Made by a program: the position numbers and the translations under genes | Assembly (NCBI GenBank): GCA_052389415.1 | Contig: JBQTHX010000051.1 | Coordinates: 1-14,620 of the forward strand | DNA from: Nitrosopumilaceae archaeon | Lineage (GTDB): Archaea > Thermoproteota > Nitrososphaeria > Nitrososphaerales > Nitrosopumilaceae | Reading direction: 5' to 3' | DNA length: 14,620 nt | Shown here: in pieces, positions 1 through 14,620 of the stretch | Layout of the letters: every line of letters starts with the position of its first letter | How positions within the stretch are numbered: position 1 is the first letter of the stretch | Notes under the pieces: model-generated | What the model was told of the DNA's origin: nothing | Database searches by the model: none | Seen by the model: only the letters and a program-made list of their open reading frames with translations

Positions 1-124
1 CAACTGATTCTACCTCAGATTCGACAACTGATACAGCTACAACTGATTCTACCTCAGATTCGACAACTGATACAGCTACAACTGATTCTACCTCAGATTC
101 GACAACTGATACAGCTACAACTGA
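1..124 (+). repeat. Perfect 39-bp coding tandem repeat, 3 full copies plus partial (13-aa unit TDSTSDSTTDTAT); may extend upstream of the window
   Basis: caactgattctacctcagattcgacaactgatacagcta at 1-39, 40-78 and 79-117, followed by caactga. Confidence 0.95.
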
Positions 125-3100
125 ACCTATCCAAGAAGAATCAAATTCAGCTGACACAAGCTCGACTGATACTTCCTCAGATGTAACAACAGATACTTCG
201 AATACAAATTCTGAAACAAGTGACACTAGTTCTAATGAATTACCAACGTCTGATTCTACTTATTCAGACTTAACAGAGACAACTGCACCAGCAGACACCA
301 CGACTGATTCAAGTCAAGATGGTTCTACAACAAGTGATTCTGCACCTGCTGAAACTACAACTGATTCAAGCACAACGGACACTGCATCACCAGAATCTAA
401 TTCCACTGATACAACATCAGACTCGAACTCAACTGATACGACAACAGAAACTACAGAGTCAACAGATGCATCATCTGAAACTAGCGAATCAACTGATACC
501 ACAACTGAACCAGCAGCTTCAGAACAAGCTTCAGAAACAGCAGCTTCAGAAACAGCAGCTTCAGAAACAGCACCAGAGCCTGAAACCGTTGATACAGCAG
601 CTTCGACCAATTCTACTTCACTAGATTCTACTGTTACATTAGAACATGATTCCATTGAGATTGGCAATCCAGTTACCTGGGTTCAAACTGTAACATTATC
701 TGATGAAACAGAGAGTGTTCGAGTCGAGCTTCCTGCTGACGCAGAAATTATTGCAGTCTCTACATCTGATGGACAAGCCATTTCCTCAACAGATATAGTT
801 GAAGAGGCACCACAGACAGTTACTAGTGATTCTGCTCCTGTTATTTCATTAAATGATGTTTCTGAAACCTTGCAGGAAGATGCTGATACTAAACTTGTTG
901 CAATTGACGAACCTGCAACCGGATATGACATCGCATTTGAGACTCCTGCTCCATATACAATAGAAGAGGATCATTCCACTCCAGATCTATACCAAAAAGA
1001 TGTTACCGTAACTCATGATTCCGCTCTACACTATACTGATGTCAGATCATATTCTAGTCTCCCAGAAGATTTGGTTTCACAAGGTGTAGAGTTTAAACTA
1101 TACGGGATGGTTGATGGTGTCAAGACTGATGTAACAACTGATCCTAGATTTGCAGTCGCTTTTGTTGATACTGATGGAAATGGAATTGTTGATCAGATGC
1201 AGTGGACTGTACCACAGTTATCAGAGCAACAGTTTGTTATTGAAGCTCAAATCACAATTCTTAATGTTCAATCATATCCAGTAGTAGGTGGAGAATGGAT
1301 TGTTAGATTTACAACTGTAGGTACTGCGGATCTTACTATTACAGCTATCAACGACACAACATTTGGAGAAACAGCTCCGGATGATCTAAAATTCTTAGAG
1401 TTAAACGATGGCACGCAGACACTTATACCAGAGATATCTGGAAATTCTATAATTTATCAAAACTATTCTAGTGATGCTGAAGGCTTTGAGAGGTCCCTTG
1501 TTCTAACCGAGGGAATACATGATTTAGAATTTAAATTTGGAAATGTTGTACAATTTGCACACAATCATGCTACAGGTAATCCGCCAGCGGCGCCTTCACT
1601 TGACCTTCTAACAGTTTTATCATCATCATCGATCAAATTAGATTGGAGCAGCGGTTCAATAGAGGATGGAGGTCATAATGTTCAAGTTTTTCGCTGTTCA
1701 CCACCTCCATCCTGTACTCTCGGATTAATAGCTACTACAGCCAATAACGCAGTTACTTTTACTGATACCGGCCTTTCTGCTAGCACAGCTTATCTGTACG
1801 CCATTAAAGAAAGGCATGGGGCAAGTAATGTTAGTCCTTTTTCTAATTCCTTGTCAGGAACAACATTAGGTGTTAGTACCTCAGCTGACCTTTCAATATC
1901 AAAATCAGATTTACTTGATCCAGTGGACGAAGGAGATGCCATAACATACACAATTGTAGTTACTAATGGTGGCCCAAGTACAGCAACTAGTCTTACTGTT
2001 ACAGATACGCTCCCTGCTGGAGTCGCATTTGTTAGTGCCACAGGTACAGGCTGGAGCTGTGGAGAATTAGGTGGTATAGTAACCTGTACAAGAGCATCTC
2101 TAGCTGTTGGTGTAGCACCTGATATTACAATTACAGTTACAGCTCCATCACAGGGAGCCTCTTTACTCAATAGTGTTTCAGTATCAAGTTCCACTACTGA
2201 TCCTACTCCTGGTAACAATTCCGATAGTGAAACTACCGCAGTTACAGGCGAAGCAGACGTTGAGGTTTCAAAAGCAGATGATATCGAGCCAGCTCTAGCA
2301 GGTATAGACACCATAATTTACACAGTTACAGTTACCAACAATGATGCTGATGATGACGCAACAAATGTTGTTGTCACAGATGTACTCCCAGCTGGAGTCA
2401 CATATGTCAGCGATACACCATCACAAGGATCATTTGCTTCTGGTACTGGCATATGGACAGTCGGTACATTAACACCGGGTCAAACTGAAACACTAGACAT
2501 TGAAGTTACTGTAGATGTTGCCACGCCAAGTGGTATAATCACAAACACCGCATCTGTAGTTTCAGACAATGATCAGACTGCCGGAAATGATTCAGATTCA
2601 GAAGACACTACTATCATAGGCGAAGCAGACGTTTCAGTAGACAAATCAGGATCCTCCTATGCTATTGTTGGCAACGATTTAGTTTACACCGTTTCAGTTA
2701 CAAACAATGATGCTGACGATGCAGCAACAAGTGTTGTTGTTACAGACGTTCTCCCAGCTGGGGTCACATATGTATCTCCAGCAGTTCCAGACATTTGTAC
2801 TGAAGGACCAGCAGGCACTCTGACATGTGACTTTGGTTCAGTAGCAGCTGGTGCAACTGAGAGTGTTGACATTACAGTAACCGTGGACGCAGATACTATA
2901 GCTGGTACAATAACAAACACAGCATCAGTTTCATCAACTAATGACCAGAACGGTACAAATGATTCAGACAGTGTATCTACTACCGTGTTACCGGCAGTCT
3001 TGATTACAAATGGAGCTGCATATCCTGGATTTGATAAATTAAGTGATGTTGCAGGACGTCAGTTCAATCATATACTCACTCATTATGATCAAACCTACTA

Positions 3101-3881
3101 CAAAGTAACTGCCACCAACCCAGGACAATTCTTTGGTTACTTCTTCTTTGTAGGTGAACCAGGATCAGAAATATCTGCGACCGAGTTAATTACAACCCTT
3201 CCATTCCCATTTGTTACACAAGGAGCTGAACCAATCAAAGTTTATGATACAGCTGCTCTAGTTGATGGCTCGATTCAGCTATCTGGTGATACGCCATTTA
3301 CAGTTTCAGGCACTGACACAACAACTCCAAGTGGTGCTCTTGCAGTAGAATTGGCAGATTATGATCCACAAGACTTTGGAGAAACAGTACCGCTTGAATT
3401 TACAGGTACAGTACCAAGTTCAGGATTATTTGCAATAAAGGTCAAACTAGATTGGGGACTCAAGGCAAGCTACTCCTATCTACCAGACATTCCAACTAAT
3501 GATGCTGTAGGACAAGCACCAAATACTCTAAGAATAGTTCACCTAGATGACTTTACATTCGTACTAACAGGTGATGTTTCTGGTTCTGAAACTATAGAAA
3601 ATAACAACATCTTCAAGAATGATCCAGGATTTGCAGGACTGGTTCTAAGCTCTTCTGACAACACTCCAGTTCCTAACGTAAAGATAGAGTTTTGGACCTC
3701 TGGTACTGGAGCAAAGAAACTTGGTGAAACCTTTACAGATGAGAATGGATACTATTCTTACTATTACAAGCACACAGGAAAGGCAACCACCTATATCGTG
3801 AAACTTCCAGACTATGGCCAGCAACAATCAGTGACACTAAAATCCAATCAATTTGCAATCTTGCAATTTTTTGTATCTTAA
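3..3881 (+). CDS. Very large surface protein, 5'-truncated (>1290 aa): Ser/Thr/Asp-rich stalk, beta-rich domains, FN3, three DUF11 Ig-like domains, C-terminal carboxypeptidase-regulatory-like domain
   Basis: The frame of ORF 870..3881 is open from position 3 (TDSTSDSTTDTAT...), so TTG 870 is internal. FN3-like segment at ~1581-1866 (PPAAP..IKLDWS..FTDTGLSASTAYLY). DUF11-like repeats start at ~1881, 2250 and 2622 (ADxxxxK..I/LxYTxxVTN..AT.xVTDxLPAGV). C-terminus reads GLVLSSSDNTPVPNVKIEF..TDENGYY. Confidence 0.9.
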   Translation, partial: TDSTSDSTTDTATTDSTSDSTTDTATTDSTSDSTTDTATTEPIQEESNSADTSSTDTSSDVTTDTSNTNSETSDTSSNELPTSDSTYSDLTETTAPADTTTDSSQDGSTTSDSAPAETTTDSSTTDTASPESNSTDTTSDSNSTDTTTETTESTDASSETSESTDTTTEPAASEQASETAASETAASETAPEPETVDTAASTNSTSLDSTVTLEHDSIEIGNPVTWVQTVTLSDETESVRVELPADAEIIAVSTSDGQAISSTDIVEEAPQTVTSDSAPVISLNDVSETLQEDADTKLVAIDEPATGYDIAFETPAPYTIEEDHSTPDLYQKDVTVTHDSALHYTDVRSYSSLPEDLVSQGVEFKLYGMVDGVKTDVTTDPRFAVAFVDTDGNGIVDQMQWTVPQLSEQQFVIEAQITILNVQSYPVVGGEWIVRFTTVGTADLTITAINDTTFGETAPDDLKFLELNDGTQTLIPEISGNSIIYQNYSSDAEGFERSLVLTEGIHDLEFKFGNVVQFAHNHATGNPPAAPSLDLLTVLSSSSIKLDWSSGSIEDGGHNVQVFRCSPPPSCTLGLIATTANNAVTFTDTGLSASTAYLYAIKERHGASNVSPFSNSLSGTTLGVSTSADLSISKSDLLDPVDEGDAITYTIVVTNGGPSTATSLTVTDTLPAGVAFVSATGTGWSCGELGGIVTCTRASLAVGVAPDITITVTAPSQGASLLNSVSVSSSTTDPTPGNNSDSETTAVTGEADVEVSKADDIEPALAGIDTIIYTVTVTNNDADDDATNVVVTDVLPAGVTYVSDTPSQGSFASGTGIWTVGTLTPGQTETLDIEVTVDVATPSGIITNTASVVSDNDQTAGNDSDSEDTTIIGEADVSVDKSGSSYAIVGNDLVYTVSVTNNDADDAATSVVVTDVLPAGVTYVSPAVPDICTEGPAGTLTCDFGSVAAGATESVDITVTVDADTIAGTITNTASVSSTNDQNGTNDSDSVSTTVLPAVLITNGAAYPGFDKLSDVAGRQFNHILTHYDQTYYKVTATNPGQFFGYFFFVGEPGSEISATELITTLPFPFVTQGAEPIKVYDTAALVDGSIQLSGDTPFTVSGTDTTTPSGALAVELADYDPQDFGETVPLEFTGTVPSSGLFAIKVKLDWGLKASYSYLPDIPTNDAVGQAPNTLRIVHLDDFTFVLTGDVSGSETIENNNIFKNDPGFAGLVLSSSDNTPVPNVKIEFWTSGTGAKKLGETFTDENGYYSYYYKHTGKATTYIVKLPDYGQQQSVTLKSNQFAILQFFVS
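528..572 (+). repeat. 15-bp coding tandem repeat x3 (ASETA)
   Basis: gcttcagaaacagca at 528, 543 and 558, preceded by a degenerate copy. Confidence 0.9.
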
Positions 3882-3943
3882 TTCAAAACAATAGATAAAT
3901 CATTAACCAAGTTTAATTAGCACAAAATCATTAAACCTGCACA

Positions 3944-4183
3944 ATGAGCAAGAAAGGCACGATAATAGGTATAATAGTTGCAGTTGTTGCTTTAGCAGGA
4001 ATCCTGACTTATACCAACATTTTCGAGCTAGCAAAACCTGGAATCGAGTCAGGAATAGATTCTGCAAAAGACGCCGTCTCTCAAATAGAGGGAAAAACAG
4101 TGGTAGATGCTGCTGACAAAGTAGCAGACAAGGTCAAAAACGTAACTGATAAGATCGAAGTAACAAACCCACTAGCACCGTAA
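3944..4183 (+). CDS. Small membrane-anchored hypothetical protein (79 aa)
   Basis: MSKK followed by hydrophobic IIGIIVAVVALAGILTY and an amphipathic helical tail; TATA-like tttaatta at 3912-3919. Confidence 0.8.
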   Translation: MSKKGTIIGIIVAVVALAGILTYTNIFELAKPGIESGIDSAKDAVSQIEGKTVVDAADKVADKVKNVTDKIEVTNPLAP

Positions 4184-4347
4184 AAATAATTTTTCTAAAC
4201 TAAAAATAGATAATTTCCAACTGGAGCTCTAACATGATAAATCAGACAAATTGATCTTTGAAACAGATCCATGTTGAAGATCAGCTATGTTGTTGTAAAG
4301 AACAATTCCTTCCACAGATTTATTAACAAACAAGAAAAGCTGCAATT

Positions 4348-4524
4348 ATGGAACAAGCATTGACATGCGCAAATCACACAGAGGAAGTGGTCCTCAGACA
4401 GATAGGATGGAATCATTTTAACTGTCCCAAGTGTGGAAGCGACTATTCTATAGGAAGAAAGGTAGTACTGTTAGATCCAGAACCTGTCCAACATTTTAAA
4501 AGACAGTTTCCTAAAAAATCCTAA
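4348..4524 (+). CDS. Small zinc-ribbon-like protein (58 aa; CxxH...CPxCG), not in the ORF track
   Basis: Manual translation: MEQALTCANHTEEVVLRQIGWNHFNCPKCGSDYSIGRKVVLLDPEPVQHFKRQFPKKS*. TATA-like tttattaa at 4319-4326. Confidence 0.75.
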   Translation: MEQALTCANHTEEVVLRQIGWNHFNCPKCGSDYSIGRKVVLLDPEPVQHFKRQFPKKS

Positions 4525-4600
4525 GACCTAGGATAAATTTTTGGCATTTTCTAATTTGGCAGAGGCTATTTTTATATCAAAAGTTCCAACCTGATTTTGC

Positions 4601-5656
4601 TTGTTAAACAATCCAGATGTTGCCAAAGGTGTTCAATTAACCGATAGTGTTACAAACGCAATAAAGATAGAAAAAGGAGACATCTCTTTTGGTGCAATAA
4701 ATCCTCAAACCAACGCAATCTACCTAGGGTATAGGGACTCGAACATGATTCTAGCTGTGGATATTTTCACCAAAGTCTTGACAAAGGTTCCCATCTTAAA
4801 ACCAAAGTACATTCAAGTCAATCCACAAACAAATATGGTCTATGTAATTACAAATGGTACTGTCTCTATCATTGACGGTGCCACAAACAAGCTAGTCAAG
4901 GAAATAGATGAGGACGCACCATTTGCAAAATTCCTATCAATCAACCCATCAAAGAATTTGGTTTATGTCACCTACAGCAACGCATCTGACAAGTCAAGGA
5001 AAAAAGATCCGATTGATAAACTAGCCGTATTTGATGCTACAACATTTTCAAAAATTAAAGAGACCAGTCTAGGATTAAAGGAACCTTCAGGGTTGGCAGT
5101 AGACTTGCAATCCAATCTGGTCCATGTGGCCAATTCTAAAATCAGCTCCATATCTGTACTGGATGGAATCTCGCTTGCTCTCACAGACACTATATCTGTC
5201 CCAGGTGAAAAGCATGGGTGGCTGGCCAACAACTGGCAAAGATTAGACAATATAGTAATGATAAACAACAATACAAAATTATTGTATGTCGTTGGAACCA
5301 CCGGCTCGTCTGGAGATGGAGGGGGAGCAGAGCAGTTTTGCATTTATGTTGTATATCTTGACGATAAACAGCTAGTGCACAAGCTGACCTTGGATGGCAG
5401 CGCATCAGAAATTTGTTCAAGCGTTGTGATTAATCAACAAAACGAGAAAGTTTACGTAAGAAAGCCAACAAAGAATGCAATTCAAATAATGGATGGTTTT
5501 GCAAAGGCAAGCATGGCAGATGTCGAGTTGACAAAGGTGGGATTTTTTAAAAAAATGTTTTCTGACAAATCTGATCCAATAATTTTCAATCCATCCACAA
5601 GCAAGTTGTACCAGGCAGACGGTAAATCTGGACTCTTGCTTGAAATAGATGGATAA
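4601..5656 (+). CDS. YVTN/YncE-family beta-propeller repeat protein
   Basis: Repeated blades INPQTNAIY, VNPQTNMVYV..VSIIDGATNK, INPSKNLVYV, VDLQSNLVHVANS..ISVLDG, FNPSTSKLY. TATA ttttatat at ~4571. No signal peptide. Confidence 0.85.
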   Translation: MLNNPDVAKGVQLTDSVTNAIKIEKGDISFGAINPQTNAIYLGYRDSNMILAVDIFTKVLTKVPILKPKYIQVNPQTNMVYVITNGTVSIIDGATNKLVKEIDEDAPFAKFLSINPSKNLVYVTYSNASDKSRKKDPIDKLAVFDATTFSKIKETSLGLKEPSGLAVDLQSNLVHVANSKISSISVLDGISLALTDTISVPGEKHGWLANNWQRLDNIVMINNNTKLLYVVGTTGSSGDGGGAEQFCIYVVYLDDKQLVHKLTLDGSASEICSSVVINQQNEKVYVRKPTKNAIQIMDGFAKASMADVELTKVGFFKKMFSDKSDPIIFNPSTSKLYQADGKSGLLLEIDG

Positions 5657-5876
5657 GAAATTATTTTCCAAATAATGATTATCTTAGTAAAACTATACTA
5701 GAATCTAATCCTTGGAAATTATCAAATTATTTTATATCATTTATCTGAGTTGTTGATGGGACATTTTCTAGGAATAAAATGTCTCTTTTTGGGACATTTT
5801 TGACAAAATCTCATCTTTGCTCATTTCTTAGGAACAAATACGCATCTTTTTGCGCGTTTTCGAATTGAAAAAGAAT

Positions 5877-6875
5877 CTAGTATCTTATGGTTCCAAAAAT
5901 TTTGGTTCTTCCAAGGATTGCAACCATTCCTATTACAACTGCAATCACACCAATTACAGCAACAGGAAATTCCGGTATTACCTGAGTCCCAATAACGGAA
6001 AACTCGTGAGTACCAGCTGAGTACTCCAATTCTAGTGTTTCTCCTAGGTCATCAGTGGTAAATTCTTTAGTCTCTTGACCATCCACCATTACAACAAATG
6101 GCCCTTTGAGTACACTTCCTAGACCTAGACGAGTCTTGCCATATTCGTCTCCATCTGCCGTAAACGATATCTCCTTGTTTGCCTCGTCTAATCCAAATTT
6201 AGTAACTGAAGAAGAGCTCTGCACCATGACATCAACATTTTCTCCACTGACTGAAACTGGAATGGTTCTTGCTTCTAGTTTGATTGGCTCTGTAGGCATC
6301 GGTGTTTCAGGTGGACTCTCTATTCCTATTGCATTTGAAATGTTTAGAGTCTTTACAGAATCATCAAACTTGCCAACAGCTCCATCATACTCTGATTCAG
6401 GAGAGATAAACATTACAGATATCCAATGAGTTTCGGTTTGAGCTGAAATAATTTTTGACTTTGTAACGTTACCATCATCGTCAGTGCAGGATACTACAGT
6501 CTCAGTTCCAGCTGCACCGCTTACTGTTACTGATCTTGTTGATAGAGTATCACATAATGATTGTCCTTGTGACGGATCAGTTGGTGGCGAGTCTACTTTT
6601 GTTTTTTCACTCATCATCAGAGTCATGGCTTGACTTACCTCTCCTTGTGATTCCATTCCTCCAGGAGAGGCTGTAGCCATTGTTCCTTGTGGAGTCTCCA
6701 TTGCTATTCCTGACCAGCCATCCGGAAATGTTATTGTGACTCCCACATCGTCGTTAGAATATTCTCCACTTACTTCTTCCATCTGAGGAATCGCTGGCCC
6801 TCCATATTGCGCAAATGCGGCGTTTAATGAAAAGGACAAAATGATTACAGATAAAACCAAAAACCCAGATCGCAT
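5877..6875 (-). CDS. Secreted protein with PEF(G)-CTERM archaeal sorting tail; N-terminal PsbP/DcrB-like domain (tentative)
   Basis: Signal peptide ends in AAFA. C-terminus is IGTQVIPEFP + hydrophobic helix + basic GRTK tail. ATG 6875 is preferred over TTG 6884 because TATA (TTTTTATA, minus strand 6898-6905) sits about 23 nt upstream of it. Confidence 0.85.
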   Translation of the reverse strand: MRSGFLVLSVIILSFSLNAAFAQYGGPAIPQMEEVSGEYSNDDVGVTITFPDGWSGIAMETPQGTMATASPGGMESQGEVSQAMTLMMSEKTKVDSPPTDPSQGQSLCDTLSTRSVTVSGAAGTETVVSCTDDDGNVTKSKIISAQTETHWISVMFISPESEYDGAVGKFDDSVKTLNISNAIGIESPPETPMPTEPIKLEARTIPVSVSGENVDVMVQSSSSVTKFGLDEANKEISFTADGDEYGKTRLGLGSVLKGPFVVMVDGQETKEFTTDDLGETLELEYSAGTHEFSVIGTQVIPEFPVAVIGVIAVVIGMVAILGRTKIFGTIRY

Positions 6876-6954
6876 TACAAGCAAGAATAATTACTGGTAT
6901 AAAAATATGATCGAAGACAAAGTTAAGGAGGTATTGTACGAGTTCTGATTTGTC

Positions 6955-8466
6955 TTAAGCAATCTTTTGTACAACAATCATTGCTTTGTTGTGCTCTTTC
7001 TGTTTTAGATCACTCATTGACTTTACATCTTCTCTGTCAGATTTTCCAACGTTGCTTGGATACTTGAAGACCTTGTCAGTTTTTATCACTTGACTATCAA
7101 ATGATTTCTGTGGGAACTTGGAATCAGAAAATTCTTGCGCTCTGACTTTTTCTTCTGCTACCTTGTTCCAGAATCCATCATCATGTCTTTCTGATTTTCC
7201 AATGTGGCTTCCATAAACGACAGACTCGTCATTTACTTGAGCTGGATTTACGTCAAGGTTGCCAAAGGAATCGTATGTTAGCATGTTTCCATCTGCATCT
7301 ATTACAAACTGGTTCCATGCTGGATTCTTGTAGTATGGAATGACTGCTGCTGCTGTGATTGTTTCTTCAGATGTTAATGATTCTCCTTGAATTTCAAATG
7401 CTCCAAATATGATAGTGTTCTGGTGGTTTCTGTACTCGTCTTCTGCGTTAATTACTAGATCAGTTATTGGCATCGGTTTTTGTGGAGTAAAGACAAAGGT
7501 CAAGATCATCTCTGTTTCTGTGAATGTTCTGTGTACTTCGACATCTCCAAAGAATCCGTTTGGATCTGATACTGTTAGCTGTCCGCTTTCTTCTATATAC
7601 ATAAAGTAAGTATCTGCTTTTTGAATCTCCAGATAGTCAAAAAACATGTTTACTACAACTCGTTTGATTGAATCAATTCCGTTATTGTCATATACATTTA
7701 CTTGTAATCGTTGCTCTACTCCAGTGTTCATAATCTGTGTTGGTATGTCATTAGAGTATCCTGTTAATCTTCCACCAAAGTTGTTGGCTGGTGCTCCCTC
7801 CTCCACTGAAGAGAAGCTGATTCTGCTGGTTGCTGGAGGTGTGATATCAAATGATAGTCCGCCTCTTCTAATCAATTCTGAATTTACTTGTTGGGATGAT
7901 TCGTTAGATTCAGAGTTGTCTGCTACAAATGATTCCGCTTCTATGCTTTCATTGCTCTCTGATTCATTGATTGATTCTTCTTCAACTATGCATTCGCCAA
8001 TATAGTCTCCATGTTGTTCTAGGTGTGCTGGCACTGAACTGTCTGCAACATCGATGGTCACAGGGTTTTCTGGGTCACCTTGAGGAAAGTGGCATATTGT
8101 TGTCTTGTTTTCTTGATTGTTACTGTTGCCAGATTCTTCATTGCTTTGTGATACATTGCTCTCTGATTCAGATTGTTCATTAACTATGCATTCGCCTAGG
8201 TAATCTCCGTGTTGATCAAGATGCGTTTGAACTGAACTGTCTGCAACATCGATTGTTTGAGGATTTTCTGGGTTTCCAGGAGGATAGTGGCATATTGTTG
8301 TCTTGTTTTCTTCTTGGTTATTGGATTGGCCATTTCCGTTACCTGCAGCATAAGCGTCAGTGAATGCAGACGGGAGAACTATCGTTAGTGCGCCGGTAAC
8401 TAGCACTGTGGCTAGGACGATACTGAACAGGTTTGGAATTTGGTGATTTCCAATTTTGGTCTGCAT
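6955..8466 (-). CDS. Secreted protein with two Cys/His 'TTICH.P.G.P' modules, acidic linkers and a C-terminal beta-rich domain
   Basis: Signal peptide ends in DAYA. Two copies of KTTICHxPxGxPENPxTIDVADSSVxxHLxQHGDYxGEC. ESESN-rich linkers. No C-terminal TM segment. Confidence 0.85.
   Translation of the reverse strand: MQTKIGNHQIPNLFSIVLATVLVTGALTIVLPSAFTDAYAAGNGNGQSNNQEENKTTICHYPPGNPENPQTIDVADSSVQTHLDQHGDYLGECIVNEQSESESNVSQSNEESGNSNNQENKTTICHFPQGDPENPVTIDVADSSVPAHLEQHGDYIGECIVEEESINESESNESIEAESFVADNSESNESSQQVNSELIRRGGLSFDITPPATSRISFSSVEEGAPANNFGGRLTGYSNDIPTQIMNTGVEQRLQVNVYDNNGIDSIKRVVVNMFFDYLEIQKADTYFMYIEESGQLTVSDPNGFFGDVEVHRTFTETEMILTFVFTPQKPMPITDLVINAEDEYRNHQNTIIFGAFEIQGESLTSEETITAAAVIPYYKNPAWNQFVIDADGNMLTYDSFGNLDVNPAQVNDESVVYGSHIGKSERHDDGFWNKVAEEKVRAQEFSDSKFPQKSFDSQVIKTDKVFKYPSNVGKSDREDVKSMSDLKQKEHNKAMIVVQKIA
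7984..8311 (-). repeat. Internal ~130-bp direct duplication (198-nt offset) encoding the Cys/His module
   Basis: 7984-8113 and 8182-8311 share aactatgcattcgcc, actgaactgtctgcaacatcgat and agtggcatattgttgtcttgttttct. Confidence 0.9.
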
Positions 8467-8552
8467 AGTTCTGAAATTGGAAATTAGATATTAAAATACC
8501 CCCTGCCAAATTTGGAAATCAGGAATTTACGAACAAATTTCCAAAAAAGGTA
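8448..8552. promoter_or_regulatory. Cluster of TTCC-N6-GGAA-like palindromes around the promoter of the 6955-8466 gene
   Basis: TTCCAATTTTGGTC (8448), TTCTGAAATTGGAA (8469), TGCCAAATTTGGAA (8504) and TTCCAAAAAAGGTA (8539) flank a minus-strand TATA at ~8488-8496. Confidence 0.55.
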
Positions 8553-8710
8553 ATAAGACTTTGTCTGTTATTTATATTACAGCGATCATCAAGGTGATGT
8601 TCTAGAATTCATTCCTTTAGTCGTAAAGTTGATAAAAATACGAAGATCATCGCTTTGGTCCATCTTAAAGACAAATATCGCCGTTTGGAAAAATTCTATT
8701 TGAAATCAAA

Positions 8711-9403
8711 TTGTATGATTCAATCATTTTAGATTTGAAAAAGCTTGGAAACAAGGAAAAGGCCAAGGTCATGTCTGGATTTTTCAAGACAGGCAAAGGT
8801 CAGTATGGGGAAGGAGACGAATTTCTTGGGATTACAGTACCAGAGCAAAGAAAGATTGCTAAAAAATATACAAAGACTAGTCTTGCTGATGTAAAAAAAT
8901 TGCTTGAAAACAGGATACATGAATGCAGGCTGGTTGCATTATTAATTTTGGTAGAAAAATTCAAAGGCGAATCACAAAGAAAAAAGATTGTAGACTTTTA
9001 TCTTGATAATGTCAGATATGTAAACAACTGGGACCTTGTAGACCTTTCTGCAGACAAGATTCTTGGTCAGTTTGTTTTAGACAAGGACACATCCATTCTA
9101 AAAAAATTCGCAGGATCAAAGAATTTGTGGGAAAGAAGAATAGCAATTGTTTCCACGTTTACATTCATCAAACAAAACAGATTTGATGAAACTCTGAAAA
9201 TATCAAAATTATTAATTTCTGACAAACAAGATCTTATCCACAAGGCAGTAGGGTGGATGTTACGCGAAGTTGGAAAAAGAAACAAAAAGACAGAAATCGA
9301 TTTTTTAAAACAATATTACACCAAGATGCCAAGAACCATGCTTCGATATTCTATAGAAAGATTTTCAGATTCTGAAAAGAAATTTTTTATGAAGATACAT
9401 TAG
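8711..9403 (+). CDS. alkD: DNA alkylation repair protein (AlkD-like HEAT-repeat DNA glycosylase family)
   Basis: Family motifs FFKTGKGQYGEGDEFLGITVP, NNWDLVD, WERRIAIVST, DLIHKAVGWMLREVGKR, MPRTMLRYSIE. Confidence 0.9.
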   Translation: MYDSIILDLKKLGNKEKAKVMSGFFKTGKGQYGEGDEFLGITVPEQRKIAKKYTKTSLADVKKLLENRIHECRLVALLILVEKFKGESQRKKIVDFYLDNVRYVNNWDLVDLSADKILGQFVLDKDTSILKKFAGSKNLWERRIAIVSTFTFIKQNRFDETLKISKLLISDKQDLIHKAVGWMLREVGKRNKKTEIDFLKQYYTKMPRTMLRYSIERFSDSEKKFFMKIH

Positions 9404-10128
9404 ACACGAATTATTCCCTTTTCCACAAGATACTGGATTCCTTTAACAAAATCATCATCAGTTATCAGTCCATCTGACCACCACATGGCATTGTTTTTTA
9501 CCCAGTCAGGAACCTTTGTCTCTGCTACTCCAGAGGCAGGGGGAGGAAGGTTTGGAATTCTCATAATTCCCTCCTTTATCATGTACTCTATACCGTTTGT
9601 AAAGTCAGATTCTCTAATGGCACCTTCTGCAAACCACTTGGCATTGTCTTTAATCCAGTCAGGAATGCTAGTAGCTGCCTCTTTGCCAACAGAAGTTACA
9701 TGCATCTGAATTGTCTCAACCGCGGGATCATTTTCAGAGTTTAGCGAAAGGTTTGTTATAAAAATGTCAGAAAAAGTAATCTTGGTCTCGCATTTGCCGT
9801 CCTGACATACTGCCAGACTTGCAGTCTTGATATGTTTTCCACTAACTGAACTCTCAAAAAGTACAGGAGAGGATTTGTCTATTTGCTTGTGTATTGTAAG
9901 TTTGTTATCTTCTCCTGATTCAAGTCTTACAGAACCAGATACAAAGTCTAGATCTGATTCATTGTACTGGACAGAATACAACTGAATCCATCCACTTTCT
10001 CCCAATATGGTAGACTCGCCATCAATCCCATCTAATTTCAAAAAATAGTCTACTTGGGCAGAATAGGAATTGGCCAAAAATGAAGAACTAAACAAAACTG
10101 AAACTAGAAAAAAAACTGTCTTTCTCAT
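9400..10128 (-). CDS. Secreted diverged Hcp/TssD-like domain fused to a duplicated thaumarchaeal IPxWIKxNAxW domain
   Basis: Signal peptide of ~24 aa (..NSYSA). Hcp motifs DYFLKLDGIDGES, KQIDKSSPVLF, SGKHIK, ITFSDIFIT. C-terminal IPDWIKDNAKWFAEGAI..F..GIEYMIKEGI and VPDWVKNNAMWWSDGLITDDDFVKGIQYLVEKGII. Stop codon overlaps the alkD stop. Confidence 0.85.
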   Translation of the reverse strand: MRKTVFFLVSVLFSSSFLANSYSAQVDYFLKLDGIDGESTILGESGWIQLYSVQYNESDLDFVSGSVRLESGEDNKLTIHKQIDKSSPVLFESSVSGKHIKTASLAVCQDGKCETKITFSDIFITNLSLNSENDPAVETIQMHVTSVGKEAATSIPDWIKDNAKWFAEGAIRESDFTNGIEYMIKEGIMRIPNLPPPASGVAETKVPDWVKNNAMWWSDGLITDDDFVKGIQYLVEKGIIRV

Positions 10129-10209
10129 TTATTCAACTACTTTTTGCTGTCTATTAAACAATAAGTTCAATTTTACGAAGAGCTTAATAACATCAAAAAA
10201 TAATTAATT
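10129..10209. promoter_or_regulatory. Back-to-back archaeal promoters for the two Hcp genes (probably leaderless transcripts)
   Basis: Plus strand: purine-rich cgaagag and cttaataa (10183-10190) about 20 nt before TTG 10210. Minus strand: tttaatag (10151-10158) about 23 nt before ATG 10128. Confidence 0.55.
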
Positions 10210-10761
10210 TTGTTGAAGAATCTCTGGCTTTTACCAATATTATTTGCAATCTTAATTACATCAAGCTTTTCTAACGCATTTGCAGCTTCAGATTATTTCC
10301 TAAAAATTGAAGGAGTTGAAGGAGAGTCCACTGATGACAAACACAAAGGCACTATCGAGATAGATTCTTTCTCTTGGGGCGTTTCAAATGCAGGTTCTAT
10401 GGCTAGTGGAGGCGGAGGTGGAGCTGGCAAGGCAACATTTCAGGATATGCACTTTACGATGAAAGTTGGTAAGGCTTCACCAAAATTAATGATGGCAGTT
10501 GCTACAGGTGAACACATAAAACAAGTCGACCTGATGTTACGCAAGGCTGGAAGCACACAAATGGATTACTATACAATCACTCTAAGTGATGTTTTGGTAA
10601 CATCCTACTCTACTTCGGGAGAATCGGGTCAAGTACCGACAGAACAAATATCGCTAAACTATGCAAAGATAGAGTTCCAGTACATTCCGATAAATCCAGA
10701 TGGTAGGGCCGGTGAGGCAGTAAAGGCTGGTTATGACGTTAAAGCAAACGTGAAAATATAG
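10210..10761 (+). CDS. hcp: Hcp/TssD family (type VI secretion tube) protein with an N-terminal Sec signal peptide
   Basis: Mature region resembles Hcp1 end to end: DYFLKIEGVEGES.D..H...I...SFSWGVS, GGGGGAGKATFQD, ASPKLMMA.ATGEHI, LRKAG..Y.ITLSDVLVTS, TEQISLNYAKIEFQY, GYDVKAN. It is preceded by the 25-aa MLKNLWLLPILFAILITSSFSNAFA. Confidence 0.93.
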   Translation: MLKNLWLLPILFAILITSSFSNAFAASDYFLKIEGVEGESTDDKHKGTIEIDSFSWGVSNAGSMASGGGGGAGKATFQDMHFTMKVGKASPKLMMAVATGEHIKQVDLMLRKAGSTQMDYYTITLSDVLVTSYSTSGESGQVPTEQISLNYAKIEFQYIPINPDGRAGEAVKAGYDVKANVKI

Positions 10762-10824
10762 ATTTAGAAATAACTCTAGGAACCTATTTTGAAAAATTTC
10801 ATGTAACACAAAACAAAATCTTTT

Positions 10825-10908
10825 TTTCAAATTTGGAAAATTAGTTTTTTTACAAAACCTTCCAACTAGGAACCAATTTCCCAATTTTGGAAGATCGTCC
10901 TATTATAT
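10825..10908 (+). promoter_or_regulatory. TTCC-N6-GGAA-like palindromes and TATA box upstream of the 10929 gene
   Basis: TTTCAAATTTGGAA (10825), TTCCAACTAGGAA (10860, N5), TCCCAATTTTGGAA (10879), then tattatat at ~10901. Confidence 0.55.
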
Positions 10909-10928
10909 TTCTTTGATTATATTGAATT

Positions 10929-11759
10929 ATGATGGGTTACAGAAAATTTTTTGTAATGATTTTTGTGATATCATTGTCAACAATTTCATTTTATCATATA
11001 TATGCACAAACTACTCCGCCAATTTTACTTGTATCAAAGTTTTATGATTCAAATGGCAACGGGCTATTTGATTCAGGAATAGACCAGCATATTACAAATT
11101 GGAAGATCTCAGTCAATGGGGAAATAAAAAATACTCAATATGTAACCTTCTCTACTCCTGGTACTGTAATAAAAGTAACGGAGCTTGATCCAGTTGAAAA
11201 AAATTGGATTGCAACAACACCAAAATCTGTCACCAACACAATGGTAACAGGTAGATTAACTCAAGTACAATTTGGTAACATGTGCATTGATGGTGGAAAT
11301 GGTGAAGCTGTAGGATTTTGGGCAAACCAAAACGGTCAAACAATTATCAACGATAACAACGAAGTTGATTCTGAGCTAACATTGTTACAAAATCTAAATC
11401 TAAAGGATGGTACGGGTGCAGACTTTGATCCTACATCATATGATGAGCTAAAGGATTGGTTACTTGGAGCAAACTCTGAAAATAGCCCATACATGTTATC
11501 AGCGCAACTTGCTGCTATGGTACTAAATGTAGAGTCTGGATTTGTATTGGGGAATTCATATCTTGAATCTGAAGAGCCAGGCCCTTCAGATTTTATCAAA
11601 ATAAATACCCTAATCGAAATGGCAAATAATTCATTGGCAGCTGGAGATCCAAAAGAGATCCAGGAGTCTCTAAAAAATGCATTAGAAGAGGGAAATAACG
11701 GAGGAAATTACATCCGACCTCCTCCCTGCCCCTTCACTTTTAAAAAGAATTCAAACTAA
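10929..11759 (+). CDS. Secreted hypothetical protein: SdrD-B/prealbumin-like N-terminal domain plus helical 'GFWxN...LSAQLAAxxLN' domain
   Basis: Signal peptide ends in IYA. KFYDSNGNGLFD Ca-loop-like motif, then VTE...W.ATTP and VQFGN. GFWAN and LSAQLAAMVLNV motifs. Two Cys. Confidence 0.8.
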   Translation: MMGYRKFFVMIFVISLSTISFYHIYAQTTPPILLVSKFYDSNGNGLFDSGIDQHITNWKISVNGEIKNTQYVTFSTPGTVIKVTELDPVEKNWIATTPKSVTNTMVTGRLTQVQFGNMCIDGGNGEAVGFWANQNGQTIINDNNEVDSELTLLQNLNLKDGTGADFDPTSYDELKDWLLGANSENSPYMLSAQLAAMVLNVESGFVLGNSYLESEEPGPSDFIKINTLIEMANNSLAAGDPKEIQESLKNALEEGNNGGNYIRPPPCPFTFKKNSN

Positions 11760-11955
11760 GGTTAAACAAATCTCATTTTATCCAGATAGTTATTGATAAA
11801 GTCTGCTCATCAAAGATGCGTGGAGATAATATTTGATTGATAGTCTTGAATCTCATTGGATATCAATTACAGATCAGTACAAGACCATATTTGGGAATAC
11901 GTGGCTACTAGTGGATCTAAAGAAATTTATAAAAAAACTATTAAGATGATACAAC

Positions 11956-13905
11956 TTGGCTAGATTACAATTAAAATTATTATTTGCTATTTCCGTTCTA
12001 GTACTTGGAATGGTCAGCATGGGAGGCACTGCCTATGCAGACAAGGGTGGAATTCCAAATGAAAATGCAAGCAAGAACAAATCAAAAAACCAAAGTGATG
12101 ATGACGACTCGGATGACAAGGTAAAGCAAAAGGGAAAGAAGGAAAAGGAAGAAAAGAAAGAAAAAGACGAAAAGGAAAAGCAAAACAAGGGTAAGGATAA
12201 AAAACAAAAAGAGAAACAACACTCAAAGAAAGGAAAGAAAAAGACTACGATCTGTCACATTCCGCCAGGCAACCCATCTAATGCAAGAACAATCTCGATC
12301 TCAAACAAGGCAGTAGCTGCACACTTGGCACATGGAGATCATGTAGGCAGATGTACCGCTGAAGAAAGTGGTGGAGGTTCAGGTGGCGGATCAGGTGGAG
12401 GAAATAATAATGCCCCCAAAGTTTCTAGTGTCTCATCAACCAACCAAGACGGTTCATATCATGCTGGTGACACAATTGCAGTTACTGTCTCATTTAACAA
12501 AGCAATGACTGTAACCGGTTCACCAAAATTACAACTAGAGACAGGTGCAACTGATAGATCTGCAAATTATGTCTCAGGTTCAGGAACCAATAAACTGACA
12601 TTTAATTATCTAGTCCAGTCAGGCGACATTTCTAGCGACTTGGATTATGTATCAACAAACGCTCTGTCCTTAAACGGAGGAACGATTAGAGATTCTGCAA
12701 ACACAAATGCAAATCTTACTTTACCAGCACCAGGAGCTGCAAATTCTCTTGCGGCAAATAAGAACATCGTTATCACAACAACAAATCCTGCAGTGGCTAG
12801 TGTTTCATCGACTAATGCAAACGGTGCATATGTTGCAGGAAATAATATTGCAATCACAATAACGTTTTCAGAATCTGTTACTGTAACGGGTACTCCACGT
12901 CTTCAGCTGGAGACTGGGACAACTGACAGAACAATAAATTATGCAAGCGGTTCTGGCACTAACACATTGACATTTAATTATGTAGTTCAATCAGGTGACT
13001 CGACAAGTGATCTTGACTATGTATCTACTACTTCACTGACACTAAACGGTGGAACGATAAAAGACACTGCAACAAACACTAACAATGCTGTACTGACCCT
13101 GTCAGCACCGGGAGCATTAAACTCACTAGGCGCAAACAAGAACATTTCAATTGATACTGTTTCACCTGTTGTAACAAACGTCTCTGCAACAACTGCTAAC
13201 GGTGCATACAACACTGGCGATACAATATCTATTACGGTAACATTTAGCCAATCAGTTGTTGTAACAGGAACACCACAATTGTTACTAGAAACAGGAACCA
13301 CTGACAGGCAATCAAATTATGCGAGTGGCTCTAGTACCACTACACTAACATTTGATTACATTGTCCAGCCAGGCGACTCGACAAGTGATCTTGATTATCT
13401 TACATCTACCTCATTAACACTAAACGGTGGAACCATAAAGGATGGAGCAACAAACACTAACAATGCTGTACTTACTCTCCCATCACCTGGTTTAGCAGGT
13501 TCGCTAGGCGCAAATAAGAACATCATAATTGATGCTGTGGCACCAACCGTGACTAACGTCTCATCTAACTCCGCCAATGGATCATACAACGTAGGCCAGA
13601 TTATTGCAGTCACGGTAACATTTAGTGAGGACGTCAATGTTTCGGGCTCGCCACGATTGCTTCTTGAAACAGGTACCACTGACAGATTTGCAACCTTTGT
13701 CAGCGGCTCTGGAACAAACACATTGACATTTAATTATCAAGTTCAAATAGGTGATTCTACAGCTGATCTTGATTATGTTTCTGCCACATCACTTGAGCTA
13801 AATGGTGGAACCATTAGCGATGCTGTAAGCAACAACGCAGTTCTTACCTTGCCGGTGCCAGGAGCAGTTGGTTCTCTTGGTCTAAACAAAAACATTGTAA
13901 TCTAG
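11956..13905 (+). CDS. Secreted adhesin-like protein: Lys/Glu-rich segment, Cys/His module, Gly-Ser linker, four tandem ~125-aa Ig-like repeats
   Basis: Signal peptide ends in [26 protein letters not shown], then [11 protein letters not shown]. Repeat consensus PxVxxVS..G.Y..G..I.xTxxF...VxGxPxLxLETGxTDR..SGS..LTFxY.VQ.GD...DLDY...LNGGTI.D. TATA tttataaa at 11926-11933. Confidence 0.9.
12412..13902 (+). repeat. Four tandem domain-coding repeats (372/378/378-nt period)
   Basis: Repeat-initial Pro codons at 12415, 12787, 13165 and 13543; copies 2 and 3 share gactcgacaagtgatcttga and caacaaacactaacaatgctgtact. Confidence 0.92.
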
Positions 13906-13913
13906 TTTTTTTT
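13906..13913 (+). terminator. Oligo-T archaeal terminator candidate
   Basis: T8 tract immediately after the TAG at 13905. Confidence 0.5.
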
Positions 13914-14177
13914 GGAAATTTTCTTTTCATTTTAAATCTTAGAATTTTTAAAAAATCAAATTTGCAGGAAAACCAATTGAAACCCACAATTAATTTATTA
14001 TTTTTCTAAAATTGCGATCAGATTATTTTTTTAGACAAATTTTATGAAATATTGTCTGATATATTTTCAGTAATGTTCCATTATTGAAAATAGTGTTACC
14101 AATTCCAGAAACAAGTTTCCCATTTTTGACACGACCAACTTTTATAGACGATTTGCTATCGCGGATCGTACAAGGTT

Positions 14178-14620
14178 ATGTCTGGGGATAGGAATCTCAC
14201 GAAATTACGAGGTATAATACTAGCTGTTATTCTAGTCAGCGGAGCTCTGACTATAACAATTCCATCTACAATTCCAGATGCATATGCAATTGGAAACAAA
14301 CCATCAAAAGTTGAAAATCTTATTTTAATTATCTCTTCAACACAAATTCGTTTAATCTGGGATGAGCCAGCAAGTAATGGAGCGCCAATTACAGGATATC
14401 ATATAGAGATCCAGTTTCCAGGAAGTATAGGATTTGCCGACGTTATTGCAAATACAGGCAACACAAACACCAACTATCTAGTAACTGGTCTGTCTGCATC
14501 AACTACTTATAGTTTCAAGGTTAGCGCAATAAACTCATTTGGTGAGGGACCATCATCAAATGAGAAACAAGGAACAACACTTCCAGCTCCTACTGTTACA
14601 CTCTCATCTCCAGCTCCAGA
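14178..14620 (+). CDS. Secreted fibronectin type III domain protein, 3'-truncated (not in the ORF track)
   Basis: Manual translation: MSGDRNLTKLRGIILAVILVSGALTITIPSTIPDAYA-IGNKPSKVENL..SSTQIRLIWDEPASNGAPITGYHIE..YLVTGLSASTTYSFKVSAINSFGEGPSSN. Open to the window end; TATA ttttatag at 14140-14147. Confidence 0.88.
   Translation, partial: MSGDRNLTKLRGIILAVILVSGALTITIPSTIPDAYAIGNKPSKVENLILIISSTQIRLIWDEPASNGAPITGYHIEIQFPGSIGFADVIANTGNTNTNYLVTGLSASTTYSFKVSAINSFGEGPSSNEKQGTTLPAPTVTLSSPAP

What the first reader, a model, noticed from the sequence alone, without database searches (positions are those of the whole stretch)
9400..10128. Second, diverged Hcp fused to a thaumarchaeal IPDWIK domain: candidate anchor, nucleator or cap
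Seen: signal peptide, then an Hcp-like domain (~9690-10056), then two IP/VPDWxKxNAxW repeats (~9400-9666). Relative to its neighbour it keeps DYFLKxxGxxGES, KxSPxL and GxHIK. It replaces the Gly-rich loop, lacks the C-terminal YxP..DG...GYD segment and gains a CQDGKC pair compatible with an extracellular disulfide. Established: the IPxWIKNNAxWW repeat is a common C-terminal module of secreted thaumarchaeal proteins with unclear function. Inference: a bacterial-type tube fold has been joined to a host-specific surface module, indicating real domestication, and the changed loop could restrict stacking so that it starts or ends a tube.
Basis: partly seen in the sequence, partly recalled or inferred. 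Interest (0 to 1): 0.85.

Follow-up and report, generated by a model that had tools for sequence, protein, structure and literature searches.

The report
Secreted, tethered Hcp ring protein in archaea
An ammonia-oxidizing archaeon with no type VI secretion system makes a protein that has the Hcp tube fold, an export signal and a surface-type module found only in its own family, so a bacterial weapon part seems to have been reused outside the cell.

Summary
Window 9400-10128(-) is a 242-aa ORF: a signal-peptide-like N-terminus, an Hcp domain (Pfam PF05638, E 2.5e-18; Foldseek top hits are all solved Hcp structures) and two ~40-aa IPxWIKNNAxWW repeats.

It sits head to head with a 183-aa Hcp that also has a signal-peptide-like N-terminus. 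At least 8 genomes of the same family carry this two-gene pair, while the flanking genes differ. TssC was found in 0 of 401 family genomes. The own genome (94% complete) has no VgrG, phage sheath or gp25/TssE match.

The nearest bacterial relatives are 160-163-aa Hcps that start MAAVDYFLK with no signal peptide. The archaeal and CPR copies carry a hydrophobic leader placed exactly at that point.

The repeat pair folds as two helical hairpins with no analogue in the PDB. It occurs in 44 of 44 sampled Nitrosopumilaceae genomes and in 0 of 257 genomes from other families. Its partner proteins are secreted enzymes, and one is the PstS of a pst operon.

A complex model supports lateral binding to the neighbouring Hcp (ipSAE 0.78 against 0.00 for the best control), but this may reflect memory of solved Hcp rings.

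Best reading: a T6SS-independent, envelope-tethered Hcp ring subunit. The cap or nucleator idea was not tested. I found no paper describing this.

The parts
10057..10128 (-). Signal-peptide-like leader, aa 1-24: MRK, a hydrophobic core, then SYSA before Q25
   Evidence: Read from the sequence. S23 and Q25 are invariant and A24 nearly invariant in 21 orthologues. AF2 pLDDT is below 50 for aa 11-23. No signal-peptide predictor was available, so cleavage is inferred.
9691..10056 (-). Hcp-fold domain, aa 25-146. It is cut short after profile position 121 of 129 and lacks the neighbour's last ~28 residues.
   Evidence: PF05638 E 2.5e-18 over aa 29-143. Genome scan places it at 9700-10044. AF2 model. 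Foldseek top hit is Hcp1 5xhh at E 7.4e-11, probability 1.0, TMt 0.66.
9790..9807 (-). C108-Q-D-G-K-C113, a cysteine pair at the turn between the two long strands. It is a candidate extracellular disulfide.
   Evidence: Both cysteines are invariant in 21 of 21 orthologues. Strands E100-109 and E112-130 flank it in the model. The neighbouring Hcp has no cysteine. The disulfide itself is inferred.
9553..9669 (-). Module repeat 1, aa 154-192: IPDWIKDNAKWFAEG...GIEYMIKEGIMRI. A two-helix hairpin.
   Evidence: Repeat profile E 8.9e-21. Helices at 157-167 and 173-185.
9403..9516 (-). Module repeat 2, aa 205-242: VPDWVKNNAMWWSDG...GIQYLVEKGIIRV. A two-helix hairpin that runs to the C-terminus.
   Evidence: Repeat profile E 5.1e-23. 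Helices at 208-218 and 224-236. The module-only model has pLDDT 82.9 and pTM 0.70.
10129..10209 (.). 81-bp divergent intergenic region with two conserved A/T-rich blocks (TTATTAAACAAT and GAAGAGCTTAATAA). These are probably two back-to-back archaeal promoters.
   Evidence: Alignment of 7 orthologous spacers has 77% mean column identity. The promoter role is inferred and there are no transcript data.
10210..10761 (+). Partner gene: a 183-aa full-length Hcp with its own signal-peptide-like leader (…SNAFAAS before DYFLK).
   Evidence: PF05638 E 2.7e-44 over profile positions 1-129 of 129. The head-to-head pairing recurs in relatives. Complex model.

Best explanation
The gene encodes an Hcp-fold ring subunit that is exported by the Sec pathway and works without any type VI secretion machine.

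Proposed steps:
1. After the leader is removed, the mature protein starts two residues before DYFLK. Cytoplasmic bacterial Hcps start at the same place.
2. The Hcp domain joins laterally with the free secreted Hcp encoded head to head next door. Together they form rings, and possibly short stacks, outside the membrane.
3. The two C-terminal helical hairpins belong to a module found only in Nitrosopumilaceae, where it decorates many exported proteins. They hold the assembly at the cell envelope.

Shown: the fold, the architecture, the conservation, the missing T6SS genes, the bacterial ancestry of the domain and the family-wide use of the module.

Inferred: export, disulfide formation, ring formation, hetero-assembly and envelope tethering.

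What the tethered ring does is not known. It could act as a scaffold, a conduit or a holder of cargo.
For: Fold and family:
- PF05638 E 2.5e-18; PDB sequence hits are Hcp proteins; AF2 mean pLDDT 81.4; Foldseek hits are all Hcp.

No T6SS or other contractile system:
- TssC was found in 0 of 1 own genome and 0 of 401 genomes of the same family.
- VgrG/gpD, phage sheath and gp25/TssE were not found in the own genome, which is 94% complete.

Leader grafted onto a bacterial Hcp:
- Among the best 80 genomic relatives of the partner Hcp, 10 of 11 archaeal loci and 2 of 2 CPR loci have a hydrophobic N-terminal extension ending A-x-A just before DYFLK. The eleventh archaeal locus is cut by a contig end.
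- 0 of 67 other bacterial loci have such an extension. Most of them start MAAV/MAQV-DYFLK at 160-163 aa.
- The one Acidobacteria genome tested has TssC (E 2.5e-140). The Saccharibacteria, Peribacteria and Nitrososphaera genomes do not.

Conserved unit:
- 16 clusters of 229-249 aa are 47-80% identical over the Hcp part.
- 40 of the 120 listed module carriers have PF05638 (counted by hand).
- The head-to-head pair with the module was verified in 8 genomes: G000, G026, G105, G075, G112, G244, G134 and G017. Only the two Hcp genes are syntenic.
- The cysteine pair is invariant, and the module is better conserved than the Hcp part.

Module as a general tag of exported proteins:
- 16 ORFs in this genome carry it. 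Partners include M10-like peptidases, an NHL propeller with SNase, and a cupredoxin.
- One carrier is the PstS of a pstC-pstA-pstB-phoU operon. A binding protein of an ABC importer has to stay at the cell.
- The module is in 44 of 44 family genomes, with 4-18 matches each.

Binding to the neighbour:
- ipSAE 0.78 (runs 0.77-0.78) against a best control of 0.00. The runs agree in at least 85% of contacts and the partner's pLDDT is at least 80.
- This mark was reached by 58 of 80 solved complexes and 2 of 110 mismatched pairs.
- The interface pairs a strand of the neighbour (aa 53-62) with a strand of the fusion (aa 124-132).
Against: - No signal-peptide predictor was run and there are no expression or proteomic data.
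- The complex pass may come from the model's memory of solved Hcp hexamers. It covers only a dimer and says nothing about rings, stoichiometry or stacking.
- The stricter NCBIfam model TIGR03344 scores 25.2 bits, below its 58.9 cut-off.
- The domain lacks the C-terminal segment that forms part of the neighbour's contact face in the model (aa 156-160, 171-175, 182). Ring closure by this subunit is therefore uncertain.
- The module has no structural analogue: 0 PDB and 0 BFVD hits at E<=1e-3. Its ligand is unknown, so 'anchor' rests on its partner proteins alone.
- Hcp genes are patchy: 48 of 401 family genomes score over the cut-off and 5 of 10 in the own genus have a match. This is an accessory trait.
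Confidence: 0.55

Rival explanations
1. Display hub. The Hcp domain only makes the protein a homo-hexamer, so that six or twelve copies of the C-terminal part act together by avidity. The neighbouring short Hcp works separately, and no mixed ring or tube forms.
For: In relatives the same N-terminal Hcp domain carries long adhesin-type tails of 576-977 aa: HYR, TSP_3, the MopE copper motif, Big_3_5, Big_7 and NHL/YncE propellers. This fits a general oligomerising head. Single-chain proteins with six tandem Hcp domains exist, 32 among the best 150 representatives, which points to the six-fold ring as the working unit.
Against: A short Hcp sits directly beside the extended one in nearly every locus examined. 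A hetero-contact is predicted. The fusion lacks part of one lateral face, which makes a pure homo-ring less obvious.
Confidence: 0.2
2. The diverged subunit starts or ends a tube built from the 10210 Hcp. It acts as an anchor-nucleator or cap because its changed loop and missing C-terminus allow contacts on one side only.
For: The Gly-rich loop is replaced and the C-terminal segment is absent. In the dimer model the neighbour contributes the face that contains its C-terminal segment, and the fusion contributes the opposite face. The fusion clade lies on a long branch, as expected after a change of role.
Against: Nothing tested here addresses ring-on-ring stacking. The loop has low model confidence (block 61-70 has pLDDT 65). 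There is no evidence that any tube forms without a sheath and baseplate.
Confidence: 0.1
3. Cargo holder. The tethered ring binds a small secreted protein or another ligand in its lumen between the membrane and the S-layer, much as T6SS Hcp rings hold effectors (recalled knowledge).
For: The Hcp fold is retained. The surrounding genes encode many secreted proteins of unknown function.
Against: No neighbouring gene is conserved with the pair, so there is no candidate cargo. No toxin or effector domain was seen in any of the fusions scanned.
Confidence: 0.1
4. A leftover of a horizontally acquired T6SS gene with no present function, or contamination of the bin by bacterial DNA.
For: Distribution is patchy and the closest non-archaeal relatives are bacterial.
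Against: The contig has archaeal-family content: the module-bearing gene itself, plus orthologues in records named Nitrosopumilaceae and Nitrosarchaeum. The frames are intact in 21 orthologues, with invariant residues and a conserved leader. The fusion to a module found in all 44 sampled family genomes cannot come from a bacterial contaminant.
Confidence: 0.03

Closest known systems
T6SS tube protein Hcp/TssD (Pfam PF05638; solved examples include Salmonella Hcp1 5xhh, Burkholderia 4tv4 and Pseudomonas Hcp1 1y12)
   Same: Same fold and the same sequence motifs (DYFLK..G..GES, KSSP.L, G.HIK). The predicted side-by-side contact is by strand pairing, as in Hcp rings.
   Different: It has a Sec-type leader in place of a cytoplasmic start. 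No sheath, spike or baseplate genes are present. It lacks the last ~28 residues and carries an invariant cysteine pair. It is fused to a two-repeat module and occurs in archaea.
Extended Hcp proteins of bacteria (Hcp with a C-terminal toxin domain, 'Hcp-ET'). Recalled from the literature; no paper was read here.
   Same: An N-terminal Hcp domain followed by a C-terminal extension, encoded beside a plain Hcp.
   Different: The extension here is a non-enzymatic helical module shared with many exported host proteins, or adhesin-type repeats in relatives. No toxin domain was found in the 10 fusions scanned. Export would be by Sec, not by a T6SS.
Cell-envelope retention modules such as bacterial SLH domains or archaeal C-terminal sorting and anchor signals. 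This is an analogy from recalled knowledge.
   Same: A short repeated module attached to many unrelated exported proteins of one lineage, at either end of the protein.
   Different: No sequence or structural similarity to any known module was found. It is not hydrophobic enough to span a membrane, and its ligand is unknown.
Signal-peptide-bearing Hcp homologues in Nitrososphaera, Saccharibacteria, Peribacteria and many unnamed metagenomic proteins
   Same: The leader is placed at the same point before DYFLK, and the three such genomes tested have no TssC.
   Different: These lack the Nitrosopumilaceae module (0 of 4 Nitrososphaera genomes), keep the full C-terminus and have no cysteine pair. 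P0017, P0019 and P0020 are exceptions: they have a similar CQDGAC.

Membership tests
T6SS Hcp/TssD (PF05638, TIGR03344) | Sequence match to the family profile above the curated cut-off | tested here: met
   PF05638 scores 67.1 bits against a cut-off of 23.5. The narrower TIGR03344 subfamily model is not met: 25.2 bits against 58.9.
T6SS Hcp/TssD (PF05638, TIGR03344) | Hcp beta-barrel fold | tested here: met
   AF2 model. Foldseek against the PDB gives 76 hits at E<=1e-3, best 5xhh at E 7.4e-11 and TMt 0.66; 7fcf_A reaches TMt 0.76.
T6SS Hcp/TssD (PF05638, TIGR03344) | Complete domain, including the C-terminal strands | tested here: not met
   The match covers profile positions 1-121 of 129. 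The neighbour's final ~28 residues have no counterpart.
T6SS Hcp/TssD (PF05638, TIGR03344) | Made in the cytoplasm without a signal peptide and exported by the T6SS | tested here: not met
   The 24-aa leader has a charged start, a hydrophobic core and a conserved S-A-Q. Bacterial relatives start MAAVDYFLK. Cleavage was not tested by experiment.
T6SS Hcp/TssD (PF05638, TIGR03344) | The genome encodes T6SS core parts (TssB/C sheath, VgrG spike, TssE baseplate) | tested here: not met
   TssC was found in 0 of 401 family genomes. The own genome has no TssC, VgrG/gpD, phage sheath or gp25 match. That genome is 94% complete, so these are 'not found', not 'proven absent'.
T6SS Hcp/TssD (PF05638, TIGR03344) | Forms six-membered rings that stack into a tube | tested here: inconclusive
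   Only a heterodimer was modelled (ipSAE 0.78 against a best control of 0.00).
Extended Hcp toxin fusions (Hcp-ET) | The C-terminal extension is a toxin domain with a cognate immunity gene | tested here: not met
   No Pfam or NCBIfam family matches the extension. The extension is the shared module. No conserved neighbouring gene was found.
Nitrosopumilaceae IPxWIKNNAxWW module (no curated family exists) | Two ~40-aa repeats with the invariant P-x-W...N-A..W...F..G pattern, on exported proteins | tested here: met
   Alignment A4. Profile E 8.9e-21 and 5.1e-23. Genome scan E 2.9e-40 at 9403-9669.

The most novel reading that the evidence does not exclude
The pair belongs to a large, undescribed class of Sec-exported Hcp assemblies that work outside the cell with no contractile machine. 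Members occur in ammonia-oxidizing archaea, CPR bacteria and many unnamed bacteria, and the class includes single polypeptides made of six Hcp domains. In Nitrosopumilaceae the ring or tube is fixed under or in the S-layer by a family-specific envelope-binding module. That would make it a new kind of archaeal cell-surface structure derived from a bacterial weapon part.
Probability: 0.35. Interest if true: 0.85.

Novelty: new variant of a known kind. Interest (0 to 1): 0.72.

Why it matters
Hcp is known as the inner tube of a contractile bacterial weapon. According to recalled textbook knowledge, it has no signal peptide and leaves the cell only through that machine.

Here the same fold has a Sec leader. 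It sits in archaea that lack the machine, and it is joined to a module that the whole family uses on exported proteins. If the ring forms at the envelope, three things follow:
- It would be a clear case of a bacterial nanomachine part being reused in archaea.
- It would add an unrecognised component to the cell surface of globally important nitrifiers.
- The module could serve as a handle for finding what holds proteins in the space under the Nitrosopumilus S-layer. The 2024 S-layer structure paper leaves S-layer anchoring as speculation in the passages I read (PMC11153153).

The same searches suggest that secreted Hcp forms are common well beyond archaea.

Tried and rejected
Literature. Ten searches (and the S-layer search) found no paper on archaeal or Sec-exported Hcp, or on the module, in the held library.
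- searched motif strings and returned only thrips papers, through a chance match inside another word.
- I saw only listings and abstracts, plus six passages of PMC11153153.
- Supplements were closed and not seen. Supplementary protein lists of Nitrosopumilus proteomics or glycoproteomics papers might mention these genes.

Earlier findings.

Expression. No RNA holder was listed for window 9300-10800.

Module fold.
- Foldseek against the PDB and against BFVD gave no hit at E<=1e-3.
- The ESM Atlas gave only unnamed Nitrososphaerota clusters at scores of 0.76-0.77, below the level that counts as a lead.
- The module occurs on only 2 IMG/VR contigs. I did not follow these up.

Did the module join Hcp once or twice?
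- In the careful 59-row tree the 395-401-aa tandem-type fusions nest among the short Hcps, away from the ~245-aa clade.
- An AU test of one clade gave p 0.039. That is borderline, and I named the group after seeing a tree.
- The same test on the quick 106-row tree gave p 0.736. There the constrained tree scored better than the free search.
- I leave this open.

Organism names. The cluster look-ups gave none for the signal-peptide Hcps P0017-P0034.

Rejected readings.
- A phage tail or eCIS origin was rejected: there are no sheath or baseplate matches, and the leader does not fit.
- The six weakest PF05638 matches (E 1.8e-4 to 5.9e-4, below the cut-off, each with 2-3 in-frame TAG stops) are counted in '54 of 401' but are probably spurious. 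That is why I also quote 48 of 401.
Full report
What is there.

Window 9400-10128 on the minus strand is an intact 242-aa ORF. Its parts, in order:
- A leader: MRK, a hydrophobic stretch, then SYSA before Q25.
- A domain that matches Pfam T6SS_HCP (PF05638) at E 2.5e-18 over aa 29-143, covering profile positions 1-121 of 129.
- Two ~40-aa repeats at aa 154-192 and 205-242.

The gene 81 bp upstream on the other strand (10210-10761) is a 183-aa full-length Hcp (E 2.7e-44, profile positions 1-129) with its own leader. The two proteins are 31% identical over the Hcp part.

Fold.

An AlphaFold2 model built on a 115-row alignment has mean pLDDT 81.4. By 10-residue block the Hcp part runs from 65 (the aa 61-70 loop) to 97, and aa 11-23 fall below 50. 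Foldseek against the PDB returned 76 hits at E<=1e-3. The rows shown are Hcp proteins or Hcp fusions, with Salmonella Hcp1 5xhh best at E 7.4e-11, probability 1.0 and TMt 0.66. Sequence search of the PDB agrees: 5xhh at E 4.7e-9.

No T6SS.

The window is a whole contig of a 1.43-Mb, 94-contig genome that is 94% complete.
- This genome has two PF05638 matches, which are these two genes.
- It has no TssC, no VgrG/gpD, no phage sheath and no gp25/TssE.
- Across 401 genomes of the same family, TssC was found in 0.
- PF05638 was found in 54 of them: 48 over the cut-off, 28 of 246 high-quality genomes, 12 of 27 genera and 5 of 10 in the own genus.

The family is Nitrosopumilaceae. Orthologues carry that name at NCBI, and a same-genus genome contig is identical in sequence to a record titled Nitrosopumilaceae archaeon.

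Where the Hcp came from.

A scan of one genome per species found 309 relatives of the partner Hcp, and I examined the best 80.
- 67 are bacterial, mostly Acidobacteriota, with Planctomycetota, Gemmatimonadota, Pseudomonadota, Nitrospirota and others. None of the 67 has a hydrophobic N-terminal extension, and most are 160-163 aa and start MAAV/MAQV-DYFLK.
- 10 of 11 archaeal loci (Nitrosopumilaceae, Nitrosarchaeum, Nitrososphaera) and both CPR loci (Saccharibacteria, Peribacteria) have a 26-90-aa extension with a hydrophobic core. It ends A-x-A exactly where the bacterial proteins begin. The eleventh archaeal locus is cut by a contig end.
- TssC is present in the one Acidobacteria genome tested (E 2.5e-140). 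It was not found in the Nitrospira, Saccharibacteria, Peribacteria and Nitrososphaera genomes tested.

An exhaustive phmmer search with the fusion's Hcp part found 1112 representatives at E<=1e-3. I analysed the best 150:
- Of 86 single-domain proteins of 320 aa or less, 54 have a hydrophobic extension of at least 15 aa, 11 have none, 4 have a non-hydrophobic extension and 17 did not match my motif pattern.
- 32 of the 150 have exactly six Hcp domains in one chain.

Leader-bearing Hcp forms are therefore common, and the archaeal ones look like a bacterial Hcp fitted with a Sec leader. Export itself is inferred. I had no signal-peptide predictor and no experimental data.

The fusion is a conserved gene.

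- Sixteen 90%-identity clusters of 229-249 aa are 47-80% identical over the Hcp part.
- A second search found more. By my hand count, 40 of the 120 listed carriers of the module have PF05638.
- In an alignment of 21 orthologues the leader's S-A-Q, the Hcp motifs and both cysteines C108 and C113 are invariant or nearly so. The module is better conserved than the Hcp part.
- The cysteines flank the turn between the two long strands. The partner Hcp has no cysteine. An extracellular disulfide is plausible but inferred.
- In a careful tree the ~245-aa fusions form a clade with 100/99 support on a long branch of 1.42.

The two-gene unit.

- The head-to-head pair, with the module confirmed, occurs in G000, G026, G105, G075, G112, G244, G134 and G017. 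Two further genomes, G144 and G129, have frames of the right size that I did not check.
- Only the two Hcp genes are shared between these loci. The flanking genes differ.
- The 66-85-bp spacer keeps two A/T-rich blocks, which I read as two divergent promoters. That is an inference.
- A second architecture puts a 325-401-aa Hcp with the module pair in tandem after a short Hcp: L020, L022, L023, L024, L061, L123 and L142, of which L023/L061 and L020/L142 are the same places fetched twice.
- Elsewhere in the family the extended Hcp carries HYR, TSP_3, MopE-motif, Big and NHL/YncE domains and reaches 576-977 aa, again beside a short Hcp.
- No toxin domain was seen in the 10 fusions scanned.
- Whether the module joined Hcp once or twice is unresolved: AU p 0.039 on the careful set and 0.736 on the quick set.

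The module.

- Sixteen ORFs in this genome carry it, usually as a tandem pair. It is C-terminal in most. In five a copy lies just after the leader, and in one the pair is internal.
- Partner domains are M10-like metallopeptidases, an NHL propeller with a staphylococcal-type nuclease, and a cupredoxin.
- One partner is a PstS-type phosphate-binding protein that closes a pstC-pstA-pstB-phoU operon.
- No Pfam or NCBIfam model covers the module.
- Modelled alone, it forms two helical hairpins (pLDDT 82.9, pTM 0.70). There is no PDB or BFVD analogue at E<=1e-3.
- A profile of it matched 44 of 44 sampled genomes of the family, with 4-18 matches each under a scoring cap. It matched 0 of 257 genomes from other families of the phylum.
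- It matched 0 of 4 Nitrososphaera MAGs that do have leader-bearing Hcp, and 21 places in a Nitrosarchaeum MAG.
- In the protein collection, 963 of 1070 candidates matched at E<=1e-5. Further partners include FAD oxidoreductases and a polysaccharide deacetylase.

A module that tags many unrelated exported proteins of one family, including a transporter's binding protein, is most simply a retention or anchoring device. This is an inference, and its ligand is unknown.

Interaction.

I modelled the mature partner Hcp (aa 26-183) with the fusion's Hcp part (aa 24-152), each supplied with its own alignment.
- The score was ipSAE 0.78 (runs 0.78, 0.77, 0.78) against a best control of 0.00.
- The runs agree in at least 85% of contacts, and the partner's pLDDT is at least 80.
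- This mark was reached by 58 of 80 solved complexes and 2 of 110 mismatched pairs.
- The interface pairs the partner's strand at aa 53-62, plus its C-terminal segment (156-160, 171-175, 182), with the fusion's strand at aa 124-132 and its helix region (83-97).

Hcp hexamers have been solved, so this pass may only show likeness to them. It does not show that these copies bind.

One point is worth noting, though it is an inference. The face that the partner uses includes the very C-terminal segment that the fusion lacks. The fusion's own equivalent face is therefore reduced, which would make it an asymmetric ring member. I could not test rings or stacks.

Verdict.

The Hcp fold, the fusion to a host-specific module and the predicted contact with the neighbour all hold.
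- The module belongs to one family, not to thaumarchaea in general.
- The cap or nucleator role remains untested.

The most likely mechanism is a Sec-exported, T6SS-independent Hcp ring subunit that is tethered at the envelope by the module and assembles with the free Hcp next door. I put this at about 0.55.

Databases already label these genes 'Hcp' automatically. Ten literature searches in the held library turned up no description of secreted archaeal Hcp, of this fusion or of the module.

Noticed in passing
Proteins P0250, P0251, P0257 and 29 others (one search hits; not in the window): These are single polypeptides of about 900-2160 aa with exactly six tandem Hcp domains, 32 among the best 150 representatives. 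They would form a covalently linked Hcp ring. Several have long N-terminal leaders. The organisms are unnamed.
   Followed up: partly
L072, L090, L102, L112, L130 (Nitrososphaera MAGs); L073 (Saccharibacteria); L078 (Peribacteria): Hcp homologues with hydrophobic leaders occur in other ammonia oxidizers and in CPR bacteria. TssC was not found in the three such genomes tested.
   Followed up: partly
L047 6814-9747, L049 3759-6608, L050 4485-6833, L051 4123-6582, L052 4978-7152, L054 4225-6243, L056 74-2374, L057 5376-7106: In other genomes of the family the extended Hcp carries adhesin-type tails (HYR, TSP_3, MopE copper motif, Big_3_5, Big_7, NHL/YncE propeller). Each lies next to a short Hcp. 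G260 and G184 have four Hcp genes in a row.
   Followed up: partly
G000 contig C88 2656-7521 (L145): A pstC-pstA-pstB-phoU operon ends with a PstS that carries the same two-repeat module at its C-terminus.
   Followed up: yes
window 6955-8466(-) and 11956-13905(+): Both secreted proteins contain a Cys/His motif, TICHxPPGNPxNxxTI...AHLxHGDxxGxC (two copies in the first, one in the second). No Pfam family matches above its cut-off. Weak relatives of the 503-aa protein lie upstream of Hcp pairs in L061 and L123.
   Followed up: no
window 11956-13905(+): A lysine/glutamate-rich linker is followed by four ~95-aa repeats (…[15 protein letters not shown]…[12 protein letters not shown]…LNGGTI…), seen by eye in the translation. 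Pfam gives only sub-threshold hits, the best being CopC at E 1.3e-3, below its cut-off.
   Followed up: no
window 3-3881(+): A very large surface-type protein is open at the contig's 5' end. It has a Thr/Ser/Asp-rich low-complexity start and repeated 'VTNGGPS…VTDTLPAGV' units. It was not analysed.
   Followed up: no
window 8711-9403(+): A DNA alkylation repair gene (PF08713, E 5.6e-66) converges on the fusion gene and overlaps its end by 4 bases (9400-9403). It is not syntenic in relatives.
   Followed up: partly
G271, G280, G241, G261, G158, G226 (genus g25): These are weak PF05638-like matches (E about 2e-4 to 6e-4, below the cut-off) in 122-aa frames, each with 2-3 in-frame TAG stops. They recur in six genomes of one genus and are probably spurious.
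   Followed up: no
L146 3001-3297; L147 520-780 (IMG/VR contigs): The module occurs on only two contigs of the viral collection. Whether these are viral genes or host fragments was not checked.
   Followed up: no
P0017, P0019, P0020 (188-194 aa): These leader-bearing Hcp homologues from unnamed metagenomes have a CQDGAC pair at the same position as the fusion's CQDGKC, and a Pro/Thr/Lys-rich tail in place of the module. In the tree they sit on a long branch among the short Nitrosopumilaceae Hcps.
   Followed up: partly

What the first reader, a model, noticed from the sequence alone, without database searches (positions are those of the whole stretch)
10210..10761. Near-canonical T6SS Hcp with a Sec signal peptide in an archaeon
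Seen: the mature sequence carries the Hcp1 hallmarks, including the GGGGGAGK loop, and is preceded by a 25-aa n/h/c signal peptide ending in AFA. Established: bacterial Hcp/TssD has no signal peptide, forms hexameric rings and stacks into a tube in the cytoplasm on the VgrG/baseplate inside a TssB/C sheath. No tssB/C, vgrG, PAAR, clpV or baseplate gene is in this window; the neighbours are mostly surface proteins. Inference: the tube protein has been re-routed through Sec and repurposed as an extracellular ring, conduit or nanotube, independent of contractile injection. Such proteins may already be auto-annotated as Hcp, but I know of no functional description.
Basis: partly seen in the sequence, partly recalled or inferred. 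Interest (0 to 1): 0.9.

Follow-up and report, generated by a model that had tools for sequence, protein, structure and literature searches.

The report
Sec-exported Hcp tube proteins in archaea
An ammonia-oxidising archaeon carries a close copy of the bacterial type VI secretion tube protein with an export signal added and no injection machine in the genome, so the protein seems to have been put to a new, still unknown use outside the cell.

Summary
ORF 10210-10761 is a full-length Hcp1-type protein: Pfam T6SS_HCP 2.7e-44 and P. aeruginosa Hcp1 (PDB 1Y12) 1.3e-39, including the GGGGGAGK loop. A 25-residue n/h/c leader ending in AFA precedes it, and no alternative start codon lets translation skip it.

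HcpB (9400-10128, minus strand) is transcribed divergently from the first. It has its own leader and two C-terminal repeats.

The host is a 1.43-Mb Nitrosopumilaceae-type genome. No TssB, TssC, VgrG, PAAR, gp25, TssF, phage sheath or gp19 tube gene was found in it. TssC was found in 0 of 401 genomes of the family, while Hcp passed the cut-off in 48 of 401.

All 61 archaeal Hcp ORFs with a complete N-terminus carry a hydrophobic leader. Many are fused to adhesion or anchor domains.

Export and independence from T6SS are well supported. Ring formation and a scaffold role are inferred, partly from a predicted HcpA-HcpB interface that may only reflect known Hcp rings. My searches found no description in print. 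A few bacteria have similar leader-bearing Hcps.

The parts
10210..10761 (+). HcpA: gene for a leader-bearing Hcp1-type protein (183 aa, stop included)
   Evidence: Pfam T6SS_HCP 2.7e-44; TIGR03344 70.3 bits; PDB 1y12 1.3e-39
10210..10284 (+). Signal peptide, residues 1-25 (n/h/c, ends in AFA). Predicted signal peptidase I site between A25 and A26.
   Evidence: Sequence. Only the start codons at 10210/10213 are usable. The same leader type appears in the closest homologues. 61 of 61 complete archaeal Hcp ORFs have a leader.
10285..10758 (+). Mature Hcp domain, residues 26-183
   Evidence: Aligned end to end with P. aeruginosa Hcp1; pLDDT 83-84 for this chain in the complex runs
10408..10431 (+). 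GGGGGAGK loop, residues 67-74
   Evidence: Identical in 1y12. G69, G73 and K74 are invariant and G67 and G71 nearly invariant in the 41-row alignment A2.
10129..10209 (.). 81-bp A+T-rich spacer between the divergent HcpB and HcpA starts; presumed to hold both promoters (inference)
   Evidence: Coordinates. The divergent arrangement recurs in 9 genomes of 3 genera (my count from the table).
9400..10128 (-). HcpB: gene for a leader + diverged, C-terminally shortened Hcp domain + two anchor-type repeats (242 aa, stop included)
   Evidence: Pfam T6SS_HCP 2.5e-18, residues 29-143. AF2 model, mean pLDDT 72.8. Foldseek best hits are Hcp crystal structures, E 3.5e-10.
10060..10128 (-). HcpB leader, residues 1-23 (MRKTVFFLVSVLFSSSFLANSYS); mature end predicted as AQVDYFLK
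   Evidence: Sequence; conserved in 17 orthologues; Kyte-Doolittle maximum 2.12
9679..10059 (-). HcpB Hcp-like domain, residues 24-150, with an invariant Cys108/Cys113 pair
   Evidence: Alignment A3; strands 27-149 and helix 87-96 in the model; predicted interface with HcpA
9403..9678 (-). Two ~40-residue repeats (IPxWIKNNAKWWSxGxIxDxDFxxGIQYLIxxGII), each a helical hairpin; presumed cell-envelope retention module
   Evidence: At least 14 other places in the same genome. AF2 pLDDT 86.2, four helices. No Pfam or PDB match. Carriers are exported enzymes and binding proteins. 5710 cluster representatives at E<=0.001.

Best explanation
HcpA is an Hcp1-type tail-tube protein of bacterial origin that Nitrosopumilaceae archaea keep only in a Sec-exported form. 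Steps 1 and 2 are shown at the sequence and genome level. Steps 3 to 5 are inference.

1. It is translated with a 25-residue leader and passed through the Sec translocon.
2. No contractile machine is involved.
3. Signal peptidase I most likely cuts after AFA25. The mature end then matches that of cytoplasmic Hcp1.
4. Outside the membrane it assembles, like other Hcps, into rings.
5. The divergently encoded HcpB joins or docks on these rings. It has a leader, a diverged Hcp domain with a disulfide-type Cys pair, and two C-terminal helical-hairpin repeats. It would bind through an Hcp-type lateral interface, and its repeats would hold the assembly at the cell envelope.

In related genomes the long partner carries Ig-like, HYR, thrombospondin-3, NHL-propeller or collagen-like parts instead. 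The cassette of a short Hcp plus a long Hcp-X therefore looks like a multivalent extracellular scaffold or adhesion hub.
For: Family and fold.

Leader:
- It cannot be avoided by another start codon.
- It is conserved. Of the 120 listed homologues, 53 have a leader by my rule. By the pattern rule, 37 rows (the query P0001 among them) have the Nitrosopumilaceae-type leader.
- 61 of 61 distinct archaeal Hcp ORFs with a complete N-terminus have a hydrophobic leader; 3 further ORFs were incomplete.
- Both Hcp carriers found outside the family in the phylum sample also have one.

No machine:
- Own genome (94% complete): none of TssC, VgrG/Phage_GPD, Phage_sheath_1, gp25, PAAR, TssB, TssF or T4_gp19.
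- The first seven of these were also found in 0 of 5 genomes, among them one closed genome and two 99% complete ones.
- TssC: 0 of 401 family genomes, against Hcp in 48 of 401 over the cut-off.
- Contrast: TssC is present in 19 of 29 bacterial genomes with leaderless Hcp of this subfamily, and in 0 of 5 genomes with leader-bearing Hcp (4 bacterial, 1 soil archaeon).

Extracellular setting:
- HcpB fuses an Hcp domain to a repeat that is otherwise found on leader-bearing metalloproteases, a PstS-like binding protein and a nuclease in the same genome.
- HcpB has an invariant Cys pair.
- The Cys that is 100% conserved in leaderless bacterial relatives is Val in HcpA and in 64% of the archaeal clade.
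- 8 of the 10 long archaeal Hcp fusions scanned carry adhesion-type domains over their cut-offs, and none carries a toxin domain.

Partnership:
- Only the HcpA/HcpB pair is shared between loci; the other window genes are not.
- Adjacent Hcp genes occur in 26 of the 48 carrier genomes (my count from the table).
- Predicted HcpA(26-183)-HcpB(24-150) complex: ipSAE 0.78, best of 3 controls 0.00. That mark was reached by 58 of 80 solved complexes and 2 of 110 mismatched pairs. The runs agree in at least 88% of contacts, and partner pLDDT is at least 80.

Native gene: GC is 40.9% against 36.3% for the genome, with contigs ranging 33-39%.
Against: - No experiment, proteome or transcript supports export or assembly.
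- No signal-peptide predictor was available, and cleavage is inferred from the -3/-1 rule.
- The complex prediction concerns two members of a family whose homo-hexamers are solved. The pass may therefore show likeness only. It used my own alignments, so the calibration holds only roughly.
- HcpB lacks the last strands of the Hcp fold, which may prevent normal ring closure.
- Residues at the predicted interface are no more conserved than the rest in the archaeal clade (0.79 against 0.76).
- The function of the repeats is inferred from their carriers alone; no fold or family match exists.
- The biological purpose remains a guess.
Confidence: 0.55

Rival explanations
1. HcpA is exported and cleaved but acts as a free soluble ring. 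It might carry or chaperone small secreted proteins, or bind something from neighbouring bacteria. HcpB would then be an independent paralogue rather than a partner.
For: HcpA has no anchor of its own. In bacteria the Hcp lumen carries effectors (established knowledge, recalled). The interface prediction may be memory of homo-rings.
Against: The HcpA/HcpB pair, or a short plus long Hcp pair, recurs in 26 of 48 carrier genomes while the other neighbours change. No small conserved cargo gene lies beside it.
Confidence: 0.22
2. The hydrophobic N-terminus is an uncleaved signal anchor, so HcpA sits on the outer face of the membrane as a tethered monomer or ring.
For: Some archaeal relatives have long leaders without an obvious cleavage motif, for example L158 and L156.
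Against: HcpA and its closest relatives have a short h-region followed by AFA or AYA directly before the conserved first strand. That is the pattern of cleaved Sec signals. An uncut leader would block the N-terminal strand that begins at residue 26-27.
Confidence: 0.12
3. HcpA is the tube of a cryptic contractile system encoded in the unassembled part of the genome, and the leader is an annotation artefact.
For: The genome is 94% complete in 94 contigs.
Against: No alternative start exists. TssC was found in 0 of 401 family genomes, among them closed ones that carry Hcp. Seven further core families are absent from five genomes.
Confidence: 0.02
4. The gene is bacterial contamination or a chimeric contig.
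For: The protein is up to 66% identical to the leaderless 159-162-residue relatives, some of them from named bacteria. The window is a short contig of a binned genome.
Against: The neighbouring HcpB fuses an Hcp domain in one ORF to a repeat whose nearest Atlas clusters are 100% Archaea, mostly Nitrososphaerota. That repeat occurs at 14 or more other places in the genome. GC is close to the host's. Homologues lie in single-contig genomes G013 and G178.
Confidence: 0.01

Closest known systems
Hcp1/TssD of Pseudomonas aeruginosa (PA0085, PDB 1Y12), the T6SS inner-tube protein
   Same: Same family and length. It aligns end to end (E 1.3e-39), with an identical GGGGGAGK loop and a conserved helix region. 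Ring formation is expected by homology.
   Different: HcpA has a 25-residue Sec-type leader. No sheath, spike or baseplate genes are in the genome. The conserved Cys of the leaderless relatives is replaced, and about 14 of 158 columns show clade-specific changes. The host is an archaeon.
Hcp proteins with C-terminal extensions in T6SS (Hcp-ET type, recalled from the literature; Zhang et al. 2012, PMC3482391, mention toxins fused to N-terminal HCP1 domains; passages seen)
   Same: An N-terminal Hcp domain is followed by a functional C-terminal part, and the gene lies next to a plain short Hcp gene.
   Different: The archaeal extensions are anchor repeats, Ig-like, HYR, TSP3, NHL or collagen-like parts, not toxins. 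All have export leaders. No T6SS is present to fire them.
Leader-bearing Hcps of some bacteria, uncharacterised (MAGs labelled Akkermansiaceae, Limnocylindria, Thermodesulfobacteriota, Saprospiraceae, Patescibacteria)
   Same: Hcp1-type domain behind a hydrophobic leader. TssC was found in 0 of the 4 such bacterial genomes searched. One group (L077, P0060, P0087, P0106, P0109) clusters with the window's clade, with SH-aLRT 88-89, not starred.
   Different: The leader sequences differ. No anchor-repeat partner was seen. These proteins are sporadic: 4 of 78 bacterial loci.
Extracellular contractile injection systems and tailocins
   Same: They use tail-tube-fold proteins that end up outside the cell.
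   Different: Their tubes belong to the T4_gp19 family and are released by lysis together with sheath and baseplate. Sheath, gp25 and gp19 families are absent from the own genome.

Membership tests
Hcp/TssD protein family (Pfam PF05638, TIGR03344) | Sequence match above the curated cut-offs | tested here: met
   PF05638 151 bits against 23.5; TIGR03344 70.3 against 58.9. HcpB: PF05638 67.1 bits, met; TIGR03344 25.2, below the cut-off.
Hcp/TssD protein family (Pfam PF05638, TIGR03344) | Hcp beta-barrel fold with one helix | tested here: met
   HcpA aligns over 161 residues to 1y12, and the chain has pLDDT 83-84 in the complex runs. For the HcpB model, Foldseek's best hits are Hcp structures, E 3.5e-10, probability 1.00. 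HcpA alone was not folded.
Hcp/TssD protein family (Pfam PF05638, TIGR03344) | Hexameric ring assembly | tested here: inconclusive
   Only a 1:1 HcpA-HcpB model was run (ipSAE 0.78, best control 0.00). It may reflect solved Hcp rings. No 6-mer was modelled.
Type VI secretion system (as a machine) | TssB/TssC sheath genes in the genome | tested here: not met
   PF05943 absent from the own genome, 0 of 5 genomes and 0 of 401 family genomes. PF05591 0 of 5.
Type VI secretion system (as a machine) | VgrG spike, PAAR, and TssE/TssF baseplate genes | tested here: not met
   PF05954, PF05488, PF04965 and PF05947: each 0 of 5 genomes, the own one included. TssG, TssK, TssM, TssA and ClpV were not searched.
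Type VI secretion system (as a machine) | Tube protein made without a signal peptide and polymerised in the cytoplasm | tested here: not met
   The leader is obligatory and is present in 61 of 61 complete archaeal Hcp ORFs.
Extracellular contractile injection system / tailocin | Phage-type sheath, gp19-type tube and gp25 baseplate wedge | tested here: not met
   PF04984 0 of 5 and PF04965 0 of 5. PF06841 is absent from the own genome and present only as a segment of long exported proteins in G013 and G015.
Sec-dependent secretory proteins with a signal peptidase I site | n-region with a basic residue, hydrophobic h-region, c-region with small residues at -3 and -1; no RR motif and no lipobox | tested here: met
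   Read from the sequence, with Kyte-Doolittle maximum 2.88. No predictor such as SignalP was on hand. Cleavage itself is not testable with these tools.

The most novel reading that the evidence does not exclude
Ammonia-oxidising archaea build a new kind of cell-surface structure from a domesticated phage/T6SS tail-tube protein. Sec-exported Hcp rings, possibly stacked into short tubes, would be nucleated and held on the envelope by an anchored Hcp paralogue. In related genomes they would display six-fold arrays of adhesion domains. This would be the first contractile-machine-independent, extracellular use of the Hcp fold. It appears to have been acquired from bacteria more than once and was kept each time only with an export signal.
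Probability: 0.3. Interest if true: 0.85.

Novelty: new variant of a known kind. Interest (0 to 1): 0.72.

Why it matters
Hcp is defined by its role inside the type VI secretion machine, and it is routinely used as a marker for an active T6SS.

This case shows a whole archaeal family in which every complete Hcp gene examined has an export signal and no sampled genome has a sheath. Three consequences follow:

- Automatic labels such as 'T6SS tube protein' are misleading for these archaea. The same holds for some bacteria, including monoderm phyla that have Hcp without TssC.
- The tail-tube fold can be re-used as an extracellular building block.
- Abundant marine and soil nitrifiers carry an undescribed envelope component that may affect adhesion, aggregation or interactions with bacteria.

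The question is directly testable in cultured Nitrosopumilaceae or with recombinant protein.

Tried and rejected
- RNA evidence: no RNA holder was listed for window:9400-10900.
- Literature: eight full-text searches found no paper on leader-bearing or thaumarchaeal Hcp. I saw listings and abstract starts only. 'hcp' next to Nitrosopumilus mostly turned up nitrogen-cycling papers and nothing on T6SS Hcp. In PMC3482391 I read two passages on HCP1-toxin fusions. Makarova et al. 2019 (mBio), recalled as possibly relevant, is not held and was not read. Supplements were not consulted.
- Anchor repeat: no Pfam family at E<=0.01 for the first member; SLH appeared only at E 0.29 in 3 of 14 members. No PDB sequence match. 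No Foldseek hit at E<=0.001 among 46 matches. Its function is therefore inferred from its carriers only.
- Synteny: the downstream gene 10929-11759 and the other window genes are not found near Hcp in the other archaeal loci, except the DNA-alkylation-repair gene in L009. I dropped the idea of a conserved cargo gene.
- Interface conservation: no enrichment (0.79 against 0.76).
- Origin: the FastTree of 243 rows and the IQ-TREE quick tree of 74 rows chosen from those 243 are poorly resolved, with 14 of 71 inner branches starred. Starred branches force at least 3 separate placements of archaeal rows. Two archaeal groups sit with TssC-positive bacterial Hcps (96* and 95*). This suggests several transfers but does not prove donor or number. 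Unnamed database rows were called archaeal from their leader type and from matching loci, not from names.
- Not run: a homo-hexamer model of HcpA, because the single complex job went to the more open HcpA-HcpB question; AF2 of HcpA alone, because both jobs went to HcpB and its repeats.

Full report
WHAT IS THERE

The window is one whole contig (C51) of a 1,430,811-base genome in 94 contigs, 94.1% complete and 2.0% contaminated. ORF 10210-10761 (+) encodes 183 residues.

It matches Pfam T6SS_HCP over the whole profile (E 2.7e-44, 151 bits, residues 30-158). It also matches NCBIfam TIGR03344 (TssD) above its cut-off (70.3 against 58.9 bits). Against PDB sequences the best hit is P. aeruginosa Hcp1/PA0085 (1y12; E 1.3e-39; query 22-182 against chain 2-164), with the GGGGGAGK loop identical. 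'Near-canonical Hcp1' is therefore correct.

THE LEADER

Residues 1-25 (MLKNLWLLPILFAILITSSFSNAFA) have a basic n-region, a hydrophobic core and Ala at -3 and -1. Cutting after A25 leaves ASDYFLK, which aligns with residue 2 onward of Hcp1.

The leader cannot be bypassed. An in-frame TAA ends at 10203. The only ATG/GTG/TTG codons before codon 64 are the two TTGs at 10210 and 10213, and codon 64 is inside the domain.

The leader is conserved:
- Among the 120 best database homologues (of 1622 with E<=0.001), the closest ones (57-91% identity) begin with the same kind of leader, of the type MSKIWLIPLVFTILIASSFGNAFA.
- One of these carries the NCBI label 'Nitrosopumilaceae archaeon' and the product name 'type VI secretion system tube protein Hcp'.
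- The next tier, 159-162 residues long and up to 66% identical, starts directly with MAAVDYFLK. It comes from Acidobacteriota, Planctomycetota and other bacteria.

A SECOND HCP GENE

It is transcribed divergently from an 81-bp spacer.

HcpB has the following parts:
- Its own leader.
- An Hcp domain: Pfam 2.5e-18, residues 29-143. In the AF2 model (mean pLDDT 72.8) strands span residues 27-149. Foldseek's best hits are Hcp crystal structures, E 3.5e-10.
- An invariant Cys108/Cys113 pair in 17 orthologues.
- Two C-terminal repeats of about 40 residues each.

The repeats occur at 14 or more other places in this genome. There they sit at the C-terminus, or directly behind the leader, of leader-bearing proteins. 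Of the nine carriers scanned, five had Pfam matches at E<=0.001: two matrixin-like proteases, a PstS-like binding protein, a nuclease/NHL protein and a weak plastocyanin-like hit.

The repeats fold as two helical hairpins (pLDDT 86.2). They have no Pfam, PDB-sequence or Foldseek match. Their nearest Atlas clusters are 100% Archaea, mostly Nitrososphaerota. The profile finds 5710 cluster representatives at E<=0.001. I read them as a retention module for exported proteins; this is inference.

NO CONTRACTILE MACHINE

In the own genome I found no TssC, VgrG (Phage_GPD), phage sheath, gp25, PAAR, TssB, TssF or T4_gp19. The first seven were also found in 0 of 5 genomes, among them a single-contig genome and two that are 99% complete.

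Across a sample of 401 genomes of the same family:
- Hcp is present in 54 at E<=0.001 and in 48 over the cut-off, spread over 12 of 27 genera. The six weakest hits contain TAG stops, and I regard them as false.
- TssC is present in 0 of 401.

In a phylum-wide sample, Hcp occurs in 8 of 401 genomes. Five of 56 are in the own family, apart from the window's own genome, and two lie outside the family. Both outsiders have hydrophobic N-termini.

As a contrast, 19 of 29 bacterial genomes with leaderless Hcp of this subfamily have TssC. The ten without are Actinomycetota, Chloroflexota, Thermomicrobiales and Dormibacterota. None of five genomes with leader-bearing Hcp has TssC; these are four bacterial genomes and one soil Nitrosopumilales genome.

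A FAMILY-WIDE THEME

I translated all archaeal loci fetched and searched them with an HMM of the HcpA alignment. All 61 distinct Hcp ORFs with a complete N-terminus have a hydrophobic leader upstream of the domain, and three further ORFs were incomplete. By the same inspection, 4 of 78 bacterial loci have one.

Adjacent Hcp genes occur in 26 of the 48 carrier genomes, and the divergent HcpA/HcpB arrangement occurs in nine genomes of three genera (my counts from the table). The common pattern is a short Hcp followed by a long one.

Ten long forms were scanned. Eight carry other Pfam domains over their cut-offs behind the Hcp domain: thrombospondin-3 repeats, HYR, bacterial Ig-like domains, a MopE-type metal motif or NHL/YncE propellers, with a FIMAH match just under its cut-off. 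The other two (L104, L120) carry the anchor repeats. None has a toxin domain. Others have a collagen-like Gly-Pro-Pro stretch before the Hcp domain.

Between loci only the Hcp pair is shared; the other genes of the window are not.

SIGNS OF LIFE OUTSIDE THE CELL

- The Cys that is 100% conserved in 65 leaderless relatives is Val in HcpA and in 64% of the 37 archaeal-type rows.
- Two Lys and one Gln that are 95-97% conserved in the leaderless set are replaced.
- In all, 14 of 158 columns show such shifts.
- The GGGGGAGK loop stays under constraint: G69, G73 and K74 are invariant in 41 rows.

PARTNERSHIP

One complex prediction was allowed. I used it for HcpA(26-183) with HcpB(24-150). The score was ipSAE 0.78, and the best of three controls scored 0.00. 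That mark was reached by 58 of 80 solved complexes and 2 of 110 mismatched pairs. The runs agree in at least 88% of contacts, and partner pLDDT is at least 80.

The interface joins the strand at residues 53-61 and residues 156-158 and 171-175 of HcpA to the helix region 83-97 and strand 123-136 of HcpB. This is the sort of side-by-side contact expected within an Hcp ring (recalled). Homo-hexamers of Hcp are solved and my own alignments were used, so this shows likeness and compatibility, not binding.

NATIVE OR FOREIGN

GC is 40.9% for HcpA, against 36.3% for the genome and 33-39% for its contigs. This is far from what I recall for the likely bacterial donors. The fusion of an Hcp domain to a Nitrososphaerota-type repeat in one ORF, together with homologues in single-contig genomes, makes contamination very unlikely.

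The trees are weak. They place archaeal rows in at least three separate positions forced by starred branches. Two archaeal groups lie next to TssC-positive bacterial Hcps. The window's clade lies together with one group of leader-bearing bacterial Hcps (SH-aLRT 88-89). Repeated transfer from bacteria is likely, but its details are open.

COMPARISON AND VERDICT

By sequence and fold this is a member of the Hcp protein family. It is not part of a type VI secretion system or an eCIS, because the defining features of those machines were tested and not met.

It works most like an exported structural subunit. Export and independence from contraction are well supported. Ring formation, co-assembly with HcpB, anchoring by the repeats and a scaffold or adhesion role are inferred.

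My eight literature searches found no description. One possibly relevant paper could not be read. I rate it a new variant of a known kind, of clear interest to T6SS and archaeal cell-envelope specialists.

Noticed in passing
window 9403-9678 (-); also G000 contigs C11, C69, C88, C34 (two places), C29, C37, C25, C77, C55 (two places), C94, C40, C80, C64: A tandem repeat of about 40 residues (IPxWIKNNAKWWSxGxIxDxDFxxGIQYLIxxGII), predicted as helical hairpins. It sits at the C-terminus, or just behind the leader, of many exported proteins. It has no Pfam, PDB or Foldseek match, and the profile finds 5710 cluster representatives at E<=0.001. It looks like a large undescribed envelope-retention domain family of Nitrososphaerota.
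   Followed up: partly
L014 (G013:C1:1123508-1126768), ORF 541-3261; L013/L015 (G015:C6): Segments matching the T4_gp19 tail-tube family (E 5e-12 and 2e-13) lie inside very long leader-bearing proteins that also contain the anchor-type repeats. This is a second tail-tube-like piece in exported archaeal proteins. It is not present in the window's genome.
   Followed up: partly
Genomes of loci L020, L033, L040, L043, L063, L074, L081, L083, L088, L095: Ten of 29 bacterial genomes with leaderless Hcp of this subfamily have no TssC. All are Actinomycetota, Chloroflexota, Thermomicrobiales or Dormibacterota. Several have an Hcp gene followed by a 360-390-residue Hcp fusion. These are orphan Hcps in monoderm-type phyla, of unknown use.
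   Followed up: no
L102 10925-11722 (G010); L099 5031-6068 (G015); L155 1198-2178 (G178); L121 1027-1965 (G054): Proteins with a leader, a long N-terminal linker and a C-terminal Hcp domain. In L102 and L099 the linker is collagen-like (GPPGETG / GPQGPAG) and the Hcp domain is of another Hcp subtype. The collagen part would be expected to trimerise and the Hcp part to form hexamers.
   Followed up: no
window 6955-8466 (-) and 11956-13905 (+): Two leader-bearing proteins share a motif of about 40 residues, TTICH(Y/F/I)P(P/Q)G(N/D)P.N..TI....(S/K).V.AHL..HGD..G.C. It occurs twice in the first protein and once in the second, and has no Pfam match. It could be a Cys/His metal- or disulfide-type module.
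   Followed up: no
window 5877-6884 (-): A leader-bearing protein ending in ...VIPEFPVAVIGVIAVVIGMVAILGR.... This resembles the PEFG-CTERM sorting signal of Thaumarchaeota (recalled, not tested).
   Followed up: no
window 3-3881 (+): A very large open-ended surface protein with a Thr/Asp/Ser-rich low-complexity head, three DUF11 repeats (E 1.7e-68) and DUF7933. Most genes of the contig encode exported proteins. The exception is a DNA alkylation repair gene at 8711-9403.
   Followed up: no
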